DNA of 64,000 bases. It comes from a virus. Lineage: Duplodnaviria > Caudoviricetes. Positions within the stretch are counted from its first letter, which is position 1. Every line of letters begins with the position of its first letter. This document shows, in pieces, positions 1 to 64,000 of this stretch. The notes under the pieces were generated by a model. The model made no database searches and was not told the DNA's origin. It saw only the letters and a list, made by a program, of their open reading frames with translations. Both the position numbers and the translations under genes were made by a program. The stretch lies in the IMG/VR virus record IMGVR_UViG_3300028581_000010; one strand, 5' to 3'.

Positions 1-447
1 TGCGCCTACGTCGACGAGCTTGGAGTTGTTCTTGTAGAAGTCGATCGCCTCTTTCTTGTAGTCTTCGTACTTCTCAACGAACTCATCTACAAGGGCGTAG
101 AACTCATTCTTGTATTTCTCCAGCTCCTTATACACTGCAAGGAACATCTTCTTGGATACGAAGTGCGACTGAGGTACCGTAGGCAACCTGTGAGAGTTGC
201 CATATAGGTAGTTGCGCGCCCGTCCCTGAAGGCTCTTGAACTTGTTGTATACTTCCGGCTTGATCAGCATCTTCTTACCTAGCTTGATCACATCCGGAAG
301 CTTGTTGTCCAGCTTGATATCACCCTCTGTGAGGGAGTAACTCATCCCCCACATACCGATGCTGACGCAGACCAGCTTTCCATCCTGGAATAGGCGGTCG
401 TAATACTTCTGTAATGTCTTAGTCGTATCCTGTTGGATATCTATCAT
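1..447 (-). CDS. DUF3150-like protein (runs off the left edge of the window)
   Basis: Hand translation MIDIQQDTTK...VCVSIGMWGMSYSL...KLGKKMLIKPEVYNKFKSLQGRARNYL...; ATG overlaps the ATPase stop (ATGA). Family assignment by resemblance only. Confidence 0.55.
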   Translation of the reverse strand, partial: MIDIQQDTTKTLQKYYDRLFQDGKLVCVSIGMWGMSYSLTEGDIKLDNKLPDVIKLGKKMLIKPEVYNKFKSLQGRARNYLYGNSHRLPTVPQSHFVSKKMFLAVYKELEKYKNEFYALVDEFVEKYEDYKKEAIDFYKNNSKLVDVGA

Positions 448-947
448 GATATGTCTATTTTGAGTTGGCGCATGGTTTCCTCGAAGCTCTCTGCTTGCCC
501 CTCGGTTGTGACCATGACGAGCTTGCCTCTGGCGCGCTTGCGCATGACGTCGAGATCCTCGGCGTGTGAGGCTGCGAATGGAATGAACGACCCCAGCGTA
601 TTGATGATGTGCTCATCTTTAACTTCTTTGCCCTCGGAGAAGGCATTGAACATGGAGTCCTTGAATACTTCCTCGATCTCCGCACCTGTGAAGGTGTCTG
701 TGGAGCGGACGAACTTCTTAATTGAGAAGTCAGCCGGAGAGCGACCATACTTGTTAACGACCACGTCCCAGATCTCCTTGCGGTCCTCGGCAGACGGTAG
801 ATCCATCCAGAACAGCTGGTCGAATCTTCCCTTACGGATTAGCGCCGGAGGCAGGATTGTGTGGTTGTTGGATGTGGCTACGATGAAGGCCGGGTTATTG
901 CGGTCGTTGAGCCAGGTCAGAAATGTACCAAATATACGGGAGCTTAC
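444..947 (-). CDS. Ycf46-like AAA+ ATPase, exon 2
   Basis: Begins VSSRIFGTFLTWL directly after the intron terminal G; contains ATSN, PPALIRKGRFD and FTGAEIE motifs. Confidence 0.9.
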   Translation of the reverse strand, partial: VSSRIFGTFLTWLNDRNNPAFIVATSNNHTILPPALIRKGRFDQLFWMDLPSAEDRKEIWDVVVNKYGRSPADFSIKKFVRSTDTFTGAEIEEVFKDSMFNAFSEGKEVKDEHIINTLGSFIPFAASHAEDLDVMRKRARGKLVMVTTEGQAESFEETMRQLKIDIS

Positions 948-1081
948 CAATTATGTTATCTTGCAGGCTTTTTATCCCACAAATCTGCAGCTTGTATTCG
1001 CTGCAGTTCAGCATATCTTTTCAACCCATAAGGTTGCCGAGGACTCGTGGCTAAGTTATATTCCTTCACAGGGTTCATTAG

Positions 1082-1990
1082 CTATGCGTTGCGCGTGTCC
1101 AGCCTTTTATGTCTAGACTTCCGCTCTGATTCCCGTTGCAGGGTTCCAGATTTTTTCCTCAGTTTTACAACAGGAATCTCTTCCTGAAGCGGCCAATATT
1201 GGCAATAACGTTCAAATTTTCTATCTAACCATACGCGAGCATCCTTATACATAAAGTCCATGACGGCCTTGGCTGCTTTTCTTCCACCTTTTGCATAAGT
1301 TTTTACCGCTCCGCATGTAGCAAGTTTTGTTCTAGTGTAGCCCTCGACATGTTGTTCGAAGACATCTTGAAGCATATTTAGGAATTGTTCCGTTCCAATA
1401 ATTGTAAGTCCTGGAGTCTTAGTTGCTGTATTGTACTTCAAACTACCGTCACCGTCAAAGTAACCTCGAATGAAATGCTTGAGTAACTTTGTTGGAACAA
1501 TTTCTGTGCTTGGAAAAACAACTTTCTCTGATTTAGCTGGTATACAGCCTAGTTTGATAAGTTGGTCGGACAGCCCTCTGTGGCATACCCGGAGTCTGCA
1601 ATACTCTTTATACTCGAATTTACGTTTCTTTTTGCAAAACGTAATTCTAGCATCCGGAGCGATCGCTTTCTTAAACTTTTCCAAGTGGTTAAGATCCTTA
1701 CTGTTAAGCTCTATTGAGATTTGTCCGCCACAATTCGAGCCATCTGCATATAAAAATCCTAACCAGTATGCTTTCTCTTCAGAGTCTATTACATCGAAGA
1801 AGTCTTCTACGTATTTATGTGTGGCGTACGCCGTGCATGTTCGTATAGGAATTCCTCTTGAAGTTATGACTCTAGACACCACATTACTGTCGTGCCTGAA
1901 CTTTTTTGCTATTTTTTTGATAGATAACTTGTCTACGTTGTATGCATGCAAGATCTTTTCTTCGTCTATGTTATTACTGTATTGGTTCAT
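1082..1990 (-). CDS. Intron-encoded double-motif LAGLIDADG homing endonuclease
   Basis: Motifs AYWLGFLYADGS and FIRGYFDGDGS; lies wholly inside the intron. Confidence 0.92.
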   Translation of the reverse strand: MNQYSNNIDEEKILHAYNVDKLSIKKIAKKFRHDSNVVSRVITSRGIPIRTCTAYATHKYVEDFFDVIDSEEKAYWLGFLYADGSNCGGQISIELNSKDLNHLEKFKKAIAPDARITFCKKKRKFEYKEYCRLRVCHRGLSDQLIKLGCIPAKSEKVVFPSTEIVPTKLLKHFIRGYFDGDGSLKYNTATKTPGLTIIGTEQFLNMLQDVFEQHVEGYTRTKLATCGAVKTYAKGGRKAAKAVMDFMYKDARVWLDRKFERYCQYWPLQEEIPVVKLRKKSGTLQRESERKSRHKRLDTRNA

Positions 1991-1996
1991 ACAGCA

Positions 1997-2024
1997 AACA
2001 TAGCAGATCTTACGCGCTTGTCAA
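1997..2024 (-). promoter_or_regulatory. Sigma70-type promoter inside the intron, giving a leaderless endonuclease mRNA
   Basis: TTGACA-N16-TATGTT with an extended TG; ATG lies 6 nt after the -10. Confidence 0.7.
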
Positions 2025-2035
2025 TACTTTTATCA

Positions 2036-3103
2036 ACCGGTGTCTCCCCTGCCCGATGTAGCGTCTGTGCTAAGGCTTTTCTCTACCTCATCCAGCAGAA
2101 TAACGCACTTGCCAATAGACTCGATGGTCTTGATGAGCTCACGCATGTTGCGCTCGGAGTCACCTACGAGGGACCCGAAGACCTTGCCGATGTCCAGATA
2201 GAACAGCGGGCAGTCGAACTCTTTGGCAATTGCTTTAGCCAACAGCGTCTTACCTGTGCCCGGAACCGAGGCGAGCAGAATGCCCTTCGGTAGAGGTAGC
2301 TTGTAGGCTCGGGCTGCTTTCGAGAATGCTTTCTTACGGGACTCGATCCATTTCTTGAGCCCGCTGAGCCCTCCAACCTGCTTGAAGCTGACGTCTGTCT
2401 CGATGTAGTCCAGCAGTTCTGTCTTCTTGAGCTGTGCGATCTTCTCTGTAAACACTGATGCAACAAACTTGTTGTCGAAGGCCATGTTCTCTACGTAGGC
2501 CATACTGAAGGCGTTCTCTACCTCAACGTGGGTCATGCCCTTGGCGGCCTCCACGGCAGCCTCGCGCACCTCGTTTGTGATGACCAGCTTGTCTTTCTTG
2601 GCGTCTTCCTTGGCTTTATTGACCGACTCCAGAATGAAGTTGAGCCGCTCGTTGATGGCCTCCTCAGTGGGAAGCGCGTAGTCTACGAGCTGTATCTCCT
2701 TCTCGAGCTCGGGAGGTATCGCAAACGTATGGCCAACGAATATGACCATGTTGCTGCGCGCCTTGAGGTTGTTCCAGGCGTTTCTGAACAGCCGAGTGAT
2801 GATAGGCTTGTCGAAGTGCTTGTGAAAGTCCTTCAGAATGAACACACAGTCCGTAGCCTTGTAGCTCTGGAGGTAGCGCAGCAGGTCCGCTGGCACGATA
2901 GTCTCCTCAGGATGCTCGTCGCGGGCACCCTCTGAAATCTCTTGTAGTCCTGTCTGGCAGTCCCATTCATGTATGCGCAGTTGTTTATCCTGCTTCATGA
3001 GGGAGATGATGTCCAGTCGAGCCCGCTGCTCTTCATGCGTCATTACCCATACGGCGGAATATGATGCATTCTTGTAGTTCTTAATCTTTGTTACGAAGTC
3101 CAT
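2036..3103 (-). CDS. Ycf46-like AAA+ ATPase, exon 1
   Basis: FILKDFH N-domain, Walker A SVPGTGKT, Walker B ILLDEVEK; spliced product is 523 aa. Confidence 0.9.
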
Positions 3104-3548
3104 TAGAGGTGTTGATGATTGATTTGTTACGTTTTATGTTCTCGCAGATATCCGCATTCTGGACGTTAAAGAAACCCAGCATGTCTGATATGACTGCATT
3201 GACTAGCGGCACGTTTTTCTGACGTGCCAGTTTGCGATAGTATGCTACTTCGCTTGCGTACATCCACTTGATAAGCCACAGCGCTGCTGCGTATAGTGGG
3301 TGCTTGGCCAAGGTTTTATCCGGAATCCCGGTTTCTTCAACCGGGAGTTCCAGATCCTTTAGTTCTTCCGCAAACGCTGTTGCGGTTGATAGCCGTCTAC
3401 TGAGCGCCTTGTCCAGGAGCGGCGTTGTCAGTTTTGCCTTAGCGACTCTCTTCTTCGGAGTCTTCTTGATACCTGGCTCAGGCTTTTTCTTGGCCTGGCG
3501 CTTCTTCCGTTCTTTCGAGGTTACTCGTTTTGACGACTTTTCTGTCAT
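3081..3548 (-). CDS. Hypothetical protein with a basic N-terminus
   Basis: 155-aa ORF packed against the ATPase gene. Confidence 0.6.
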   Translation of the reverse strand: MTEKSSKRVTSKERKKRQAKKKPEPGIKKTPKKRVAKAKLTTPLLDKALSRRLSTATAFAEELKDLELPVEETGIPDKTLAKHPLYAAALWLIKWMYASEVAYYRKLARQKNVPLVNAVISDMLGFFNVQNADICENIKRNKSIINTSNGLRNKD

Positions 3549-3853
3549 GTGACTTGCTGACCTGCGTATAGTATTTGTCCTGCAGCTCGTGAGCTGGGAC
3601 GCGGCTATACCGTCTGTTTGAATCTCGCACGACGTAATACTTGACAGTGTTTTCCATAAACCTATTGTAACAGGTCCACAGAAGAGTTCAAATATTATGT
3701 CCTACGAGCTTATAGGTTTGTGAATACTTTGAGCTCCGCCCGCTTTTTCTTCTTGCGTTTGGGCTTAGGATGTAAAATAATGGTGTAGGCTTTAAATGAA
3801 TCACTTACGTAAGTCAGAATTGATTCCGCCACCATGTCCTTAGTTACTAATAT

Positions 3854-5557
3854 ATGTTTGACCATGCTGATATTGAAAAGGCTGCAGCCCAGCTGTTTTC
3901 AAAGAAAACTGCCAAAGCTACATTCCTGGCGCGGCAGCTGATGTTGTCTACGCTGCCTGCGTCGTATTTTGTTGAGAATTATTTGTATGACAACGAGGGG
4001 CGTCTCCAGAGTCTGGAAGCGTTCCCTATGCTGAAGCAGGTTTATGACAACATGCCCCAGAAGTTGGTGCTGAAGTGCAGTCGTAAAACACTTAAGTCTA
4101 CGCTGATCAGCAATTTGATTTGTCTCAATTTGGTCAGATGGAACTATTATAAAATGATGTACGTGGGCCCCCAGGAGCTTACTGTGAAATATTTCTCGAG
4201 TAACTATTTACCCCCACGATTTGAAAGCCCGCGAGTCAAGAGACTGCTGGTTCAAGGGTGGGAAAAGAATGATGTCTTTGAAAAGATTCTCGGCGATACT
4301 AGGAGCAGCGTACTTTTTAGATACGTGAAAGATGATGCGACACGAACTCGTGGCCCCGCCATTGACTGTGTTGTGTACGATGAGGTTCAGGACATATTCT
4401 ATGACCAGATACAGATCGTACAGGAAACCATGGCGATGTCTCCGTTTAAACGTGAAATATTTGCAGGTACTCCGCTCGATACTACTAACACACTCACAAG
4501 GATCTGGAAACAGTCCAATCAGCTTGAGTGGATGATGCGGTGCAGTTGCAAACACTGGAACTCCCTCACCGAGGGAAATGAGCCGCTGCTGATGATTCAG
4601 CCCCACGGGCTTAGCTGCTCTAAATGTCTAAAGAAATTGAACTCCAGAGAGGGTGAGTGGGTTGCCACCAACCCCTCGGGCCACCTTCTGACAGGCTACC
4701 ATTTGGCACAGCCTATTCTACCACACTACAATGAGAGTGAGAAGGAATGGAAGGAAATCTACGATAAGGTGCATAGCGGTAGCAAGGATCTCAAGACAAT
4801 CATGAATGAGACCTTCGGGTTGACCTACGACATAGGCACCAAGCCGATTACCGAAGAAGAATTGCGCAAGCTATGTGTGCTTGGGCCTGTAGAGACCGGC
4901 ACAGACAAGCTTGCCATATGGACCAAGAACAAATCTAAATATAAGATCTACACTCTTGGTGTCGACTGGGGCGTATCTATGCACCAGTCAAGAACTGTCG
5001 TAACGGCAGGGGCGTTGCGCAATGACGGCGTCTACGAGGTCTACTTCTCTAAAATTTTCAAGGGATTTGATCATGAGGCGCATATTAAACAGATAGCTGA
5101 GTTGGCCAACAAGACAAAGTCTTATTGTGTTGCTGACTCGGGTCCCGACCCTATTCGGGGCATTAGTTTGTGCGAGCAGACCAGTCCGACAAGGTCTCAG
5201 CTCGCAGCGTATCGCAGGTCCAAGGTGATTCAATACACGGACCTGGGTGATTATGACTGGAGGCAGAACCGCTGGGTGCTGCACAGGTCGGACGTAATCT
5301 CTCTGGTTATGCGGCAACTTAAAGCCGGCAAGATTATCTTTCCTCAGTGGGACGACATGTCTGAATACATGCAGGACGTCCTCAACATCTATATCGAGGT
5401 CAAGGATGGCCTGTATGGGCAGGAACTAGTGTATGACCATCACGCCAAGCAGCCAGACGACGCTATGCACAGTCTTGTGTTCGCAGTCTGTGCGGCTTAT
5501 ATGGCTGCTGGTGATGCCTGCCTACTAGGGTCCAGCTCGTCCGCCAAGGAATTCTAA
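3854..5557 (+). CDS. terL: Terminase large subunit (GpA-like)
   Basis: ATPase region LVLKCSRKTLKST ... TRTRG ... VVYDEVQD, Zn-ribbon (CSCKHW...CSKC), nuclease motifs LGVDWG and PDDAMHS. Confidence 0.85.
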   Translation: MFDHADIEKAAAQLFSKKTAKATFLARQLMLSTLPASYFVENYLYDNEGRLQSLEAFPMLKQVYDNMPQKLVLKCSRKTLKSTLISNLICLNLVRWNYYKMMYVGPQELTVKYFSSNYLPPRFESPRVKRLLVQGWEKNDVFEKILGDTRSSVLFRYVKDDATRTRGPAIDCVVYDEVQDIFYDQIQIVQETMAMSPFKREIFAGTPLDTTNTLTRIWKQSNQLEWMMRCSCKHWNSLTEGNEPLLMIQPHGLSCSKCLKKLNSREGEWVATNPSGHLLTGYHLAQPILPHYNESEKEWKEIYDKVHSGSKDLKTIMNETFGLTYDIGTKPITEEELRKLCVLGPVETGTDKLAIWTKNKSKYKIYTLGVDWGVSMHQSRTVVTAGALRNDGVYEVYFSKIFKGFDHEAHIKQIAELANKTKSYCVADSGPDPIRGISLCEQTSPTRSQLAAYRRSKVIQYTDLGDYDWRQNRWVLHRSDVISLVMRQLKAGKIIFPQWDDMSEYMQDVLNIYIEVKDGLYGQELVYDHHAKQPDDAMHSLVFAVCAAYMAAGDACLLGSSSSAKEF

Positions 5558-5874
5558 TCCGCCACCAGAGGGGGATAGAGCAACAGACCGGCGGTCTCGT
5601 GCTGCCTTATCAGCTCCGCTACTTCTTTCGCGGATAGTATTCTATGTGGAGCTACCGAGGAGAAGAACACTCCGGCGCAGTGGCACAGTGTGCGTTTTAG
5701 GTAGGAGCGTGCTGTGGCCGCGGAGGTCCACGTCATTTCTCCTTTTTTACCGTAGACACGGATGCCTAACCACACTATGCCAACGCGCTTCTTATCCGTG
5801 GCGTTGTTCTGCTGGAGCTCCTTTACAAGCATTGCCAGCCTGTCCACCAACTTTTGCGAGATGTAGTCTTCCAT
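5554..5874 (-). CDS. Hypothetical protein, paralogue of 5876-6184
   Basis: Shares WLG.R...G...W and HE.AGLLLY with its neighbour. Confidence 0.7.
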   Translation of the reverse strand: MEDYISQKLVDRLAMLVKELQQNNATDKKRVGIVWLGIRVYGKKGEMTWTSAATARSYLKRTLCHCAGVFFSSVAPHRILSAKEVAELIRQHETAGLLLYPPLVAD

Positions 5875-5875
5875 A

Positions 5876-6184
5876 CTAAGGGTTGAGCTCTATGTACAGC
5901 AGCAGCCCAGCCGCCTCGTGGGCGTTCATAAGCTCACGGATATCGGACCGACGCAGTCGTCTAGGCGGCATCTGCTGCGGGTCCAATAGGCTGCGGTGCA
6001 GTAACGTCTTTACAATAGCCTCTTTAGCCCTGCCTATATGCGACCAGAAGCACTGTCCTGAGCCGCTAACGAACCTGTGCCCCAACCAAATCACCTGATA
6101 ACATTTGGCTAGAGGAGTAGGCAGAGTCTCCAGTATGCGTGCTACACTATACGTATAGCCTGGTGCGAGATAATCTTCAGCCAT
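5876..6184 (-). CDS. Hypothetical protein, paralogue of 5554-5874
   Basis: Shares WLG.R...G...W and HE.AGLLLY with its neighbour. Confidence 0.7.
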   Translation of the reverse strand: MAEDYLAPGYTYSVARILETLPTPLAKCYQVIWLGHRFVSGSGQCFWSHIGRAKEAIVKTLLHRSLLDPQQMPPRRLRRSDIRELMNAHEAAGLLLYIELNP

Positions 6185-6186
6185 GA

Positions 6187-7359
6187 CTATGCCTTTCCAA
6201 AGCCCACGATTACCTTGTCCTCGTTCTGAATGCCGTGTTTGGGAGCATCCAGGTTATAGATCTCTGCCAGAGACATTGGGTCAGTGGCGGTGAACTGCTT
6301 GCCGAGGTGGTCGATCAACTTCTGGGCGTTCTCCTTGGAGAGTAGCTCGAACTCATGGCTGGCTTTGAGCCGACCCTGGCGCAGAAGCGCAGCGTCTATC
6401 TTCTCTCTGTCGGTGTTGAAGGTGGCTATTACAGATACCCCCAATGCCGAGCCTATAAAGCCGTCTGTGAGGTTTAGCACAGCCGACACTAGGGACGAGT
6501 TACCCTGGTCGTGATTACGGGCAAGGAGAGCCTTTTCCGCGTCTTCAATGACTAGTATGAGCCCCTTGTTGCCCATCAGCAACGGAAGCATCTCTGGGCT
6601 TGTCAGCGAATCGATCAGCCCTACTGGAACGTAGGCGATCTTGCGCTTGATATCACCGTTGAGGAGCTTCCTTATATAGGTGCTCTTGCCTGTGCCTGGT
6701 GCCCCGTAGAACAGATACAACCCGGAGTTGATCTTGTTGAGGCAGTCCACGATGTATTCGTCTTTCTCAACGAAGTCCTCACCGTAGTTCAGGGCGATAT
6801 CCAGCCCCTCCGTGCCTTGCATATCAATAGGCTGCAGCACCAACTCACCGTAGCTCTGCACGAGCATATACAGCAAGTTAGGCTTCTCCACGATGCGCCC
6901 ACCTACAAGGTCGATCAGCGTCGTCATGTCGAAGTTGAGCGGCACTGCGAAGTGTATGTTGGTATCGAAGTTACCCATATCCAGGTCGACCTCTTGGCTG
7001 GGAGGTAGCTCAGGAGCGTCCTCTTCCCCATAGAAGGCCGCCATACCTGCTTGAAAGCCTGTGCGGCTCTCCAGGTGTACACCAAGAATGCAGCGCTCGA
7101 AGGGTGTTCCCTCCTTGCCGACATACATGCCTTGGTCGATATAGATGTTTTCTACCTTTGTCACCTTTCTACCACATCCTCCATATATGGCAGAGACTAA
7201 CTCGAAGTGCGGAAGAAGCTTCTCCAGCACGTTCGTTTCTCGCCCAGGAAACCGGATCGTCTTGGGCAGTTCACCGAATAGTTTGTTAAAGAGGAAGTCG
7301 GGCGATACATGTCGTAACGCAGCTGCATTTTCGATACAATTTGCTAGGTTATAGCCCAT
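6187..7359 (-). CDS. AAA+ ATPase
   Basis: Walker A YGAPGTGKS, Walker B LVIEDAE, arginine finger ALLRQGRL. Confidence 0.85.
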   Translation of the reverse strand: MGYNLANCIENAAALRHVSPDFLFNKLFGELPKTIRFPGRETNVLEKLLPHFELVSAIYGGCGRKVTKVENIYIDQGMYVGKEGTPFERCILGVHLESRTGFQAGMAAFYGEEDAPELPPSQEVDLDMGNFDTNIHFAVPLNFDMTTLIDLVGGRIVEKPNLLYMLVQSYGELVLQPIDMQGTEGLDIALNYGEDFVEKDEYIVDCLNKINSGLYLFYGAPGTGKSTYIRKLLNGDIKRKIAYVPVGLIDSLTSPEMLPLLMGNKGLILVIEDAEKALLARNHDQGNSSLVSAVLNLTDGFIGSALGVSVIATFNTDREKIDAALLRQGRLKASHEFELLSKENAQKLIDHLGKQFTATDPMSLAEIYNLDAPKHGIQNEDKVIVGFGKA

Positions 7360-7913
7360 TAGTCTATTTTGTCTAAGTATTGTTTAACATGTTCAACACG
7401 AGCAGCAAAGAGCTCATTCAAGCTCGCGTTCTTCTCGTCGTTGTTGCACTCCACCTTCTCAGCCACGGCTGGAAGAATGGCATCCGGACACATGTCCGGC
7501 GGAGCACTGAAGCCGTAATCATAGAACAGCCGGCCTGCATATGCGCGCACCTCGGGAGAGAATTCTATCTTCTCGTGGCGTGTGAGATATGCGTCAGCCA
7601 TTCCAGAGACCATTTCCTCTACCTCCAGCGGCTCCAACGCATCAAACGTGGCGTGCTTGCCGTTGAAGAGATGCGTCATTGTTTCAAACGCATTAGGATT
7701 GTTCTCGTATTTGTCTGTCGTGAGCAGCAGTATCGCGGCCTGTATGCGGTCGGATTGCTGCTCTGTGAGCTCCATGTCGAACTCTTCGTTTAGTTGAAAG
7801 CGCAACATCTCGGGCTCCCAGTGGTAGCTTTCTACGCCGAGTTGGTGTGTCACCACCAGCAAAAGAGCCACGATTGGAGCGGATTGATCTTCTAGTACTT
7901 GTTTGTAGGTCAT
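7359..7913 (-). CDS. Hypothetical protein
   Basis: 184-aa ORF, translationally coupled in the operon. Confidence 0.7.
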   Translation of the reverse strand: MTYKQVLEDQSAPIVALLLVVTHQLGVESYHWEPEMLRFQLNEEFDMELTEQQSDRIQAAILLLTTDKYENNPNAFETMTHLFNGKHATFDALEPLEVEEMVSGMADAYLTRHEKIEFSPEVRAYAGRLFYDYGFSAPPDMCPDAILPAVAEKVECNNDEKNASLNELFAARVEHVKQYLDKID

Positions 7914-7914
7914 G

Positions 7915-8520
7915 TTATTTCTTTGCGTAAGTTAGGTTTTTTACTACCTCGTACACGTCCAATGCTATGGCGTGTATTGTGGGCATGGCGAAGAGAGGTA
8001 TTGAGACGCTCGAGTATTTACCCTCCTCTGCCAGAATAGGTTCGGAGGTAACCGCCGAAGGATACCAGTCTGTCTGATAGCAGGCGTATCTGCCTACGCT
8101 TGGTTTGTTGCCGTCTCTCGGTAAGCGCAGCTCCAGTACACACCGCATATTTTGTTGCGGGCGTAGATGGTTGTGCTCGTCTTGAGCCTTAGCAAGATAG
8201 GCCTCCGCTTGCTTTCTGTGCTTATCCGGAGCTTTATCGTTGGCCACTGTTTCCTCGGCCGCTTTGACACGGGCTATCCAAGCGCGCTCCATATCCTCTG
8301 GCGACTGTTGGCCTAACACGGAGATGACGGGGCATATATGCTTGCCGTCCTCGATCTTTGCATGCACCTGAGCGATGATGCTTACGCCGGGATTTTTCTC
8401 CCACATCTGGTGCGGGCCCCATGAGTAGTTATCCCTAACGATAGGGTACACCACATTCTGCTTCTTTGCGATTTGTTCGATGGCTGTTGAATGCAGCCAG
8501 CATATGCTATAGTTTTCCAT
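7915..8520 (-). CDS. Hypothetical protein
   Basis: 201-aa ORF in the operon. Confidence 0.65.
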   Translation of the reverse strand: MENYSICWLHSTAIEQIAKKQNVVYPIVRDNYSWGPHQMWEKNPGVSIIAQVHAKIEDGKHICPVISVLGQQSPEDMERAWIARVKAAEETVANDKAPDKHRKQAEAYLAKAQDEHNHLRPQQNMRCVLELRLPRDGNKPSVGRYACYQTDWYPSAVTSEPILAEEGKYSSVSIPLFAMPTIHAIALDVYEVVKNLTYAKK

Positions 8521-9211
8521 TGTTGTTTGTAATCATCTCCAGATACTCGATGGTGGGCGCAAGAATATTACGCAGATACGTAATGTCTTCCTGAGTCACC
8601 TCCGTGCAATCTATCTTAGTTATTCCCTTGCCAGGTGTTAGTCCTGTGGGAAGATACGGGCGTACGCGAAAAATAGCTCCGTTTCCTGTATATTTGTGCA
8701 TGAGCACAGCAGCCGGACAGTAACGCACCCAGGCAAGGTTATACATGGCTTTCGCAGCAAAGCTGGCTATTGCTCGGTCGAATACATCGTTGTAATAACG
8801 ATCACCAGCTTCCGCCGCGGCATCTCTACGGTCTCCTATGAGTTTCAGCTGTGCGTCTATGCGCTCAACTTGCTCTGCTTGAGAAGGTAGAAACAAGGCC
8901 TGTGCGGACATAGTCGCGGTGTGTAACTGCCCTGACAACGTGACGCATACAAGTAGCTCCAAGCCTGCTTGCGCGGCATATTGAGCCTTAGCGGACAGTG
9001 TGTACTTCGAGGACAGATAGTTCTCAGCGTTGACACCCGCCACACCCATACTCTTCATGGGTACAACCATCTGATGTGGTATGAAATTATTAGCTTTGAC
9101 AAGCTTCTTAACTAAAGGAGTCTCTGCGTAGTATAGTAGGCTGTTCATAAAAGAAAACCCACCATTGCGGTGGGTGTTGTTGAAATGGAGGCGTCCGTGG
9201 CTTGCGAGCAC
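8507..9211 (-). CDS. Hypothetical protein (start may be the later MNSLLYY)
   Basis: Long ORF overlapping the next gene start. Confidence 0.6.
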   Translation of the reverse strand: MLASHGRLHFNNTHRNGGFSFMNSLLYYAETPLVKKLVKANNFIPHQMVVPMKSMGVAGVNAENYLSSKYTLSAKAQYAAQAGLELLVCVTLSGQLHTATMSAQALFLPSQAEQVERIDAQLKLIGDRRDAAAEAGDRYYNDVFDRAIASFAAKAMYNLAWVRYCPAAVLMHKYTGNGAIFRVRPYLPTGLTPGKGITKIDCTEVTQEDITYLRNILAPTIEYLEMITNNNGKL

Positions 9212-9282
9212 ACAACTCCAACCGCAAAGTTGGTATTTTTCCTTAAACTATCGCGCCATGTTGAGATTAATTTGGTTCAAGC

Positions 9283-9311
9283 TTTACAGAGAGTCGAACT
9301 CCTGTTAAATT
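9283..9311 (+). promoter_or_regulatory. Sigma70-type promoter, leaderless, for the HNH gene
   Basis: TTTACA-N17-TAAATT; ATG lies 6 nt downstream. Confidence 0.65.
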
Positions 9312-9317
9312 GTTGAA

Positions 9318-9710
9318 ATGGACACATTACAACAAAAAATAACGCTCTTGCGTAAGGCAGGTAAGTCTTATAATGCAATAAGCGCGGAGCTAGGCTGCAG
9401 TAAGGGGACAGTATCCTATCATGTCGGCAAAGATGTTAAGCCTAAGCAGTACCGACGGATGCAGGAGCGTAGGGTATCGAACATAACAAAAGTAAAGCAA
9501 GCGCATGGAGGGAAATGTAGTGTTTGCGGCTACGCGCGTTGTCTAGCTGCCTTAGATTTCCACCACATAGATCCTTCTGTCAAAAAACATGAAGTGAGCT
9601 ACTCTCGGTATAGCGTCGAAAGGATGGCTACCGAGGCAGCTAAATGCGTACTGTTGTGCTCCAACTGTCACAGAGAGCTACACGCTGGGTTTATAGCATT
9701 ACCCAAATAA
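9318..9710 (+). CDS. Free-standing HNH endonuclease with an N-terminal HTH
   Basis: CSVCGY...LDFHHIDP...CVLLCSNCHRELH. Confidence 0.88.
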   Translation: MDTLQQKITLLRKAGKSYNAISAELGCSKGTVSYHVGKDVKPKQYRRMQERRVSNITKVKQAHGGKCSVCGYARCLAALDFHHIDPSVKKHEVSYSRYSVERMATEAAKCVLLCSNCHRELHAGFIALPK

Positions 9711-9713
9711 GGT

Positions 9714-9786
9714 TGGTGTCGGGGCGTGGAATCGAACCACGAAAAGCGAGCTTATGAAACTCGCTGGGGTGCCAACCCTCCCCGAC
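9714..9786 (-). tRNA. Atypical tRNA, anticodon CAT (Met or Ile2), with a minimal D-arm
   Basis: Acceptor GTCGGGG/CCCCGAC plus ACCA; loop TTCATAA; T-arm CGTGG-TTCGATT-CCACG; D hairpin GGGT-TGGC-ACCC. Confidence 0.75.
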
Positions 9787-9792
9787 ATAAAT

Positions 9793-9868
9793 TGGCTGTT
9801 CGTCTTGGACTCGAACCAAGAACCTTCGTCTTAACAGGACGAGACTCTGCCAATTGAGTTAACGAACA
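9793..9868 (-). tRNA. tRNA-Asn(GTT)
   Basis: Canonical 76-nt cloverleaf with encoded CCA. Confidence 0.95.
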
Positions 9869-10004
9869 GTGTTTACGGCTCAGGTCGTTAAGTACTTGCG
9901 TTAGGTGCGGTTTAAGCCCTCTGCTTTGGGCGCGCGCCCGTCCGAGAGCTGTTACGCTGGCCTCCGCTTTCCTCCCCTCAATGACCGTAAAGTTTTTGAA
10001 AGTC

Positions 10005-11051
10005 TTAGATGGGTCTAACGCCGGACAACTCTTCGAAGAGTTTGACGTCGGATCTTGGCATCGTGGGAAGCACGTCGGCCAGTTTATTGAAGTCGTTCGG
10101 ATCAAGTTCCATACCAAAGGCTTCCTCGTATGTATCCTTGCCAACCTTGCACAGGTCGTCGAACTTGTATTTATTGCCGCTCATCTCGATGTAGTTCAGC
10201 TCGGAAGCTGTCTTCTCGATAGAGAGCGTGAAGATTTTATCAACAGGGTCGCCTAGCAGCGATGCCACCTTGACGTTGTCGTAAGCTCCCTCCATGTTCT
10301 CGACATGGTAGAGCACCTCAGCAAGCTTCATAACCTCATCCATGCTGGTCATGTTGGACAGATCAGCGCGAATGTCGTTATACAGCTTCACGTTGGCTTG
10401 TTTCTTAAGCTTCGTGGATCTACGCCAAATCTCTGCGTCTAGCCCGCCGAGGTCAGGGTAAAACATGCCCGCATACTTACACACCAAGTCAGGCAGGTCA
10501 TCCACGTTGAGATCCTCTGCCGCCTTAACCATGTTTTTACAGGTGTCGACGCGGGTCTCAAAAGGGAAGTTTCTGATGTTACTGACAAAGTCTTCTGCTG
10601 CTTTCTCCAGGTCGGAGGCGGTCTTAACCACGTACAAGTCAAAGGATTGGTCTCCAACCTTGAAGTTGCACATTGTTTTGGGTTCGTAATCTGCTGCTGT
10701 TTTCTGGTTGCGCTCGGCGCTGTAGGCCTCCAGGTCTTCGGTAATTCCGAAGATGTCTGCGGCCTCTTTTATACGATTTTCGAGCTTGCAAACGTAGGCT
10801 TCTCCGTATATCTTCTTAATATCCGCCTGCTTGTCCAGAAAGTAGGCGTTAGAAACAAATACTCTAGATGGACTGTTTAATGGATAGATACGACGCTCTG
10901 AATCCGCAAAGGCCTCTTTTGGGAGCCCGCCGAGGGTCAGCATGTCGTCCACTTCTGCAGTCTTTACATACTCCGGAAGCTCTGCGTCCGCAAGGAACGA
11001 GTACAGCTGCTTGCTGGAATAGTCTGTTTGTTGGTCAAATGATAGTCGCAT
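10005..11051 (-). CDS. Hypothetical KxA-rich protein, candidate head component (start 11051 or 11057)
   Basis: VKTAE, QKTAA, VKTAS, EKAAE, VKAAE, KKQAN, EKTAS; promoter position favours the start at 11051. Confidence 0.75.
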   Translation of the reverse strand: MRLSFDQQTDYSSKQLYSFLADAELPEYVKTAEVDDMLTLGGLPKEAFADSERRIYPLNSPSRVFVSNAYFLDKQADIKKIYGEAYVCKLENRIKEAADIFGITEDLEAYSAERNQKTAADYEPKTMCNFKVGDQSFDLYVVKTASDLEKAAEDFVSNIRNFPFETRVDTCKNMVKAAEDLNVDDLPDLVCKYAGMFYPDLGGLDAEIWRRSTKLKKQANVKLYNDIRADLSNMTSMDEVMKLAEVLYHVENMEGAYDNVKVASLLGDPVDKIFTLSIEKTASELNYIEMSGNKYKFDDLCKVGKDTYEEAFGMELDPNDFNKLADVLPTMPRSDVKLFEELSGVRPI

Positions 11052-11054
11052 ATC

Positions 11055-11087
11055 CATAATTATACACATGAGTCCTAACGTCTTCAA
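11055..11087. promoter_or_regulatory. Overlapping divergent promoters
   Basis: Minus strand: TTGAAG-N17-TATAAT with ATG 7 nt later (11051). Plus strand: CATAAT 7 nt before ATG 11068. Confidence 0.65.
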
Positions 11088-12357
11088 CTCCAAAATCAAC
11101 CTTCCGAGCGTAGTTTCCAAGCTAGGTTTCTCTACCTCAGACTACGAATTTATCCGTATGCCTGTCTTCGGGTGGTTCGCCAAGTCCAAAAACTCCGACT
11201 TCATAGGCAATATCTTCAACTTCTTCGAGCCCGAGCAGTGGCCCAGGCTGTTCAGAATCATCAGCAAGGACTTCTCCGACTGCTACGACTTCAAGCTGCC
11301 CTACTCAGAGTATGCCGAGAGAAAGCTCTACAAGGAGCAGCTGACGCTCATGGAGTACCAGTCTGCCTGGCTGCTATCCAAGCACGAGGCCCGGACGCAT
11401 AGAATACGCCACAAGGGCGACGTCTGGTACGTGGAGGACGTCCTCAAGGATGTAGGCCTTCCTGCTCTACTGGAGAACGAGATAGGCTACCTGAGCGACA
11501 CGGTCATAAAGACCTTTCCTAAGCTGGACCTTACTACCAAGCAGCGCTACCAGAAGGTTATGGTTGTGCCCACGTTCTGCACGCCCAAGCATATAGCGTC
11601 TCTGGAGGTCTGCCGCATCAAGTCCATGGACGAGAGGGAGCTGGTCATAGAGAACGCCGAGAAGGGCTGGTACGGTAAGCACAACGTCGAAATCGTCAAG
11701 AATATGGACGAGCTCAAGATCAAGGTGGGTAACACCTGGGATTACAAGTGTGATTACTGGAACACCAAGCCTATAGAGATCTCGGATTCCATTGAAACAC
11801 ACCAACTTATAAAGATCTGGAGCGAAGCCAACCATACAGCCTTCACAAGAAGTCCGATCGATCTTTTAGTGGGCAAGGAAGGCACGGGCGATATAAAGCA
11901 CCATGTCGCACTCCTCAGCCATGCTCAAATACAGGAGCTAGAAAAAAAGACCGACCAGAAGTTGCTGGACTTCTGGGTGAAGTCCAAGGAGCAGCAGTTT
12001 GTTGTACACGACAATACGTTCATCAAGAGAGGAACAGCGTATTACATCATCAAAAAGAACAAGGATGAGGAGCAAATCTCCAACTTCTGCCTGGATATAG
12101 ACAAGATCAAGAAAAAGACGGATGCGGATGGCGAGGAGACATTCTACTGGTGCGGCAACATTCTGCACAACCAGGACGTTATTCCGTTCGAGATGAGCGA
12201 TCGCTACTTCACGTCGTGCTATCTCTTCGCCAAGGGCATGCGCAAGCAGTTCATGTCACTAGGCATAGGCATCCCGTTCATCAACGAGAAGTACATTAGG
12301 CAGCTGCTCAGTCTTATACAGCTGACGTGCTTCAACGTCAAGATAGAGAACGATTAG
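11068..12357 (+). CDS. Hypothetical protein, weak resemblance to degenerate primase-like proteins
   Basis: 429-aa ORF with the phage codon pattern; no intact catalytic motif recognised. Confidence 0.7.
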   Translation: MSPNVFNSKINLPSVVSKLGFSTSDYEFIRMPVFGWFAKSKNSDFIGNIFNFFEPEQWPRLFRIISKDFSDCYDFKLPYSEYAERKLYKEQLTLMEYQSAWLLSKHEARTHRIRHKGDVWYVEDVLKDVGLPALLENEIGYLSDTVIKTFPKLDLTTKQRYQKVMVVPTFCTPKHIASLEVCRIKSMDERELVIENAEKGWYGKHNVEIVKNMDELKIKVGNTWDYKCDYWNTKPIEISDSIETHQLIKIWSEANHTAFTRSPIDLLVGKEGTGDIKHHVALLSHAQIQELEKKTDQKLLDFWVKSKEQQFVVHDNTFIKRGTAYYIIKKNKDEEQISNFCLDIDKIKKKTDADGEETFYWCGNILHNQDVIPFEMSDRYFTSCYLFAKGMRKQFMSLGIGIPFINEKYIRQLLSLIQLTCFNVKIEND

Positions 12358-12438
12358 GCGCAGCAGGACTCGAACCTGCACGTCCTGATGGACAAGGGAT
12401 TTTAAGTCCCTTGCGTCTGCCAATTTCGCCATGCGCCC
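12355..12438 (-). tRNA. tRNA-Leu(TAA)
   Basis: Class II cloverleaf, loop CTTAAAA; CCA not encoded. Confidence 0.95.
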
Positions 12439-12447
12439 GAGTTATTG

Positions 12448-12954
12448 CTAGCCTGGAGCTACCCACCAGTAAGGTGTGTTATTGATCTTTGCCCATTTCG
12501 CAAAGCGCCACTTCTCACCGATGTAGTAGTTTCTGTAGGCCTCGACTACGTCATCGGCGTTTTTGTACTGGGCTGGCATAGCCTGATGGAATGGCGTTAG
12601 CTCGCCTTCCGGAAGCATATGAATCATTTTCCGCAGGTGGTCAATACCAGCCTCACAGAAATGCGCCCTGTCGTATCTGGCGGTATACTCCCAGCATAGA
12701 CCGAGTGCGTGCTCCGAGGCCCACTTGAAGTTAGCCTGGTTAGTACCCACCCATAGCGTGCAAGGATGATGAGGATAGCTCTCCTTGAGAGGCGCTCCTT
12801 TAGCTGTCAGCGGCATCTGCGCCGGAGTGGCTCCGTACCGTATTACGGCCGAGCCGAGCTGCTGGTATAGCTCGACACACATCTTGACCACGTGCTTATC
12901 ACAGTGATAGTGCGCGGCCAGAATAGGGTCTTTGTCTAAGACGAATATGTTCAA
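12448..12954 (-). CDS. Pyrimidine-dimer DNA glycosylase (DenV-like family)
   Basis: (M)NIFVLD...HCDKHVVKM...HPCTLWV...AMP.QYK...EAYRNYY; TTG start inferred. Confidence 0.8.
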   Translation of the reverse strand: MNIFVLDKDPILAAHYHCDKHVVKMCVELYQQLGSAVIRYGATPAQMPLTAKGAPLKESYPHHPCTLWVGTNQANFKWASEHALGLCWEYTARYDRAHFCEAGIDHLRKMIHMLPEGELTPFHQAMPAQYKNADDVVEAYRNYYIGEKWRFAKWAKINNTPYWWVAPG

Positions 12955-13295
12955 CGCGGTGAGTATCCCTTGCAGCGAGCACACTGATCCATACGCAGCC
13001 CTCCATCCAGCACGCTCCTCTGTTCACCAACGAAGCCGCAATGAGGGCATACAGGACCTAGTGGTCCTACATCATTGCGACAATCCATGCAGAGTTCTGC
13101 TACGTCAAGTATCATTTTAGCGTTATAGACGGTGTCGCGGACGGTACCATCCTCAAGAACATCGTGGCGAGTAAACGTATACTCGGGAAATCGGTGAGCG
13201 ATCTCCACCATAGCTTCAAAGTTTGACGTTCTGCCGCAGGAGAGCGCATGCTCTATATGTTTTTCTAAGTTTATTGGGTCGATAATTATGTTCAT
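12951..13295 (-). CDS. Hypothetical protein with CxxC pairs
   Basis: CMDC, CPHC and CARC motifs. Confidence 0.65.
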   Translation of the reverse strand: MNIIIDPINLEKHIEHALSCGRTSNFEAMVEIAHRFPEYTFTRHDVLEDGTVRDTVYNAKMILDVAELCMDCRNDVGPLGPVCPHCGFVGEQRSVLDGGLRMDQCARCKGYSPR

Positions 13296-13300
13296 AGTTT

Positions 13301-13391
13301 TGGCGGAGACAAAGAGCGTTGAACTCTTAGTAGTCTTTAGCTACGGCGCTTTAGCAAAGCGCTACGAAAAACCGATATTCGTGTCGTCTCC
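13301..13391 (-). tRNA. tRNA-Ser(GCT)
   Basis: Acceptor GGAGACG/TGTCTCC plus GCCA, loop TTGCTAA, long variable arm; A at position 8. Confidence 0.85.
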
Positions 13392-13413
13392 AAGTTATTT
13401 GATACTGGAAAAA

Positions 13414-13488
13414 TACCCCAATCGAGGCTCGAACTCGAAGTCTCCAGGTTGAAAACCTAGCGTGTTAGACCAGTTACACTATTGGGGC
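13414..13488 (-). tRNA. tRNA-Glu(TTC)
   Basis: Cloverleaf with loop TTTTCAA; CCA not encoded. Confidence 0.93.
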
Positions 13489-13496
13489 AAAAGCTT

Positions 13497-13613
13497 CCTA
13501 CCGATTACTACGAAGGCGCCGATCAAGTTTGGACCTCTCTCGACATTGCCTTCCTGTTATTGTATTGGGCGAGCTACACATACTCAGTGTAACGGCCACA
13601 GGCGGATGGTAGG
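13497..13613 (-). ncRNA. Candidate structured RNA A (three-way junction)
   Basis: Stems CCTACC/GGTAGG, CCTGT/ACAGG, TACAC/GTGTA, AAGGC/GCCTT, GTCGA/TCGGC. Confidence 0.55.
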
Positions 13614-13630
13614 TTTACAACCGTGAACCA

Positions 13631-13762
13631 AAGTGTAGTATGAGCGCGGCAGGATTTGAACCTGCATGACTAGCGACTGTTAGTGAATCCCAATATATAG
13701 CTAATACTATATACCCGTCTTTGTCTTATTATTTAGCGTCTTTACATTCCGCCACGCCGCTC
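13631..13762 (-). ncRNA. tRNA-Leu-like RNA (132 nt) with an expanded anticodon domain
   Basis: Bulged acceptor GAGCGGCG/CGCGCTC, Leu-type D-arm GCG-GAATGTAAAGA-CGC, T-arm GCAGG-TTCAAAT-CCTGC; anticodon loop replaced by about 42 nt. Confidence 0.7.
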
Positions 13763-13786
13763 AAACTAACCACAGCAAAAATGTTT

Positions 13787-13893
13787 TGGCGGGGCTTCCG
13801 GTAGGGGCTTGGTAATCTCTAGCAACTTAAACCAATGATCCCCGCTTTACCGATGCTACGACCCGAAGCACTCGTGCTGGCCATGCCACGCCA
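13787..13893 (-). ncRNA. Candidate structured RNA B
   Basis: Stems TGGCGTGGC/GCCCCGCCA, CGGTA/TACCG, GGGG/CCCC, TTGGT/ACCAA. Confidence 0.55.
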
Positions 13894-13911
13894 CCAAATA
13901 ACTAAAAAGTT

Positions 13912-14023
13912 GTTGACCAAGATTAAAAGGTCCTGTTTACCCACGACAGGACAGGCTTCGGCTCCTTTCGGATAATGGCGCTATTTCCGCCTTACGCCTT
14001 GTCAGCAGGAGCCTAGGCTCCTG
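13912..14023 (-). ncRNA. Candidate structured RNA C, preceded by an 18-bp perfect palindrome
   Basis: GGCG-GAAATAG-CGCC, TCC-GAAA-GGA, GTCCTGT/ACAGGAC, closing TGAC/GTCA; palindrome CAGGAGCCTAGGCTCCTG at 14006-14023. Confidence 0.55.
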
Positions 14024-14047
14024 AGATTCTTACAAACATAAACTGAT

Positions 14048-14467
14048 GAAACACCTCGATTTGACATACCTATACACCCGGAAGCGCCATAAGAGATTAC
14101 TCCGACCACTGGTGGCCGGTTGTATAACTCACACCTGCGTACAGGTGTACTTTGCAACTGGCGCAGTGTTACCTACGCCAGCTCTTTAAGCTTAGCTATG
14201 GACTTTAAATGAGCCTTCCTTACTTATACCTTGCAACCATAACGGATATGAGCCTTACTACCTTGCGAACTTGAGCCTTCAGCCTTGAGACATAGCACTC
14301 TGATGAGTGATATACCATAGGTTTGATACACGCTGAGAAAGCATGTTAGGTTTACAATTCCATGTAAGTTTCATATTGTCGATTATGAGTTCGCCAGATG
14401 AAAGCCACAAGGGCCTCCTCTAGTCTTTTCTCTAACTGATTACGGATATGTCAAATCGAACTGTTTC
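14048..14467 (-). ncRNA. Candidate large RNA D (420 nt) with an AAG-repeat loop
   Basis: 13-bp perfect terminal stem TCGATTTGACATA/TATGTCAAATCGA extended by GAAACA/TGTTTC; several internal hairpins; 90-nt loop containing 10 AAG triplets. Confidence 0.7.
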
Positions 14468-14474
14468 AAATTGT

Positions 14475-14606
14475 GCAGGGCTATGTCCCTGCTGGGAGGT
14501 CTGTCGGCCTCATCCAAGGGGTTCTCTCCCCCTGTCAACTCTGGTATTAGCAGGTCTTGAGTTTTCCCTGTTTTAAACTGAGAACGACTACATGCCTGAT
14601 CAGTTT
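14475..14606 (-). ncRNA. Candidate structured RNA E, downstream of tRNA-Leu(TAG)
   Basis: AAACTGA/TCAGTTT, CAGG/CCTG, GGGG/CCCC, GAGG/CCTC, GCAGGG/CCCTGC; possible AACTC/GAGTT pseudoknot. Confidence 0.45.
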
Positions 14607-14613
14607 GAAAGTC

Positions 14614-14701
14614 TGCGCGAGGCGGGACTCGAACCCGCATGCTACTGTTATTTCGCGTCCGCCTCTAAAACGGAATTGTCTACCAATTTCAACACCCGCG
14701 C
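14614..14701 (-). tRNA. tRNA-Leu(TAG)
   Basis: Class II cloverleaf, loop TTTAGAG. Confidence 0.92.
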
Positions 14702-15391
14702 GTTTAAACTTATACCATAACTCCTACACCATTTTCTAACTGCGTTATCAGAAACTCCGAAGGTTTTCCCTATCTGCACAAAAGATGCCGTACGTATGAG
14801 CCGTTGCAATTCGTCTTTCTCCGGGCGCACAACTTTGCGAAAGCTTGGTTTTGGTTTAGTTCTCCAGTGCGGATCTCCTTTTATTTTCTCCTTTTTAGTC
14901 CTTGTCGGCTTGGGAGGCATTTTCTGTTCGCGTCTGTCAACCAGCCTACGCCTAGTCTCCATAGCATGACAGTTAGGGCAAAGAAGCTGTAAGTTCTCTA
15001 GTCGGTTATCGAAGTGGTCAGAATTTATATGATCCAACTCCAAAATAGCGGGAGCACCTTGCCAGTCAGTTAAGCCGCATAGTTCGCATTCTTGCTTTTT
15101 GAACCCTTCCTTAATAAGCCTCTTTTTAATGTAGTTGCTATTGCATGGTGAGTTGGCCACCAGATATTTCTCTATAGGCTGCTTAGGTGGGAAAGTTTTA
15201 CCCTTATTCCAAGCTTTGCCAGTAAAGTGAGTGGTCGGCAAGTCATAAGCTTTAGCAACTTTTGCAATATAGCTTTGGGCGCCTGTCCGAGAAGATACTT
15301 CTAATTTTCGACATACCTCTGCCCACGAGCGGCACTGTTCGACAATAGGCCCCAATAATTGCTTTGTGTATTTGGTTCTTAGCATACGCAT
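14648..15391 (-). CDS. Free-standing HNH endonuclease; C-terminus reads into tRNA-Leu
   Basis: CELCG...ELDHINSDHFDNRLENLQLLCPNCH and a C-terminal HTH (FGVSDNAVRKW); start 15391 or 15385 behind TTGACT-N18-TAAGAT. Confidence 0.88.
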   Translation of the reverse strand: MRMLRTKYTKQLLGPIVEQCRSWAEVCRKLEVSSRTGAQSYIAKVAKAYDLPTTHFTGKAWNKGKTFPPKQPIEKYLVANSPCNSNYIKKRLIKEGFKKQECELCGLTDWQGAPAILELDHINSDHFDNRLENLQLLCPNCHAMETRRRLVDRREQKMPPKPTRTKKEKIKGDPHWRTKPKPSFRKVVRPEKDELQRLIRTASFVQIGKTFGVSDNAVRKWCRSYGISLNARVLKLVDNSVLEADAK

Positions 15392-15437
15392 ATATCTTAA
15401 GGCAAGTGCGTATGCCAAGTCAACTAGATATGTAAAG

Positions 15438-15613
15438 TTTTCCTACGAGTGGGATATGATCCCACACTCCGCGCATGTACCGGTGAACGCGGGTGCTATT
15501 TATCGGACTCGACCACTTCGGAAGCGATCCGTCGTGCGCCCAATGCCTCGCCCTGTGTGTCTAGAAACACAGCAGTTGCCCATATTAATTTTGGGTTACA
15601 CTATCGTAGAAAA
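15438..15613 (-). ncRNA. Candidate structured RNA F
   Basis: Closing stem TTTTCTACGA/TCGTAGGAAAA; internal CCCA/TGGG, TGTGT/ACACA, GTGGG/CCCAC. Confidence 0.5.
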
Positions 15614-15621
15614 GTTAAAGA

Positions 15622-15655
15622 GATGGGGACGCCGTGGTTTTGCGGCGCCCCCATC
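15622..15655 (-). terminator. Probable intrinsic terminator downstream of tmRNA
   Basis: GATGGGG-GCGCCG/CGGCGT-CCCCATC hairpin followed by TCTTTAACTTTT. Confidence 0.55.
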
Positions 15656-15851
15656 CTGATGTTACCAGGCCAACTTTTTGTGGACAGGATGCCAAGCCTG
15701 CTTTACGAGATTCATCGAACAAGGTGATTTAGGCCTGTTCGATGCACTCACCACCCCCGCAGAAAAACGGCCCACACCCTCAAGCGCCACTCAACCTCCA
15801 GGCCTAGGAAGGAGGTATGGTTGTGACTCTGTTTTGTAATGTGGGACCAAA

Positions 15852-16271
15852 TGGTGGAGGTAGCGGGAGTCGAACCCGCGTGTTCAATACTTCTCTAACA
15901 CCTCTACGTGCGTAGTTTGATATTATTTTCGACTGTGGTCTGCTATCAAACAAACGGTGCCACAGCTTAGGCAGACCCGTCTGCCAGGGTGCGGATTACC
16001 GCCATCTTTTACCACGATTGACGCCGAGCGCTTTTCTTCACTCAGCCAGGTTACGTGACATCCTGAGTTCGATGACTGTTACAGTCCGCTTACGCGGCGA
16101 GCAGTTCGCGATCAACGCTCCCGAAGGAGGCGATCATCGCGTCAGCTTCTGCAACCGTCATTGCTTGATCCATAGGATTAGCATTTAGTTTTTGTTAGCT
16201 TTCAAGGTGCCCCGCTAACGAACCCACACGCAGTGCTTCAATACATATTGAGTCGAAGCCAGTATACCCCC
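15852..16271 (-). ncRNA. ssrA: tmRNA (420 nt)
   Basis: 5' GGGGGTA, 3' T-arm GCGGG-TTCGACT-CCCGC then TACCTCCACCA (G3.U70 pair); tag frame 16182-16090 = ANPMDQAMTVAEADAMIASFGSVDRELLAA*. Confidence 0.95.
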
Positions 16272-16322
16272 GAAAATGTGTGCGTGGTGCACTGTTTTAA
16301 TTGTACACCACGCACGAAAACG

Positions 16323-16868
16323 CTACAACTCCAAAAGTGGCGTGGTCGCATTGACCGTCTCGAGGATCGAGTCGATCAGGTGTGGCTCGCGCCGGAAGTT
16401 TGTGACTTTTTGATCCCGGACTTGCGGATCAAAGTAGCGACGAACCTTCACGGTTGCAGACCCTCCAGTCGATGTGGGCACGGTCTTGTCTTTCAGGTTC
16501 CTGTCGTTCAGGAGACCCCAAGCGAGCTGCTCATGGTTGGCAAGATCCCGCCGGCGCAACACCCAAGCGGCGATCGTCTTCTCGACTGTTCGTGATGGCT
16601 CGATTTCAATCGTAACCTTTGTCTCCAGATTTGTCTTTTGGATACGCAAGGACAGCTCTTCGATCTTTGAGAGCTTGTCATGGATGGCTTGGAGCCAGCC
16701 TTCCACGGTTTTGCGCTGAGTCACCTCATCTGTGTAAACAGGTGCCTCGTTGTCCAGATCAGCCGCATGCGCGTTGATCTTTGCTTTGAGCTCCTCGATG
16801 TCTGCAAGGAGCAACTTCCGCTGCTTCATTGCCTGAATTAACGTCAGGCTCGCTTTGTTCTCGGTCAT
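16323..16868 (-). CDS. DIP1984/DUF6847-like coiled-coil protein
   Basis: Pattern L.QAMKQRK.L...I..L...I / RIQKTN..T.V / RRRDL / VRRYFD / ID..LETVNATT.L matches the family as I recall it. Confidence 0.65.
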   Translation of the reverse strand: MTENKASLTLIQAMKQRKLLLADIEELKAKINAHAADLDNEAPVYTDEVTQRKTVEGWLQAIHDKLSKIEELSLRIQKTNLETKVTIEIEPSRTVEKTIAAWVLRRRDLANHEQLAWGLLNDRNLKDKTVPTSTGGSATVKVRRYFDPQVRDQKVTNFRREPHLIDSILETVNATTPLLEL

Positions 16869-16897
16869 AAACCTTTAGTGGGTTTGTCTTAAAGGGT

Positions 16898-17111
16898 GTG
16901 GAGGGAATTCCCGGAAAAGGGCCGGGTGCCAGCCTTACGGTACTGGCCCTCCACATTTTACGCACTGCAACAGAAGAGTCTCTCCTACAGTACTCGCCTG
17001 AGCCTAGGGTCAAATTTTACTCATCCGGCTCCAGCTAGAAAGGGTGGACGCTGAATCTGGGGCGACAAGGGTCAGGAATCAGCCGGCACTTGCCGACAGT
17101 GAACAACGTCC
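16898..17111 (-). promoter_or_regulatory. Long structured leader or ncRNA upstream of the DIP1984-like gene
   Basis: GGACGTTG/CAGCGTCC, GAGCC/GGCTC, and a GTGGAGGG/CCCTCCAC three-way junction; extended -10 TGGTATAAT at 17145-17153. Confidence 0.5.
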
Positions 17112-17171
17112 ATATGTGTGAACGCGAAAGCGCTCTATCAATGTATTATACCAAAAAAGGCACCTTTAAGC

Positions 17172-17639
17172 TCACTGTGGAAGCTGTTTTTGTACCTCTT
17201 TGGAAAGGAGCTGGCCTGGTATATTTCCACCGGACATTTCCTTGGCGAGCTTCATCACATCGCCCATCTGTTTGCGTGAAGTAGCCTCGAGCTTCGATAT
17301 TGCCTGAGAGACGATTGTCTCGATCTCTCCCTCGGTTGGGACCGGAGGCATGTAGGCAGCGAGCATAACCTTCTCCATTCCCTCCTTGGCGGCCCGTGCC
17401 GTTTCTCCGACTTTTACATAGGAGTCGATGGAGTCCTGTCTCTTCTTGCACTCCTTGGCGACCACCTGTAAAAACTCGGTCTGGTCGAGCTCGTGGCGCA
17501 GTTCGATAGCCTTGTTTACCATCGCGCTCTTGAGCATGCGCAATACGTCGCGCTTCATACGGTCGCCAGTCATCATGGCAACCTTGATATCCTCGTCGAT
17601 TTTTTGTGAGGGTAGCATATTGTTAGCAGGGTTGAACAA
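17172..17639 (-). CDS. GatB/YqeY domain protein
   Basis: IKVAM...RDVLRMLKSA...KECKKRQDSI..Y...YMP...EIETIV...KQMGDVMK. Confidence 0.85.
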   Translation of the reverse strand: MFNPANNMLPSQKIDEDIKVAMMTGDRMKRDVLRMLKSAMVNKAIELRHELDQTEFLQVVAKECKKRQDSIDSYVKVGETARAAKEGMEKVMLAAYMPPVPTEGEIETIVSQAISKLEATSRKQMGDVMKLAKEMSGGNIPGQLLSKEVQKQLPQ

Positions 17640-17820
17640 TCAGCTGGTTGTGGTTGAATTCAGGGCAAGTTGCTTCCGCAGCAGTTTGCTCCAGTGGTTT
17701 GTCCGAAGGCTGCCCAGCTAGCCTTCTCGTCTCTGAGCGCTCGCACTCGATCATACACCCACATTGGGGGCATTCGCCGCGCATCTTCTGTCGTGTGTTT
17801 CCGTTTTTTAAGATTTGCAT
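17623..17820 (-). CDS. Small Zn-ribbon-like hypothetical protein
   Basis: CPQCGC...CPE motif; overlaps the YqeY start. Confidence 0.45.
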   Translation of the reverse strand: MQILKNGNTRQKMRGECPQCGCMIECERSETRRLAGQPSDKPLEQTAAEATCPEFNHNQLIVQPC

Positions 17821-17989
17821 GTTGGTTGTATTTAGTTAAAGAAAAGGCTATGAACACCTTCTTCATAGTATTATACCAATTTTACAGAGTGGCTGCTGGC
17901 TAAGAAAAAGTGGCCGTCCAGGATCCTTGTGCAGGCCGAGTTACCATCATTTTCTTCCAACCGTATACAGCGGCTGGTCTGGTTAATTG

Positions 17990-18298
17990 TTAGAGCTCCT
18001 CGTCCGCCAGGAAGGTGTCGAGTGTGGCCGCCATGCGGCCGGTGGCGTTAGCCGAGCACTGGAGATAGTGCTGGGCTGCACGGAGCACATTGTTGACAAT
18101 GCGGCGGTGGCGCGCCAGAAGGGCGAGAAACCGCGGAGCCAGTTCCATGACGAGGGCGTGCACGTCCTCGCGGAGTGCCTTATCCTCTTCGATGGTTGGC
18201 TCGAGTGGTTTGGTAACCGCCTCGAACCGTTCCACTTCCTCGACAATAATGCCTTTGCAGCTTTCGAGAAGGCCAATGACCTTTTGATTTGTTGACAT
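17990..18298 (-). CDS. Hypothetical helical protein
   Basis: 102-aa ORF with an A-rich leader. Confidence 0.55.
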   Translation of the reverse strand: MSTNQKVIGLLESCKGIIVEEVERFEAVTKPLEPTIEEDKALREDVHALVMELAPRFLALLARHRRIVNNVLRAAQHYLQCSANATGRMAATLDTFLADEEL

Positions 18299-18361
18299 GG
18301 TATTTGTATTTTCTTTGCCAAGAGCACAACGCCCTCAGCAATAGATTATACCTCAAATACC

Positions 18362-19039
18362 TTAAATCGTGGCAGGGGGTTCCTGCTCTAGAGAAGGATG
18401 ACGAGAAACAGTGCTTGCTCGGTTGGGCCAAGTGCGTTCGATATCTGAACGGCTTAGACCACCAGTACCCGAAGCCTGCGTCTCGGGGTGAGAAGAATAC
18501 ACGGAGTATTCTACGGAAAATGGAACGGTCTTTAGCACCGTCGTATAGGTTCTGCGACCCATGTTGGCTCCAAACTTACTGCGAGCAACAATATCCATAT
18601 AATATGTGCCCGCTGGCCATGTTGCAGTAGCGTCGGCCGGAATCCAGATCTCGTAGTAGCCTGGGCGCCCTGGCTGCACATATAGCCCCACGTTGAGCTC
18701 AGCCGACCATGTCTTGGTCAGACTACGTACGCTAGGCTTGACGACTACCACAATCTCAAAATCTTCTGTAGTAATAGGAGCGCCGAAGTCATACAGAAAG
18801 GCCTCGAATACGAAGTCTTCACCCTGGTAGAACAATGGTGGCTCCTCCGGGCCTGATTCGAATGGCGAGCCGGGAATACCAAACTTGGTAAGCGGATTGT
18901 CTCCTATTATTGCTCTACCGCTGTGCTTGGCAACGACCATAGTCTGAAGCGTCTGCATATTGCCATTTACCAAAATCTCGGGTAAAGGGGCAGACTCTCC
19001 GCTTTGTGTCAGGCTATGGATATTAATGTCGTTGCTCAT
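18362..19039 (-). CDS. Hypothetical, probably virion (beta-rich) protein
   Basis: Position at the end of the baseplate/fibre cluster; leaderless promoter TTGGTT-N17-TACAAT, ATG 6 nt later. Confidence 0.6.
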   Translation of the reverse strand: MSNDINIHSLTQSGESAPLPEILVNGNMQTLQTMVVAKHSGRAIIGDNPLTKFGIPGSPFESGPEEPPLFYQGEDFVFEAFLYDFGAPITTEDFEIVVVVKPSVRSLTKTWSAELNVGLYVQPGRPGYYEIWIPADATATWPAGTYYMDIVARSKFGANMGRRTYTTVLKTVPFSVEYSVYSSHPETQASGTGGLSRSDIERTWPNRASTVSRHPSLEQEPPATI

Positions 19040-19059
19040 CTTTCTATTGTATCAAGCCG

Positions 19060-19383
19060 TTACGTACAAACCAATTCTAATTTATTGCCAGGCTTGCGTA
19101 CATAGTAGCAGAGCTCGTCGAGCCCAAGCACGCGTTTCATATCTAGAAAGTCCTGGTTGCTGAGCGAGGACAGAATGTTCTCGATCACTTGCTTGTTGGC
19201 GTCTGTGACCGCAAAGTTGTACTTCGACCCACAGTTGCAGTTCTTCTTGGGGGCAGCACTCGTGCCCATGTCTCTAAGCGGGGCGAATCTTGGAAGCCCC
19301 ATCAATGCATCATTTCCTTTAGCCACGTTGATCACTTGATTAACGCTGGTCAATACTAGTCTTTTTTTAGGTGTCTCAGGCAT
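19060..19383 (-). CDS. Hypothetical protein
   Basis: 107-aa ORF coupled to the upstream gene. Confidence 0.6.
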   Translation of the reverse strand: MPETPKKRLVLTSVNQVINVAKGNDALMGLPRFAPLRDMGTSAAPKKNCNCGSKYNFAVTDANKQVIENILSSLSNQDFLDMKRVLGLDELCYYVRKPGNKLELVCT

Positions 19384-20260
19384 TTACTTCTGGTGTTAGG
19401 TTTACAGGTGAGCATAAATCAGTCTGCAGGAATGTCAAGCCTACAAACAGCGTATGCAGATTGGAGTTCTCCAAACTGGCCCCTGCGTCGTATTGATCGT
19501 ATTGTGCAGGTTCCACTGTTATACCGTCAATTATATTAATATTCGTGCCGGCTACAAGCGAAAACTTGTTGTCAGCGGCAGGAGGTATGCCGTTAATGTA
19601 GGATACGATCTGGGCACAGTCCTTTAGCGCGTCTGCTATGAACGAGGTAGTACAACTTAGCTTCAAACCCAAGCCGGCTGCAGCCTGTAGGTCTATAAGG
19701 TTGCCAGATATACCTATTCTGAAGTTATAACCTGCGCGCACACGCACATTTCCAGTCAGCGGTGGTGTATCAGTAGTTTGTAGCCCCAACATGCTCAATG
19801 TCTTAGGGGCATAACCAACAGAGTCGTACGTTGCGATTGCGGGGGATATATCTATCGAGCTGACGCCCAGCCACTCGTTACAAAACTCAAATACCGTGCA
19901 GGGCTCTACCGGAATAGCGTATGTATAAGTCCCAGCCGTAAACGCCTTGGCCCCCTCTCCGATTACAGCCAGGCTACCGGACTCCAAGCGTATATAGGCA
20001 GGATAGGCCTCCGCGGCGGTATCTGCTATGTGGAACTGGTCTCCGGTAGAAAAGGTCACCACGAGGCTCCTAGGAGCCATAACGGCCACTTCTGTAAGCG
20101 TGGTTGCCTGCGTTAGTGGTGAGGAGCTCACCAGAACCAGGTCTAGTAGGAAATTATCCGGCAGGGCGGTAGCGGGGCTGCTGGTCGACCACTTGCTTGC
20201 CTCCTCTAACAGGGGGTAGCCACGCAGCGCGTTCTCGTTAAGCCATTCTAGTACTTCCAT
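19376..20260 (-). CDS. Baseplate/fibre paralogue 5
   Basis: MEVLEWLNENALRGYPL; SYINGIPPAADNKFSL. Confidence 0.7.
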   Translation of the reverse strand: MEVLEWLNENALRGYPLLEEASKWSTSSPATALPDNFLLDLVLVSSSPLTQATTLTEVAVMAPRSLVVTFSTGDQFHIADTAAEAYPAYIRLESGSLAVIGEGAKAFTAGTYTYAIPVEPCTVFEFCNEWLGVSSIDISPAIATYDSVGYAPKTLSMLGLQTTDTPPLTGNVRVRAGYNFRIGISGNLIDLQAAAGLGLKLSCTTSFIADALKDCAQIVSYINGIPPAADNKFSLVAGTNINIIDGITVEPAQYDQYDAGASLENSNLHTLFVGLTFLQTDLCSPVNLTPEVNA

Positions 20261-20261
20261 A

Positions 20262-20954
20262 TTATGCAGCCAGTGTAGTCGGCAGTAGGTTCGTTGTGGG
20301 GGTTGTTCCACCAACCAAGGACAGCATCAAACCCGCATTGCTGGTGTTGATCACCTTGACTACGTCGTTATCGGCAATAAAGATGTTGTTTTTAACTGGT
20401 TTTACCAAGTTTATCTGTTTTAGCGCATTTACTGCTCTGGAGGCATCGTACCTGTGATTGGATACTGCGTTAAAAGTTATTGAGTTCAGCTCGGTGTTAA
20501 CATTGTAGAACACGCATGTGTCATCCACTGTTCTCGACAGTAGTACATTTCCAAACAACCCGTCAAATGTGTAAACTGCGTCGCCAGATGGTATACTTTT
20601 CACCAGCGTTGGTACGAACGCCGCGTTTACCGGTAGCTGGCGGCCCTGGTATTCATTAAACAGCTGTTGCTTGCTTCCACCAAACACAACGCGCCCCAGA
20701 TAGCGCGTGCCATCATAAAATGTTACATACTTATCTTCTGCGGAGGCTGTGACGATCTGGTCACCTGTATCGAAGGTGATGCACACATCCGCAGAGTCGT
20801 CATACAACGCAAGATAACGTAGCTTGGGTATAAAACCATCAAACTGTATGAACGAAGCGTCGACGATAACACCTGACAAGCCGGTGTCGGAGCTGAATGG
20901 GTAGTTTCTAAGCAGATTCTCATTCTGCCAGGCTAGCGTGGTAAAGGTGGCCAT
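20262..20954 (-). CDS. Baseplate/fibre paralogue 4
   Basis: LAWQNENLLRNYPF; KQINLVKPVKNNIFI. Confidence 0.7.
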   Translation of the reverse strand: MATFTTLAWQNENLLRNYPFSSDTGLSGVIVDASFIQFDGFIPKLRYLALYDDSADVCITFDTGDQIVTASAEDKYVTFYDGTRYLGRVVFGGSKQQLFNEYQGRQLPVNAAFVPTLVKSIPSGDAVYTFDGLFGNVLLSRTVDDTCVFYNVNTELNSITFNAVSNHRYDASRAVNALKQINLVKPVKNNIFIADNDVVKVINTSNAGLMLSLVGGTTPTTNLLPTTLAA

Positions 20955-20955
20955 A

Positions 20956-21903
20956 TTATGGTTTAAATTGGTCCCATAGATTAAACTCAGGAGAGTTAAC
21001 TCCTATGAGAGAGGATGGTGGCGTTGCGGACCTTGAGTAGTATAGCTGTACCTTATCTGCCGACAAGTACGTAGGATTAATTGGAGGTATCAGCTTGCTG
21101 CGTGCGGTGCACAGCGAGTCTAATGTTAAATTCTGCGAAGAGTCGTCCCAACCTACCGTTGAGATGGCCATAACTCCATCGTCCTCGGAGATTCCGCTGA
21201 CGTTTCCTATAAACGTAACCGGTGTAGCGCCGACCAGATAGATATTACCCTCATTCTCCGGAGTTGCATCTGCCGGATATGGTGCCGTGAGGTTGATGGT
21301 CTCGATGATAGGTGTGAGACAGTTGCCGAAGAAGGTAGCGCGATCAGCGTTATTCTCCAAGCCAGAGGTAGAATCAACCTCCAATGCCACTGTGTTTGTA
21401 CTTATGGACTTAAACAGGTTTGTCAACAACCCGTAGCCTGTGAAACCGCGCACAGCGTCGCGTCCATCGGTTATGCTCAAAACGCCAGGTACGGTATAGC
21501 AAAATATACGGCTCTCCTCGACTGGTGTAGATGCGGGGCTAAAGATATATCCGCCCGGCGGAAACAAATCCAATATCGATGCTTTATTGCCAAAGGCTAT
21601 GGCACCATACACATACTTTGTGTAACGCGTCATACCTACGGACCAATTCTCCGCGGAGAAGTCTGTCTGAAATTTACCAAGGCACTGCGTTGCTGAGCTA
21701 ACGGTGACAGCCAACTCCTCGCCGTTATGCCAGAGCTGGCTTACATAAATGCCTAAATTATCGACAGTTGTTGTAATGGATAAGTCTACGATGAAGTCGT
21801 TGGGTAGAACAGTTCCCATGTCTGCTGCAAGGGTCGTGCCTGCCTTAAACGGAAAGCGTCTATACTGGTTCTTGTTGAAAAACTCTAAGGATGTAATGCC
21901 CAT
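20956..21903 (-). CDS. Baseplate/fibre paralogue 3
   Basis: LEFFNKNQYRRFPF; ETINLTAP...EGNIYL. Confidence 0.7.
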   Translation of the reverse strand: MGITSLEFFNKNQYRRFPFKAGTTLAADMGTVLPNDFIVDLSITTTVDNLGIYVSQLWHNGEELAVTVSSATQCLGKFQTDFSAENWSVGMTRYTKYVYGAIAFGNKASILDLFPPGGYIFSPASTPVEESRIFCYTVPGVLSITDGRDAVRGFTGYGLLTNLFKSISTNTVALEVDSTSGLENNADRATFFGNCLTPIIETINLTAPYPADATPENEGNIYLVGATPVTFIGNVSGISEDDGVMAISTVGWDDSSQNLTLDSLCTARSKLIPPINPTYLSADKVQLYYSRSATPPSSLIGVNSPEFNLWDQFKP

Positions 21904-21904
21904 G

Positions 21905-24900
21905 TTACGCTGCCTCAAAAGTTAGTTTACATACACATGAGTCTGATGCTCCTCGTGTATTGATGGCTCTGATTATGAAGGTGAATGACGTTTCCGCTGT
22001 AGTAACCGTTGACCAAGTGCCGGACAACACTCCATCCGCGCTTATCGTTATGCCTGGAGGAGGAGTGCCGATTAGCCCGTATGAAGTAGGGTAGAACGCG
22101 GCTGAAACCCTGCCTATAGTGGCGTACGCGTGGTTCCTTATCAACTCACTTATGACATAAGTTGAACCGCTTTTCGTAGCATTTGTTATGCTTGTTACAA
22201 CCGGTATACCTCCATCCTTAGGGCGCAGCTTGAAGCTGACGGGTGCGGATGCTCCTGCAGAGTTAGAGGCTACCACTACAATGTCGGCCTGCAGTGCGTA
22301 GATGGTCGTCCCATATATTTCACCAGACGGCGCCAGTTTTAAACCTGTAGGCAGTTGTTCACCGGAATCGTCGATTGCAAACGTGGTAGCTGTATCGGCA
22401 GCCTTGCAGGTATCCAATGGTTGAGCAAGGCTGTATTCAGCGCCACGATAGAAGTCGATGTAGACTCCTTCGCCAGGCGAAAGAATTGTCGGCACAACCG
22501 CCTCGACATTTAAAAAGAATAACTGCGAAGAGCTTCCGACAGAGTTTGTTGCGGTAACCACAACGCTATATGTGCCTGCCGAAGCAGTGCTGCCTGTGAT
22601 CCTGCCGTAGGAGTCTATAGTCAAGCCTGTTGGAAGTCCTTCCGCTGTGTAGGCTGCCGCGAACGTGGAGGAGAGTACGGCACAGACAGGCTCGCTTTCA
22701 GGGTACTCTTGAAATGCGGCCAGCGTGATATATAACCCAACCGTAGGATATGTTATGTTAGGCGCCACACCTGCCACAGTCTGTATTGCTGTGGTGTGCT
22801 GGTCCGTGCCTGTATCGTTACTAGCAATGAACGTGCACATATAGGAAGTTAGCTCCTTCACAGTTACAGCGCCAGTTACAGCGCCAGTTACACTGTCGAG
22901 GAGCAGCCCTGGAGGCAGGTTAAGGGCGGTGTAAGCGCTCACATGCGTGCCAGTTACACGCAGCAATGGCTCAGCTTCCGTATAAGTTATATCCAGCAGC
23001 GCAGCCTGGGTCATAGGTGCCTCGATAGTTGGCGGAGTAGCGTGGGCGTAGCGTAGCAACACGTGCACCGTGTCTGAGCGCCAAGGAGACCCATCGTCAA
23101 GCATGGAAGTCGCGGTTAATGTGACAGGTGTATCTTGAATGGGTGCGGTCAGTTTACCCTTGATCCTACCTTCAGTGCTGAGCGTTAGCCCGCAGCTAGG
23201 GTCTAGTGATATGCTGACTTGCGCTTGTGGGTCACTGACGGAGATCGTCAACAATGGGTTTTCGTCGGTGTACTCACGCCCTCCGAATACGGTGATTTCT
23301 TGCCCGTCGACGGGGTTGGTAATTACCGGAGCCGCCATAAAGACTAATTTGTATCTTTTAGGGCGAGAGCTAACATAGCGCGTCTCCTCAAACCGCACCG
23401 AACGGACATCAATGAACATATAGGAAGTGCTTGCCCCAGACACCGCCGTATACCGTCCAGATAGTGTGAGCGATACAGGATTCACATCTGCTGTTTTGGT
23501 TATGAAAGAGGGCATGGCGTTCCCAGCATGTATCTCGATGAGCCCCAGATCGAACGCTTGCCCTGATGCGTCCTTTCCGTCGAACCGATGCCGGGCGTAT
23601 ACGCCATCACGAAATATTAACGCAGGAGGCTCGCCGTCAGGATCTACTGGTTGGTCGTTGAGGTAGACGCTGCCGGGCTTTGGTGCGGTCGGCACAGCTA
23701 GTACTCTTGTAAAGGTCTCAGTACCAAGCTGCACCTCTAAAGACGCTCCGAGTGGCTCCCCGGTTGCCTGCGCCTCCAAAACTATTTCTGAAAATGCGTA
23801 ATCTCGACAACCAAGAATACCGCTTGCCACGTTGTATTGTACTTGCGGGCGGGTGCTGTTGGCATCTGCAAAACGCAACTTAACAGATCCAGGCGTGAAC
23901 GAAGTCCCGCTTGCTGGTGTATATGCTACTACGAACGCAACTGGCGTTCTTCCTGGGTTGTATAATCCGACGGACACCCCCATGAAAGTCGTGTACGCCC
24001 CGCTTTGCGACCATGCCTCACTTGTGTTCGCGACTACCTCAATGTAGGGCTTAGAATTTGCCTCGACCGATAATGTGTTGTACTCGCTGATGGTATGCGC
24101 AAAAGTCGCTCCCACGCCAAAGTCTTCTACTCGGAAGTAGAATGGTCCATCTGCAGTTGTTGCGGCAGGAATACCGTCCAGTATAACTGTTGTAGACTCA
24201 AGCTGTTCCGGAGTATCCGTTACAACTTCCACAATTTTATGCTTTCTAACATCACCTGCAGCGTAGCGTATGAGTAAGTTGCGCCCTTCATGAAAATACT
24301 TGGAAAAGCTCCCATTACATTTTATACCGGAGCGCGCCCAGTCTGCGGGTAGTGTGGCACAAAATGAACTAGCTACAAAGGTAGTTGTTGTGGGAATCGC
24401 TGTGATTAGTCCTCTGGTTTCACTAGCATTCTTAACAAAGTCCACGATATCCTGCAACCCATCTGCAAGCCGGTTCATGTAACCCGCTGTAGCGTTCACA
24501 GCTTCTGGCGGGCACTTCGGCTTACAATTGTTCGAAATTAGTATCGTATTGCTGATGTCCGTAGCGCCTGCGAAGGTATCACCGTTATAAAGAGGAAATA
24601 GATAGTATGGACGCAGCGGGCTTGGATCGGAGCTGTCGTACTCCAGCTTCTTACTATACGTCAGCAACGATAGCGAGTAACAACTGCTGGTGGCCAGATA
24701 TATATGCCCCCGGTCATCAGGGGCCAACTTGTTTATAGAGTATATACCAGTTCTATTAGAGCAGGGGTCGTACAGGCCCAGCCCAAGACCCCGGCCAACA
24801 TACATGCCGATTCCGGCTGAAGGCTCACCTAAAAACTTAGTGTTTGTGCCTCTCGCGATATAGGGGGCGAGAGTATCAGTGCTGGCGTAACTGTGAGCTG

Positions 24901-25378
24901 CCGCATATGTATTATCGGCTTGTACGTTTGAAAATGTAAGGCTTTTTACAACAGGCGCGTAAAGTGCAATAGCTCCCGAGGAGACCTCTGCTTCTTCCTT
25001 AGTATACGTATAATCGAAGGCTGCGCCAGCGCATAGCGTAACTAAACCTGCACCAAAAACGAGCTTAGCACTCAACGCTTCGTTAGAGAACGCGTAGAAC
25101 GCCACATCTTTATTGTTCAGGTGGTCGACGACGTCGGCATGGTTCACCTCGATTGTTGCCAGCGTTGCTGCAGCTAGGCAGTCCTTGAAAGTGATATGCA
25201 ACAGACCGCCGTCGGTGCGTATGCGCTGCATGTAGATGCGCTTTACACTCTTGCTCTTGGGGGCAAGAAGCATGTCTAGAAACCAGCTCTCTTGAATCGG
25301 GTTGGCAGCAACGGCGACAGCATCCTTAAACGGATATGCTATCAAACTGTTGTTCGTAAGATACTCAAGGGCAGCCAT
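21905..25378 (-). CDS. Tail fibre/adhesin (paralogue 2) with C-terminal putative Ig (He_PIG-like) repeats
   Basis: LEYLTNNSLIAYPF; repeats LPPGLLLDSVTGAVTG, LPTGLTIDSYGRITG, LPTGLKLAPSGEIYG, PPPGITISADGVLSG. Confidence 0.75.
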   Translation of the reverse strand: MAALEYLTNNSLIAYPFKDAVAVAANPIQESWFLDMLLAPKSKSVKRIYMQRIRTDGGLLHITFKDCLAAATLATIEVNHADVVDHLNNKDVAFYAFSNEALSAKLVFGAGLVTLCAGAAFDYTYTKEEAEVSSGAIALYAPVVKSLTFSNVQADNTYAAAHSYASTDTLAPYIARGTNTKFLGEPSAGIGMYVGRGLGLGLYDPCSNRTGIYSINKLAPDDRGHIYLATSSCYSLSLLTYSKKLEYDSSDPSPLRPYYLFPLYNGDTFAGATDISNTILISNNCKPKCPPEAVNATAGYMNRLADGLQDIVDFVKNASETRGLITAIPTTTTFVASSFCATLPADWARSGIKCNGSFSKYFHEGRNLLIRYAAGDVRKHKIVEVVTDTPEQLESTTVILDGIPAATTADGPFYFRVEDFGVGATFAHTISEYNTLSVEANSKPYIEVVANTSEAWSQSGAYTTFMGVSVGLYNPGRTPVAFVVAYTPASGTSFTPGSVKLRFADANSTRPQVQYNVASGILGCRDYAFSEIVLEAQATGEPLGASLEVQLGTETFTRVLAVPTAPKPGSVYLNDQPVDPDGEPPALIFRDGVYARHRFDGKDASGQAFDLGLIEIHAGNAMPSFITKTADVNPVSLTLSGRYTAVSGASTSYMFIDVRSVRFEETRYVSSRPKRYKLVFMAAPVITNPVDGQEITVFGGREYTDENPLLTISVSDPQAQVSISLDPSCGLTLSTEGRIKGKLTAPIQDTPVTLTATSMLDDGSPWRSDTVHVLLRYAHATPPTIEAPMTQAALLDITYTEAEPLLRVTGTHVSAYTALNLPPGLLLDSVTGAVTGAVTVKELTSYMCTFIASNDTGTDQHTTAIQTVAGVAPNITYPTVGLYITLAAFQEYPESEPVCAVLSSTFAAAYTAEGLPTGLTIDSYGRITGSTASAGTYSVVVTATNSVGSSSQLFFLNVEAVVPTILSPGEGVYIDFYRGAEYSLAQPLDTCKAADTATTFAIDDSGEQLPTGLKLAPSGEIYGTTIYALQADIVVVASNSAGASAPVSFKLRPKDGGIPVVTSITNATKSGSTYVISELIRNHAYATIGRVSAAFYPTSYGLIGTPPPGITISADGVLSGTWSTVTTAETSFTFIIRAINTRGASDSCVCKLTFEAA

Positions 25379-25397
25379 AACACAATTCTACACCAAC

Positions 25398-26300
25398 TTA
25401 CGGTGTTGGGCAATTGCAATTGGCGTTTGTAGTGCTTAGATACGTGGTAAGCTGTACGTTGAGGTTATCGTAGTAGTTCTTGAGACTCAGGAAGTTATTC
25501 TCGAGGCTTACCAGCCTGCCTGTGAGGTCGGCTAGGTCGTCGCACCCAGAGCATGGTGTGCAGCAAGTGTCTGTAAAGCTCAGCGTGTAGGCAGCGGTAT
25601 TGGTGACACTTAAACAGTTCAATCCAAGTAGATTTATGTTCCCTTCGGCGTCTGGGCCTACACCGTCGATTGTCTTAACACATGTGTCGTAAACACATGC
25701 TTTATTAAGACCTAGCCCATCGCCAGCGTCCAGTATCACGTAGTTCTCAAGCTCGTCGAAGGTGAAGCGTAGGTTAGTTCTTGAGGCGAGCGTTACATTG
25801 CCAGTGATAGAGGTCTCTCCGTTCACGTCATCTGTAAAGCGTATGCGTGATATACCCTTCATGGAAGGTATCGCTGCACGCGCCTCAAACTCAGTAGCTG
25901 CTAATTCAAACGTAAACTCTCCTGTGGGTTGCTCTTGGAGGTCAGCTACGCGGCCAATAGTAATCTTACCGTTCGCTCCAGCGAAAGCAGCCGTCTCTTC
26001 AAGATAGTAGTCGTCGTTGATGGTATGCGTGTTTAAATCCACCTGCACGTAGCCAACTACAGAGGTAGTTCCTGCCAGATCTGCGGAGATCTCTAATACA
26101 AAGCTCGTGAGCTTGTTAAATAGGCTCGAGATGAAGTATCTCTCCTGAATATCTCCGCCCACTGCCAGGGTGGCATCTACCAACAAGGAGTCCGGTATGA
26201 CAAAGTTGCCGTCGGTGCTAGTTGCCGATGATCCCTCGCGCAAAGGATAGCGCCTTACCGAGTTAAGGTTAAGATAGTCGAGCGAATCAATGAAGGGCAT
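25398..26300 (-). CDS. Baseplate/fibre paralogue 1, Cys-rich C-terminus
   Basis: LDYLNLNSVRRYPL; KTIDGVGPDAEGNINL; CCTPCSGC. Confidence 0.7.
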   Translation of the reverse strand: MPFIDSLDYLNLNSVRRYPLREGSSATSTDGNFVIPDSLLVDATLAVGGDIQERYFISSLFNKLTSFVLEISADLAGTTSVVGYVQVDLNTHTINDDYYLEETAAFAGANGKITIGRVADLQEQPTGEFTFELAATEFEARAAIPSMKGISRIRFTDDVNGETSITGNVTLASRTNLRFTFDELENYVILDAGDGLGLNKACVYDTCVKTIDGVGPDAEGNINLLGLNCLSVTNTAAYTLSFTDTCCTPCSGCDDLADLTGRLVSLENNFLSLKNYYDNLNVQLTTYLSTTNANCNCPTP

Positions 26301-26301
26301 G

Positions 26302-28221
26302 TTAGATGCTCCAATAGATACCAAGCAGGCCTATGTCTCCAGTATAATCTCCGCTTCCAAGTAATGCACGAGTAAGTTTGAAGTTAACTATGGCGTCAGC
26401 AGTCAGTGCCGCCTGCGGTACAACAAGTGTTGGACTGCTTACCTTGACAATAGTGTTCAGCGTGTAGCTGGTTGGCGTAGCTGTGAGCGGAAAGCTGGCG
26501 GTTACCGGTGAAGAGGCGGCGCTTGTAATAGCCACTCCCAGCTTGCTAACAGCATACTGAAAGGTGAGCGCTACGTTTCTAGTTGTCTCTGTTCCGTATG
26601 AGCGCGAACCGAACAAATGAAGCGTTAACTTAAGGTTAGATGTTATTGCGTAGCTGCTTGGCAGGATTATCTTACCGATCAGTGCATATGGTGTGCTGAT
26701 TGTGGCGAAGTATGGCAGCTTGATATAGGAGTTAAGCCCCATAAACTCCAGAGAAGCATTGACGGGTTCTATGGAGTCTACAAAGCCGGTTAGGCCTTCG
26801 TCCTTATAAGATACCTGGTATTTGCCTTCGCCAGATCCTACTTCTGTGACCTTGATGTCTCCTGCGCCTGTAAGCTGCGAGACCACAGGCGTCACCCCCT
26901 TGAGAAACTTACCCGTATTGTCGTCGAATGTCAGCGATGATACCGCGGTACCTGTGTTTGCCTCAGTCACGGTGAACTCAGGCACGATCTTCGCATACAG
27001 GTCGCCAGTGAAGGCCTCCTCTGTGGGATTGTCCTTGCTATAGAACCTAATCAAGGATGTGCCTCCATAGAAAGGTCTCAGTGAGCTAACCAGCTGCGTG
27101 CGCAGGGCTGGGTTAAACTTGGAAAAGCTTATGAATGTACGTGGACGTAGTTCGTCCGATCCTTTCGTGGTAGGCCAGTCGGTAGTCTCCCACACGCCGC
27201 TAGCTAAATCCGAAGCCCAGGGCTGTTTACCGTCCTCATCTGAGTACCACCACAACCCATACTGGTCCACGCTGTAGATACCGTCCGGCGTATAATCATC
27301 CATCAACCTCTGGGTGATACCGTTTACAGTTATCTGCACAAAATTAGAAGGAATTGGCGGTAAAGCTGCCTTGAGTTCACTAGCCTCAATCTTCTCATTA
27401 TCGGTCAAATTGTCATCGTACTGGTAGTCTCCACCAGGAATATAGTAAAAAAACTTAGCCCCTGCCGGAATAGCTACACCAGGTAGCACTGTTGCAGACG
27501 CTGTGACCCACCCCAGTTTACCGACAGCGCTAGCCGCAGTTGTATCAGGCAGCGTCCATGTGCCGGTTGTGAGCAATGGGGTGCCGGCCGGTCTATCTAG
27601 TACGTTGTAGCGATAGTTGATAAAGAACTGAGAGAACTCGTCTACGCTTGGCTGCAATAGAAAGGATGTTTTTGACAGCGCATAACCCACATATACAGGA
27701 ATACCTGCAGGGTTCTTGGTGATCTTGCCCGGATATCTGCGCGACAAGTAATACGGGCCCACCTCGAATGTTTCTGGCGAGGAAGCGTCCTGTTCTATCA
27801 GCCCATACACGGCATCATCCAGGTTGTAGCTTAGCTCGCAAAGCCCGTGAATGTATAAGTCGGCCTTCGTACCAGAGGCGTTGAGGCCGCGCACAATACC
27901 AAATGTAAAGTTTGAGTCAGTCGGAGCATACATCGAGCGCGCGTTAGAGGAAGAAAAGCCAGTAATAGCTTTGTCCAACCCAGTACCATTCACATCCTCT
28001 TTATAATAAGCCACGCTTAGCCCTACACCAAAAGTAGCGTCGGGATGTACTGGTTGGTCGAAAGCAAGCAGCACAGATTTACCGAGCAGCTCGTTGAACT
28101 TCTCGTAAAGATGTTGGTCGCGCTGAATAAGTTGATCCAGCGGCGGATTAACGGTAGACTGCTCTACAGTCTCACCGTCTTTAATTTTTCTTACAGCGGG
28201 TACCCATGGTGTAGCTGACAT
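26302..28221 (-). CDS. Baseplate/tail structural protein
   Basis: Position in the cluster; N-terminal IKDGETVEQSTVNPPLDQLIQR resembles fibre attachment starts. Confidence 0.65.
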   Translation of the reverse strand: MSATPWVPAVRKIKDGETVEQSTVNPPLDQLIQRDQHLYEKFNELLGKSVLLAFDQPVHPDATFGVGLSVAYYKEDVNGTGLDKAITGFSSSNARSMYAPTDSNFTFGIVRGLNASGTKADLYIHGLCELSYNLDDAVYGLIEQDASSPETFEVGPYYLSRRYPGKITKNPAGIPVYVGYALSKTSFLLQPSVDEFSQFFINYRYNVLDRPAGTPLLTTGTWTLPDTTAASAVGKLGWVTASATVLPGVAIPAGAKFFYYIPGGDYQYDDNLTDNEKIEASELKAALPPIPSNFVQITVNGITQRLMDDYTPDGIYSVDQYGLWWYSDEDGKQPWASDLASGVWETTDWPTTKGSDELRPRTFISFSKFNPALRTQLVSSLRPFYGGTSLIRFYSKDNPTEEAFTGDLYAKIVPEFTVTEANTGTAVSSLTFDDNTGKFLKGVTPVVSQLTGAGDIKVTEVGSGEGKYQVSYKDEGLTGFVDSIEPVNASLEFMGLNSYIKLPYFATISTPYALIGKIILPSSYAITSNLKLTLHLFGSRSYGTETTRNVALTFQYAVSKLGVAITSAASSPVTASFPLTATPTSYTLNTIVKVSSPTLVVPQAALTADAIVNFKLTRALLGSGDYTGDIGLLGIYWSI

Positions 28222-28222
28222 A

Positions 28223-28777
28223 TTATAGATCGATCTTAATTCCCCAAACAATGTTCAAGTTGTAATTGGCATTGTAGACAATGCTGTTAAACTGCGTGCG
28301 CGAAAACACAAGGTCTTGAGCAGCTGTGGTTGGGTCCATAGCAGCCACCAACCCCACCTCAAACAGCTTACTCACATCAGTTTCAAGACTAGCACCTACT
28401 GTCTCATTAGCGGAGGTGACCATAGTTGAAAACAGCACTATGTTATCTTCGTAGCCGGCGTCTGATAAGTAGGTAGGCTCGAATGTGAGCGGCTCACGTA
28501 TGTAGCCGAAGTCTACAGATGACTTAAATGGATCAGAGTAGTTCTCGTCGATGTTCGGGGCAGTGAAGCTTCCGCTTGCATTATTGTAGCCTATGTACAT
28601 TCCCCAAATCTTAGCGTTCAACTTTCCAGCAAGAGCGTAGGCCATAATTTTTGCGCCAGCCTTGAGAATCATATTGGGCTGGTCTACGAGCAAGTGCTGA
28701 GCGCCGCTGGAGGGCTCCACCTCAAATATTTTAACAAAGCCGGACATGGTGTGCTTGGGCATAGATTCAAAATTCAT
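28223..28777 (-). CDS. Baseplate/tail-collar-like protein
   Basis: Position in the cluster; C-terminal LFEVGLVA...LVFSR.QF. Confidence 0.6.
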   Translation of the reverse strand: MNFESMPKHTMSGFVKIFEVEPSSGAQHLLVDQPNMILKAGAKIMAYALAGKLNAKIWGMYIGYNNASGSFTAPNIDENYSDPFKSSVDFGYIREPLTFEPTYLSDAGYEDNIVLFSTMVTSANETVGASLETDVSKLFEVGLVAAMDPTTAAQDLVFSRTQFNSIVYNANYNLNIVWGIKIDL

Positions 28778-28798
28778 ACGATTATTTTATTATATAGC

Positions 28799-30823
28799 TT
28801 ACGAAAAGTCGATCAATAAGAGCGTGGATACCTCTTTAGTCGTCGCGCCGGTCGGAATGCTGCCGTACAGCGCCCCATCGCGCAGCTTGGTCCCAACGCT
28901 GCCCTTGAGTTTTATGTTGCTTGGTACCATGTGCAACGGTGTATCACCTGTACCAAATGTGAGATCAGGCGCTAGATCCGCGCTCCAGGTTGGGCACTGA
29001 GCCACGCAGAACAATCTACGCGTATAGTCGCGGTAATAGTCCGGGTCCACCTGCTGCGTGGGGCGGCCACCGGGCGCAAACGTGTCAAACCAGTATGTGC
29101 CTGTAGGTTGAGTTACGTCGGTATCAAGCGTAACCACCGACCCAACTATGTTAGAAATAGTGTATAGCGAGTTTGTACCCCTAAAACGCAGCTGCTGCCC
29201 CACCCGCAGCCCTGCCTCTTCTCCGCTGTTAGCTATGGTTATGTCCGCCTCACCCTCCGTAGCTGTGGCCTCCACATTATACGCCGATGGAACAGCTGCG
29301 TAGCTGGCAGTGCTGCCATCAGCAGCGAAGGTACCAGCAAGGCCCTCCACAGCTATTGAAGAATTTAACCTGTCTAGGTGCTCCTGCGGCATGCCAAGGT
29401 CAATCAGATATAAAAGGTAAACATGCGCGGGTAGATGCTTTCTAAGTAAGCTGTTAAGCCCAAAAAAGTATTCGAACTGGCTGATGTTCAGGAATTTAAG
29501 CTTTAGCAGCGTGGTATTATTTTTAAAAAAGTTGGCGAATAAAAAGTCAACAGGCTTGATAAAAGTCTTGGCCACACCTGTAAGCCCCAGCGCAGCCTTG
29601 GCCTTCTCCTTGTTTGCAGGTAGGTTCATATGCTTATGAAACTCGGCGACGTCTGGTCCACGCCCCTCTACAGGAAAAACGATGTCGCCGGCCGCATTCA
29701 CAGACACCGGTTCTAGCGCAGTAGAGAAAAATAGCTGGTACTTGTAGTTACCGACGAACATATGGTTGGGTAGGCCTAACTTAGGAACAGCCAGGTCTGA
29801 CGTCCACCACTCGCTGCGACGTGCAGCATCCACCATGAGAATAGCGTCTACCAGCTGATCTCCAGCATGCACCACAGTGCCGGGCGCCAGGCCCGAAGCC
29901 AACGTATAACCAACGTCGAATAGATATGCAGATTTATCTGTTATAACGTGCAGTCCCAGTGTGTCCGTATATGAGGATTCCAACGTCTCAGCTGCCATAC
30001 GCACCTGGTCTACACCCATTAAAGCTGAGAGGAGCTGCGCAACCTGCTTAACTGTAGGACCCGAGGCACAAAGTCCTACTGCGGCCTCCATAATCTTCTT
30101 ATAAGCGTCGCTGCTCTCCAGCTTAAGCTCGAAGATTGTGCCAAAATTGTTCTGAATGAGCTGTGTGTCTTCTCCTGCGTTGTACAACCATAGAATTATG
30201 AACTCGTCTGCTTGAACAACCCCAGATTTATCCACAAACGTAATTGGTGCACCAAAGTCAGAGATGAGCGCTGACTTAGCGAAGCCGGCGTTGTCAAATG
30301 GGTTGCTATTGAGGTAAAGTACGCCACGCTCCAGCACCGCGTCCACTCCGTTAAGATACATCACAGTTGGGTCTAATACTCTATCAGCGATAATGGAAAA
30401 TGACTTTAGCTCTGTTGGTAGACTTACACTAAAAATGCTGCCAGATGTGTCTTTTGGGTACCCAAACTGAAAGATTTTACCCGCATAAAAAACATCTAGC
30501 TCAGGCTGCGTACCAAACACAGCGCCGTCAGGTGCAAAGCGGAATGGAGCTAGATTAAGCTCGGACTTCTTCACTATAACAGGAAGCCAGCGCTCTCTAT
30601 GCAGAATCGGTATGTCGTGTACCGAGTACGAGGCTACGGTCTCCACAAGGTTGTAATAGCTTTGTATGAGTTCCTCAGCCATACCGATAGTGTAACCCTT
30701 GATAAACTCCTTGTCAGCAAAGATGCTGGTCCAAAAAGATCCTAACCCGCGAGTGAGCCGCCTATAGTTCGTCCTATAGTCTCCAACTCCGTAAGTTTCT
30801 GGAAGCGTTTGTGCGTAGTCCAT
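28799..30823 (-). CDS. Baseplate wedge-like protein
   Basis: Follows the J-like gene; LRKHLPAHV motif. Confidence 0.55.
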   Translation of the reverse strand: MDYAQTLPETYGVGDYRTNYRRLTRGLGSFWTSIFADKEFIKGYTIGMAEELIQSYYNLVETVASYSVHDIPILHRERWLPVIVKKSELNLAPFRFAPDGAVFGTQPELDVFYAGKIFQFGYPKDTSGSIFSVSLPTELKSFSIIADRVLDPTVMYLNGVDAVLERGVLYLNSNPFDNAGFAKSALISDFGAPITFVDKSGVVQADEFIILWLYNAGEDTQLIQNNFGTIFELKLESSDAYKKIMEAAVGLCASGPTVKQVAQLLSALMGVDQVRMAAETLESSYTDTLGLHVITDKSAYLFDVGYTLASGLAPGTVVHAGDQLVDAILMVDAARRSEWWTSDLAVPKLGLPNHMFVGNYKYQLFFSTALEPVSVNAAGDIVFPVEGRGPDVAEFHKHMNLPANKEKAKAALGLTGVAKTFIKPVDFLFANFFKNNTTLLKLKFLNISQFEYFFGLNSLLRKHLPAHVYLLYLIDLGMPQEHLDRLNSSIAVEGLAGTFAADGSTASYAAVPSAYNVEATATEGEADITIANSGEEAGLRVGQQLRFRGTNSLYTISNIVGSVVTLDTDVTQPTGTYWFDTFAPGGRPTQQVDPDYYRDYTRRLFCVAQCPTWSADLAPDLTFGTGDTPLHMVPSNIKLKGSVGTKLRDGALYGSIPTGATTKEVSTLLLIDFS

Positions 30824-32445
30824 TACAGTAACGATATGCCTATACTATCGATAGTCTGTGCGCCTGCTGCGTCAGACTGATAGTAGTCTATGAAATATTG
30901 CGTTGTCTTTGGTGATATGCCTTTAGCTAAATTTGTCGGAATTATGAGCTCGTCATCACTATCAATATATAGGCTAGTGCCATCATTACACAAAATAGCC
31001 CCATGCATCTCAATAGGAAGGTCGACGCGCTTGATATTGTAATTGTGGCATATGTCTATAATTCTAGACGCCTCCAGCGTTTCACCAAACGGAATAGTAT
31101 TTACATAGTTAAAGATGCTTTGCTTTAAAGCGGACAGCCCGAGCGACTCGACAGTGTCACCTATATTCTTACGCACCAGTGATATGTTTAACGACACAAA
31201 ACAAGGCAGGGCTGCTTTAACAAGATAGTCTGCGCACAGTACGCGAGAGTCGTCGGCGAGGAACATGTCTTGTATATCACCTACATATGGCATGTGGCTG
31301 ACGAGCACGTTCAAGCTCTGATGTGCACCGACCAATGCCGTAGGTACCTCAGAGTAATTAAAGGTCACCTTAGCTGTCTGGTAGCGCGTAAAGCGCGCCT
31401 CTGTGGCGTTGTTGACCTCGTTGTTACGGGCAGTTGGAGTGAAGCTATACCCGTATTCTACGTTTGTAACTTCAAGTGACCCTCCCAGCAGAATACTTGT
31501 GTCAATTGGGAGTACGGACACTATCTTGTAAAAACCTGGCGCGTCAGTTGCATCTAGCTGCAGCTCCCAGGTACCGGGAGCCGTCTTAGTCGCTGTCTTC
31601 ACCAGCTCTAGAAGAGCTGCATTGACGTTGGTCCGGACATATATGTCGGCTTTACCAAGCGTGGCTATTCCGAGCGCATTCTGCTTGTCGCGCAAGAGTT
31701 CGCTGTCAGCTGCACCACAGGCTGATAATGTCTGGAAGGTTGGGTATATCTGCTTAAGTTTTGTTTGAATACCTGCCGGGGAATCTAGCCTATTCGAACC
31801 AAAGTCCACCTTGATCTTGTTCAGCAGGGCCAGATCATCGTCCTTTTCCAGCCCTCCAGTAAAATTACCATAAGCGACAGCCTTAACGAAATTTTGGATG
31901 TACCCAAAAGAGGACAGCTGTAGTACAGTGCCGGACGAAATTGCGTACTTACTGCCGACCTCAGCAGCGACCACATCTACAATGAAATAGCTGAGGCTTC
32001 CTTCGGCGTATACAGAAATATCGCCGAGCGCGGCCGCTGTAGCTGCGTTTGCAGTTACGCTTGCCGCCTGCTCCAGTGTGTAGTAGAGGTTGAGACTGGG
32101 TTGCACAAACTGAAAGCCTTCAGGCAATAATACATCCACGGCAGCAGAGATATAAACTTTGACCTTGCCTGAAACATACTTGCCCTGCTCGCGGCTGACT
32201 CCGTAGTTGGAGGCTATCTTATCCATTACAGTCGTATACGCACCTGCACCGCTCAGTTCAACCTGAGCCAGTGTCTTACCTTGCGATAGCTCCAACAGCT
32301 CGTTATAGATTTCGTTCTGCGCGGATGCGCTCAGCTTGAGGACAAGCTCGCGTATTACAGAGCCAGGACCAACATCGGCCCCAGGATAAGCCTCCGCAAT
32401 CATTGTCGTCAAGCGGGTTAAGGTATTGCTAACAGTTTCGCTCAT
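30823..32445 (-). CDS. Baseplate J-like wedge protein
   Basis: DVGPGSVIRELV, V.V.AAEVGSKY, FTGGLEKDDD.ALL. Confidence 0.75.
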   Translation of the reverse strand: MSETVSNTLTRLTTMIAEAYPGADVGPGSVIRELVLKLSASAQNEIYNELLELSQGKTLAQVELSGAGAYTTVMDKIASNYGVSREQGKYVSGKVKVYISAAVDVLLPEGFQFVQPSLNLYYTLEQAASVTANAATAAALGDISVYAEGSLSYFIVDVVAAEVGSKYAISSGTVLQLSSFGYIQNFVKAVAYGNFTGGLEKDDDLALLNKIKVDFGSNRLDSPAGIQTKLKQIYPTFQTLSACGAADSELLRDKQNALGIATLGKADIYVRTNVNAALLELVKTATKTAPGTWELQLDATDAPGFYKIVSVLPIDTSILLGGSLEVTNVEYGYSFTPTARNNEVNNATEARFTRYQTAKVTFNYSEVPTALVGAHQSLNVLVSHMPYVGDIQDMFLADDSRVLCADYLVKAALPCFVSLNISLVRKNIGDTVESLGLSALKQSIFNYVNTIPFGETLEASRIIDICHNYNIKRVDLPIEMHGAILCNDGTSLYIDSDDELIIPTNLAKGISPKTTQYFIDYYQSDAAGAQTIDSIGISLL

Positions 32446-32449
32446 AAGA

Positions 32450-32926
32450 TTAAATTGGTAATGGTACTAGAAAGTCGGCGGTACTGCCAGCTTCGGTTGT
32501 AAGGAACACATCAAAACCCACATAGTCGCCGCGCAGGACGATATTCCGCAATTTAGCGGAGGCTAACTGCTCGTCTAACGGCAATCCATCTGTCTGGGCC
32601 TGATATTCCTTCAGCCTCACGACGACGCCGTAGTTTGCGAGTGCGAACGTCTGCGAGGCGGCCAGTCTGTCTATCACCCCAGAGCCGTTCTTAATGTTGG
32701 CTAGAAAACTGGTGCCCTCGGTAGGAAAGTCTTCCTGAGAACCTAAGTCGGTGAGTAGAAGAATCGTATAGCGCTGTATCAGCTTCTGTACTCCTGCGCA
32801 AAACCGCCCGATATTACCTACCGTGATATCCATTGTTTGCGCGTCAGGGTTCCTGACGTCAGGGTACTGCAACAAGCTAACGTCTAGCTTTCTTCCTGTG
32901 TAATCTGTAGTGGTTTTAATAGCCAT
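32450..32926 (-). CDS. Baseplate gp25/W-like protein
   Basis: GVQKLIQRY.ILLLT..GS..FPTEGT; sits directly upstream of the J-like gene. Confidence 0.6.
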   Translation of the reverse strand: MAIKTTTDYTGRKLDVSLLQYPDVRNPDAQTMDITVGNIGRFCAGVQKLIQRYTILLLTDLGSQEDFPTEGTSFLANIKNGSGVIDRLAASQTFALANYGVVVRLKEYQAQTDGLPLDEQLASAKLRNIVLRGDYVGFDVFLTTEAGSTADFLVPLPI

Positions 32927-32930
32927 ACTG

Positions 32931-33347
32931 TTAAGTATCCAAATGCTTCTTAAAAGTCTTAAAGTAGTTCAAACTCTGCCCAGCTGTAGCTCCTATTCTG
33001 GCCCCCTTCTGGCTCATGTCGTCGCGATAGAAATGCATGCGGCCCTTATAGCGCTGGACTACTCCGTTTGTAAAGCTATAGAGCATACCTATTTCGAGCT
33101 GCAAGGCACTAACACCTTTACGCTTAGTGGGGTCCTGCTCCTTAAGGCGTTTCACAAATTCCTCGTTAAGCTTGCTACGGTCAGTAACTTTTTGCAGCTC
33201 CTCAACGGTTAACTTCGTAAGCTTGAGATCAGTAGTGGCCCATTTGCGACCAGAGCGGTCGTTTGTAAGCCTGGCAGAGGTCATCGCCTTGGCCCAGGCT
33301 GCAACTGCATTAAAGATTGCGGAGATACTATCGAACATTACTTCCAC
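32931..33347 (-). CDS. Hypothetical protein
   Basis: 138-aa ORF in the operon. Confidence 0.6.
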   Translation of the reverse strand: MEVMFDSISAIFNAVAAWAKAMTSARLTNDRSGRKWATTDLKLTKLTVEELQKVTDRSKLNEEFVKRLKEQDPTKRKGVSALQLEIGMLYSFTNGVVQRYKGRMHFYRDDMSQKGARIGATAGQSLNYFKTFKKHLDT

Positions 33348-33973
33348 CCCGCTGCAAGCGACTCGCTAATGAGCCGTATGCGGTTATTAATTGTCGGTAC
33401 GGAGAGCCTCAGCTTCTTAGCTAGCTGTGCGGTCTCTAGTACAGGTTTGCCACCAAAACCTGTGCGGTGTTCAAAGATAATCTTATCGTTGTCGTTGAGG
33501 TCATGATAAACAAACTGTGTCCATTCATCGTTAGAGCTATCGAACATTGTCGGCAAATTAAAGAGCGACGCCATAGACGTGACTGTTCTGCGGCTGTTTA
33601 GCATATTGTTTACGAGCCTCGTATTAAATCCAGTATGATCGGCCAGCTCCTCAACCGTAGGTTCACGCCCGAGAGTGTGCTCTAGATCCTTAGTTACCTT
33701 GCCAAGCCTATTTATACCAAACTGGGTGTTTTCTGGCAAACGTATTGTGCTACCATACTGCGTAGACATTCTTGACAGCTTTTTAAGGCTATTGACCAGG
33801 TGTGTGCTAAACTTGCTCTTTTCGGGCGAGTAGGTGCGTGCCGCTTCTCGTGCCAGCTTATAGGCTTCGATCTGTACTGTGATCAGCGGAATATTGGTTG
33901 CATACTTCGCTGCCTCGACGTCTATAAGCCGCTTGTTATCTGTAATGAGTTTTTCAACCTCTGCCTTTGTCAT
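33338..33973 (-). CDS. Phage RNA polymerase sigma-70-family factor
   Basis: Region 2-like KFSTHLVNSLK, region 3 LGREPTVEELADHTG, region 4 HTH LAKKLRLSVPTINNR. Confidence 0.8.
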   Translation of the reverse strand: MTKAEVEKLITDNKRLIDVEAAKYATNIPLITVQIEAYKLAREAARTYSPEKSKFSTHLVNSLKKLSRMSTQYGSTIRLPENTQFGINRLGKVTKDLEHTLGREPTVEELADHTGFNTRLVNNMLNSRRTVTSMASLFNLPTMFDSSNDEWTQFVYHDLNDNDKIIFEHRTGFGGKPVLETAQLAKKLRLSVPTINNRIRLISESLAAGWK

Positions 33974-35667
33974 GATTCACCTGTAATGTCTGCTATGAAC
34001 TTTTTCTGAAAGTCTTTCTCTTTTTTACCATCATAACCTAAAAACTCGTCTTTGGAAACACCGATCGTCTGTTTACCCATGCGCCCACAATTAAAATTGA
34101 TGGTAGTTATTGCCGATCCGTTGGCCGGGGGAGATAAATCTACCCGGTGGGTAACGCTTGTTACATAGAACTCCAGAAACATCTCTGTAGAGCGTATAAA
34201 CAACGTTCCGCTAGCGCCTGGCACCCAGTTTGGGTTAAAGCTGAGAGTCATACTGCCCTGGCGGTCGCCGTAGCGCACCTGCAAAAACTTTTGCTCGGCA
34301 TAATTGTCCAGCATATCTTTAAATGGCTTCCTATTGTCTTCAACCGCCTTCTTTTCTCCCTGCGGCAGATCTTCGGAGTTCTCCACGTCAGTTATCTGTT
34401 CCTTATCTTCGTACATGCTGCCGGCATCACAGGCGGCTTTACCCTTCTGGTTTGCCTCCGGCTTGTTTGCACCTGCATCCGAGAAGGCCATGAATGGGTG
34501 TGCGTGCATAATCAGCACACCCGACGCCTTAGATATAATGTGTTCCTCGTCTGTATAGCTCCCCACATATGGACCCCATGTGGTTGTGGATTGCGACGCC
34601 AGCGTCCCACCATAATAGCCCACATTGGATAGAAGCACCGTGGCTACATCCCGGTAACCGTTGTCATTATACACGTAGCCATTGTAGTCTGCAGGGTAGG
34701 CCATGTTCGGTTTATCCTGCATCCGCCTCTTCTCCGGAGGCGTGTGCTCTTGCTCAATAAAAGAGTTGATAGGCACGACAAAGGATTTACTCTGCCCGAA
34801 GACGAGAGTGCAACCCAACTGGTTTAGATAGTTAAGGTAGTTTTCCAAAAGCACCGGGCTCGAGCTGAAGAAAAAGTCTTTTGTGTAGCTCGAAATCAGG
34901 TTATTGTTCATGGCAAGCTTGGATAAATATCCGCCGGTGACGGAGGACAGGTCTACCCCTTCGAGTATCTTAACTGCCTTTTCTACAGCTACAGTATAGA
35001 CTTTATCTTTTAAGATCTTTTCCATAGGCGTCCGAATTCTGCTTTGAGAGGCCTGCGAGCCACCTATAAATTGCTCCCACCCTGAAAGCTGTCTTTTTAG
35101 CATACCAATCAAAAACTTAGTGTAGAATTCTATAGGACTTGCCTTAAAGTCAATACCCTGGCAGACAGCCGCAGAATGCCAGGCGGACACAGTGCCTCCC
35201 CCGCTTGTAGGTGCCGTAAACATTGTAGAATTGAATGGAATCTTATAGATATTTTCCGATGTTGGGTACAAGCCGGGCATAGTAATAGTCACCTCGAGCA
35301 GCGTCTGCGCATGCCCTTTAACGATAGCCTGATACGAAGTACTACCAACAGAGTTGGCCAGAGATATCCCGTCTAACATACCTGCGAACTGCAGCTTGTG
35401 CTTCACCGGATCTTTTGAGCTACTCGGACCAACATGTGTACCAACCTCTATATCTACAGTTATGTCATCCTTGCGCTTATAGCTATCCAACTTGGATAAA
35501 ATGCTTTCCGCGCCTGGAAGCTTATCAATTTTCACCTCGTCTGAGGGGGCTGGAGCAATATCTATAACGCAGGTGGGTATATTACCCACTGAGTAGTTTA
35601 TCGTCACTCCGATCGGTGTAACCCCAGGCAAAGGACTGACTGTTAGCTTTACGTATTTTTCTGCCAT
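33970..35667 (-). CDS. Baseplate hub-like protein
   Basis: FAGMLDG near the N-terminus; C-terminal FNPNWVPG...FYVTSVTHRV typical of hub folds. Confidence 0.6.
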   Translation of the reverse strand: MAEKYVKLTVSPLPGVTPIGVTINYSVGNIPTCVIDIAPAPSDEVKIDKLPGAESILSKLDSYKRKDDITVDIEVGTHVGPSSSKDPVKHKLQFAGMLDGISLANSVGSTSYQAIVKGHAQTLLEVTITMPGLYPTSENIYKIPFNSTMFTAPTSGGGTVSAWHSAAVCQGIDFKASPIEFYTKFLIGMLKRQLSGWEQFIGGSQASQSRIRTPMEKILKDKVYTVAVEKAVKILEGVDLSSVTGGYLSKLAMNNNLISSYTKDFFFSSSPVLLENYLNYLNQLGCTLVFGQSKSFVVPINSFIEQEHTPPEKRRMQDKPNMAYPADYNGYVYNDNGYRDVATVLLSNVGYYGGTLASQSTTTWGPYVGSYTDEEHIISKASGVLIMHAHPFMAFSDAGANKPEANQKGKAACDAGSMYEDKEQITDVENSEDLPQGEKKAVEDNRKPFKDMLDNYAEQKFLQVRYGDRQGSMTLSFNPNWVPGASGTLFIRSTEMFLEFYVTSVTHRVDLSPPANGSAITTINFNCGRMGKQTIGVSKDEFLGYDGKKEKDFQKKFIADITGES

Positions 35668-36461
35668 AGATCTTTCAGTTTAGCGTAGAAGCAGTGCAGC
35701 AGTGCTGCAAACCGATACACTGGGTTAAAATAAGTTCTATATATAGCGAGCTGCTCTTTGTCTGCCTCGCCGTCGTAGGCCAGCATATTCTCAACAATAG
35801 GAAAGTTAGACTCAACCTGGCGAATAATCTTCGGCAGGTTGCATACAAACGGGCTCTCAGCCACAACAGACCAGTGTTTAGAGCTATCTAAAAAGTGAGT
35901 AAAGTCTCCGCTGATACGAAATGATAACCCTGTGTCACCTAGGGGTTGCTGTGTAGAAATTAGCCCGGTCGGCGCGCTAACTGTTACCTCGCAGGCAATA
36001 GTTGGTGTCGCGCTTGCGTGTGCTCCATTTACGTACAACTTACGCGCCTTGGAGTAGATTAACAGCTTAGCGGTGGTGCCAATCTGCGAAATATCAAATG
36101 CATCAAAATAGTAGCTTGTATGCTCGTTGCGGGTTAGTGCTCCGTACACATGCATTTGAAATGCGGCGTCGCCCGTTACCTTGGTACGGTTGGTACGAAA
36201 ATACTCAGAAATGCTGTCCAACACATATGTTGTACGCGGGTCGTCCTCCAGTGTCTTGCCTAGCGCTCCTGCAGCCTCCAGTGCGCGTAGATAGCAGTAC
36301 ATTAGAAATTGGCAGTGGTACGTCGATGCATTCTCTGGAAAAAGTAGTGCGTGAAACAACCGGAGGGCTTGCGGCAGCACAACCGGCGCGTATGCTGGGT
36401 TGCCAAACGGATTGTCCGTGGACGACTGATTGAGCAATAGTGTAGTATACTGGTTAAGCAT
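35649..36461 (-). CDS. Hypothetical tail/baseplate protein
   Basis: Position in the cluster. Confidence 0.55.
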   Translation of the reverse strand: MLNQYTTLLLNQSSTDNPFGNPAYAPVVLPQALRLFHALLFPENASTYHCQFLMYCYLRALEAAGALGKTLEDDPRTTYVLDSISEYFRTNRTKVTGDAAFQMHVYGALTRNEHTSYYFDAFDISQIGTTAKLLIYSKARKLYVNGAHASATPTIACEVTVSAPTGLISTQQPLGDTGLSFRISGDFTHFLDSSKHWSVVAESPFVCNLPKIIRQVESNFPIVENMLAYDGEADKEQLAIYRTYFNPVYRFAALLHCFYAKLKDLWQKNT

Positions 36462-36462
36462 C

Positions 36463-36909
36463 TTATAAGGTGTGATGGATTATGGAGAACACAAGCTGGA
36501 ACTGCGCCATAGTGTCGGGCTCAGACATTAAGTTTACAGAAGCGTTTGTCATTACAACAGTGCAAACAAACGAACCGATCATCACCTCCAACTTCTCTCC
36601 ACGAAGAGCGCGTACGGACTCGTCGAAGAAAGTGTTGAGCCCTGGTATGTTGCTGTCGCAGTCTCCGAATAGAAAACCGTTGATAATGAACGCCCCGACG
36701 CCCTTGCCAAAGTGAATGAACTTAGTAACGTCATCAAATGTCAGAAAATATTGCAGAGTTTCTCCGAGCTGAACGCTGGCGTCGCTATACAGAGCCAAAG
36801 CGCTAGGGTCTAGCAAGCTTTCTAAAGCAGGAATACGTATCAAATGCGATACGTTTCCACCAGAGTAGAATACGTCGTTTTGTTGTAGAGCTATAAATGC
36901 AGCAGCCAT
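36463..36909 (-). CDS. Tail tube-like/initiator protein
   Basis: Immediately downstream of the tape measure; beta-rich, 148 aa. Confidence 0.5.
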   Translation of the reverse strand: MAAAFIALQQNDVFYSGGNVSHLIRIPALESLLDPSALALYSDASVQLGETLQYFLTFDDVTKFIHFGKGVGAFIINGFLFGDCDSNIPGLNTFFDESVRALRGEKLEVMIGSFVCTVVMTNASVNLMSEPDTMAQFQLVFSIIHHTL

Positions 36910-36921
36910 TGTATGATATTG

Positions 36922-39900
36922 TTAGCCATTCGGTCCAACTAGCTGAGACACAGCTGTGCCCAACTTGTCCAGAGATCCGGCTAGCCCACTTTGGTTTAAG
37001 CTAGTCATGAGTTCTCGCACCAGCGCCTGTAGCGGGGCCATGTGGTCCTCGGTGGTCTTACCGGCAGCAGCGTCCGCGTTTTTAGCCTGGCCTATCGCGT
37101 CAATTAGCTGATCGCTGGCCTTACCAACTACACCGTATTTCTGCCCAGGGGTGAACGGTGAAACTGCCTCCTCCGGGCCGTCGCCGTCAGGATCCACTGG
37201 CATAAAGATGCCGGTGCGGCCAGTAGCGTCTTCGCTAAACTGCTTGATGTCAAATGAGCCATCTTCCCTCGTATACTCGCGTTTGATTAGAGCTGCACCC
37301 TCGCTAGCGTTTGCATCGGAGCCGAGCAGCATCTTGTCAAGTGTATTGGAGAAAGTATTTACCTGTTCCGCAACCCCCAACTCAGCGTTGCGTTCACGAC
37401 CGGCCTCGATCTGTAGCTGGCCTATAGCGGCAACCTCCCCGCGCTGTGTGCCAGATGTAAATAGTTTGAAAGCCTCCTGGCTTTTAAGCACACCAAGTTT
37501 GTCCATCAGACGATACTGTCTCAGACGAGTGTCGCCGGCTTTGTCTTTAGCTAGATCTGCTGGAGATTTCTTAAGCAACTCCTCGTAGTCTCCCTCAACT
37601 TCGTCCAAAGACTTATCTTTAATGGCAGCCAGACTTTCTGCAGATACCATGTCAGCGGTCACCGCCACATCCTTGTAGCCCATCTTTCCAAGGTGCGCGT
37701 TCATCTTGGCCGCGAGGGCCTCATTACGCTCTGCTGGTGTGCCTAAATTTGTAGCTTCGTACATATCCTTCAGCCCGGCGTGAACTGTATCTGCTATCTT
37801 TTTCTCCTCTGCCCCAACGCTATCATCAACTAAAAACGAGCTGAGCACATTTTTTATCTTTGTAGCACTCAGCGGAGTATTCATGTCAGACAGCGCAGCG
37901 TCGGAGAGCTGCGTGAGTATTCCGGCGTTGAAACGCCCGTTGAGCTTATCCATGCGAGCATCTATAGCGCTATACTCGTCCCTAGTTTTATCCAACAGCG
38001 CCGCCGTCTCTGGGCTTTGGACTCTGTCTAGTTGCTCCAGTATACTGCCCTGGTTAGCCATGAAAAACTTTTGCAGCTCTTCATACCCGCTAAATTTCTG
38101 AGTTGAGTAATCCCTAACAGTTAAGCCTGACTTAACTATATCAGACAAGAGGTTCTCAGCTGTTAGGGGGTTACCATCCTGGTCCTGCACGTCACTGTTT
38201 GTAAGATACTGGCTCATATCAGCCATTACCGAGTTAAAAATAGAGCCTTTTACGCGTCCTTCAATTTTGGGGTCAGCCCTACCTAGCGCACGCTGCATCT
38301 CATTCTTAGACGTTGCCCATAGCGTAGCAGGGCTTATTCCGGTAGCCTCCGATAACTCGCTCATCATTGCGGAGACGTTCTCGCCGTTAAGGCCTTCCTT
38401 GGCGTAGCGATCGATTATATCATAAGCTACGGCACCCTTGGTGTCGTTCTTAAAGCGTGCGTATAGAGCGGAAAGTGTGCCCCCTGTATCGGAGTTGAGG
38501 TGCATGAGGGACTCTTGTGCAATATTAGCGGCAATAGACTGTGTGCCGCCTGCCTGTGCTAGCTGTTTTGCGCTTAGCCCTACTCCAACACTAGCCGCGC
38601 TTTTCACTGCCTCCATACCTATGCGCGTAGAGGACATAGCGCTCATATATTCCAGGCCTGGTGTATTGCGCGCCACCTCCTTAGTACTCTTTATGATTCC
38701 TAGCAGCACCTCGATGCTGACTCCCGCTACTCTAGCTGTAGATTTTACCTTGCGAAGTAATTGCTCGGCCTCGTTGGCACCTGTGGCTGTAGTTAGGTCC
38801 AGGTCGCCTGTCCCAATTAGATCCCGCATAAGCTGAACGTAGTCCCCGCCCTTTCTATCGCGCCCTATGAGTGAGGCTGCCGCGCTCAGCGCACCGCCTG
38901 AGTGTCGTTCAAATTGGTCAGACTTGTCGTACGTCGACCCCTTCGCGCCCAAGGCGTGCAGCTGCGCGGCGGAGGCGAACGCTGAACCGAACTGTTCTGT
39001 GGTTAAACCGCGTGTATTTTCAAAGTTTATTCCAGCAAACACCTTGCCTTCTTTCTCTAAGCGACGGCGTTCTAAAGCTAACTCTTCAAAACTGTTTATT
39101 TTACGCAGGTCGCTAACACGGGCTCGCATATCCGCCACAGTGGCCATACCTTTGGCATCCAGGGCCATACCTTTGCCGAGATCTTTGCCAGCCTCCTTGT
39201 AGACCTTAGCTATAGTATCTGTTGCCTCCTTGGCTGCCTTCTTAAGTAGCTCATCCTTGCCGTCACTATTTTCATAGGCCTGAAGCGCCCCTATTTGTGA
39301 CTCTAGCTGGCTTGCCAACGCATGGCGACCGTATACGTCGCTGTTATGCTTGCCTACGTTGGCGCTAAACGAATAGTTCTTCAGATCCTCACGGGACTTG
39401 CCAGGAAATACCTGGCGTAAATACTCGTCGGAAGAGGTATCTATCATTTTTCTAACCCGCTGCTCCTGTTCATCCCTAAAAGACTTATCCACAGGCTTCC
39501 ACTTGTAGAAATTCTTATTCATCGTGCGCATCACGCTGTCTGTGTCAGCTACAGAGGCGGGTGTTACTCTCCCGAAGGCCCCCATAGAGACGGCGCCGGA
39601 CAAATCTGCGAATAACCCCATCTGCGTGGCCACCGGGTTGCCGCCCATCAACGGTGATAGCAAGCTACTGGCGAGACCGTCTGGAGAGCCAAGGAGCTGT
39701 CCCATAATACTACCAACCTTACTACCAGACAGTCCTGTCAATTGCATGGCCAGACTGCTAGAGAAAGCCTGCCGCTGAATCTTCATGAACTGCAGCGAGC
39801 GCTCCTTCTGAATATACGCATCCATCTGCCCCTGTGCGCCGAAAGGCCTAGGCCTATAGTTATGCCCGATGAGCCCCTGCAACATCACGTTGAGCATGGC

Positions 39901-39984
39901 GTTGTCCCCGTAGCTAGGCCCGAAGGGCATGTACTGCGAGTTATCCGCAAAAGGCGCCGTAGAATTAAATTCAGAACTGTTCAT
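36922..39984 (-). CDS. Tape measure protein
   Basis: 1020 aa, Ala/Gly/Leu-rich and helical; follows the chaperone pair. Confidence 0.75.
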   Translation of the reverse strand: MNSSEFNSTAPFADNSQYMPFGPSYGDNAMLNVMLQGLIGHNYRPRPFGAQGQMDAYIQKERSLQFMKIQRQAFSSSLAMQLTGLSGSKVGSIMGQLLGSPDGLASSLLSPLMGGNPVATQMGLFADLSGAVSMGAFGRVTPASVADTDSVMRTMNKNFYKWKPVDKSFRDEQEQRVRKMIDTSSDEYLRQVFPGKSREDLKNYSFSANVGKHNSDVYGRHALASQLESQIGALQAYENSDGKDELLKKAAKEATDTIAKVYKEAGKDLGKGMALDAKGMATVADMRARVSDLRKINSFEELALERRRLEKEGKVFAGINFENTRGLTTEQFGSAFASAAQLHALGAKGSTYDKSDQFERHSGGALSAAASLIGRDRKGGDYVQLMRDLIGTGDLDLTTATGANEAEQLLRKVKSTARVAGVSIEVLLGIIKSTKEVARNTPGLEYMSAMSSTRIGMEAVKSAASVGVGLSAKQLAQAGGTQSIAANIAQESLMHLNSDTGGTLSALYARFKNDTKGAVAYDIIDRYAKEGLNGENVSAMMSELSEATGISPATLWATSKNEMQRALGRADPKIEGRVKGSIFNSVMADMSQYLTNSDVQDQDGNPLTAENLLSDIVKSGLTVRDYSTQKFSGYEELQKFFMANQGSILEQLDRVQSPETAALLDKTRDEYSAIDARMDKLNGRFNAGILTQLSDAALSDMNTPLSATKIKNVLSSFLVDDSVGAEEKKIADTVHAGLKDMYEATNLGTPAERNEALAAKMNAHLGKMGYKDVAVTADMVSAESLAAIKDKSLDEVEGDYEELLKKSPADLAKDKAGDTRLRQYRLMDKLGVLKSQEAFKLFTSGTQRGEVAAIGQLQIEAGRERNAELGVAEQVNTFSNTLDKMLLGSDANASEGAALIKREYTREDGSFDIKQFSEDATGRTGIFMPVDPDGDGPEEAVSPFTPGQKYGVVGKASDQLIDAIGQAKNADAAAGKTTEDHMAPLQALVRELMTSLNQSGLAGSLDKLGTAVSQLVGPNG

Positions 39985-40331
39985 TTAGGTTTGTTCATCC
40001 TATCGAGCAGGCCTTTCCACTCAGCCATAGCGGATGGGGATGTAACTTCCTCTATTTTATCAGGTTGAGTCTCGGAAGGCAATTTTAAAGCCGTATAGCG
40101 CTTGAGAAGCCTATATACGGACTCTATCAGCTCTTTTGTCATTTTCCCAGACCCTGCGGTTAGCGTGGCCTCTACAGATAGCTGCTTGGCCATGATATCT
40201 GCGTAGACATCGTCCATTATTTTGGCAAGCACCAACTCCTCCCTTAGCTGAGAGGTCATGCACTTTGGCTGAAAATTAAGCCAGCCACGCAGGTAACCCT
40301 CAGTGAGAGCTATTACGCGCCGGCTTTCCAA
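39981..40331 (-). CDS. Tail assembly chaperone, -1 frame extension (gpT-like)
   Basis: Lies in the -1 frame and begins right at the slippery site of the upstream ORF. Confidence 0.7.
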   Translation of the reverse strand: MESRRVIALTEGYLRGWLNFQPKCMTSQLREELVLAKIMDDVYADIMAKQLSVEATLTAGSGKMTKELIESVYRLLKRYTALKLPSETQPDKIEEVTSPSAMAEWKGLLDRMNKPK

Positions 40332-40831
40332 AAATTTTTAGTCTGCACCTCCATAGTAAGGGCCACAACCTTGGCCTCAAACGTGCGGAAGGCTTCCAGG
40401 AAGGCAGCAAGCTTAAAGGTCGACCAGCTCTTTAGCGCCTTAGCTCTGTAGGCTATATACGTATCGCCCGAGTCGATATTCTTAATGAACGCCTCCTTGA
40501 GGGGTAACTTTGTAGGTTTTCCGTCAATAGACTCAATGCATAGTGCGAGCCTATAAGTAGAAAGCGTTATGAAATATGCGTCGTTATCCTGAGCAGTGCC
40601 AGCTACGCGGTCGGCGGCGATCTGGGTGACCACATCGTTGTTTTCTTGCACAGTCATTGTACGAAATTCGACGGTCATCTGCCCGTCGAACAACTCCATA
40701 GTTTCCGTGTAGGGTGTATCCGCAAGGACGCACTTGAAGAACTTCTCCTTCTCTCCTTGTGTAATTTCCGGCTTGCGGACTGCTTCCTTAGTCATCTCCA
40801 TTGTTGTACTGATTGGTTCCATATTAATCAT
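40313..40831 (-). CDS. Tail assembly chaperone (gpG-like)
   Basis: Upstream of the tape measure; ends ACT AAA AAT TTT TGG with in-frame A-AAT-TTT. Confidence 0.7.
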   Translation of the reverse strand: MINMEPISTTMEMTKEAVRKPEITQGEKEKFFKCVLADTPYTETMELFDGQMTVEFRTMTVQENNDVVTQIAADRVAGTAQDNDAYFITLSTYRLALCIESIDGKPTKLPLKEAFIKNIDSGDTYIAYRAKALKSWSTFKLAAFLEAFRTFEAKVVALTMEVQTKNFWKAGA

Positions 40832-43181
40832 TGTCTTCTCTTGTTTTCTGCACTTTGTATTTCTGTAAAGATTCTAGTGTGATCTTTCCTGGGCGTGATT
40901 GCGGCGTAGCTGTGTGTACATAACTTTTATCTCCGCCTTTAGGGGCCTGGAGGTTAACAGGCTTTTCTGTGTCGAAGAAGAATTGCTCAAACTTTTCCTT
41001 ACCAGGGTAAGGCAGTGATTCGTTAATTTCTTTCTCTTTCCACTCTATAAGCTCATACAGCTTACTCAACTTGTCCTCCTGCTGGGCAAGCGTGCTGAAT
41101 ATAGCGTCCTCTTGGTCAATAAGCTTACCATATTTATAAGATTTGAGAAACTTAAACTTCAAGTCATCAAATTTTTGTTCTTCCTGAAATATAGTCTGAC
41201 GGAGCACGTTGTCCAGGTTCTGCTTGATAGGGTCAAAGCCCGTAGCTATGGACACAGTGTCCAGCACACCTTCCAAGCCTGCTGCGGCGGCACCAGCTAT
41301 AACATTGAGCTTGTTGGCAGAAATAGTCAGCCGTTTCTCTTTCTCTCCAAGAACAGTACCGGCCGCGCCAGCCAGAAGTGTATCGCCCTTAGACAGCAAG
41401 CCTAGGCGTGTTTCGGCTACGGCGTATATCGCATTATCGCTGAGCAGCTGTAGTATGTTTTTACTGTATATTGTAAACTTATTGTCGGTAACGAAGTCAC
41501 ATTTGTCTAACGCCTGAAACAGCATCTTCTTCTTGCTATAGTTTAAGATCATCTTGTCGGCGTATGAGTAAATACCTTTTGTAGACTTAAATACGATACC
41601 GCCGATGTCGTCGATGGCGTCTTCCTTCGGATCAGGTGTACCTGGTGTATCTTTCTCGGGGCGCACCTCCATCACAATGCCTGACTTATCGCTGTAGAAA
41701 TACTGCGACTTCTTTGTTTTAAGGCGAAAGCCTCGATCCGTAGAGGAAATATCTACGTCCTTCTTAGACGCGATCGATGTAAAGCCCCCGACCTTGGCCA
41801 CCATGTTGCGCAAGGGCTCGAGAAATAGATCCTTTGCAGGCTGCAGCGATATCTGTCCTCCCTCCATAACAATTGCCGAGCCCCAGGCATCCACCAAAGA
41901 GATGCCCCCGTTCGGCAGTATGTAGACGCCCGCTGTGCGCAGCTTATAGTCTCCAAAACGGGCAGGAGTTGAGTCATCCACTCCCTGAATTTCACTGAGC
42001 GGCTTTTCTTGCTCAACGTCGTCATTTACATAGAAGTCTTTTTTGTGCTCTTTAAAATTCTTGTATCCATGGCTCTCGTCCACGAACGCCAAATAGTCAC
42101 GTATCTGCAGTGCGTATAGAAAGGGGTTCTCCTTGTACCTGTTTCCCTGCTCAAATTCAAACGGGGTCTTGGTTGTGTAGTTCACATCATTATCGCCCTG
42201 CGGGTCAGCGGGGTCATAGGCGCGGTGTGGTACACGTATCCAGGCGGTCTTCTCTAGAAAAATCTCTTTCACCGAGCGAACATACACACCACCGTCAGGA
42301 CTAATGTGAAAGTCCATCATACCTGTGTCTGGGTCTGCGCTAATACCCTCGCCAAGCGCTCTAGGAGTCCCCTCACGAGGACGCACCACCATAAAGCGTA
42401 CCAAGTCACCCAACCGCCCTAAAAAGAGCTTAAAGCGCTCCACAGCTCGAAGTTGCTCCTTCTCGAGTTTATAGAAATCCGCCTTGTCGGTGGCGTCTTT
42501 CTCGCCTTCGCTAAACGTAGGTTCAGCCTCACCTGATACTCCCGATGCTGGCTGCCCGTAGGCTTCCTGCGGAATATGGGTACCACTAAACTCTGCCATT
42601 AGTGCCTGCCCGTCATGATATACAGTATACTCGCCTAAAGAGGTGTAGTGCTGGAAGTTATGGCTGACGATTCTAACCAGGTCATCGAGAAGAAAGCATT
42701 GTACCTGAGCTAGATCTGAGGCGGAAAGCGTGGCGAATAGCTGACTCAGCCCCAGCATTACACCTAGGTCGTTAACCAGAACATAGTCGCCTGGCGGAAC
42801 GTCCGTTGGGCGCCGCTGGTCATACAGCGCCTCTACAGTCTGCTCGTGACCCGCAGCAAACGCCGTATCCTTCTGCAACACACCTGCCCCTAGGTAAGCC
42901 CTTGCTGGGAAAAACTTAAAAGCCTTGTTGTCTTGAGGTATTGTACCTAGAATGTAGCACGAGTTTGTCGTACCTGGCATGCAAAGCACACGGCTGCCGG
43001 GCTGCGGAAGGACTACCTCTCTGAAACCTAAAAAGTTGGCCAGCGTGGTAGATAGCGGCACCCCTTGAATCAGGGTTCCGGCATCTCCTCCGACAGGATA
43101 GTCCTCTCTTACAACGTGTACCGCGAAAGAACCAGGTATTGCCGAAATAACATGTGCTATAAAAAGATCTGAATTTTGCAT
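40824..43181 (-). CDS. Baseplate hub/spike (gp5/VgrG-like) protein
   Basis: N-terminal OB-like PQPGSRVLC; beta-helix-like repeats (GGISLVDAWGSAIVMEGGQISL). Confidence 0.65.
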   Translation of the reverse strand: MQNSDLFIAHVISAIPGSFAVHVVREDYPVGGDAGTLIQGVPLSTTLANFLGFREVVLPQPGSRVLCMPGTTNSCYILGTIPQDNKAFKFFPARAYLGAGVLQKDTAFAAGHEQTVEALYDQRRPTDVPPGDYVLVNDLGVMLGLSQLFATLSASDLAQVQCFLLDDLVRIVSHNFQHYTSLGEYTVYHDGQALMAEFSGTHIPQEAYGQPASGVSGEAEPTFSEGEKDATDKADFYKLEKEQLRAVERFKLFLGRLGDLVRFMVVRPREGTPRALGEGISADPDTGMMDFHISPDGGVYVRSVKEIFLEKTAWIRVPHRAYDPADPQGDNDVNYTTKTPFEFEQGNRYKENPFLYALQIRDYLAFVDESHGYKNFKEHKKDFYVNDDVEQEKPLSEIQGVDDSTPARFGDYKLRTAGVYILPNGGISLVDAWGSAIVMEGGQISLQPAKDLFLEPLRNMVAKVGGFTSIASKKDVDISSTDRGFRLKTKKSQYFYSDKSGIVMEVRPEKDTPGTPDPKEDAIDDIGGIVFKSTKGIYSYADKMILNYSKKKMLFQALDKCDFVTDNKFTIYSKNILQLLSDNAIYAVAETRLGLLSKGDTLLAGAAGTVLGEKEKRLTISANKLNVIAGAAAAGLEGVLDTVSIATGFDPIKQNLDNVLRQTIFQEEQKFDDLKFKFLKSYKYGKLIDQEDAIFSTLAQQEDKLSKLYELIEWKEKEINESLPYPGKEKFEQFFFDTEKPVNLQAPKGGDKSYVHTATPQSRPGKITLESLQKYKVQKTREDND

Positions 43182-43182
43182 G

Positions 43183-43217
43183 AAAAAGCCTCTGTAGTTA
43201 TGATACCACAGAGGCTC
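43183..43217 (-). terminator. Intrinsic terminator after the tube gene
   Basis: GAGCCTCTGTGG/CTACAGAGGCTT hairpin followed by TTTC. Confidence 0.6.
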
Positions 43218-43246
43218 TTCGAAGCAACAACAAACTAGAGGTTATC

Positions 43247-43675
43247 TTAGCCTGGAATAAGCTGTAGGAAGTCGATTACCACGTTGTCCATAACAGTTAG
43301 CCCTTCGGCTTCCGCTTGGATCTGGAACTGGCTCACGACGCAACCGATGGCGGTTACTGTGAAGCCTACCCCGCCTGAGCAGCCACCACCAAAGGTGACC
43401 GAAATTGTGCCTGGGTTACATGCCTGCCACCCCGGCGAGGAGAACAGTAGGCCAGCATCTGTTGTGAGTAGACGGGCCATGGACACTTGCCCCATAGGTT
43501 GAGAGGCGTAAATAACAGCATCTTTGTTACCGATGGTGCGCCTGCGTTGAACTTGTTGGGCATAACTGACGGAGATGTTGATAGCTCCTGTCACGATACC
43601 GCCCCAGCTGATAATAGCCTTGTCGGCTGTTAGTGGCTGCTTGATGTTTTGATCTCCGAATCCGAATAAATCCAT
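43247..43675 (-). CDS. Tail tube protein
   Basis: 142 aa, beta-rich, downstream of the sheath gene. Confidence 0.7.
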   Translation of the reverse strand: MDLFGFGDQNIKQPLTADKAIISWGGIVTGAINISVSYAQQVQRRRTIGNKDAVIYASQPMGQVSMARLLTTDAGLLFSSPGWQACNPGTISVTFGGGCSGGVGFTVTAIGCVVSQFQIQAEAEGLTVMDNVVIDFLQLIPG

Positions 43676-43706
43676 AATTTTCTCCTAAGTGTTAATATTA
43701 TTGTAG

Positions 43707-43907
43707 TTAAGTTAAGCCCAATTGTCGAGCAACATCGTCGAAATTCTTGTCTTCTCCTTTTGTATAGCGCACCCAGCTTTTTCCGTTATCAATAAAGCGA
43801 TAGATTGTATTTGTCTTACCGTCTTCTGACTTGATTAATATTCCGGAAGCTTCTGTGGTTTCCAATAGAACGGGCTGCCTAAAGTCGCCTACAACAATTA
43901 CTGTCAT
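43707..43907 (-). CDS. Small hypothetical protein
   Basis: 66-aa coupled ORF. Confidence 0.55.
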   Translation of the reverse strand: MTVIVVGDFRQPVLLETTEASGILIKSEDGKTNTIYRFIDNGKSWVRYTKGEDKNFDDVARQLGLT

Positions 43908-44176
43908 ACTGTGCCCAGATGCTGCTTAAGTGTTTGCATCTGCCGTTGTACCTGGTCCTGCTGCATTAGTTGCTGCAAGGCCTCGTAGTCCTCTGGCTGA
44001 ATGTCTTGCAACGGAGCGTCCTGTACCTGATTAGGCGCGAGTTGCTTAAACAACTCCTCCGCTGGCTGATACTCCATAGCGCGCTTGTAAGCGTGGGCTG
44101 CCTCATCGGGAGTCAGCCCACACTCATCTTCAGCGAACTTAATAAAGCCTGCTTCGAAGGGGTACATCTCAGACAA
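43904..44176 (-). CDS. Small protein with the GFxKxA..GL module
   Basis: FEAGFIKFAEDECGLT. Confidence 0.65.
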   Translation of the reverse strand: MSEMYPFEAGFIKFAEDECGLTPDEAAHAYKRAMEYQPAEELFKQLAPNQVQDAPLQDIQPEDYEALQQLMQQDQVQRQMQTLKQHLGTV

Positions 44177-47100
44177 TAAGCTTGAGGTTAATATAGTTCA
44201 TCGGATAAGGAACGTTCAATCTCACCTCTACGTCAATCCTATCCTTGAAGTTCGGGTTGATCTGCAGCAATAGGATGTCGTCCTTGGGAGTGAAGCTTGT
44301 CAGCTGGTTCCCTGCGCGTACGGTGCGTGTACCTGTCGCGCGGAAGTTGAGCTCGCCGATGATTGCCTCACGCACAACTAGGAGATTCTCGTAGTTGACG
44401 TTGTATTTGCCGATGTATGGAGCGAGAGCGTGCTTCAACCCGTAGCTGATATTGTCGACGTTAGTCGTAATAGAATCTTCGGATGTGTTCAAGCTGTCGT
44501 TAGCGGTTGTGAGCTGATGTCTGACATATGGCGTAGCCCCCACAACTTCTTGTGTTGCCAACCAGATTCCCTGCTCAGCCATCGTGTTAAGCTGATCCTG
44601 TGTAAAGGTTTCCACCACCTTGGAAAGGTCGTCAGCTCCTAGGAACTCAGTGTTAGTGAGACCTTGGTGAGGGACCACCGAGGAACGGAGGCCTGCGAAA
44701 GCTGCAGCCAGCACATAACCAGGCTTTGTGATGCCGTTGCTCTTGTATGTATCTGGAAACACAACGCGGACACGCCGGTTGTTGTACTCGCCGCCGATGA
44801 ATGCAATGTTTGTCGCACGCTCATCTTTCGTGTAAACACGAACAACTTGCGCTTTAACTGGAGTGTTGATCGGGCTTGCAAGCGAAGAGGTCAGTACTAG
44901 AGACTCCTCCGTGCGGACCTCGTCTACGGTGTACTCGTCATAGATGACGTCACTGTTAGGGTCGAGCCGGAAGTTAACGCGGACCTTGTCGTTCGGGCGC
45001 ACACCATCAGTAATGAAGGAGGCACCTAGGATGGTCACCAGTCTATTCTGAGAGCCCGTTACAACCGGGTCATCGGTGATAGTTGCCGTCCAGGCTGTAA
45101 CACCGTCCTCTTTGAGGTCATATAGGCCGGTAGAAAGGGTGTCCTTAACACCCAGCCAAGCCACACGCCAGCGTCCTACCTCAGGAGTACTATAGGCATT
45201 TGCATGTGACACAACCGCTTCCTGAATGGACCGGTCGAAGGTCATCGGTACAAAGCTGTAGACCTTGTCGTTCTTCTTGGCGATTTCGATAGCAGCGTTG
45301 TATCCTGCCAGATCGTCGGTGGCTACACCAATGAAATATACAATCTGGTTGGCCGAATTTAGTGCGGCGTCATACACACCCTGAGCCAGTGGGTTGTCTG
45401 GGTGAATCTTACCCAGTAGAGCAGCTACAGAGCTGGCACTTCTAACCCCCGAAATAGAGTTCACATTATTCTGCAGTAGATCTCTATGCTGCACGAAGAG
45501 CTTAGCGGCCACTACGGGCAACCGCACAGGCTCGGCAGAGGCAAGCAGGTTGGTCACATATGTCGTGATGCCCGCGTTAATCGTAATGTAGTTGTCTTCC
45601 TGCGACCAGTTAACAGTTTCGTCAACCAAGTCTCTAAGAGAAGGAATCTCAATAGAGGTCTGCGTGAGGAATAGCTTGGCCGTAAAGGTTGAAGCAAGGT
45701 TGAGGGAGGACTCTCCGAGGTTATCGGAAAGTTCCACAATCTTAACAGCTCCAATTTTAGCTGCGGTGGTGGCAATGTAGTAGACATCGCCGGTAATCAG
45801 TCCGCCACCGGCAGAGCCGTCTGCGAAGGTAGCGGTTAGTCCATAATTTCCAACACGGAATGGTACATCCTCCCGAACAAGTACTGCAGCCGACGAATCT
45901 ACATCCGAAGAAGTGATTGTGACTTTTGCGCAAGTGTCGGCGTTTGTGGAACCGTTATAGAATGCCCCGCCGCGAACAACCGTAAGCTTGTAAACCAGGT
46001 CTACAGGAGCTGTGAAGGTCGAAGTCGAGAGTGCTACGGTTGGATTGACCAGCGCGGCGCCTGCCGTAACAGTGAAAGACCAGCTCTGGCCGACAACAAA
46101 CGCGGTTGTGTCAGAGAAGTCTAGTTGAATATCATTTGCATCAGTGTCATCTACTACAAGGATGTCAGCAGCGATCGCCACGTCTGTCTTTGTAACAAAT
46201 GCACCAGCTGCAGAGCTCACGGAAAACTTAGCAGTGGCCAGGCTCGTGCCCTCGGTCACTACAACGGTATATGTGTCGCTCATTATACGAGCGGCAGGAT
46301 AGCCAGCGTAGTTGGTCGAGGAGTTGAGGACAGTTACACCCGTGGCGAGCTGCTCCCCGATACCGAGCCAAGTGTATGTTGGCGCGTTGTTAAAATCTTC
46401 CGTCTGAACACCAACGTTAGCAACGTCATTGTAGATGCCCCCGACCTTATAGGTCAAGTTAGAGGCTGTGCCAGTTACAACTGCACTCAGCGATACCGAG
46501 GTAGCGCTGTTGTAGCCGATGATCTTGTACGTCCCCTTGCCAGTAATCGTGATATACTGCCCAACCATCGCAGCTGTAAAGCTTGTTCCAGTGAACGTGG
46601 TTGTGTTGTTGGAGGCTCCGTTAGAACCTGTCAGCAGTGCGACTCCTACAGTAGCATCAAGCGAGCTGTCACCTACTGTTTTGGGTGTGTCGGCATGCAA
46701 CCCTTTGATCTTAGATTTGAGTACATTTCCAAGGTTGTCAGTTACTTCGATAACATCACCAATTTTAACGTCGCGCTCAGAAAATACGGCATCACGATCT
46801 GCTACGCTGGTGGAAACAAGGTTGACGGTGGAGAAGCGTACGCGATTCGTGTGTGTGCTTCCGTTGTCAGCAAGCACCTTTGTCACTGCTGCGTCGCCAG
46901 AATCCGAGCCTAGCGACGCGTTTGGAAAATAGAGGGCCTCGACGGCTTCTGCAAATACCTTCGTGTAGTCGTGATCCACATTTCCGCCAGCTGGCACATT
47001 TGGAAAGCTGTAAGTTACGTCCAAGAGATACTGATACTTGTTAGCCAGTACGCTGTCGTCGGGATTAACGACGGCTGTGAGCTGTTTCTCGAGTGCTTCA

Positions 47101-47219
47101 TTGTAGCGCAGCAGCGAGTAGTTGGGCCCTATGATGAACGCCGGTAGTGGAAACTCCGCGTAGTTAGGTACTTGAGTGAACTCCTGCTGAACAAGAACTT
47201 TGGGTGTTACGTATGCCAT
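44169..47219 (-). CDS. Tail sheath protein (1016 aa, large insertion)
   Basis: N-terminal YVTPKVLVQQE; C-terminal VDNISY...YIGKYN...IDVEVRLNVPYPMNYINLKL. Confidence 0.88.
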   Translation of the reverse strand: MAYVTPKVLVQQEFTQVPNYAEFPLPAFIIGPNYSLLRYNEALEKQLTAVVNPDDSVLANKYQYLLDVTYSFPNVPAGGNVDHDYTKVFAEAVEALYFPNASLGSDSGDAAVTKVLADNGSTHTNRVRFSTVNLVSTSVADRDAVFSERDVKIGDVIEVTDNLGNVLKSKIKGLHADTPKTVGDSSLDATVGVALLTGSNGASNNTTTFTGTSFTAAMVGQYITITGKGTYKIIGYNSATSVSLSAVVTGTASNLTYKVGGIYNDVANVGVQTEDFNNAPTYTWLGIGEQLATGVTVLNSSTNYAGYPAARIMSDTYTVVVTEGTSLATAKFSVSSAAGAFVTKTDVAIAADILVVDDTDANDIQLDFSDTTAFVVGQSWSFTVTAGAALVNPTVALSTSTFTAPVDLVYKLTVVRGGAFYNGSTNADTCAKVTITSSDVDSSAAVLVREDVPFRVGNYGLTATFADGSAGGGLITGDVYYIATTAAKIGAVKIVELSDNLGESSLNLASTFTAKLFLTQTSIEIPSLRDLVDETVNWSQEDNYITINAGITTYVTNLLASAEPVRLPVVAAKLFVQHRDLLQNNVNSISGVRSASSVAALLGKIHPDNPLAQGVYDAALNSANQIVYFIGVATDDLAGYNAAIEIAKKNDKVYSFVPMTFDRSIQEAVVSHANAYSTPEVGRWRVAWLGVKDTLSTGLYDLKEDGVTAWTATITDDPVVTGSQNRLVTILGASFITDGVRPNDKVRVNFRLDPNSDVIYDEYTVDEVRTEESLVLTSSLASPINTPVKAQVVRVYTKDERATNIAFIGGEYNNRRVRVVFPDTYKSNGITKPGYVLAAAFAGLRSSVVPHQGLTNTEFLGADDLSKVVETFTQDQLNTMAEQGIWLATQEVVGATPYVRHQLTTANDSLNTSEDSITTNVDNISYGLKHALAPYIGKYNVNYENLLVVREAIIGELNFRATGTRTVRAGNQLTSFTPKDDILLLQINPNFKDRIDVEVRLNVPYPMNYINLKLIV

Positions 47220-47303
47220 AATGTTTAATTTCTGATGTTGTTATTTAATTTTAGTTAATTTTGCCCACAATCGCAATGCTTATTTTGCAGGCAGTTGATT
47301 TTT

Positions 47304-47981
47304 TCACTGCTGTGCCAAGGCGCGACAGGTGTCGGTAAAGACAGTGTATGACACTGTTTTTAGCTTCAAGTCGTCTCCCTTGATAATATACCCCATATCA
47401 AACGCGGTGTCTATTGATATCGACACCTTGAAGTGGTCCTTCGACTCCTGGTATAACACTGGCTGCGAGAGACCGGTCATGATAAACTGCCGCAAATTAA
47501 AGTCATTCTTGACGACCTCGCGCAGCTTAAGAAAAATTGAGTACACGTACTGCGCTACAAGCTCTGTAAACCCCACGTTAGTGGCGATAACGTCTATAGT
47601 CAGGGGCATCATCACAATAGCCATCTTACCCACCTCAGACTCCTTATAGTTCTGCGTAATAGCCTGGTTCATAGTGGGATACTTAAAGGTAGCAGGCCCA
47701 CGTGTTACGAAAATGGCCGGGCGCTTCTGCACAACAGAGTCCTTGTAGTTGTAGGCGATATCGAGAAAAATTGTAGTCTTTAGTGGGTCGGTGTCGTACT
47801 TTTGCGAAAAAGAATAGCCCAAGGCCTGCGGTGGGTTGTCCTGCATGTAGTTTGACAACAGCTCGTAGCAAATATTCTGGACAGTCCACGGCGTAAGAAC
47901 TATGGCGCGCTTATCACTATCCTCGGCTTCCCGCATAAACGGAGAGATGTAGCACGGGGTTATGTCGTTATTCTCGCTCAT
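47304..47981 (-). CDS. Tail completion/terminator-like protein
   Basis: Upstream of the sheath; QKRPAIFV.RG motif. Confidence 0.6.
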   Translation of the reverse strand: MSENNDITPCYISPFMREAEDSDKRAIVLTPWTVQNICYELLSNYMQDNPPQALGYSFSQKYDTDPLKTTIFLDIAYNYKDSVVQKRPAIFVTRGPATFKYPTMNQAITQNYKESEVGKMAIVMMPLTIDVIATNVGFTELVAQYVYSIFLKLREVVKNDFNLRQFIMTGLSQPVLYQESKDHFKVSISIDTAFDMGYIIKGDDLKLKTVSYTVFTDTCRALAQQ

Positions 47982-48789
47982 TGTAGTCTTTTGGTACCGG
48001 TATACTGTATATTGTATCAGTTGGGGGGACCATACGCAAGGTAGCCTTCTGCAATATGGCGATGTTTGTTCCTGGAAAAGTTGTGGCGTTTCTGGCCATG
48101 ACGCTGTACCGAAAGCCTGTTAGGTTTGTGACTATAATGTCTCTAGTGTCCACCAATGGGTAGCCAGGCATTCGCGCAATGATATCGTACGTCTCCTTGA
48201 CACCCATTCCACCTGGGTCCAGCTGCTTATCTTCTCCGCTATTTTCAACATAGTAAACGCAGCCTATAGGTTCAAAGTAGCCGTCGTCCAGCCCTACTCC
48301 GAAATCCTGTTCCTCCGTATCGGTGATAGAGACGCCTGACACAGGGTCTATATTAGCCTTTTGCGCAACTATGTCGCCATAAGACTTACGCTTAAGCAGC
48401 CAGGCAAACTGCCCAACATAGCGACAGTTCAGCAGCTCTTTACGAATTATCTCAGCAGCCATTGCGTATTTGCGGCGACTTACAGGATTATTACCAAACC
48501 AGACAGCGTGGGATTTATAGACCGTGCCGTCAGCCGTCGTTAGCACTACTCTGTAAGCGTAGTTTGTAGCCCAGGCCTGTTTCTGGCCGGTATCGTCTAC
48601 GGCGCAAAAAGTGTCTCCGAGCTCTTTCTCAAATAAAAGCTCCTCGAACTCAAGCGTTTGAGAGCACTGCAGCTTGAAGCTGTACGGCTTTGTGCCGTTA
48701 AAAAACGGGTCCAGCTTCCACTGAATAAAGTGCCCTCTGTAAAAGTCAGGCACGATAGTTATATTTTCAAATACTACGCCAGAGTACAT
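47968..48789 (-). CDS. Neck/head-closure-like protein
   Basis: Position between the adaptor and terminator genes. Confidence 0.55.
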   Translation of the reverse strand: MYSGVVFENITIVPDFYRGHFIQWKLDPFFNGTKPYSFKLQCSQTLEFEELLFEKELGDTFCAVDDTGQKQAWATNYAYRVVLTTADGTVYKSHAVWFGNNPVSRRKYAMAAEIIRKELLNCRYVGQFAWLLKRKSYGDIVAQKANIDPVSGVSITDTEEQDFGVGLDDGYFEPIGCVYYVENSGEDKQLDPGGMGVKETYDIIARMPGYPLVDTRDIIVTNLTGFRYSVMARNATTFPGTNIAILQKATLRMVPPTDTIYSIPVPKDYNERE

Positions 48790-48990
48790 TGTAATTAAGG
48801 GCGCTTTGCGAGCAGCCTCTCCATGTTTTTACGCATAATACTGCTGCCATAAGAAAAAACTCCATATGTGTCCCCTACCTTATGCTCCAGACTGCGGTTA
48901 AGCTTTATGCGCTGGACTATCCTGGTAAACACACCCAGTTCATGACCGGTACGCACACCACTGGCTACACGCCGAAGATTAGTTACCAGC

Positions 48991-49437
48991 TTACCAGCGC
49001 CGTCTGTGGATGTATTCTGAGTGCTTTGTTCCATAGACCTCTGCAATGTTTTGGTTCAGCTTGATGTCATGCGCGGCTTCCTTGAACTCATTCCAGTATT
49101 CTGTGCCCATGCTTATGAAGATCTGCGCCTTATCTTTGTCGTTGATCTGTACACCGTCGGCCGCGTAGCTCAGCTGGTTGGCGGCCTCGTTTATTGCGGC
49201 GGACTTAAGCAGGTACCCCGCGGAGCCCATCAGCATGAGGTACCTATATGGAAAAGACTCCACCGTATACTTCTGCGAAGAAGGCGGGTTCATTACGTTA
49301 AAGTAATCTACAACGTTTGTCATAGCTGCGTCGATAGCCTCCGCCGACCAGCGCACACCAAGAATAAGCGGATTCAACTCCGTCTTATCCATCATAAATA
49401 AACGGATTTCTTCGTTGGTTAAAACAGATTGTGCCAT
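48991..49437 (-). CDS. Head-tail adaptor-like protein
   Basis: Helical 148-aa ORF downstream of the capsid gene (NQLSYAADGVQINDKDK). Confidence 0.6.
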   Translation of the reverse strand: MAQSVLTNEEIRLFMMDKTELNPLILGVRWSAEAIDAAMTNVVDYFNVMNPPSSQKYTVESFPYRYLMLMGSAGYLLKSAAINEAANQLSYAADGVQINDKDKAQIFISMGTEYWNEFKEAAHDIKLNQNIAEVYGTKHSEYIHRRRW

Positions 49438-49449
49438 AGAATTAGTCGG

Positions 49450-49956
49450 TTAGCTTCGAGGCCCAAGCATCTTATCCATTATAGCGTTTACCTGTTGAAT
49501 GCGCAGCGATTGCTGAGGAGTTACCTCATTACGAGGCTGATAGTTCTGTACAGTGGCATTCGTCACTGGCGCGGTGTTGCGACTATAAGCAGACTCCAGT
49601 GCTCTGGATGTGCCTGTATGAAGACTGGTGTTTGTGGCACCTGCAGGGCCGCGGGCAGCAGCTAGCGTCGATGCCCTCGATGGTTGAGTTAGGTTTGCGT
49701 TTGTTATGGGAGCCTTGTCAGGGGTGGTGGGTAGCGCAGTCGCGCGGGAAGGATAGTTGCTGGCGGGTAGGGCAGGCCCGGTGCCAACTGCAATTGTGCC
49801 CCCAGCTCCACTCGATCCAGAGGCGGACGTAAACGCCTTGGTGGTGCCAGATATAGGCTTAGGAAGAGCCGGCGCTGCGGTGGGTGCAACGGGAGACGCT
49901 GCTATCTTGGTGAAAGCAACGAACTCGCTTAAAATTTCTCCAGATAGGTGTTTCAC
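49450..49956 (-). CDS. Pro/Thr/Ala-rich low-complexity protein
   Basis: N-terminus MKHLSGEILSEFVAFTKIAA shared with its neighbour. Confidence 0.65.
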   Translation of the reverse strand: MKHLSGEILSEFVAFTKIAASPVAPTAAPALPKPISGTTKAFTSASGSSGAGGTIAVGTGPALPASNYPSRATALPTTPDKAPITNANLTQPSRASTLAAARGPAGATNTSLHTGTSRALESAYSRNTAPVTNATVQNYQPRNEVTPQQSLRIQQVNAIMDKMLGPRS

Positions 49957-50162
49957 AGTTTCAATGGTTGGCTAGTATTGGTGCCTGGTTTAGGTGTGGC
50001 GCCACCTGAAACTATAGGTCTAACGGGTGTGGTGCCAGCAATACTAGGTCTTGGTGCGACGGCGGCGTTGACTATTGGCGTTGTTATTGCAGGCTGCAGC
50101 TGTGCCGAAGCCGACTTAGTGAAGGCAAGGAAGTCGTTTAGTATTTCACCAGAGAGTTTCAT
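49953..50162 (-). CDS. Pro/Thr-rich small protein
   Basis: N-terminus MKLSGEILNDFLAFTKSAS; leaderless promoter TTGAAG-N16-TATAAT, ATG 6 nt later. Confidence 0.65.
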   Translation of the reverse strand: MKLSGEILNDFLAFTKSASAQLQPAITTPIVNAAVAPRPSIAGTTPVRPIVSGGATPKPGTNTSQPLKL

Positions 50163-50204
50163 ACCATCATTATACGCTATTGCTCAAATACTTCAAACAC
50201 CAAA

Positions 50205-50242
50205 AATGAAAAAGGGCCCATTGCTGGACCCTTCTTCATTTA
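50205..50242 (-). terminator. Intrinsic terminator after the major capsid gene
   Basis: GAAGGGTCCA-GCAA-TGGGCCCTTT followed by TTCATTTTT. Confidence 0.7.
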
Positions 50243-50261
50243 TTCTAGCTGTGAGCTAAGA

Positions 50262-51221
50262 TTAACCGTTGAAGTCAACCTTAACAACACCCTTGACGTT
50301 TCCAAGAGCCAGCGACACATTCATGTACTGGAAATACTCGAGGAAGTATGCTTCATTCTTCATGAACACCGTTAGCGGGGTCAGCCGATAGTACTTACCT
50401 AGGAAGTCTTCCGAAGAAAACAGATAGATAACACCATCAGGAACGAGATCGTGCTTGATCGTGTAGGCGGGCTTCACACCAAGAAGAGTCTTGGAAGGAA
50501 GGCCGTTAACCCACATCTCTTGCGCGAGATCGCCACCAACCTCAGAACGGCTCATTTTAACGAAGTCGTCCGCGGTTACTGTGTTCATCAGCATCACGCC
50601 TTTGCTTTCGCCACCATCGGGCTGTGCAGGGCCAAATGGCACGCGCAGACGTTTGATGACTTTGAAGGCTTCCGCCACGTTTTCACGTGTGATACCACCA
50701 GAGATGGTAACGTTCTGCGGGAGACCTAGCTTGTTAAGCGGGTTAGCTGTGTTGACTGTTCCGATCACACTGTTGATACGCTCCAGGAACCGGGTGTCCA
50801 GTTCAGTTGCGATGTCCTTGGTGCTGATTTCGAGCATGATTGCACGAATGTCGTAGTCATAGCCACGTAGGTAGTCGATGTCCTTGTTGAACTTCGGTGA
50901 TACGATACGTGTGAAATACGACGGGTAGCGAGTGCCCCCGAACTGCACAGCATCAGGCACCACCCCTAGCGGGATAGTTACAGCAGGTGCGGTATCAGGT
51001 TCGCGGTCATTCCACTTAACCAGCAACTCAGGATCTTCACTCTTGTCGAGGTCGTCGTTAGAGATGTCGATCGGGGTTAGAATTTTCTCCGCGAAGCTTT
51101 CTTCACGAAGTTTGTTACGTGTGAAGCTCTGGGCGGAAACAGCTGCCTGTTTCTCGTTACCGGACTTCACCATTTCAACGAATGTGTCGTTGAATACTTT
51201 AAGATCAGCGATTTTTTCCAT
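50262..51221 (-). CDS. Major capsid protein (HK97 fold inferred)
   Basis: 319 aa; RNKLREESFAEKIL, LEISTKDIATELDTRFL, terminal NVKGVVKVDF; strong terminator downstream and decoration-like gene upstream. Confidence 0.8.
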   Translation of the reverse strand: MEKIADLKVFNDTFVEMVKSGNEKQAAVSAQSFTRNKLREESFAEKILTPIDISNDDLDKSEDPELLVKWNDREPDTAPAVTIPLGVVPDAVQFGGTRYPSYFTRIVSPKFNKDIDYLRGYDYDIRAIMLEISTKDIATELDTRFLERINSVIGTVNTANPLNKLGLPQNVTISGGITRENVAEAFKVIKRLRVPFGPAQPDGGESKGVMLMNTVTADDFVKMSRSEVGGDLAQEMWVNGLPSKTLLGVKPAYTIKHDLVPDGVIYLFSSEDFLGKYYRLTPLTVFMKNEAYFLEYFQYMNVSLALGNVKGVVKVDFNG

Positions 51222-51243
51222 AGTATTAGTTTAGTTTCCTAGA

Positions 51244-51705
51244 TTATACGGCAAGTTTAATCGCCACGAATGTTGCAGTGCCTTGGATCTTAACGCCGCT
51301 GATTGTCTCAGCTGCAGGAAGATCACGGGCGCCTACCACTTGACCGATTACGCGGTCGCTGGTCCCTTTGAGACCGATTAGTCCGTCTGTACGAGCGGAC
51401 ACTTGCGCGCCGACTGCATAGGTGGATGCGTCTCCGTAGAAGTTGGTCGTCTCCACGACGGATGCACCGTCTAGAAGATATACACCGATTTTACCAGATT
51501 CGATAGAGTCTCCATCGGCCTGGTCGTTGATTGCGAAGCCTAGAATTTCGTTTACAGCGTCCGGATCAGCGGTGCCCTTGAGCACTGTGCCAGCGTCTGT
51601 GTAACGAACTACCATGCCCGCTTCGATTGCTTGTCCAGAAACTGCCGCCCCAACGACATTTGTCTGATGGAGAGAAAGAGCTGGGCCAGAACGAAAATTG
51701 ATCAT
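51244..51705 (-). CDS. Head decoration/cement-like protein
   Basis: 153 aa, Gly/Val-rich, immediately upstream of the capsid gene. Confidence 0.6.
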   Translation of the reverse strand: MINFRSGPALSLHQTNVVGAAVSGQAIEAGMVVRYTDAGTVLKGTADPDAVNEILGFAINDQADGDSIESGKIGVYLLDGASVVETTNFYGDASTYAVGAQVSARTDGLIGLKGTSDRVIGQVVGARDLPAAETISGVKIQGTATFVAIKLAV

Positions 51706-51819
51706 ATTAGTTTTCCTTTTGTTTTGTTTGGTTTACTTACTTGTTTTGTTTTGCTTCACTGTCTACTCCACGCTCCGTCCAAGGACACTATGGCAATATA
51801 TGTGTAAAGGTATAATCCT

Positions 51820-51848
51820 ATATTATTGAAAATCAGCATATTCGTCAA
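51820..51848 (-). promoter_or_regulatory. Promoter for the decoration-capsid operon
   Basis: TTGACG-N17-TAATAT followed by an A/C-rich leader. Confidence 0.6.
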
Positions 51849-51858
51849 CAATATTTTT

Positions 51859-52041
51859 TCACGCACAATAAAAAGGTTGAAGTCTCCACCACATAGTTAC
51901 AGCAGCTGCCCGTTTAGCGGCGTGTTCCTCAGAATGTTTTTTGCCTAGCTTTGCTGCAGCCATCTTTGCTTTAGACTGGCTTGTGTGTTTATGGATGTTC
52001 CTGCGATGCGCTTTATTTCTCTTGAGGTGCTGCGCCTCCAA
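51859..52041 (-). pseudogene. NUMOD3-like endonuclease remnant
   Basis: HTSQSKAKMAAAKLGKKHSEEHAAK resembles NUMOD3 DNA-binding repeats; no nuclease domain present. Confidence 0.4.
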
Positions 52042-52462
52042 GTAGCTGTGTGCCTTTGAAGCCTGTCTCTGTAGACTGCAGCTTCTCCGCTAGCAACTTC
52101 TTGATGGTTTCCCGCTTACTGTCATGATCCGCAAAGAGCGCGGCAAGAGGTATCTGCCCGCCCACCCATCCACCTTTACCAGAGGAACCCTGATGCATTC
52201 GGCGACTTAGGCGTGTGCCCAGCTCGGAAAGTGGTCCTTCAACAAAAGGATTCATCCAGTAGTGGCCTGGGTGGTTCTTTCTGTTATGTACCATTGCCTT
52301 GAGTTTAATCTCGTCAGCAGCTGCGTTAGCGGCTTGCTGCAAGCTATAAGGTCCGTCTTCGGCGGAGGCTTTAATCAACGTAACAGCTTCACCACGGCTG
52401 AGACCGTAGGCTGCTGCTTGCTTGATAGCTCCAGTTAGAAATGAGTGTTCGTAGTTATTCAT
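52013..52462 (-). CDS. Head-associated protein with the GFxKxA..GL module
   Basis: MNNYEHSFLTGAIKQAAAYGLS. Confidence 0.65.
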   Translation of the reverse strand: MNNYEHSFLTGAIKQAAAYGLSRGEAVTLIKASAEDGPYSLQQAANAAADEIKLKAMVHNRKNHPGHYWMNPFVEGPLSELGTRLSRRMHQGSSGKGGWVGGQIPLAALFADHDSKRETIKKLLAEKLQSTETGFKGTQLLGGAAPQEK

Positions 52463-52856
52463 CGAGTAGGTTGTAATTGTTGTCATATCCGAACGCGCGC
52501 TGCATAACGGGATCGTCAGTAGCGCCTGCCGTCTTAACACGGGATACACGACCGACGTTCACTACGTCAGCCGCTTTGCAGATCTTCTCAACGACCTTAG
52601 CTAGATAAGCAGGGTCCTCGTTAGACTTTTTGATAAATTGTTTCTTCTCGTACGTGTCGCAGATAAAGTCTGAGTCGTACAGAGCATTAGCAGCCTTTTT
52701 GAGCGCTCCGTTAAATCGGTCGGAGCGTTCCTCTAGCTCATTGGTCAGCGAGGCGTTCTTGTCTTCTAGGGAAGCTACTTTTGCTTCCAAGGCATGAACC
52801 TCGTCGACAGACAGCTTAACAAACTCAGCTATTTTTTCCAGGTGTGCCTTTTCCAT
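52455..52856 (-). CDS. Coiled-coil, scaffold-like head protein
   Basis: LEKIAE, VKTAG; heptad-rich centre. Confidence 0.7.
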   Translation of the reverse strand: MEKAHLEKIAEFVKLSVDEVHALEAKVASLEDKNASLTNELEERSDRFNGALKKAANALYDSDFICDTYEKKQFIKKSNEDPAYLAKVVEKICKAADVVNVGRVSRVKTAGATDDPVMQRAFGYDNNYNLLDE

Positions 52857-53006
52857 GAGCTTTGATCTTATCCAAAGTTGCTAATGTATCTATGTACTCC
52901 AAGACTTTAAGCTTTTCTTCTTCTGGAAGAAAAGCCATAGCCTTTAAAGCTTCTTGTTCAACAGAGGATTGAACTCCTACCAAACCTTCGGCTTCCATAC
53001 GATTGA

Positions 53007-53930
53007 TTACTCCTGCGGAGTATTCTTTAGACGTTCGATTACCGCGGCGGCAACCGTAGCAGCAAGCTTCTCTTGAGCTTCTTTGTCAGCAGCTAGCTTC
53101 TCAGCGGCCTGCTTCTCATTTTGCTCTTTAACAGAAGCGGCTTCATACTCAGCGAGCGTGTCCCGAAGGGCTTCATTCTCTGCATATGCTTGCTCATAAG
53201 CGGCCTGTTTGACAAGGTTGTCAAAGTAAGCAGCGCCTGCTGCTTCAGCTTGTTTTTCGGAAAGTTCCGCGGTTGCACCTTTTTCAAGGCGAGCAGCTGC
53301 GTCAGCGATCAGAACATCAAAGTCCCGACGGCCAGCTTCTTTCATGAGTTCAGACTCAGAGGGAGCGGTTTCTGCTGCAACTTTTAGAAGAGCGGCGCAG
53401 AACTGACGGCCGAGTTCATAAGAGGCAACTTTAGCAGCCATGTCACGAACTTCATTGTCTTCAGCTTTCTTAGCAGAAGCAACGGGCTTAGACTTGTCGC
53501 TGGAAGGTTTCTGCTCGTGGGCTTGAGGAGAGAGCTTCTCAGGCTTTACAGCATTTTTGTCAACCTTCTCGTTCTCGTCTTTGATGGACTCTGGGTTGGT
53601 ATCTTTTCCTGGAACGCCTGTAACGGAGTCCTGGACTTCGGCCTGCTTGCGGATAATCTCCATGATCTCTGCGCCGAGTTCGGCAGCAGTCTTAGGAGAC
53701 GCAACGGGTTCAGAAGCGTCGTCAGAACCTTTCTGAGAATATCCTTGTGGGTTGTTCTCAGGCTTTACAGCGTTCTTGTTAGTTGTTTCGTGCTCGTCCT
53801 TAATAGACTCCGGTTTCGTATCTTCTCCGGGAACTCCGGTGATAGTCTTCTGGGCCTCTTCGGCAGCTTGTTTGGTAACTATTTGATGCAGTTGGTTTAA
53901 AACCTCTGCGTGCTTGCTTAAACGTGCCAT
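53007..53930 (-). CDS. Scaffold/core-like protein with an internal duplication and many KxA sites
   Basis: Two copies of TGVPG.DT.PESIKDE.E...KNAVKPE; KQAA, KTAA, KVAA and KLAA motifs. Confidence 0.75.
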   Translation of the reverse strand: MARLSKHAEVLNQLHQIVTKQAAEEAQKTITGVPGEDTKPESIKDEHETTNKNAVKPENNPQGYSQKGSDDASEPVASPKTAAELGAEIMEIIRKQAEVQDSVTGVPGKDTNPESIKDENEKVDKNAVKPEKLSPQAHEQKPSSDKSKPVASAKKAEDNEVRDMAAKVASYELGRQFCAALLKVAAETAPSESELMKEAGRRDFDVLIADAAARLEKGATAELSEKQAEAAGAAYFDNLVKQAAYEQAYAENEALRDTLAEYEAASVKEQNEKQAAEKLAADKEAQEKLAATVAAAVIERLKNTPQE

Positions 53931-53953
53931 AATATTATTTGTTGTTTGTTGTT

Positions 53954-54571
53954 TTATACTAGTTGATTTTTGTCCTGAGCGCAAGTAAATTTGCGGCTTT
54001 TTACTGACTTTTTCATATCTTCTCCAACCTTACTCAAGTTGTCTTTCTCCCACAGTGGGCGTAAATTGGTTAGCGCCCAGCCGCGTTTGAACTCTGTGTC
54101 GTCATGACTTTTATAACTGAATGAACCAAGCGGTTCGATATGGTCCACCACCCAGCCACCTTTGCCATAATTCTCCCAAGTCATCCCATCAGCAAATTTA
54201 CTTTCTAAGTGCCGTCTTAGGTCTTCTACAGTGTAGCCAACTAGTCCTTCCCAGCTGCGCCCACCTTTTCGAAGTTCGTTAGCCCGTAGATCGCGTGCCA
54301 CTGCGCACCGGATGTTATTATTCAACCGAAGCTTGACGTCGGCCTGTAGGCGCTCACGGCTGCGATCGCGATGATACGGGCGCATTTCAACCTTGTGGGC
54401 TTTAAGCCAAGTAGAAGATCTCAAATAGCTCTCCTCTTTGTGCCCATGATACCAACGTTTATTGTCAGCCGTATTACAGTCCTTGCAAGAGCTGCGCAGC
54501 CCATCCTTAGTAACAGCTCTGTAAAAGGCGTGAGTCGCTTTCAACATGTTGCACCTGCTACAAAGTTTCAT
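53954..54571 (-). CDS. Free-standing HNH homing endonuclease
   Basis: CSRC...CKDC Zn finger; WVVDHIEPL...WALTNLRPLWEKDNLSK. Confidence 0.85.
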   Translation of the reverse strand: MKLCSRCNMLKATHAFYRAVTKDGLRSSCKDCNTADNKRWYHGHKEESYLRSSTWLKAHKVEMRPYHRDRSRERLQADVKLRLNNNIRCAVARDLRANELRKGGRSWEGLVGYTVEDLRRHLESKFADGMTWENYGKGGWVVDHIEPLGSFSYKSHDDTEFKRGWALTNLRPLWEKDNLSKVGEDMKKSVKSRKFTCAQDKNQLV

Positions 54572-54592
54572 AAAACAAAATTAACGGACAAA

Positions 54593-55999
54593 TTATGCTG
54601 CTTGTTGATGGTCATGTCCACCACTCAACCCCATGGCAAGAGCACCTGCTCCTAGTGCGCCTGCTCCTGCGCCAATGCCAAAAGCGGCACCTGGATGCTC
54701 ACTACCGAACCCCATCGTAGCATCATACCCACCGGAGAGTTTCTGCTTCACAAGATCCCAGAGACCGGGGTCTGATTCAACCGCAGCTTTTGCGTCTGGG
54801 GGCAGTTTCGATTTGAGCGCTGTATCCGCCGGGGAATCCGGCTTGCGGGGTTGGCGAGGCTTGCGTACCTTTGGAGCTGCAACCGTCGGAGGCACAACCG
54901 GGGCAGCTGGGGCAGTGAGGACATCCTGCGCAGCATTTAGTGTTTGAGAGGTCGGCGAGGGGCCTGCAAAGGCCTTTGGCTTCGCCCCTGCTGGACGCTT
55001 AGCGGGTAGCACCGAGCGCCCGCTACTCACTGTAGCTTTTGGTGCTCCAGTCAAAACTTGCTGCATGCCCTTTCCTAGCCCGTCGAAGCCGGCTGCGTTC
55101 TTCTCCAGCTCTTCATAAACGAGCTCAAAAGCTGTCTTGTCGTCGAGACCATACTCACGAGCGCGCTCAACGACACCCTCGAAGTAAGCAGCTGTCTTTT
55201 CGTCGACCTCTGTAGAGGCCGCTTGTTTAGTCTGTGTTGTGTCGACAACGTAAGAAGGGTCTGACAGTGTGTTGATGGTAGTCACCAACGCGTTGTCGTA
55301 CATATCAACAGCTTCTTTAACATTTACACCGTGCTCAACAGCACGAGATAAAAATCCTTCCACATATTCTGCGGATTTAACATAATTCAAAGCACTGGTC
55401 TTTGCTGCAAGCTGTGCTGCGGGGTCTTCCTCTGGAGGAAGCTCTGCGCCTGCGGCTGCTTCTGGTGGAAGTCCGGCAGCTGCCTCTGGAGGCATTCCAG
55501 CGCCTTCATCACCATCGGGTTCGCCTGCGGGAAGCGAGGCGTCCGGATTCTGTTGCAAATGATCAGCAATAGCCTGAGCTAGTTGATGTAGTTCTGGGTC
55601 CTCTTGTCCTTCGGCTTCAGGGGCGCCACTTTGGGCTCCACCAATATCACCAGCTAGCTCGGAAGCAAGCTGCTCGAGTTCCTCTGGAGAAAGTTGTGCT
55701 AAGAGTTGATCGATATCACCATGCCCGCCTTCTTCCCCACCACCAAGGCCTTCAAGGGCTTCGGCTGGGTTTGGCTGTGCACCGGCTGCCTCAGGAGGCA
55801 TTGCTGGGCCTGCGGCTGCTTCTTCAAGACCTGCGCCCTGCGGGAGAGCGTTCGGGTCTTCTTGCGGAGGAGCGCCTGCGGCCATAGCAGCCATAGCGGC
55901 TGGGTCAGCTGCCTTTTTTAGCAAATATTGAATCTGTTCGTCAGAAAGACCGTTTGCCTGTGCAGCCTTGATGAAACCATTAGTGAAATTGTCGTTCAT
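54593..55999 (-). CDS. Acidic Pro/Ala-rich internal head protein with a C-terminal glycine zipper
   Basis: Three GF/GV..A...G[LV] modules, many KxA sites, terminal AAFGIGAGAGALGAGALAMGL. Confidence 0.7.
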   Translation of the reverse strand: MNDNFTNGFIKAAQANGLSDEQIQYLLKKAADPAAMAAMAAGAPPQEDPNALPQGAGLEEAAAGPAMPPEAAGAQPNPAEALEGLGGGEEGGHGDIDQLLAQLSPEELEQLASELAGDIGGAQSGAPEAEGQEDPELHQLAQAIADHLQQNPDASLPAGEPDGDEGAGMPPEAAAGLPPEAAAGAELPPEEDPAAQLAAKTSALNYVKSAEYVEGFLSRAVEHGVNVKEAVDMYDNALVTTINTLSDPSYVVDTTQTKQAASTEVDEKTAAYFEGVVERAREYGLDDKTAFELVYEELEKNAAGFDGLGKGMQQVLTGAPKATVSSGRSVLPAKRPAGAKPKAFAGPSPTSQTLNAAQDVLTAPAAPVVPPTVAAPKVRKPRQPRKPDSPADTALKSKLPPDAKAAVESDPGLWDLVKQKLSGGYDATMGFGSEHPGAAFGIGAGAGALGAGALAMGLSGGHDHQQAA

Positions 56000-56059
56000 T
56001 GTTTTATGTTATTGTTGTTTTATGATAGCCTTACTGGAGCTTTTTTTCAACCAGATTTT

Positions 56060-57487
56060 TTACCTATTTTGAAGCAAAGCATTGAGCATGACTTCATTTG
56101 TAAGTTTCCCATGATCTTCCATGTATTGTAAAGCCGCGATTTTATATTTCGCGTACTCCTCCGCCAGTTCAACTACAGCAGCTTCCTTGGAGATTTCCTC
56201 CGAGTCAGATGCCTTGAGTTTACCTGGGGCTTTTCTGATTATGGTTATCTTCATGATACGCCCTTGGACGGGTTGTTCCTCCAGAGAGTGTCCTTCAAAC
56301 AGACCACCTATCAAAGATCTAAGTGCCTTAGGCAACATGTCGATACCTGAGGGCTCATATTTCTCACTGTTGACACACTCTCCGCAGCAACCTGCGTCAG
56401 AAGCAATGTCGTTAAAAATCTTGGGCAGCCGAGCCTTCATACGTTTCGTATGGTTGCCTAGCGTTGAGGCTTTCTCGCCAAAGAGATAGCTCATGAAGTC
56501 CTCGGGTGAGAAGACGATGCCTTTGTCCGCCAGCGCGCGTAGTAGTTTGGACGGTTCGTACTTGCGTAGAGTGTCCATGACATCGGCGGGTATGCCGTCT
56601 GCCTGGTTCAGCTTGGATTTGTGCTCGGAAATGTACTTGTCCTCGCTTGTCTCATGTATGCCCTTGGCAATACCATCGAGACGTTTCTCCAGCTTGGCGA
56701 GCTTGTGTATAAGACTCCGTTTAAAGGAGGCTTGTTTAGAAATTGTTAGAAGCTCATCGGCTGGAGGTACGAAGCCGGTATAGATCTGCATATAGTCAGA
56801 TCCAAGCTTGGGCACGTATGCGGATGCCATCTTTAGAGACATGCCTACGCGGTCTGCAGGACGCCCTACAATAGACAACTCGAACCAGCGCGGCTTGATG
56901 TTATCCATACCGCACATCTCACCTACCTTGTTGATCTCTCCGAGTTCGCTGGGAACGTGCTCGCAGCGAGTCTTGTCATCATAAGCTTTGTGCTTACACC
57001 AGGTGCAAACATCGTAAGCTACCTTGGCAGCCATGCTTACGTTAATCTGCTTACCCTCGGCGATCTTCTGAATCTCCTCAGCGCACTTATCATTGTCCAG
57101 GCCTACGATGAGCTCAATACGCTTCATCTTTTTGTTGTAGGCCGCGGCCTTGATGTTTCCGTACTTAGGGTCTGTGGGCTTATTCTTGTGGTGACGATTC
57201 AGTGCACGGCCATCATACTTACCAGCAGCGCTTTTCTTACCAGAGTTAACAAAGGTTTTATAGTGCTCCAAGCACTCAGCTTCCTTGAATAGGTCGCCGT
57301 TTCGGTTTTGGCCTGTTCCCTCATAGGCAGCAAGCGCGATGGCATGTATGTCTGTCTGGCCGGCTGTTTTCTCAAAGCGCAACTCGTCAGACATGCTTGT
57401 CTTCTTCTGCAAATCACGCAAATCCGTAGCAAGCTTTATAGGCTCTTCGTTTAATGCGAGATCGTCTGTCGAGCTGAACTTAATCAC
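56060..57487 (-). CDS. Prohead (head maturation) protease
   Basis: NRNGDLF, LNRHH, NVSMAAKV.YDVCTWC and FELSIVGRPAD, a herpes/HK97-type protease pattern, in the head cluster. Confidence 0.75.
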   Translation of the reverse strand: MIKFSSTDDLALNEEPIKLATDLRDLQKKTSMSDELRFEKTAGQTDIHAIALAAYEGTGQNRNGDLFKEAECLEHYKTFVNSGKKSAAGKYDGRALNRHHKNKPTDPKYGNIKAAAYNKKMKRIELIVGLDNDKCAEEIQKIAEGKQINVSMAAKVAYDVCTWCKHKAYDDKTRCEHVPSELGEINKVGEMCGMDNIKPRWFELSIVGRPADRVGMSLKMASAYVPKLGSDYMQIYTGFVPPADELLTISKQASFKRSLIHKLAKLEKRLDGIAKGIHETSEDKYISEHKSKLNQADGIPADVMDTLRKYEPSKLLRALADKGIVFSPEDFMSYLFGEKASTLGNHTKRMKARLPKIFNDIASDAGCCGECVNSEKYEPSGIDMLPKALRSLIGGLFEGHSLEEQPVQGRIMKITIIRKAPGKLKASDSEEISKEAAVVELAEEYAKYKIAALQYMEDHGKLTNEVMLNALLQNR

Positions 57488-57489
57488 AA

Positions 57490-58824
57490 TTATTGTACTT
57501 TCTCGGCTTCCTCGAACTGAGAGCGAGATTTAAGCAAGTTACGCTTCCACTCATTCATCTGGTCCTTACCATACATTTGGCTCTGTAGGGCTTTGAGCAA
57601 ATGATGCAGCCCTATGCCGCCTGCTGCAACGCCAGCACCCATAGCGACGGGAAACTTAAGTCTGTTCAGTACTCTGGAGCCTGTGCTTAACCCGCCGCGC
57701 TCAGCTGAACGAGACAGCGGGTCAATGACCCCTCTATCAAGAGCTTCAAGTTTACGTCCTTCAACAGAGGCTAAATTCGTATTTTTAGGATCCAGCCCAC
57801 CAACATCAGCAAGCATGTTGCGCGATGTGTGTTTATCAAAATTCTTTGAGTCAGTTTCTAGCAGTGCTCCGGAGGCCATACCTGCCAAACGGCTAGTCCG
57901 ATAGCCTGGCAAAAAATATTTCTTAAACCACTCCGGCAGCCAAGTGCTCAACTGCAAGTCTTCGCCAAGAAGCTTGCCCTTATCAAGACCCCCATTGGTT
58001 CTTAGCACCTTATGCATACCCTGCATCTTTTCAATGGTGCGGGCGGCGGGCAAGTCATTCATGTCAGACATGACCGATTTAATTGCCTTTATGCGTGCTT
58101 CTTCGGCGGCTGTGCGCCGACCGGTAGCTAGATCTACCTTGAGCTTATGTGTCTTTGAGTCAAACCCATGGCCGGCTGCCGATGCTTCTTGTTCAAGCCT
58201 TTTCAACCCATCAATAGCGCCCTGATGCTCTTTGGTAACGGCGCTGGCAGCATTGTACTTATCAGAAATCTTTGGAGCAGACGGATCTGACTTACTCGTC
58301 AGTGTATCCAAGTGCTCAATACGCCTACGAATAGCTGCGTCTTCTGTAGAAGGGTCACCATAACCAGAACCAAAGAAGCGTTTTGCCTGCCGGTCTTCTC
58401 CACCAATTTCCGCGTCGTAAGCTTTACGCCCGCCTCCCTTGGGGTCGTCGGAGATGCTAGGAATAGCTGCTTGATCTTTCTTACGCTGGCTACGCACTGT
58501 CAAATGATCCTTGGCCAACATAGCAGCAGACAGCCCGAGGCCTGCAATAGGGGCATATTTCGCCGCATCTGTAGCTACAGCTTGAACAGGATGCGCATCG
58601 TAAAAAGTCTCTGCCTTGTTTTTCTTAAGACCGGTTAGGTACTCAAGACCGACCATACCCTTTTGGAGCTGCTCTTTAAGCCTGTCAATCTTCTCACGGT
58701 CATAGCCCTTCAGGCCGTGGAACTCTGCGCCGTCAACCATCGGGGCAACCGACTTATACAGCTCTGACGGATTGCTACCGTCCACACTTGAAATATCTCT
58801 GGAAAAGTTGTTGTCATCTGGCAT
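57490..58824 (-). CDS. Putative internal virion/ejection protein with hydrophobic glycine-rich segments
   Basis: APIAGLGLSAAML and FPVAMGAGVAAGGIGL segments. Confidence 0.55.
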   Translation of the reverse strand: MPDDNNFSRDISSVDGSNPSELYKSVAPMVDGAEFHGLKGYDREKIDRLKEQLQKGMVGLEYLTGLKKNKAETFYDAHPVQAVATDAAKYAPIAGLGLSAAMLAKDHLTVRSQRKKDQAAIPSISDDPKGGGRKAYDAEIGGEDRQAKRFFGSGYGDPSTEDAAIRRRIEHLDTLTSKSDPSAPKISDKYNAASAVTKEHQGAIDGLKRLEQEASAAGHGFDSKTHKLKVDLATGRRTAAEEARIKAIKSVMSDMNDLPAARTIEKMQGMHKVLRTNGGLDKGKLLGEDLQLSTWLPEWFKKYFLPGYRTSRLAGMASGALLETDSKNFDKHTSRNMLADVGGLDPKNTNLASVEGRKLEALDRGVIDPLSRSAERGGLSTGSRVLNRLKFPVAMGAGVAAGGIGLHHLLKALQSQMYGKDQMNEWKRNLLKSRSQFEEAEKVQ

Positions 58825-58829
58825 AAAAA

Positions 58830-59393
58830 TTAAGAGTAAAGCATTTCCTGCTCGACACGATTGCCCTGCAGCAGATCGCCCATATTTTGAGGTGAGTTGA
58901 GCTTTTTGATCGAACGCGTGCGCTCGTAGTCCTTCTTAGCTGCAGGTAGAGAAGATAGAATACCTGCGAGCACAGCAGCGCTGACACCCATACCAGTAGG
59001 AAGGTGTGTCTTAAACTTAGGGTGGATATTCAACAAAGGTGTGTGCTTTAATACATACCCTGATGCCGCCCCGGCACCTCCACCAATAAGGGCGCCTTTA
59101 GTTCCAGCTCCCAACCCTGCAAGAATACCTTCGAGCTCTGGAATCTTATCCAACGACTCGTCTCTACGTTGCAGAAGATCTGCGCGGTACCGCGTGGTGT
59201 CTTCTTGTGAGTTAGATCCATACGCTGGGTCAGAGCCTTGGTCTCGCAGCGCTGCCCGAATATGAGCCATGTCGATAGGGCTGATTGCTTGGTCGCTAGC
59301 CATTGCTGCCTTGAACAACTCTGTTGCTTCTTGTCTGGTTAGCCCTGCAGCAGCTGCTGCTTTTATGAATCCCTTGATGCTTTGCTTGTTCAT
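58830..59393 (-). CDS. Glycine-zipper protein with the N-terminal GFxKxA..GL module
   Basis: IKGFIKAAAAAGLT; GLGAGTKGALIGGGAGAASG. Confidence 0.65.
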   Translation of the reverse strand: MNKQSIKGFIKAAAAAGLTRQEATELFKAAMASDQAISPIDMAHIRAALRDQGSDPAYGSNSQEDTTRYRADLLQRRDESLDKIPELEGILAGLGAGTKGALIGGGAGAASGYVLKHTPLLNIHPKFKTHLPTGMGVSAAVLAGILSSLPAAKKDYERTRSIKKLNSPQNMGDLLQGNRVEQEMLYS

Positions 59394-59409
59394 TGTAAAT
59401 TGATGTGTG

Positions 59410-59742
59410 TTACTGTCCAGTTACTCTCTCTAATCCTGCCTGTATAGGGATAGCTCCAGCCATGTCTAAGGCCTGTGTACCCAACCCCATCGTATCCTTG
59501 GCGGCAATGCGTGCGCCAACTCGCCCGGCACCAAGTATGCCGTTCGCCAAAGCACCTGTGCCTTTCTTACCTGCCCAGCCCATGGCGGCTTGCGTGGCTT
59601 GGCGCCGAAGCAGCGAGGCTAGAGCAAAAGAACCTATGCTGGTTGCTATTGGCATCAAAAAAGACTGCTTTGTAAGCCCAAGCTCTTCTGCACGCTTATC
59701 AGCGCCACGTAAAAAAGCTTCGCTATACTCTTGCTGGGTCAT
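59410..59742 (-). CDS. Small amphipathic head-cluster protein
   Basis: YSEAFLRGADKRAEELGLT; Gly/Ala-rich C-terminus. Confidence 0.6.
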   Translation of the reverse strand: MTQQEYSEAFLRGADKRAEELGLTKQSFLMPIATSIGSFALASLLRRQATQAAMGWAGKKGTGALANGILGAGRVGARIAAKDTMGLGTQALDMAGAIPIQAGLERVTGQ

Positions 59743-60116
59743 TAGATGTTTACGATTGATTCGCCGGTGAAGGTGTCCGCGTTCTCCCGCAAAGCAGTGA
59801 AGGCGTCCGTGTACTTAGAGATAAAGCTCGACTGAAATGCTTCTGCCTTGGTCTGTGTGTTTGTGTCAAATGGAGTGGAAGTAGAGTCGAACTCCTGTGT
59901 GTAGGGCAGGCCGGAGATTACCTTGATGTATTTATCAGGTAAAGAATACTCGTTGGCGGTACTGTCCAGGAATGTTCCTCCTACGTTAATCTCCGGTTCG
60001 CCAAACTTACGCATCAACTCTTTGTCTGTTTCCGAAAGCTTAGTAGTATCCGCTGTAAAGAGGATACGCCATACGTCGTTTACAATCTGTCTGTTTATTT
60101 TGAGAATAGCGCGCAT
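59742..60116 (-). CDS. Hypothetical virion protein
   Basis: 124-aa coupled ORF. Confidence 0.6.
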   Translation of the reverse strand: MRAILKINRQIVNDVWRILFTADTTKLSETDKELMRKFGEPEINVGGTFLDSTANEYSLPDKYIKVISGLPYTQEFDSTSTPFDTNTQTKAEAFQSSFISKYTDAFTALRENADTFTGESIVNI

Positions 60117-60121
60117 CTTGA

Positions 60122-61723
60122 TTAAATTTTAAATGTATCTGTCTTGCCGGACATGAAGGCCTGTGAACCGATGCGATTCTTCATCATGTCGGTATCTAGC
60201 TTTGTCATCAAGTCGGCGTCGTACTTACTTAGAGCCTGAGAGGCTACCATACCGCGAAGCTCAGCGCGTACGATTTCCTTTTCCTTGGAGAGCTGCGGAG
60301 CAAGCCGTAGCAATTGCTCGTACGCTCTGGCTACCTTGGCTGGGTTAATCTTAGACAAGATGGGGTCCGTTAGAAGCAATTCCTGTAGAATGAGCTTACG
60401 TTCCATATTATCTAATGTGTTATTTACTTTGCCCTGCGCGGTGTTATCTCCGACGCTTGTACCAAAGTGGTTCTTAAGTGTTGTGTCAGCATGGCCAGAT
60501 AGAAAGCTGTCCAACCCGTGCCCCAGAGTGTCTAGAGTCTCGGTTATAAACCCTTTCTTAGCTAGCTCTGCTTTTTTTTTAATCTCCGCAACGACTGGGT
60601 CGTTCTCCTCAGCCATCACCATTCTACCAGGAGCCTGCTGCATCGTAAGTGGGTTTAAACCATGCTGCTCCATCAGGTCATCTGGTGTCATCTGGCTCGG
60701 TCCGGGGGCAGGGGAGGGAGTCGGAAGTGGAAATCCAGGGCCCGCTGGGCGAATTGGAGGTGGAATAACTTGCTGAACAGATTGTCCTGGCTGCACCGGA
60801 GGCACCACAGGCGGTGGTGTTGGTGTTGGTGTTGCTACAGGCGGCATCATTGGTTGCCCTGCTTCTTTACGCAAAGCGCCTACAGCGTGACGGATGTCCT
60901 GCACGTAGGCTCTTTCAAAATCCAACGACTCGCTGGCTTCTTTAGCTAGTGTGTTGTTCTCGATGTATGCCGCAGCGGCTTTCATGAAATGATCGAACAT
61001 TCCAAGCTCGACGCTCGGCTCAAACATAATATAGCCGGCGTCACGATGACCGCGCTCTTCCTCGAGCCCTGCGGTCTTATAGAGCAGGTCTAGATAAGGT
61101 ACGGCTTGTTCTCCATGCTTGGAAAAAGCCTGCGACTCAAGCTCATGAAATGGTGTGCGGTACCCTTCGTCTCTGCGGAAGTGGTCTGCCAGCTTAGAAA
61201 AGACCGAGTTAAACTCGAACTCAGCAGAAGCCTGCTTTGTCTGAGCCACGTCCAGATCGCGCTCTAGGCGGCTGATATACTTGGCTGTCTTGTCGAAGAG
61301 TCCACCAAGCGAGGTAGCGTAGGAGTCGTTCGTCTCTGTTGCTCCGGCGATCTGCAGATAAGCCTGTTTGTAGACAGGGTTCGACTGCATTCTGCGGAAG
61401 TTAAAAACTGGGTCGTTAGTCACTCCATCGGAGAAGTGCTCGGAAATATACTCGGAAGCTGTCTTCTCGTTAGAGGTGAAGCTGTCCTTGGCCACCTTCT
61501 CGATATCGGCGATAGGAAAGTCACTGGAACGATCCTCTGCAGTCTTGAAGTGGTTATAGTGTAGAGCCACGTTAAGGGCCTCACCAACGCGGTGAATGTA
61601 GTTGGGGTTCAGGTCATAAGACGCTGCAACCTTACTCAGGGCGTCTGTGGGTGTCCCGCCAGAGTTGACGATGTTGACAGCCTCATTTAACGCCTGTTTT
61701 ATTAAGATATTCGGTTCTTCCAT
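60122..61723 (-). CDS. KxA-rich head core-like protein
   Basis: At least 11 KxA sites and a Pro-rich linker. Confidence 0.7.
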   Translation of the reverse strand: MEEPNILIKQALNEAVNIVNSGGTPTDALSKVAASYDLNPNYIHRVGEALNVALHYNHFKTAEDRSSDFPIADIEKVAKDSFTSNEKTASEYISEHFSDGVTNDPVFNFRRMQSNPVYKQAYLQIAGATETNDSYATSLGGLFDKTAKYISRLERDLDVAQTKQASAEFEFNSVFSKLADHFRRDEGYRTPFHELESQAFSKHGEQAVPYLDLLYKTAGLEEERGHRDAGYIMFEPSVELGMFDHFMKAAAAYIENNTLAKEASESLDFERAYVQDIRHAVGALRKEAGQPMMPPVATPTPTPPPVVPPVQPGQSVQQVIPPPIRPAGPGFPLPTPSPAPGPSQMTPDDLMEQHGLNPLTMQQAPGRMVMAEENDPVVAEIKKKAELAKKGFITETLDTLGHGLDSFLSGHADTTLKNHFGTSVGDNTAQGKVNNTLDNMERKLILQELLLTDPILSKINPAKVARAYEQLLRLAPQLSKEKEIVRAELRGMVASQALSKYDADLMTKLDTDMMKNRIGSQAFMSGKTDTFKI

Positions 61724-61800
61724 AGTTTTGATAAGTTGCCTGCCAATCTGGCCAAATTTTAATATAATCTTCGCATAACGACCCGGTTACGTCAATTAAA

Positions 61801-62961
61801 TTACTCCTCCAGGGCGCTAATCGTACGATATTGCGGTACTGGGTTCTCCTTTAGGGCCAGCTTGGAGATTAGGGCAAAAGCCTGCTCGTCCTCGATGGTT
61901 AGGTCGCTACTCTTCTCGGTACCAGAGTTGATGATACGATTTGTAGCCGCGTCTAGGTTTCTAACCTTAGATCTGAAGTACGCTGCCTCCTCCTTCTTAA
62001 TGTGGAAGGTGGCGAGGTTATTGATAACGCTATTGTACGCTACAGCATCTTTCATATCCGTTACGGCAAAGTTAAGGGACATCACGTTGTCCAACATGGA
62101 GCTCGCCAAGAACTCCTCCACCTTGTACTTCTCATCAGATGTTAGAGAATTTAAGCTAGAGAAGGCCTTTAAGCCGAGCTCGCCTAGCTCGGAGATAAGC
62201 TTGTAAAAGCGTCTGTCTTCGTCGCTAATCTGGTTGTTATCAGATAGTTGTGTAAAATAAGCCGCACGGGCTACAGGGTCGGTAGGTGCGTGCGTGAAGT
62301 CAAAGAATAGTGTGCGGAGCGTGCGAATCTGCCCAAGCTTAAACTTGAAGCGCTTAGCCAGTTCGGCGTCGCTGATGCCTGCAAAGATACAGTAGCCTAT
62401 GTACTTGAACATACGTTCATGCTCTTTAGAACTATGAAAATTTAGCGCGAACTCCACATCTCTATCGTACCTCACGTGTGTGCAATGGTGCAGTAAACGG
62501 CGGAGCTCTGAGTCGGAGATGTCATCGATATGCTTGGGGTTCCAGTATCGAATCTTATTATCCTTGTGGACCTCGCAGAATATCTTACGTGTATCCGCAG
62601 CAGCGAGCTTCTTCTGAAAGAGTTTGTACAGCAACTCTTTTTGTTTGAAGTTAAGCCTGTTTATGATCTGCAGCATGTCATCAGAAAAGCTGAACGCTAC
62701 TGAAGACTCATGCACCAGATGAACAGGCGGGTTATTATCCTTCTTGAGCTTCTCTAGCTTTTCCAAGTCGTCCTTTGTTAGGCGCACAAGGTAGCGCTTA
62801 AGTGCTCCTGCGCCACTGACCAGGTTGCGACGGCAGTACTCCAGCCCGGCTTTGCTAGGTTCGCGAAACAGCAAGAAGCGCCAATTGGGGAAGTTATAAA
62901 AAGACCCCACTGGATTGAGGCTGATCGTTTTCGGTTTCAAATTGAAGAGAGGCTGCGCCAT
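61801..62961 (-). CDS. Hypothetical protein, possible HTH
   Basis: ISDAELAKRFKFKLGQIRTL segment. Confidence 0.65.
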   Translation of the reverse strand: MAQPLFNLKPKTISLNPVGSFYNFPNWRFLLFREPSKAGLEYCRRNLVSGAGALKRYLVRLTKDDLEKLEKLKKDNNPPVHLVHESSVAFSFSDDMLQIINRLNFKQKELLYKLFQKKLAAADTRKIFCEVHKDNKIRYWNPKHIDDISDSELRRLLHHCTHVRYDRDVEFALNFHSSKEHERMFKYIGYCIFAGISDAELAKRFKFKLGQIRTLRTLFFDFTHAPTDPVARAAYFTQLSDNNQISDEDRRFYKLISELGELGLKAFSSLNSLTSDEKYKVEEFLASSMLDNVMSLNFAVTDMKDAVAYNSVINNLATFHIKKEEAAYFRSKVRNLDAATNRIINSGTEKSSDLTIEDEQAFALISKLALKENPVPQYRTISALEE

Positions 62962-62966
62962 AAAAG

Positions 62967-63902
62967 TTATCCCATACCAAGAGGGTCATTAGGAGTTAGC
63001 GCACCCATTAGCGCACCACCACCACCCATCATCCCGGCGAGAGCAGGCGCCTGGCGGCCAGCTCGCCGTAAGTTATTGAAGTTTAGCGGTTTTTTTGTAA
63101 ATGGTTTTGCCAACAACTGCCCCAGTAGACCGAGCGTGGCTGGTGTATAGGCTCCGACGGCGCCAGTAGCAGCACCTAGCAGCCCGCCGGTCATAGCGCC
63201 TCCGGCGCGAGAAGAGAGCTGGCTCTTCTCCACTCGTTTGTCGGCTATAGAGGAAAGCATGTCCTGCACAGGCAACGAGGTGAGGTAGGGATGCTTTTGT
63301 AATATGGCGGCCGCTTCGTCGAGGCGTGCGTCTGAAAGGTTAGCCCCGTGTGTAATCAACGGGTAGGCCACCCCTGTTGCGGCGCCTATTCCGCCACCAA
63401 TCAACGCCTCTCTGCCTGCCCAGCGTGTGAAGGCAGCGGCGCGATTCTTACCCTTTAACAGCCTCTTGGCAGTCTGCACAGGAGCAACGGGGGAGCGCCA
63501 GACTTTCTTGCCGGTAGCGTTTGTTATGCGAGGGGAGCGGAAGCCCATTAGCCTTATACCCGCAGCTAAAAGGAAACCTACAGGTAGGCCTGTCAGCCCC
63601 ATGGAGGCGGCGTTACCGAGCATCTGCTTACCAAGTTCGGATTTTGAGCTTCTCGTAGCCTTGATACGCTCTAGGGCAACACGTATCTGCTCCTTGCGGT
63701 CGTCGGCGTCACTGGAGATTATCGCCCTCGACGGTAGCACATCGTTAAAAAAAGGGGCTATCGTCCGGGCTCGCCCCGGCATATCGTCCATAAAGTCCAA
63801 CGCGCTGTATTTACCTGGCTGCGACAAATAGATGTTTTCCCTCAATGCCTTGAGGGCGATCATTCTATCTAAGTCTTCTCTGGTAATTGCAGCCTTGTAC
63901 AT
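62967..63902 (-). CDS. Basic glycine-zipper protein
   Basis: GGGIGAATG, GGAMTGGLLGAATGAVG, GMMGGGGALMGA. Confidence 0.65.
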   Translation of the reverse strand: MYKAAITREDLDRMIALKALRENIYLSQPGKYSALDFMDDMPGRARTIAPFFNDVLPSRAIISSDADDRKEQIRVALERIKATRSSKSELGKQMLGNAASMGLTGLPVGFLLAAGIRLMGFRSPRITNATGKKVWRSPVAPVQTAKRLLKGKNRAAAFTRWAGREALIGGGIGAATGVAYPLITHGANLSDARLDEAAAILQKHPYLTSLPVQDMLSSIADKRVEKSQLSSRAGGAMTGGLLGAATGAVGAYTPATLGLLGQLLAKPFTKKPLNFNNLRRAGRQAPALAGMMGGGGALMGALTPNDPLGMG

Positions 63903-64000
63903 GAATGCGTACAGTTCATTAAACTGTCATCGCATCTTCGTCAGACATGTTAATGGAAAGCTCCGGTGAACGACGTTTGAGGAAGATGACCAGGTCCCCG

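What the first reader, a model, noticed from the sequence alone, without database searches (positions are those of the whole stretch)
948..2035. Group I intron in an unusual host gene, a Ycf46-like AAA+ ATPase
Seen: a complete P3-P9 core with P7 GCATA/TATGC instead of the common GACUA/UAGUC, and splicing that restores GDTG-VSSR just after Walker B. Established: phage group I introns are mostly reported in nucleotide-metabolism, polymerase, terminase and lysin genes. Inference: this is a new insertion site, and its occupation implies the ATPase is conserved and important for the phage.
Basis: partly seen in the sequence, partly recalled or inferred. Interest (0 to 1): 0.62.

Follow-up and report, generated by a model that had tools for sequence, protein, structure and literature searches.

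The report
Mobile group I intron splitting phage ATPase
The AAA+ ATPase gene of this lake-water jumbo phage is interrupted by a real, intact-looking self-splicing group I intron that carries its own homing endonuclease; it is one more member of a very common phage intron family, sitting at a site not seen occupied in any relative examined.

Summary
On the minus strand, exon 1 (3103-2036) and exon 2 (947-444) of a Ycf46/SpoVK-type AAA+ ATPase are separated by 1088 nt (2035-948). Intron-less homologues of 60% and 85% identity read GDTGVSSR without a break. The insert is a group I intron. Its P2-P9.1 helices, including the P3/P7 pseudoknot, co-vary across 41 related phage introns (83% of cells paired against 31-47% when slid). 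A covariance model of the 3' half finds the self-splicing Twort introns, so this is a Twort-like (IA2-type) intron that Rfam RF00028 misses. A 302-aa LAGLIDADG endonuclease ORF lies in the P1 loop and runs on into the core.

"Unusual host gene" is only partly right. About one in six homologue clusters of this gene is split elsewhere: at Walker A by the same family, and at Walker B by a Twort-like intron with an HNH ORF. Only this phage is split at GDTG|V. That site (ACCGGT|GTAAGC) resembles a relative's Walker A site (ACCGGT|AAAAGC). Splicing itself is untested, because no RNA data exist. This scan had already noted the family on other DNA.

The parts
2036..3103 (-). Exon 1 of the AAA+ ATPase (356 codons; N-terminal domain, Walker A GTGKT, Walker B LLDEVE; ends ...GDTG, last base U)
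   Evidence: ORF list; Pfam AAA profile positions 1-73; PHROG 8638, E 1e-74; homologues
948..2035 (-). Group I intron, 1088 nt, Twort-like (IA2-type) with a non-canonical P7
   Evidence: Covariation on 41 members; model R1 scores 145 bits; intron-less homologues fix both borders
444..947 (-). Exon 2 of the AAA+ ATPase (VSSRIFGTFLTW..., sensor 1, arginine finger region, lid; stop at 446-444)
   Evidence: Pfam AAA 81-130 and AAA_lid_3; PHROG 8638 positions 389-541; tblastn q355-521
2031..2039 (-). P1 5' strand: exon CGGU (2039-2036) plus intron UGAUA (2035-2031); the splice-site U2036 forms the U·G wobble
   Evidence: A 9-bp run with 1198-1190 is the best anywhere in the precursor. The same register is seen in L005, L006 and L163, whose junctions were fixed by protein homology
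1190..1198 (-). Internal guide sequence (P1 3' strand) UAUUGGCCG, directly 5' of P2; the family consensus here is TTGCCG
   Evidence: inference for pairing in vivo
2020..2038 (-). Local hairpin GGUUGAUA/UAUUGAC that copies the guide sequence and can sequester the 5' splice site (U2036 pairs with A here)
   Evidence: Sequence; a 7-bp run; function unknown
1082..1990 (-). LAGLIDADG homing endonuclease ORF (302 aa; motifs LGFLYADGS and IRGYFDGDGS) in the P1 loop. The conserved part ends at residue ~264, where P1' begins. The last ~38 codons read through P1'-P7, and the stop UAG lies in P7
   Evidence: Pfam PF14528; PHROG 4645, E 2e-59, residues 6-264; tblastn to intron endonucleases of Staphylococcus, Bacillus and crAss phages
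1171..1186 (-). P2 hairpin CAGGAA-GAGA-UUCCUG
   Evidence: Co-varies by eye in L005, L006 and L163. It is poorly aligned by MAFFT: 44% paired
1157..1162 (-). P3 5' strand CUGAGG, followed by the A-rich J3/4
   Evidence: P3 pseudoknot: 6 of 6 pairs with double changes, 75% paired
1093..1150 (-). P4-P5-P6-P6a domain (P4 UCUG/CAGA, P5 CCC/GGG, P6 GCG/CGC, P6a GUCUAG/CUGGAC)
   Evidence: RNAalifold recovers P4, P5, P6 and P6a on its own; counts
1083..1087 (-). P7 5' strand GCAUA
   Evidence: 41 of 41 paired, AU:30 and GC:11 at the middle pair
1050..1082 (-). P7.1/P7.2 extended hairpin between P7 and P3' (GCUAA...UUAGC, inner CCU-GUGA-AGG, internal loop UGAA / AAUAUAA)
   Evidence: P7.1 99% paired with 4 of 4 pairs co-varying; P7.2 89% paired
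1037..1049 (-). Conserved joining stretch CACGAGU (1049-1043) and P3 3' strand CCUCGG (1042-1037)
   Evidence: CCA.GAG is invariant in A1 and A2; P3 counts
1022..1036 (-). P8 hairpin CAACC-UUAUG-GGUUG
   Evidence: 92% paired, 5 of 5 pairs co-vary
1011..1021 (-). J8/7 AAAAGA and P7 3' strand UAUGC
   Evidence: Invariant or near-invariant columns; P7 counts
985..1006 (-). P9 hairpin CUGCAGC-GAAUACAA-GCUGCAG
   Evidence: 82-84% paired and co-varying; aligned to Twort P9 by R1
961..982 (-). P9.1 hairpin UUGUGGG-AUAAAAAG-CCUGCAA
   Evidence: 92% paired; the loop motif found more than 112 IMG/VR contigs
948..960 (-). 3' tail GAUAACAUAAUUG ending in the terminal G (948)
   Evidence: GAUAACA is invariant in the family; Twort introns end GUAACAUAAUU(G)

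Best explanation
This is a mobile group I intron of the Twort-like (IA2-type) phage class, 1088 nt long, inserted in the Ycf46/SpoVK-type AAA+ ATPase gene between the codons for Gly356 and Val357 (GDTG|VSSR). Shown: the RNA can form the full group I architecture, namely P2, the P3/P7 pseudoknot, P4-P6, P7.1/P7.2, P8, P9, P9.1 and a terminal G, and every one of these helices co-varies in a family of more than 110 phage introns. Inferred: after transcription, the guide sequence UAUUGGCCG, about 840 nt downstream, pairs with the exon-intron boundary CGGU|UGAUA. An external guanosine bound at P7 attacks after U2036. The freed exon then attacks after G948, which restores an uninterrupted 523-aa ATPase reading frame. 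The endonuclease ORF sits in the P1 loop, so it does not disturb the core. Its reading frame runs on through the core to a stop in P7. By analogy with its relatives, the enzyme cuts intron-less alleles near ACCGGT|GTAAGC and the intron is copied in by repair. The intron family recognises GGU-ending sites through a GCC guide sequence. This site is probably a secondary, look-alike target of an intron lineage that elsewhere sits in Walker A loops.
For: The junction is proved by contiguous homologues. Intein reading is excluded: three stops follow GDTG and exon 2 is in another frame. The structure was tested on alignment A1: 82.8% of cells paired against 31-47% slid, 52 of 60 pairs with double changes, and 0 of 500 shuffles as high. 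RNAalifold found P4, P5, P6, P6a, P7, P7.1, P8, P9 and P9.1 without my input. Model R1 of the 3' half gives 142 and 139 bits on family members not used to build it (L163, L138). It finds Twort orf142 introns 2 and 3 and the insert in Twort nrdE at E 1e-5 to 1e-4 per genome. Rfam RF00028 confirms the orf142 introns. The 9-bp P1 places U·G at the exact exon end, and the same register holds in L005, L006 and L163. The HEG belongs to an intron-endonuclease family. Both borders are present in DNA contigs of four runs.
Against: There is no RNA evidence: no RNA run holds the sequence. Rfam RF00028 gives no hit even at E 10 on 331 nt. P1 must form over about 840 nt, and a local hairpin competes for the splice site. 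No convincing P10 was found. A 9-bp run somewhere in a shuffled precursor is common (35% of shuffles), so P1 rests on its position and on the three other introns. MAFFT aligned P2 and P6 poorly (44% and 55% paired).
Confidence: 0.88

Rival explanations
1. The intron is a decayed, non-splicing relic, and the ATPase gene is a pseudogene or works as two fragments. Exon 2 would then be translated from the TTG at 950-948.
For: Splicing is untested. A TTG start codon overlaps the last intron bases. Rfam does not recognise the intron. Split genes around free-standing endonucleases are known in T4-like phages (from my own knowledge).
Against: All helices are intact in this copy, and all family-invariant positions are kept (47 invariant columns in A1). 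R1 scores it as high as any member. Both exons keep full-length similarity to intact homologues with no stops or frameshifts. The TTG is simply part of the conserved tail ...AAUUG, and no ribosome-binding site precedes it. The HEG is also intact.
Confidence: 0.07
2. A free-standing homing endonuclease gene, not an intron, was inserted and split the gene.
For: The LAGLIDADG ORF makes up 83% of the insert.
Against: The 250 nt downstream of the conserved HEG part form a co-varying group I core shared with ORF-less members of the family. The borders obey the U / terminal G rule.
Confidence: 0.03
3. The insert is an intein, removed at the protein level.
For: LAGLIDADG domains are common in inteins. 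One Brevibacillus phage homologue is annotated 'putative intein-containing protein'.
Against: TGA, TAA and TGA stops follow GDTG directly, and exon 2 is in a different frame from exon 1 and the HEG. There are no splicing-block residues.
Confidence: 0.01

Closest known systems
Staphylococcus phage Twort group I introns (orf142 introns 2 and 3, nrdE intron; subgroup IA2; crystal structure of orf142-I2, Golden et al. 2005, cited in PMC3984707)
   Same: They share the same order of elements from P7 to the end: J8/7, P7', CUGAAC, the P9 hairpin, GAAG, the P9.1 hairpin and the tail (G)UAACAUAAUUG with terminal G. R1 aligns them full length. A peripheral hairpin lies between P7 and P3'. The host is a phage protein-coding gene.
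   Different: P7 is GCAUA/UAUGC instead of GACUA/UAGUC. The P9.1 loop is AUAAAAAG. Rfam RF00028 scores the Twort orf142 introns 64-101 bits but does not see this one. The two orf142 introns that R1 matches lie in an ORF-free stretch, whereas here a LAGLIDADG ORF sits in the P1 loop.
The same intron family in other phages: crAss-like phage cr6_1 ATPase (L005), Bacillus phage PJN02 RecD-like helicase (L006), IMG/VR jumbo-phage AAA+ ATPase (L163/L164)
   Same: They share the same core with co-varying helices, the same GCC guide sequence and GGU| 5' splice site, and a homologous LAGLIDADG ORF in the P1 loop (36% identity to L163's). R1 scores them 142-146 bits.
   Different: Those three sit between the Gly and Lys codons of Walker A (GTG|KT, GMG|KS, GTG|KS). 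This one sits 72 codons further on, at DTG|VS, in a loop after Walker B.
Phage T4 td / nrdB / nrdD introns with I-Tev endonucleases (subgroup IA2, from my own knowledge and PMC3984707)
   Same: These are self-splicing phage introns that carry a homing endonuclease in a peripheral loop and are inserted at conserved codons.
   Different: No sequence-level match was found: the R1 hit in T4 has E 0.34, on the wrong strand inside the inh gene. Their ORFs are GIY-YIG or HNH types in P6a or P9.1, not LAGLIDADG in P1.

Membership tests
Group I intron | Conserved core: P3-P8 and P4-P6 domains with the P3/P7 pseudoknot | tested here: met
   All helices form in the window. Covariation on 41 sequences: 82.8% paired, 52 of 60 pairs with double changes
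Group I intron | 5' splice site after a U that forms a U·G wobble in P1 with an internal guide sequence | tested here: met
   U2036·G1193 lies within a 9-bp P1. The same register holds in three relatives whose junctions were set by protein homology. Pairing in vivo is inferred
Group I intron | Terminal G at the 3' splice site | tested here: met
   G948. The exon junction is fixed independently by L003 and P0002
Group I intron | Guanosine-dependent self-splicing | not testable with these tools
   No RNA run is listed; this needs an in-vitro assay or RT-PCR
Group I intron | Match to Rfam RF00028 at its gathering score | tested here: not met
   No hit at E up to 10. The model also misses L004-L006 and the Twort nrdE insert, but it finds the Twort orf142 introns. 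Gaps of this model for phage introns are reported in PMC11878797
Subgroup IA2 (Twort/T4 type) | Extra P7.1/P7.2 pairings next to P7, and relatedness to recognised IA2 introns | tested here: met
   P7.1 is 99% and P7.2 89% paired, both co-varying. R1 links the family to the Twort introns at E 1e-5. The formal subgroup models (GISSD) were not available
LAGLIDADG homing endonuclease (two-motif, monomeric) | Two LAGLIDADG motifs with acidic residues, and homology to intron-encoded enzymes | tested here: met
   Motifs LGFLYADGS and IRGYFDGDGS; PF14528; PHROG 4645, E 2e-59. Cleavage activity was not tested
Ycf46/SpoVK-type classic AAA+ ATPase (host gene) | AAA domain with Walker A, Walker B and lid, about 520 aa with an N-terminal extension | tested here: met
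   PF00004 and PF17862 are split over the exons. PHROG 8638. JGI names for homologues include 'SpoVK/Ycf46/Vps4 family'. No NCBIfam model reaches its cut-off

The most novel reading that the evidence does not exclude
The GDTG|VS site is a DNA-level look-alike of the Walker A site that this intron lineage occupies in a sister phage's copy of the same gene. ACCGGT|GTAAGC and ACCGGT|AAAAGC share 10 of the 12 central bases. The window would then preserve a natural case of ectopic transposition of a P-loop-targeting group I intron to a new site within its host gene. The move could have happened by relaxed endonuclease specificity or by guide-sequence-directed reverse splicing.
Probability: 0.3. Interest if true: 0.5.

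Novelty: new member of a known kind. Interest (0 to 1): 0.3.

Why it matters
The gene should be annotated as one 523-aa ATPase and not as two fragments plus an endonuclease. The same correction applies to the crAss cr6_1 ATPase and the PJN02 helicase. More broadly, the window adds a well-mapped member to a very abundant family of phage introns: more than 112 IMG/VR contigs matched one 18-base motif. The standard Rfam model does not detect this family, so such introns are systematically missed in phage annotation. This ATPase is split at Walker A, at Walker B and at this loop, by two intron lineages confirmed in DNA. That makes it a good natural system for asking how introns choose and switch sites. 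None of this changes current understanding of group I introns.

Tried and rejected
- Rfam gave no group I hit on the window, with either the gathering or the E-value threshold. This was rejected as evidence of absence after controls.
- My first two fold models were rejected once relatives showed co-varying P7.1, P3 and P8. One had P3' directly after P7 pairing with AUUGGC. The other had a long P8, AACCC...GGGUU.
- My first structure string wrote P3 and P7 with the same bracket type and therefore mis-paired them. This was corrected.
- blastn of the locus against GenBank phages found no nucleotide relatives of the core.
- No whole genome is held for the window.
- No RNA holder was listed.
- Laying DNA contigs found no intron-less allele.
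- The R1 hits in T4 (E 0.34) and SPO1 (E 0.77) lie inside coding genes on the opposite strand and were discarded as chance.
The truncated homologue P0117 (...VG + NC) could therefore not be checked; its only IMG/VR relative, L185, is uninterrupted.
- No P10 pairing was found.
- A rough count shows 23 of 110 family members followed by a Lys codon, 9 of them K[ST]. This gives only mild support to a P-loop preference, because the terminal G was assigned by a crude rule.

Full report
**What is there.** The window belongs to a lake-water jumbo phage. An AAA+ ATPase gene lies on the minus strand in two pieces. The ORF 3103-2036 (356 aa) carries an N-terminal domain, Walker A and Walker B. It ends ...SGRGDTG and is followed at once by TGA, TAA and TGA. 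The ORF that begins at 950 reads, from 947 on, VSSRIFGTFLTWLNDR... to a stop at 446-444. Pfam places positions 1-73 of the AAA profile in the first piece, and positions 81-130 plus the lid in the second. PHROG 8638 is split in the same way, 24-388 and 389-541. Between the pieces lie 1088 nt (2035-948) holding a 302-aa two-motif LAGLIDADG ORF at 1990-1082. This ORF matches PF14528 and PHROG 4645 (E 2e-59), and its relatives include ORFs annotated as intron-encoded endonucleases in Staphylococcus and crAss-like phages, plus endonuclease ORFs in Bacillus phages.

**The junction.** Joining 2036 to 947 gives a 523-aa frame without stops. It aligns across the joint with Aeromonas phage HJ05 and mycobacteriophage Corndog gp96. 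A 60%-identical IMG/VR homologue (L003, 521 aa) and an 85%-identical protein (P0002, 525 aa) read GRGDTGVSSRI without interruption. tblastn of the intact protein breaks in the window at residues 354/355 and nowhere else. Only the split GGU|...G|GUA keeps both the length and the conserved Val. The intron therefore follows a U and ends in a G. An intein is excluded by the stops and by the frame shift between the exons.

**Is it a group I intron?** Rfam RF00028 gives nothing, even at E 10 on 331 nt. The decisive evidence came from relatives. The endonuclease's homologues in crAss-like phage cr6_1 (L005) and Bacillus phage PJN02 (L006) sit in inserts with the same layout, and their downstream parts are visibly homologous to the window's.

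I aligned 41 members (A1). RNAalifold on its own predicted P4, P5, P6, P6a, P7, P7.1, P8, P9 and P9.1. I then projected the window's own helices onto the alignment, with P3 written as a pseudoknot. The counts were:
- 82.8% of cells paired, against 31-47% when the partner was slid by 1-3 columns;
- 52 of 60 pairs with changes on both sides;
- none of 500 shuffles as high.

P7 is paired in all 41 members, and its middle pair is A-U in 30 and G-C in 11. P7.1 is 99% paired with all four pairs co-varying. P3 has double changes in all six pairs. The order of elements is P2, P3, A-rich J3/4, P4-P5-P6, P7, P7.1/P7.2, P3', P8, J8/7, P7', P9, P9.1 and a terminal G. That is the group I architecture. P2 and P6 scored lower (44% and 55%), which I attribute to MAFFT placing length-variable hairpins badly.

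**P1 and the ORF position.** The stretch directly 5' of P2 is UAUUGGCCG (1198-1190), where the family consensus is TTGCCG. It pairs over 9 bp with exon CGGU plus intron UGAUA (2039-2031), which puts U2036 opposite G1193. Such a run somewhere in a shuffled precursor is not rare (35% of shuffles). What matters is the position. The same register gives GGU|AAUA with UAUUGCC in L005, GGU|AAA with UUUGCC in L006, and CGGU|AA with UUGCCG in L163. In all three the exon junctions were set by protein homology. The endonuclease ORF therefore lies in the P1 loop. Its conserved part stops at residue ~264, exactly where P1' begins. The remaining ~38 codons read through the core to a UAG inside P7. A local hairpin (2038-2020) repeats the guide sequence and could hold the splice site before the real guide is transcribed; this is speculation.

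**Link to known introns.** A covariance model of the 3' half (R1) scores the window at 145 bits. It scores family members it was not built from at 139-142 bits. In complete phage genomes it finds three places in Twort at E 1e-5 to 1e-4: two in the orf142 region and one between the two ribonucleotide reductase large-subunit ORFs. The alignments show the shared CUGAAC, P9, GAAG, P9.1 and ...UAACAUAAUU tail, with GACUA/UAGUC in Twort where this family has GCAUA/UAUGC. RF00028 confirms the orf142 introns at 64-101 bits. Twort introns are self-splicing and one has a crystal structure (PMC3984707, citing Landthaler 2002 and Golden 2005). Phage introns of this kind are assigned to IA2, a subgroup now seen as heterogeneous and poorly covered by Rfam (PMC11878797, PMC11835236). 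The window's intron is thus a Twort-like, IA2-type intron from a branch with a different P7 that Rfam does not capture.

**The host gene and the site.** The ATPase is a classic-clade AAA+ protein that JGI names SpoVK/Ycf46/Vps4 family. No NCBIfam model reaches its cut-off. Of the 120 best homologue clusters, about 100 are full length, and the rest break down as follows:
- 14 stop at ...VIL(I/V)D, which is Walker B;
- 4 stop at ...PGTG plus a few foreign residues, which is Walker A;
- 1 stops at ...VG plus NC;
- only the window's own protein stops at GDTG.

DNA of relatives confirms two of these classes. L163 and L164 carry a 1.07-kb member of the same family (R1 142 bits) with a homologous LAGLIDADG ORF between GTG and K of Walker A. 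L138-L140 and L144 carry an ~0.8-kb insert between D and E of Walker B. That insert has an HNH ORF, a Twort-like 3' end, a P1 with U·G, and a weak RF00028 match of 26 bits in L144. The gene is therefore a frequent intron target, and the window's site is the rare one.

The window's site resembles the Walker A site at the DNA level. The window has ACCGGT|GTAAGC and L163 has ACCGGT|AAAAGC, which is 10 of 12 bases. Four of those bases are needed for P1 anyway, and this comparison was made after the fact. Reviews describe both relaxed endonuclease specificity and reverse splicing as routes to new sites (PMC3984707). I rate a site switch from a P-loop site as possible (about 0.3), not shown.

**Reality of the DNA and expression.** Contigs from four lake-water runs cover both borders identically, and no intron-less joint was seen. 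No RNA run is on record, so splicing is inferred from structure alone.

**Verdict.** The claims of an unusual host gene and of implied importance are weakened. This scan has noted the same family before on other genomes, sitting after GGT codons and often in P-loops. My results agree with those notes for the four introns I mapped. This is a new member of a known kind, of modest interest.

Noticed in passing
window 15852-16271 (-); 9796-9868, 12355-12438, 13414-13488, 14614-14701 (-): Rfam finds a phage-encoded tmRNA (93 bits) and four tRNAs in the window.
   Followed up: no
L163/L164 4368-5446: The homologous AAA+ ATPase of another IMG/VR jumbo phage carries a member of the same intron family, with a 283-aa LAGLIDADG ORF, between GTG and K of Walker A.
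   Followed up: yes
L139 4515-5352; also L138, L140, L144: The same ATPase in other phages is split between D and E of Walker B by an ~0.8-kb Twort-like group I intron with a 179-aa HNH ORF. RF00028 gives only 26 bits, in L144.
   Followed up: partly
L138 6952-7093 (+): A second strong R1 match (139 bits) lies about 1 kb downstream of the ATPase gene, so a neighbouring gene in that phage also holds a family member.
   Followed up: no
L005 1158-3117 (crAss-like phage cr6_1, NC_055894): The CDSs annotated 'non-ATPase regulatory subunit' and 'ATPase' are two exons of one P-loop ATPase, split GTG|KT by this intron family.
   Followed up: partly
L006 374-3813 (Bacillus phage PJN02): The RecD-like helicase is annotated as two CDSs. 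It is one gene split GMG|KS by a family member, and the intron endonuclease is annotated as two CDSs, possibly frameshifted.
   Followed up: partly
window 1738-1790: Contigs from all four runs match only this stretch, the first LAGLIDADG motif region, and then diverge. Related endonuclease genes therefore exist elsewhere in the same lake communities (tables 7 and 8).
   Followed up: no
window 2020-2038 (-): A local hairpin duplicates the guide sequence (UAUUGAC against UAUUGGCC) and pairs the splice-site U with an A. By eye, similar local pairings exist in L005 and L006.
   Followed up: partly
window 1-447 (-) and L003 5847-6845: The gene after the ATPase is conserved in the same position in the relative L003. 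Another note of this scan calls the neighbourhood a Ycf46/DUF3150/DUF1257/DUF2997 module.
   Followed up: no

Follow-up and report, generated by a model that had tools for sequence, protein, structure and literature searches.

The window examined here, a stretch of 64,000 nucleotides, contains an RNA-gene cluster of a giant phage of ~215 kb, and all the RNA genes of the interval lie on its (-) strand. Three of these have names: tRNA-Glu(UUC) at 13413–13489 (ARAGORN and Rfam, 61.8 bits); tRNA-Leu(UAG) at 14614–14701 (ARAGORN and Rfam, 44.5 bits); and a tmRNA at 15852–16271 (ARAGORN), which specifies a 30-residue tag ending LLAA and matches Rfam RF00023 over its full length with 93 bits. Bounded by these genes are two stretches, 13490–14613 and 15419–15851, to which no named RNA belongs. 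The longest ORF contained fully within either is 51 aa; the bigger ones listed there all enter from outside, one of 66 aa that starts inside tRNA-Leu and two on the (+) strand, of 92 and 97 aa. Codon-usage scores are zero or below, save for a blip of 0.28 near 14540 in unit E (see below), and the flanking genes score positive. The interval is non-coding by codon usage and is ORF-poor, as an earlier note on this DNA had claimed when it described about 1.5 kb without a credible ORF.

Between the two stretches, again on the (-) strand, lies a free-standing gene at 14648–15391 that matches Pfam HNH (4.1e-7) and phrog_10822 (5.6e-45), and whose reading frame overlaps tRNA-Leu by 54 nt. tRNA or tmRNA genes occur in 78 of the 80 loci that carry homologues (counted over the fetched locus, up to 3 kb per side), and the neighbor is often tRNA-Leu. 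By its HNH motif and its residence among tRNA genes this is, as judged from sequence, a homing endonuclease of phage tRNA clusters. A sigma-70-like promoter match (TTGACT, 18 nt, TAAGAT; 15394–15423, (-)) lies beside it, a match to the consensus only, of a kind found at 8 sites where 4.6 are expected.

Into the unnamed stretches the earlier note had placed seven units, A to G, which it took to be discrete, end-paired, structured RNAs, unrecognizable as members of known families, interleaved with tRNAs in a single polycistronic operon and processed as tRNAs are. The lack of a recognizable family stands: nothing in Rfam 15 matches units A–G, whether the cutoff is the gathering score or E ≤ 10, the covariance models for GOLLD, ROOL, RNase P RNA, 6S RNA, group I and II introns and HEARO included. 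The seven units do not, however, form one homogeneous series of new RNAs. Unit A (13497–13613, (-)) is a 117-nt three-helix fold that is strand-specific, with a fold z of -3.06 on the (-) strand versus -0.34 on the (+). Unit F (15438–15613, (-); z -3.55) is a 176-nt multi-helix junction with tRNA-like ends and a 10-bp closing stem. Unit G (15622–15830, (-); z -2.64) is a hairpin-rich trailer of the tmRNA and ends in an intrinsic-terminator-like hairpin (15621–15656, (-)) of 14 pairs, 10 of them G-C, followed by CTTTAACTTT. Unit B (13787–13893, (-)) has ends that pair and a z of -0.46, no better than chance; unit C (13912–14023, (-); z -1.38) is a putative RNA gene of two hairpins; and unit E (14475–14606, (-); z -1.72), between tRNA-Leu and D, is a putative hairpin and rod. 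Two 420-nt coding controls gave z scores of -1.28 and +0.26, so that B, C and E do not rise above chance. The second hairpin of C (arms 13946–13952 and 13930–13936) may be a terminator since CUUUUAAUCUU follows it; its 9-nt loop is above the limit of the terminator scanner.

In the folds of lowest energy the ends pair in A, B, D and F, and C, E and G form series of hairpins instead; the description as unannotated structured RNAs fits D, with a z of -5.07, but not B, C and E, which fold like shuffles. The single operon of seven discrete RNAs is not supported, since the terminator-like hairpin (15656–15621) follows the tmRNA and G, and the promoter-like site and the HNH gene lie inside. Nor did the collection of homologues that the note proposed succeed for most units: nhmmer matched D in 19 loci, but A, B, C, E, F and G had no match in the 255 fetched loci and no repeat in the window, and A, B, C and E are unproven as RNA genes. 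The setting among tRNAs is real for D, which lies among tRNA genes, and processing in the manner of tRNAs is only plausible. Absent from that note were the strand, the HNH identity of the ORF between E and F, the 14-bp terminator hairpin that ends G, and a tRNA-like element at 13640–13763.

This last element (on the (-) strand) and unit F both look tRNA-derived. The former resembles an eroded tRNA-Leu, with a Leu-type D arm, an intact T arm (repeat family D1) and a bulged acceptor stem, in which an insert of ~65 nt replaces the anticodon arm; like the units other than D, it has no nhmmer match in the 255 loci and no repeat in the window. At its 5' end F shares repeat D4 with the 5' end of tRNA-Glu, and ARAGORN places a tRNA-like element within it at 15441–15524. 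Both calls were made only at the 85% threshold with an intron allowed, and both elements are below the default thresholds of ARAGORN and of the Rfam tRNA model (RF00005). The island, in sum, comprises a tmRNA, two tRNAs, the HNH gene, two apparently tRNA-derived remnants, at least one terminator, and unit D.

Unit D (14048–14467, (-)) is a 420-nt structured RNA with a 22-bp closing helix, the arms of which form 22-nt inverted repeats (14047–14068 and 14447–14468) around 378 bp. The fold z is equally low on the (+) strand, and the (-) fold is the more stable by 21 kcal/mol. Inside is a rail of heptads (14204–14295, (-)) made up of seven AAGG and two AAGU units at spacings of 7, 7, 8, 8, 24, 7, 4 and 4 nt. 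On the same strand, 1.85 kb upstream, is the gene of its presumed partner, P0001, a DUF6847/DIP1984-like protein of 181 aa (16323–16868, (-)). The tmRNA, G, F, the HNH gene, tRNA-Leu and E come between the two, as does the terminator-like hairpin.

P0001 fits the DUF6847/DIP1984 family weakly by sequence (NCBIfam DIP1984_fam, E 1.4e-6, under the curated cutoff; Pfam DUF6847, weak) and clearly by predicted fold: its AlphaFold model has a pLDDT of 95, and the top Foldseek match is 3KDQ (E 1.3e-4). A crystal structure of the family dates from 2009; we found no publication on the function of DUF6847 in the literature. A likeness to TasH was discarded as not significant (Foldseek probability 0.33). 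Modeled as a homodimer, P0001 scores 0.82 against 0.00 for the best of three controls, with contact agreement of at least 98% between runs and a partner pLDDT of at least 92. Of 30 proteins whose structures were solved as pairs of one chain, 20 reach the mark that it passes, as does 1 of the 23 solved as single chains. The predictor may have memorized the answer, though, because the crystal structure of a relative, 3KDQ, exists.

DUF6847 genes elsewhere are accompanied by an RNA. A family model, R1, built without the window sequence, matches 70 of 75 phage loci with a DUF6847 gene, always on the strand of the gene, and 11 of the 19 MAG contigs, which come from many phyla; across 966 kb of control phage loci it finds nothing below E 0.25. 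Weak matches in two further loci, L001 and L003, are within coding region and were rejected. The RNA is ~300 nt long and pseudoknotted: P1 closes it, and two long-range helices, P2 and P3, cross one another. Its 3' core consists of GAAUGA, P3 (CCUGG..AAGUU with AACUU..CCAGG) and then GGCUUCC, and the fold displays five to nine AAGG heptads. Canonical pairs make up 94% of P1, versus 47% with shuffled partners, and 86% of P2, versus 70%, values that none of 2000 shuffles reached in either case. For P3 together with a hairpin, 78% of cells are paired, versus 61% when shuffled, and the covariation score is 0.426 versus 0.150, with none of 500 shuffles as high. Covariation was measured on anchored registers and on an alignment made by the covariance model; RNAalifold predicted no pairs on a MAFFT alignment, because that alignment is not structure-aware. 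The U-G pairs in the helices fit an RNA transcribed on the strand of the gene.

The family keeps company with tRNAs. A tRNA stands between the gene and the 3' core of the RNA in 34 of the 70 loci, and in one (L103) the RNA heads a cluster of 17 tRNAs, which together make co-processing with tRNAs plausible. Gene and RNA can be as far apart as 1.7 kb (L108). One member (L128) had no match in Rfam 15, which holds no such family, and our literature search turned up no paper on a DUF6847-linked RNA. The 3' end, GAAUGAC ... CAGAAC ... GGCUU, is one that we take to be like that of Escherichia coli RNase P RNA, and this identity was considered and dropped: none of the RNase P models gives a match at E ≤ 10, and the helix topology is another.

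Unit D is tied to this family by its rail. In the whole 64-kb window R1 has two matches, both to the rail of D (19.5 bits, E 0.0036; and 9.4 bits); the family HMM matches the rail with E values of 0.0058 and 0.051; and nhmmer, started from D, finds the RNAs beside DUF6847 genes at one common position in its 19 loci (best E 1.6e-4). The period of the rail, 7–8 nt, is common to D and the family. Beyond the rail the correspondence fades. The covariance model aligns the rail and skips the core, and neither it nor the HMMs recognize the canonical 3' core (P3 and GGCUUCC) or the 5' motif in D. Threaded by eye on P1, P2 and P3, D offers a candidate CCAUAG/UUAUGG pairing and then CGCUUCC. Its 22-bp closing helix is followed by AGAGAAAAGAC, where P1 of the family is followed by AGAGAUAAAAAC, and the 5' HMM has no match in D. 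AGAGA..AAA comes after the 5' arm and CTTCC before the 3' arm, a joint occurrence with a chance of about 1e-5, for patterns chosen after they had been seen. As the family models recognize only the rail, D is filed as a divergent relative rather than as a member. That it is a real, uncatalogued structured RNA is a solid result.

Close relatives of the phage were sought in several ways. Searches of 50,697 phage records, by blastn with the region and by tblastn with P0001, gave no match, and IMG/VR likewise yielded none when queried with the DUF6847 protein by itself, a YqeY-like protein or a 429-aa neighbor. The 80 loci reached through a phrog_624 neighbor lack synteny and nucleotide similarity in the RNA region. 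The same phage occurs in seven metagenome contigs, six of them 100% identical and one with a single mismatch; owing to this near-identity they provide no covariation for D or the other units. Among public sequencing runs, no RNA holder of the region is listed.

How might the interval be read otherwise? Its spacers could be functionless, decaying remnants—eroded tRNAs, homing-endonuclease scars, terminators—among which the AAGG repeats of D are incidental. There is something to this: two elements resemble degraded tRNAs, the HNH gene in mid-interval is from a tRNA-cluster family, a terminator ends G, B, C and E fold like shuffles, and no unit other than D has homologues in the fetched loci. For B, C, E and G the remnant reading may still hold. 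As an account of everything here it is unlikely, because the rail of D, and nothing else in the window, significantly matches the RNA associated with DUF6847, because the partner gene lies on the strand of D, and because D, F and A are far more stable than shuffles. Alternatively, D might be an element of the DNA rather than an RNA: an iteron-type array of protein sites, at an origin or a partition locus, with DUF6847 as the DNA-binding protein, or a miniature inverted-repeat element. The inverted repeats that flank it, the iteron-like direct heptads, and the equally low z on both strands would suit such an element, but the helices of the family covary, with U-G pairs that become A-C mismatches on the opposite strand; the element always takes the strand of the gene; true tRNAs separate gene and 3' core in half of the loci; and the (-) fold of D is much the more stable. 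D is, besides, a single copy within the 64-kb window, and as a miniature inverted-repeat transposable element, defined as multi-copy, it was rejected. We consider a DNA element most improbable.

A third possibility grants that the rail is RNA but assigns it to a different protein. It would act as a sponge that titrates an RNA-binding protein of the host, such as CsrA/RsmA or Hfq, and its linkage to the DUF6847 gene would reflect co-regulation only. Many short repeats are typical of known sponge RNAs, and the last heptad of the family is often CAAGGAUGU, which resembles the consensus for CsrA, RUACARGGAUGU by selection. In most heptads, though, GGA is unconserved, as 152 of the 221 units have C or U after AAGG, and the type of RNA follows the protein subfamily: R1 matches loci where protein identity to P0001 is 37% or more, and none at 31% or below. 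The gene–RNA pair, moreover, spans phyla, including groups in which we know of no CsrA. A host-protein sponge strikes us as very unlikely.

We prefer to read the locus as an RNA-gene island in which D is the counterpart, in this phage, of the RNA linked to DUF6847/DIP1984, and we put the probability of this at roughly 0.6. How such a module works we can only infer. Dimers of the DUF6847 protein would bind successive heptads to build a protein–RNA particle; RNase P and RNase Z would cut the RNA from precursors that contain tRNAs; and the long terminal helix would shield it. In D the RNA stands apart from the gene and on another scaffold, yet the rail is kept, which suggests that the rail is the functional core. 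The module seems to go with the tRNA clusters of phages, which are tied to escape from host defenses that cut tRNAs. A bolder proposal is that DUF6847 dimers, aligned on the heptad rail of a tRNA-hosting pseudoknotted RNA, make up an undescribed class of particle, present in phages across many bacterial phyla, with a role in tRNA supply, and that A, E and F are further new phage RNAs. This we regard as doubtful; were it true, the particle might be a carrier or a shield for phage tRNAs, or serve as a decoy for tRNA-cleaving defenses of the host. More modestly, a covarying, pseudoknotted and uncatalogued RNA family lies beside one protein gene in nearly every locus examined, and DUF6847, a domain without known function, gains an RNA partner that can be put to the test.

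Several known systems invite comparison. The closest is the DUF6847/DIP1984 pair itself (3KDQ and the neighboring RNA), with its covarying pseudoknotted core and 7–8-nt rail. D has the same AAGG rail, but sits far from its gene, is 420 nt long, closes with a helix of 22 bp, and has a core that the family models fail to recognize. Regularly spaced short motifs read by the subunits of an oligomer are familiar from TRAP and the trp leader, HutP and the hut leader, and CsrB-type sponges; subunit reading by DUF6847 is putative, and here the motif is AAGG, the period 7–8 nt, the scaffold pseudoknotted and often beside a tRNA, and the protein fold unrelated. Ro60 with Y RNA or YrlA, in bacteria and phages, likewise pairs a protein gene with a structured RNA that has a tRNA-like module, but in our case there is no TROVE-domain protein and no Rfam Y RNA match, and the tRNAs are full ones, of 45–62 bits. 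GOLLD and ROOL are large RNAs of phages and prophages found, like D, near tRNA genes; their Rfam models match neither the window nor the family loci. RNAC and RNAD are stable RNAs from the tRNA region of phage T4, and we know of no protein partner or repeat rail for either. Their function is unknown (PMC9697503), and the T4 tRNA cluster contains a free-standing homing endonuclease gene, segB (PMC2330249). That region and this one thus both combine small RNAs of unknown function with tRNA genes and a free-standing homing endonuclease, but they have no sequence relation, and SegB is a GIY-YIG enzyme whereas the one here is HNH.

The RNA-gene island under study belongs to what is a large tailed phage, since genes for a terminase, a baseplate protein and a head protease are present in the window. 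Seven metagenome contigs carry the same DNA, one of them with a single mismatch and the other six at 100% identity, and the longest contig on record carrying the same protein as the window is 215 kb. Three minus-strand RNA genes are called by ARAGORN and Rfam alike: tRNA-Glu (13413–13489), tRNA-Leu(UAG) (14614–14701) and a full-length tmRNA (15852–16271; 93 bits). The tag that this phage tmRNA encodes is unusually long—30 residues, ending LLAA.

Two stretches of the island, 13490–14613 and 15419–15851, are poor in ORFs. The longest ORF lying fully within either is 51 aa, larger ones entering from outside, and codon-usage scores are zero or below throughout, except for a single peak of 0.28 within unit E; the flanking genes score positively. 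The earlier note had divided these stretches into seven discrete structured units, A to G, none of a family it recognized. Its account of an ORF-poor stretch among RNA genes stands, and so does the lack of family membership: Rfam 15 returns no match for any of the seven, even at E ≤ 10. As structures, though, the units fare unevenly. On the minus strand, D (14048–14467; fold z = −5.07), F (15438–15613; −3.55) and A (13497–13613; −3.06) stand out against chance; G (15622–15830; −2.64) is marginal; and E (14475–14606; −1.72), C (13912–14023; −1.38) and B (13787–13893; −0.46) do not. For comparison, two coding stretches as long as D scored −1.28 and +0.26.

Unit D, as an nhmmer query, gave a weak match at a locus collected for an unrelated purpose, where it falls in the gap that directly follows a homologue of ORF 16323–16868. 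This ORF encodes a DUF6847/DIP1984-like protein (NCBIfam match E 1.4e-6, below the curated cutoff). Eighty IMG/VR loci collected with a profile of the protein, and a few from other assemblies, define an RNA family for which Rfam has no entry. From 5′ to 3′, the RNA comprises a closing helix, P1; the motif AGAGAUAAAAAC; a short P2 strand; a hairpin region; a variable insert; five to nine AAGG units, which we call the rail; a hairpin; the 5′ strand of P3, GAAUGA-CCUGG..AAGUU; a U-rich loop; the P2 partner strand; the 3′ strand of P3, AACUU..CCAGG; CUUCC; and the P1 partner strand. Because P2 and P3 cross, the core is a pseudoknot. The last rail unit in the family alignment often reads CAAGGAUGU, which resembles the CsrA binding consensus.

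Pairing and covariation show the fold of the family. With registers fixed by the motifs, canonical pairs account for 94% of P1, 86% of P2 and 92% of the proximal part of P3, versus 47%, 70% and 73% with shuffled partners, and none of 2000 shuffles reached the observed pairing for any of the three. R1, a covariance model that covers the 3′ domain and was built with the window sequence excluded, yields an alignment in which 78% of cells are paired (61% in shuffles), with a covariation score of 0.426 (0.150 in shuffles); when the partner strand is shifted by one column, pairing falls to about 50%. U-G pairs are found in this alignment, which fits RNA rather than DNA.

The linkage of RNA to gene is shown as well. 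R1 matches 70 of 75 non-redundant loci, every one on the gene's strand, 65 of them downstream of the gene and five upstream, and it matches 11 of 19 MAG contigs, whose labels span many phyla. Control phage loci totalling 966 kb contain no match below E 0.25. Matches are confined to loci where the protein shares at least 37% identity with that of the window, and no R1-recognized RNA follows the homologues of 31% identity or less from Synergistaceae and other MAGs (L267–L274). This fits an RNA type that follows the protein subfamily.

Unit D carries repeated AAGG units too, and the only two matches to R1 in the 64 kb, both strands searched, fall on this rail (19.5 bits, E 0.0036; and 9.4 bits). 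The family HMM likewise matches there, at 19 loci a search with unit D lands on the rail position (best E 1.6e-4), and the period of 7–8 nt is common to both; the rail is thus shared. Just inside its 5′ arm D has AGAGAAAAGAC, and just inside its 3′ arm GCUUCC, end motifs with a joint chance of about 1e-5 for patterns chosen after being seen. The core of D is skipped by the family models; by eye, CCAUAG with UUAUGG is a candidate P3, with three extra hairpins in the loop. Given a kindred rail and a core that the models pass over, we therefore regard unit D as a divergent relative in which the rail is kept but the scaffold rebuilt. The collection of homologues and search for covariation that the earlier note proposed came out positively for the family to which D is related (P1, P2 and P3), D itself being matched at its rail. 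Unit C has two extra heptads, AAGGCGU and AAGGCGG (13985–14000), just outside D's closing helix.

The window's DUF6847 gene is directly followed by a hairpin and then the tmRNA, without an adjoining canonical family RNA; elsewhere in the family, gaps between gene and RNA reach 1.7 kb. D probably belongs, as a divergent relative, to an undescribed RNA–protein pairing. The hairpin in question (16272–16322) has 13 bp, a loop reading AAUUAAAACA, loosely like the family motif AUAAAAAC, and then ACAUUUUC; it may serve in termination or in processing.

A literature search found no paper on DUF6847 function. The AlphaFold model of the window's protein has a pLDDT of 95, and structurally it is closest to 3KDQ, which has no known function. 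Modeled as a homodimer, the window's protein passes with a score of 0.82, versus 0.00 for the best of three controls, with at least 98% contact agreement between runs and pLDDT of at least 92. Of proteins solved as same-chain pairs, 20 of 30 reach that mark, as does one of 23 solved as single chains, but this pass may be recall rather than prediction, because a crystal structure of a relative exists.

tRNAs are a frequent part of this arrangement. In 34 of 70 loci, ARAGORN places one or more tRNAs between gene and RNA 3′ domain, with many different anticodons and Rfam scores of 45–62 bits; at one locus, L103, the RNA contains two tRNAs and is followed by 15 more in a run that it heads. A tRNA-like module may have been the origin of the insert. 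Where a family RNA has no tRNA, a hairpin occupies that position, and its 7-nt loop has the anticodon-loop form CU-NNN-AA: CUGCCAA, CUGAUAA, CUCCUAA and CUCUUAA are the loops at L128 (about 3590–3610), L113, L150 and L088, and L088 has a T arm there, too. The DUF6847 protein might bind the heptads of the rail, RNase P and RNase Z might release the RNA, and the pair might play a role in tRNA biology. The DUF6847 gene is immediately preceded, on its own strand, by a YqeY-like gene (17172–17639; GatB/Yqey domain, Pfam 1.7e-31), which brings one more gene related to translation or tRNA to the edge of the island.

The earlier note interpreted the units as novel RNAs of one operon, processed like tRNAs. 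This holds for D as a real structured RNA, but F and G are of other kinds, and A, B, C and E are candidate units. At the end of unit G stands a GC-rich hairpin of 14 bp with a T-rich tail behind it (15656–15621); the unit is thus, at least in part, the trailer and terminator of the tmRNA. Unit F looks tRNA-derived: its 5′ start matches the phage's own tRNA-Glu (repeat D4), its end is a hairpin stacked on an acceptor-like stem, and under relaxed settings ARAGORN calls a tRNA-like element within it. An element missing from the original list, 13640–13763, looks tRNA-derived as well, with a Leu-type D arm, an intact T arm, a bulged acceptor stem and an insert of ~65 nt that replaces the anticodon arm; ARAGORN calls it only under the same relaxed settings. 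Unit C ends in a 7-bp hairpin, then CUUUUAAUCUU.

Between the two ORF-poor stretches, an ORF of 245–247 aa (14648–15391, minus strand) encodes an HNH endonuclease (Pfam HNH; phrog_10822, 5.6e-45). Endonuclease genes among phage tRNAs have a known parallel in SegB of T4 (PMC2330249). In 78 of 80 phage loci (L176–L255), members of phrog_10822 have tRNA genes around them, often a tRNA-Leu directly beside them, and in the window the reading frame extends 54 nt into tRNA-Leu(UAG). This residence and overlap suggest that tRNA-Leu genes are the homing target of the enzyme.

Follow-up and report, generated by a model that had tools for sequence, protein, structure and literature searches.

A DIP1984-like protein and a triplet-array RNA in a phage tRNA/tmRNA island point to a putative, undescribed protein-RNA particle

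The minus strand of a tRNA/tmRNA island in a lake-water jumbo phage carries RNA D, a 422-nt closed RNA (14047..14468 of the 64,000-nucleotide stretch of Caudoviricetes DNA analysed here, hereafter the window), whose 5' end lies 1855 nt downstream of the stop of a gene for a 181-aa DIP1984-like protein on the same strand (16323..16868), in agreement with the initial annotation, which had put the gene 1.9 kb upstream in the same island. RNA D is a real folded non-coding RNA, and comparison with other loci suggests that array RNAs of this kind and DIP1984-like proteins are pointing to an undescribed protein-RNA particle. Our preferred reading, which we consider fairly probable, is that the minus strand of the island gives rise to RNA D as a structured RNA acting in trans, that RNA D belongs, as a divergent member, to a so far uncatalogued family of RNAs travelling with DIP1984-like genes, and that it would form one particle with the 181-aa helical protein.

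The evidence for RNA D as a closed non-coding RNA comes from its paired ends, its fold and the lack of an Rfam match. The ends form an inverted repeat (arms 14047-14068 and 14447-14468, complementarity 91%), and the inverted-repeat search together with a pair count placed the 5' strand of the terminal helix P1 at 14445..14468 and its 3' strand at 14047..14070 (minus strand), with 23 of 24 positions paired, including two G.U pairs. Since both G.U pairs would become A.C mismatches on the plus strand, a minus-strand RNA is favoured; folding gave -144.2 kcal/mol (z -5.65) for the minus and -123.3 kcal/mol (z -4.25) for the plus strand. The initial annotation had described a ~20-bp closing helix, a GCTATG/CATAGC stem enclosing a 90-nt stretch, three 3' hairpins and repeated AAAC/AAC motifs in the 5' region. 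The closing helix is P1; the stem, here called the clamp, is present in sequence and fold (minus strand; 5' arm GCUAUG, 14291..14296; 3' arm CAUAGC, 14195..14200), and the hairpins (14158-14181, 14132-14147 and 14102-14119, minus strand, spanning 14102..14181) were recovered in both the MFE and the centroid structures, the middle one, CACCUGUACGCAGGUG, being found verbatim in the related RNA of relative L077. The AAAC/AAC motifs are there too, but their enrichment is slight (6 AAC versus ~2.7 expected). About 95 nt past RNA D, a 7-bp hairpin followed by CUUUUAAUCU (13920..13952, minus strand), read from the sequence, may serve as a terminator, and its 9-nt loop explains its absence from the consensus scan. 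RNA D is identical in four other assemblies, and the contigs from four further lake runs are all identical over the region, thus providing no natural variants for a pairing test.

The interior of RNA D is dominated by an AAG array (14205..14290, minus strand), in which five units spaced by 7-8 nt are separated by 24 nt of spacer from another three to four. Read on the minus strand, the 90 nt at 14201-14290 contain exactly 10 AAG, of which 7 are AAGG, 4 AAGGCT and 3 AAGGCTCA, with spacings of 7, 7, 8, 8, 24, 7, 4, 4 and 12 nt and two further AAG just outside, so that the numbers of AAG, AAGG and AAGGCT read at the outset proved exact. Across the window the mean is 1.73 AAG per 90 nt and the maximum of 10 is that of the RNA D array, a count also reached at one other site, within a coding ORF. 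The array had further been called poorly pairing, and this holds in part: there is no conserved helix in the array, but base-pair probabilities barely differ from those of the rest of the RNA (0.62 vs 0.68), and single-sequence thermodynamics did not separate the two. The label is therefore kept on account of the missing conserved helix and not of folding energy.

The first hint of a wider family came from raw blastn and nhmmer matches of RNA D, nearly all of which lay downstream of DIP1984-like genes and in sense orientation, the exceptions being chance matches to a 17-mer. The family was defined as DIP1984-associated AAG-array RNA from 56 loci, with a profile built from 52 RNAs, and its hosts are phages and bacterial metagenome bins. 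It is marked by a row of some nine AAG units that a spacer divides into two blocks, the distance between units being 7-8 nt, with peaks at 7 nt (184 cases) and at 8 nt (112 cases). In the alignment AAG is nearly invariant, linker bases are free to vary and no helix is predicted in the array. In Synergistaceae bins, even homologues at 24-27% identity retain an array of two blocks with 7-nt spacing. The co-occurrence of AAG-repeat RNAs with DIP1984/DUF6847 genes, on which the initial annotation had staked its proposal, was borne out: the array RNA was found within the locus on the gene's strand in 75 of 80 distinct DIP1984-like loci and accompanies 12/12 close homologues in genome bins. Starting from the RNA, the linkage held in 3/3 testable loci, and an exact 14-mer scan of this kind returned mostly chance matches, with 4/80 loci real. 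The pairing of gene and array RNA is thus supported by comparative genomics. Neither the RNA nor the RNA-protein pair is described in Rfam or in the literature searched; RNA D itself had no blastn match among 50,697 phage records and no cmscan match in Rfam at the gathering threshold or at E<=10, where the region gives only tmRNA and tRNAs.

It has also to be considered that the family RNA might act in cis as a 3' element of the DIP1984-like mRNA, serving in stability, autoregulation or processing, with RNA D a displaced remnant. The RNA does start right past the stop codon, <=400 nt downstream of the gene, in 54 of the 80 loci, and in the main family such adjacency alone would also suit a regulatory 3' element. 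However, the RNA precedes the gene in 6 loci and lies 1-3.5 kb away in 3 (one with tRNA genes between), and in the clade of the present phage a terminator-like hairpin belonging to the gene and a separate tmRNA gene intervene, yet closed fold and array are kept; we regard a cis element as very unlikely. The persistence of the array and the closed fold of RNA D at a distance of 1.9 kb from the gene argues instead for action in trans.

The composition of the units raises another possibility, namely that a host factor (CsrA- or Hfq-like, or the 30S anti-Shine-Dalgarno) is the target for which RNA D serves as sponge or decoy without need of the phage protein, the linkage reflecting shared regulation only. 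The repeated AAGG does look like a partial Shine-Dalgarno or CsrA-type motif, but the conserved core is AAG; the fourth G varies, and distant relatives have CAAG/CACG units; GGA in hairpin loops is absent, and Rfam gave no match to CsrB, RsmY or RsmZ. That the RNA is so closely linked, and always on the same strand, to a single family of proteins in phages of very different kinds is also hard to explain by host factors. With units of AAG rather than GGA in hairpin loops, and with an RNA that goes along with a protein encoded by the phage, the CsrB-like alternative is weakened, and we judge a host sponge unlikely.

Membership of RNA D in the family is indicated by the array. The 52-sequence profile (nhmmer) gave a single match in the window, at 14210-14290 (E 4.4e-15), and the covariance model R1 likewise one, at 14202-14294 (56.9 bits, E 6e-13), each being the only significant match of its model in the 128 kb searched. 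RNA D aligns to the family through the array only, the covariance model deleting 93 of its 178 positions in RNA D (model positions 86-178), and the match of the array suggests a divergent family member. RNA D shares with the family the two-block spacing (7, 7, 8, 8, 24, 7), a position downstream on the gene's strand and a closing helix P1, which has 7 bp in the family and 21-23 bp in the clade of RNA D. The second family helix, P2, is flanked by 5' AGAGAUAAAAAC and 3' GGCUUCC. P2 pairing was not found in RNA D; by eye, AGAGAAAAGAC on the inner side of P1 (14423..14433, minus strand) resembles the 5' motif, and GCUUCC before the P1 3' strand (14080..14085, minus strand) gives the 3' motif word, both at equivalent places and both left unaligned by the models. 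The family 3' stem CCUnnn-AAGUU / AACUU-nnnAGG is absent from RNA D, which has three different hairpins there, and no T-loop or tRNA-like module was found in RNA D. With the scaffold largely replaceable and the array kept, the array appears to be the functional core.

The three family helices covary. Canonical pairs make up 82% of P1 (48% shuffled), 87% of P2 (73.5% shuffled) and 88% of the 3' stem (69.5% shuffled), and G.U combinations outnumber A.C by 103 to 40. These data bear on whether the element is instead a DNA-level feature, such as iterons, an array of repeats to which a protein binds or a small mobile element with terminal inverted repeats, a notion drawn from the 22-nt inverted repeat and the direct repeats of TGAGCCTT on the plus strand. 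Covarying helices with far more G.U than A.C, an orientation that is always the gene's, tRNA-like modules embedded in the same sense, and the single copy of the element in the window and in related genomes all speak against it and render a DNA-level role highly improbable.

A phage tmRNA (15852..16271, minus strand; Rfam RF00023, 93 bits, and ARAGORN) begins 51 nt past the stop of the DIP1984-like gene, between the gene, which has its own terminator-like hairpin, and RNA D. The distance of 1.86 kb also accommodates an insert (14614..15418, minus strand) with an HNH endonuclease gene (14648-15418) and an overlapping tRNA-Leu(UAG) (14614-14701). Neither blastn nor nhmmer found a homologue of RNA D by sequence in five whole related genomes or in 37 terminase-defined relatives; in L077 and L092, the related RNAs came to light solely via the array profile and the terminal helix, and a MAFFT alignment of the three RNAs is unreliable beyond the array. 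Both of these related phages, L092 and L077, have the DIP1984-like gene and the same order of gene, tmRNA, tRNA and closed RNA (357 and 347 nt, respectively), and their long helices differ from that of RNA D in sequence with pairing kept (23/24 and 22/24) through compensatory changes. Four relatives, 93-100% complete, have neither gene nor RNA.

The same arrangement could suggest that the true partner of the protein here is a tRNA or the tmRNA next to the gene, with RNA D as an independent relic or a separate RNA. The adjacency of gene and tmRNA recurs in L025 and L036, and many family RNAs contain tRNA-like modules. On the other hand, the tmRNA occurs without the gene in most relatives, all three lineages with the gene also have an RNA D-like closed array RNA, and at 75 of 80 other loci the gene's neighbour is the array RNA with no tmRNA, so that a tmRNA or tRNA partner appears quite unlikely. 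The link to tRNA/tmRNA biology proposed at the outset is supported by the T-loop module embedded, in the sense of the RNA, in 36 of 56 family RNAs and by the tmRNA and tRNAs between gene and RNA D in the clade.

The proposed partner, the 181-aa protein, was assigned by profiles and fold. NF038048 matched it over its full length (E 1.4e-6, 28.6 bits, under the cut-off of 70) and PF20935 with 19.9 bits (under the cut-off of 27), and many homologues carry a precomputed PF20935 match. The AF2 model (pLDDT 93.7) has PDB 3KDQ (DIP1984) as its top and sole clear Foldseek match (probability 1.0, E 1e-4, TM 0.55/0.64, 175 columns), the next match having E 0.14; a sequence profile of the protein found no match in the PDB. 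Foldseek also returned weak matches to TasH-tigRNA complexes (E 0.14), which we take for coiled-coil noise. The protein thus resembles the DIP1984 family (NF038048, Pfam DUF6847, PDB 3KDQ) in its full-length predicted fold and weak full-length profile matches, but differs in scoring below both curated cut-offs. The DIP1984-like proteins considered here form a subfamily of their own, borne mostly by phages and comprising 660 clusters at 50% identity. The protein has conserved Lys/Arg and Tyr/Trp positions, which, like the DIP1984 fold, speak for the proposed particle. DIP1984 itself is a small protein whose structure was solved in 2009, and the papers searched describe no function for its family.

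In the particle that we favour, the array would offer many docking sites, each unit of 7-8 nt taking a single protein contact, akin, by analogy, to the way in which TRAP, HutP or CsrA read spaced triplets. The ring-like DIP1984 oligomer, the TRAP-like wrapping and the anti-defence role suggested in the initial annotation did not gain support. More speculatively, the tRNA-like module of most family RNAs and the tmRNA and tRNAs that separate gene and RNA in the clade may mean that, during infection, tRNA-like molecules are what the particle acts on or mimics, perhaps in quality control, as a decoy or in the recruitment of tRNA-handling enzymes; that gene and RNA bracket the phage tmRNA suggests takeover or protection of tRNA/tmRNA-dependent translation machinery. 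Extended to the whole family, the proposal is tentative, with somewhat less than an even chance in our estimation: DIP1984-like proteins and periodic-array RNAs might constitute a widespread, undescribed class of RNP in phages and bacteria, in which a helical protein oligomer would read about nine triplets, at 7-8 nt spacing, on a closed, often tRNA-mimic-bearing scaffold.

A small protein with a solved structure and hundreds of sequence clusters hereby gains a candidate partner, a covarying RNA in which triplets are lined up like the marks of a ruler. Binding between the two would make them a novel kind of RNA-protein particle in many uncultured phages, often located among clustered tRNA genes and often equipped with a tRNA mimic of its own, and recurrent 'empty' intergenic gaps would be explained. 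A further contribution of the window is that gene and RNA are gained and lost together within one phage clade.

Several known systems invite comparison. ROOL (RF03087) and GOLLD (RF01998) are large, ornate non-coding RNAs of phages and prophages, of unknown function and often near tRNA genes. RNA D is likewise a large non-coding phage RNA near tRNA genes, but it is smaller, features a periodic array of a single motif, is accompanied by a dedicated protein gene nearby, and matched neither covariance model at the gathering threshold or even at E<=10; the identity with ROOL or GOLLD that the initial annotation had named as its refutation did not occur. Bacterial Y RNAs of the YrlA type, which act with Ro60/Rsr, have paired 5' and 3' ends and a tRNA-like module and are encoded beside their protein partner (PMC4201824), as the family RNAs are end-paired, gene-adjacent and, in 36 of 56, provided with a tRNA-like module. 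The partner here has the DIP1984 helical fold, however, RNA D has no tRNA-like module and Y RNAs have no AAG array; no Ro60/TROVE domain was found in the 18 neighbouring ORFs scanned and no Y RNA match in Rfam. CsrB/RsmZ with CsrA/RsmE also represent a single RNA on which a short motif is repeated many times for a small protein to read, but these RNAs present GGA in hairpin loops, whereas RNA D presents AAG(G) units in an unstructured row of fixed 7-8 nt period, free of a conserved helix and of any Rfam match, and the candidate protein is unrelated to CsrA and encoded beside the RNA. TRAP reads 11 x G/UAG, and HutP reads UAG with 4-nt spacers. Protein fold and triplet differ from those considered here, and the likeness is an analogy of mechanism alone, which would lie in a periodic triplet with free spacers and, for HutP, in a 7-nt period equal to that of the family.

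The initial annotation took RNA D for the scaffold or ligand of the 181-aa DIP1984-like protein, and the co-occurrence of gene and RNA that this reading anticipates was found when protein homologues were gathered (91 clusters) and 80 IMG/VR loci encoding them were fetched. An array RNA was present in 75 of 80 distinct DIP1984-like gene loci, always on the strand of the gene, lying no more than 400 nt downstream in 54, at 400-1000 nt in 12, beyond 1 kb in three and just upstream in six. In locus L079 the RNA stands 3.5 kb from the gene with four tRNA genes between them, a layout resembling that of the window. The RNA was also found with 12/12 close homologues in bacterial metagenome bins, and Synergistaceae bins with homologues at 24-27% identity keep a two-block 7-nt array built of CAAG/CACG units. 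At loci found through the RNA first, the gene was present in all three that were testable. The DIP1984-like subfamily comprises 660 clusters at 50% identity, and a literature search returned no paper connecting DIP1984, DUF6847 or "septicolysin" annotations with an RNA.

Almost all weak blastn and nhmmer matches of RNA D were to the sense strand, some hundreds of bases past the DIP1984-like genes on their downstream side, and those near such genes always involved nucleotides 187-264, that is, the AAG array. The few remaining matches elsewhere were chance matches to a 17-mer. Direct reading of the gaps downstream of DIP1984-like genes revealed a single RNA family, ordered as P1 closing helix, P2 (flanked by AGAGAUAAAAAC 5' and GGCUUCC 3'), variable centre, array, hairpin and 3' stem, with the array consensus AAGGCUC AAGGnUn AAGnnUn AAGGnAGn AAGGUUn...C AAGGnnGn AAGGnGn AAGGnAGn AAGG. 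The family is a structured RNA rather than a DNA repeat. Canonical pairs account for 82% in P1, 87% in P2 and 88% in the 3' stem, against 48%, 73.5% and 69.5%, respectively, with shuffled partners; cells altered on both sides number 160, 61 and 107 in the same order, and G.U outnumbers A.C by 103 to 40 across the helices. Within the array, AAG alone is conserved, linkers are variable, no helix is predicted and unit spacings show sharp maxima at 7 and 8 nt. A profile from 52 family RNAs gave a single match in the window, at 14210-14290 (minus; E 4.4e-15), and the covariance model matched the window array with 56.9 bits (E 6e-13).

The window belongs to an uncultured phage (roughly 200 kb) recovered from lake-water metagenomes, with the large terminase gene at 3854-5557 and minus-strand genes, a head maturation protease among them, filling 20-64 kb. 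Its RNA island (about 9.7-17 kb, all minus strand) carries tRNA-Met, Asn, Leu, Glu and Leu(UAG) and a tmRNA (15852-16271); the DIP1984-like gene lies at 16323-16868 and RNA D at about 14048-14470, both minus. The arms of RNA D (14047-14068 and 14447-14468) form the island's top inverted repeat, and the terminal helix of about 20 bp described earlier pairs at 23/24 positions on the minus strand; two of these pairs are G.U, and the plus strand would have mismatches in their place. The minus strand also folds better than the plus strand (-144 kcal/mol, z -5.65). As initially annotated, the 90-nt stretch flanked by GCUAUG (14291-14296) and CAUAGC (14195-14200) contains 10 AAG, 7 AAGG and 4 AAGGCU, and three 3' hairpins follow the array. 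Five consecutive units are spaced 7, 7, 8 and 8 nt; the window averages 1.7 AAG per 90 nt, and the sole other stretch reaching 10 is coding. A ROOL- or GOLLD-type identity was also considered, and RNA D matched no Rfam family even at E<=10; searches of public phage records and of 37 relatives identified by terminase gave no sequence homologue.

Synteny around the island is conserved in the clade, and most relatives have the tmRNA alone between the two flanking genes. Since the DIP1984-like gene and array RNA are both present in two lineages (L025/L077 and L036/L092) and both absent, the latter in any form, from four relatives that are 93-100% complete, they are gained or lost together. The two gene-bearing lineages keep the window order of gene, tmRNA, tRNA(s) and closed RNA. 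Their closed RNAs are 347 or 357 nt long, with 22/24 and 23/24 pairs in terminal helices that differ from that of RNA D by compensatory changes around a common GUUCG...CGAAC core; in both the array is broken by a hairpin, and RNA D has the richest array of the three.

Several other features of the island were observed. The tag encoded by the tmRNA (...APSVAEADA...LLAA) is unusually long, at about 30 residues, and is conserved across the clade (window and relatives L001, L003, L005, L007, L013, L017, L019, L029, L035 and L036), and such length and conservation suggest a role beyond marking proteins for degradation. The last 18 codons of an HNH endonuclease gene overlap the 5' 54 nt of tRNA-Leu(UAG) (14614-15418, minus), and short look-alikes of this tRNA lie upstream of the HNH gene, one of its 5' end (15748-15760; 11/13) and one of its anticodon/variable region (15484-15526), an arrangement consistent with splitting and patching of the tRNA gene by a homing cassette. 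Between tmRNA and HNH gene, an ORF-poor gap of 430 nt (15419-15851, minus) contains a strong 14-bp GC-rich hairpin (15621-15656) and has no match in Rfam or to the array model. ARAGORN and Rfam call no tRNA at 13640-13760 (minus), but a T-arm resembling that of a tRNA (GCAGGUUCAAAUCCUGC) and acceptor-like ends are present there, possibly marking a tRNA that has degenerated or been interrupted. The immediate upstream neighbour of the DIP1984-like gene is a YqeY/GatB-C-like gene (17172-17639, minus), of a domain type that binds tRNA, which is lacking in 37/37 relatives.

A T-loop module occurs in 36/56 family RNAs, an ARAGORN-callable tRNA in 25 and a circularly permuted tRNA in at least three, and the gene-RNA module is frequently placed in tRNA clusters; thus our best guess is that its function is connected with tRNA-like molecules. 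The permuted module, in loci L097 (3827-4178), L091 (4510-4882) and L145 (4527-4893), runs from T-arm and 3' acceptor strand through a capping loop to 5' acceptor strand and D-arm, and cannot be a chargeable tRNA. Another family RNA embeds a full tRNA of ochre-suppressor type with UUA anticodon (L071:3570-3645), and in L069 a DIP1984-like gene is followed, after about 760 nt, by a Pistol ribozyme match above the gathering score (3361-3416; 41.8 bits).

The confident AlphaFold2 model of the 181-aa protein (pLDDT 93.7) has four long helices and two small beta-hairpins, and its sole clear structural relative is the DIP1984 protein (3KDQ). Sequence scores fall under curated family cut-offs. Conserved positions include many Lys/Arg, Tyr45, Trp58 and Trp102, which would be compatible with nucleic-acid binding. 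Most likely, protein and RNA D would form one particle in which the array supplies one contact per 7-8-nt unit, a length that would about equal the width of a 20-kDa protomer. The scaffold of RNA D differs from that of the main AAG-array family, in that P2 and the 3' stem were not found and the only traces are AGAGAAAAGAC and GCUUCC at equivalent places. The retention of the array despite this exchanged scaffold and a 1.9-kb separation from the gene argues that RNA D acts in trans, with the array as its core.
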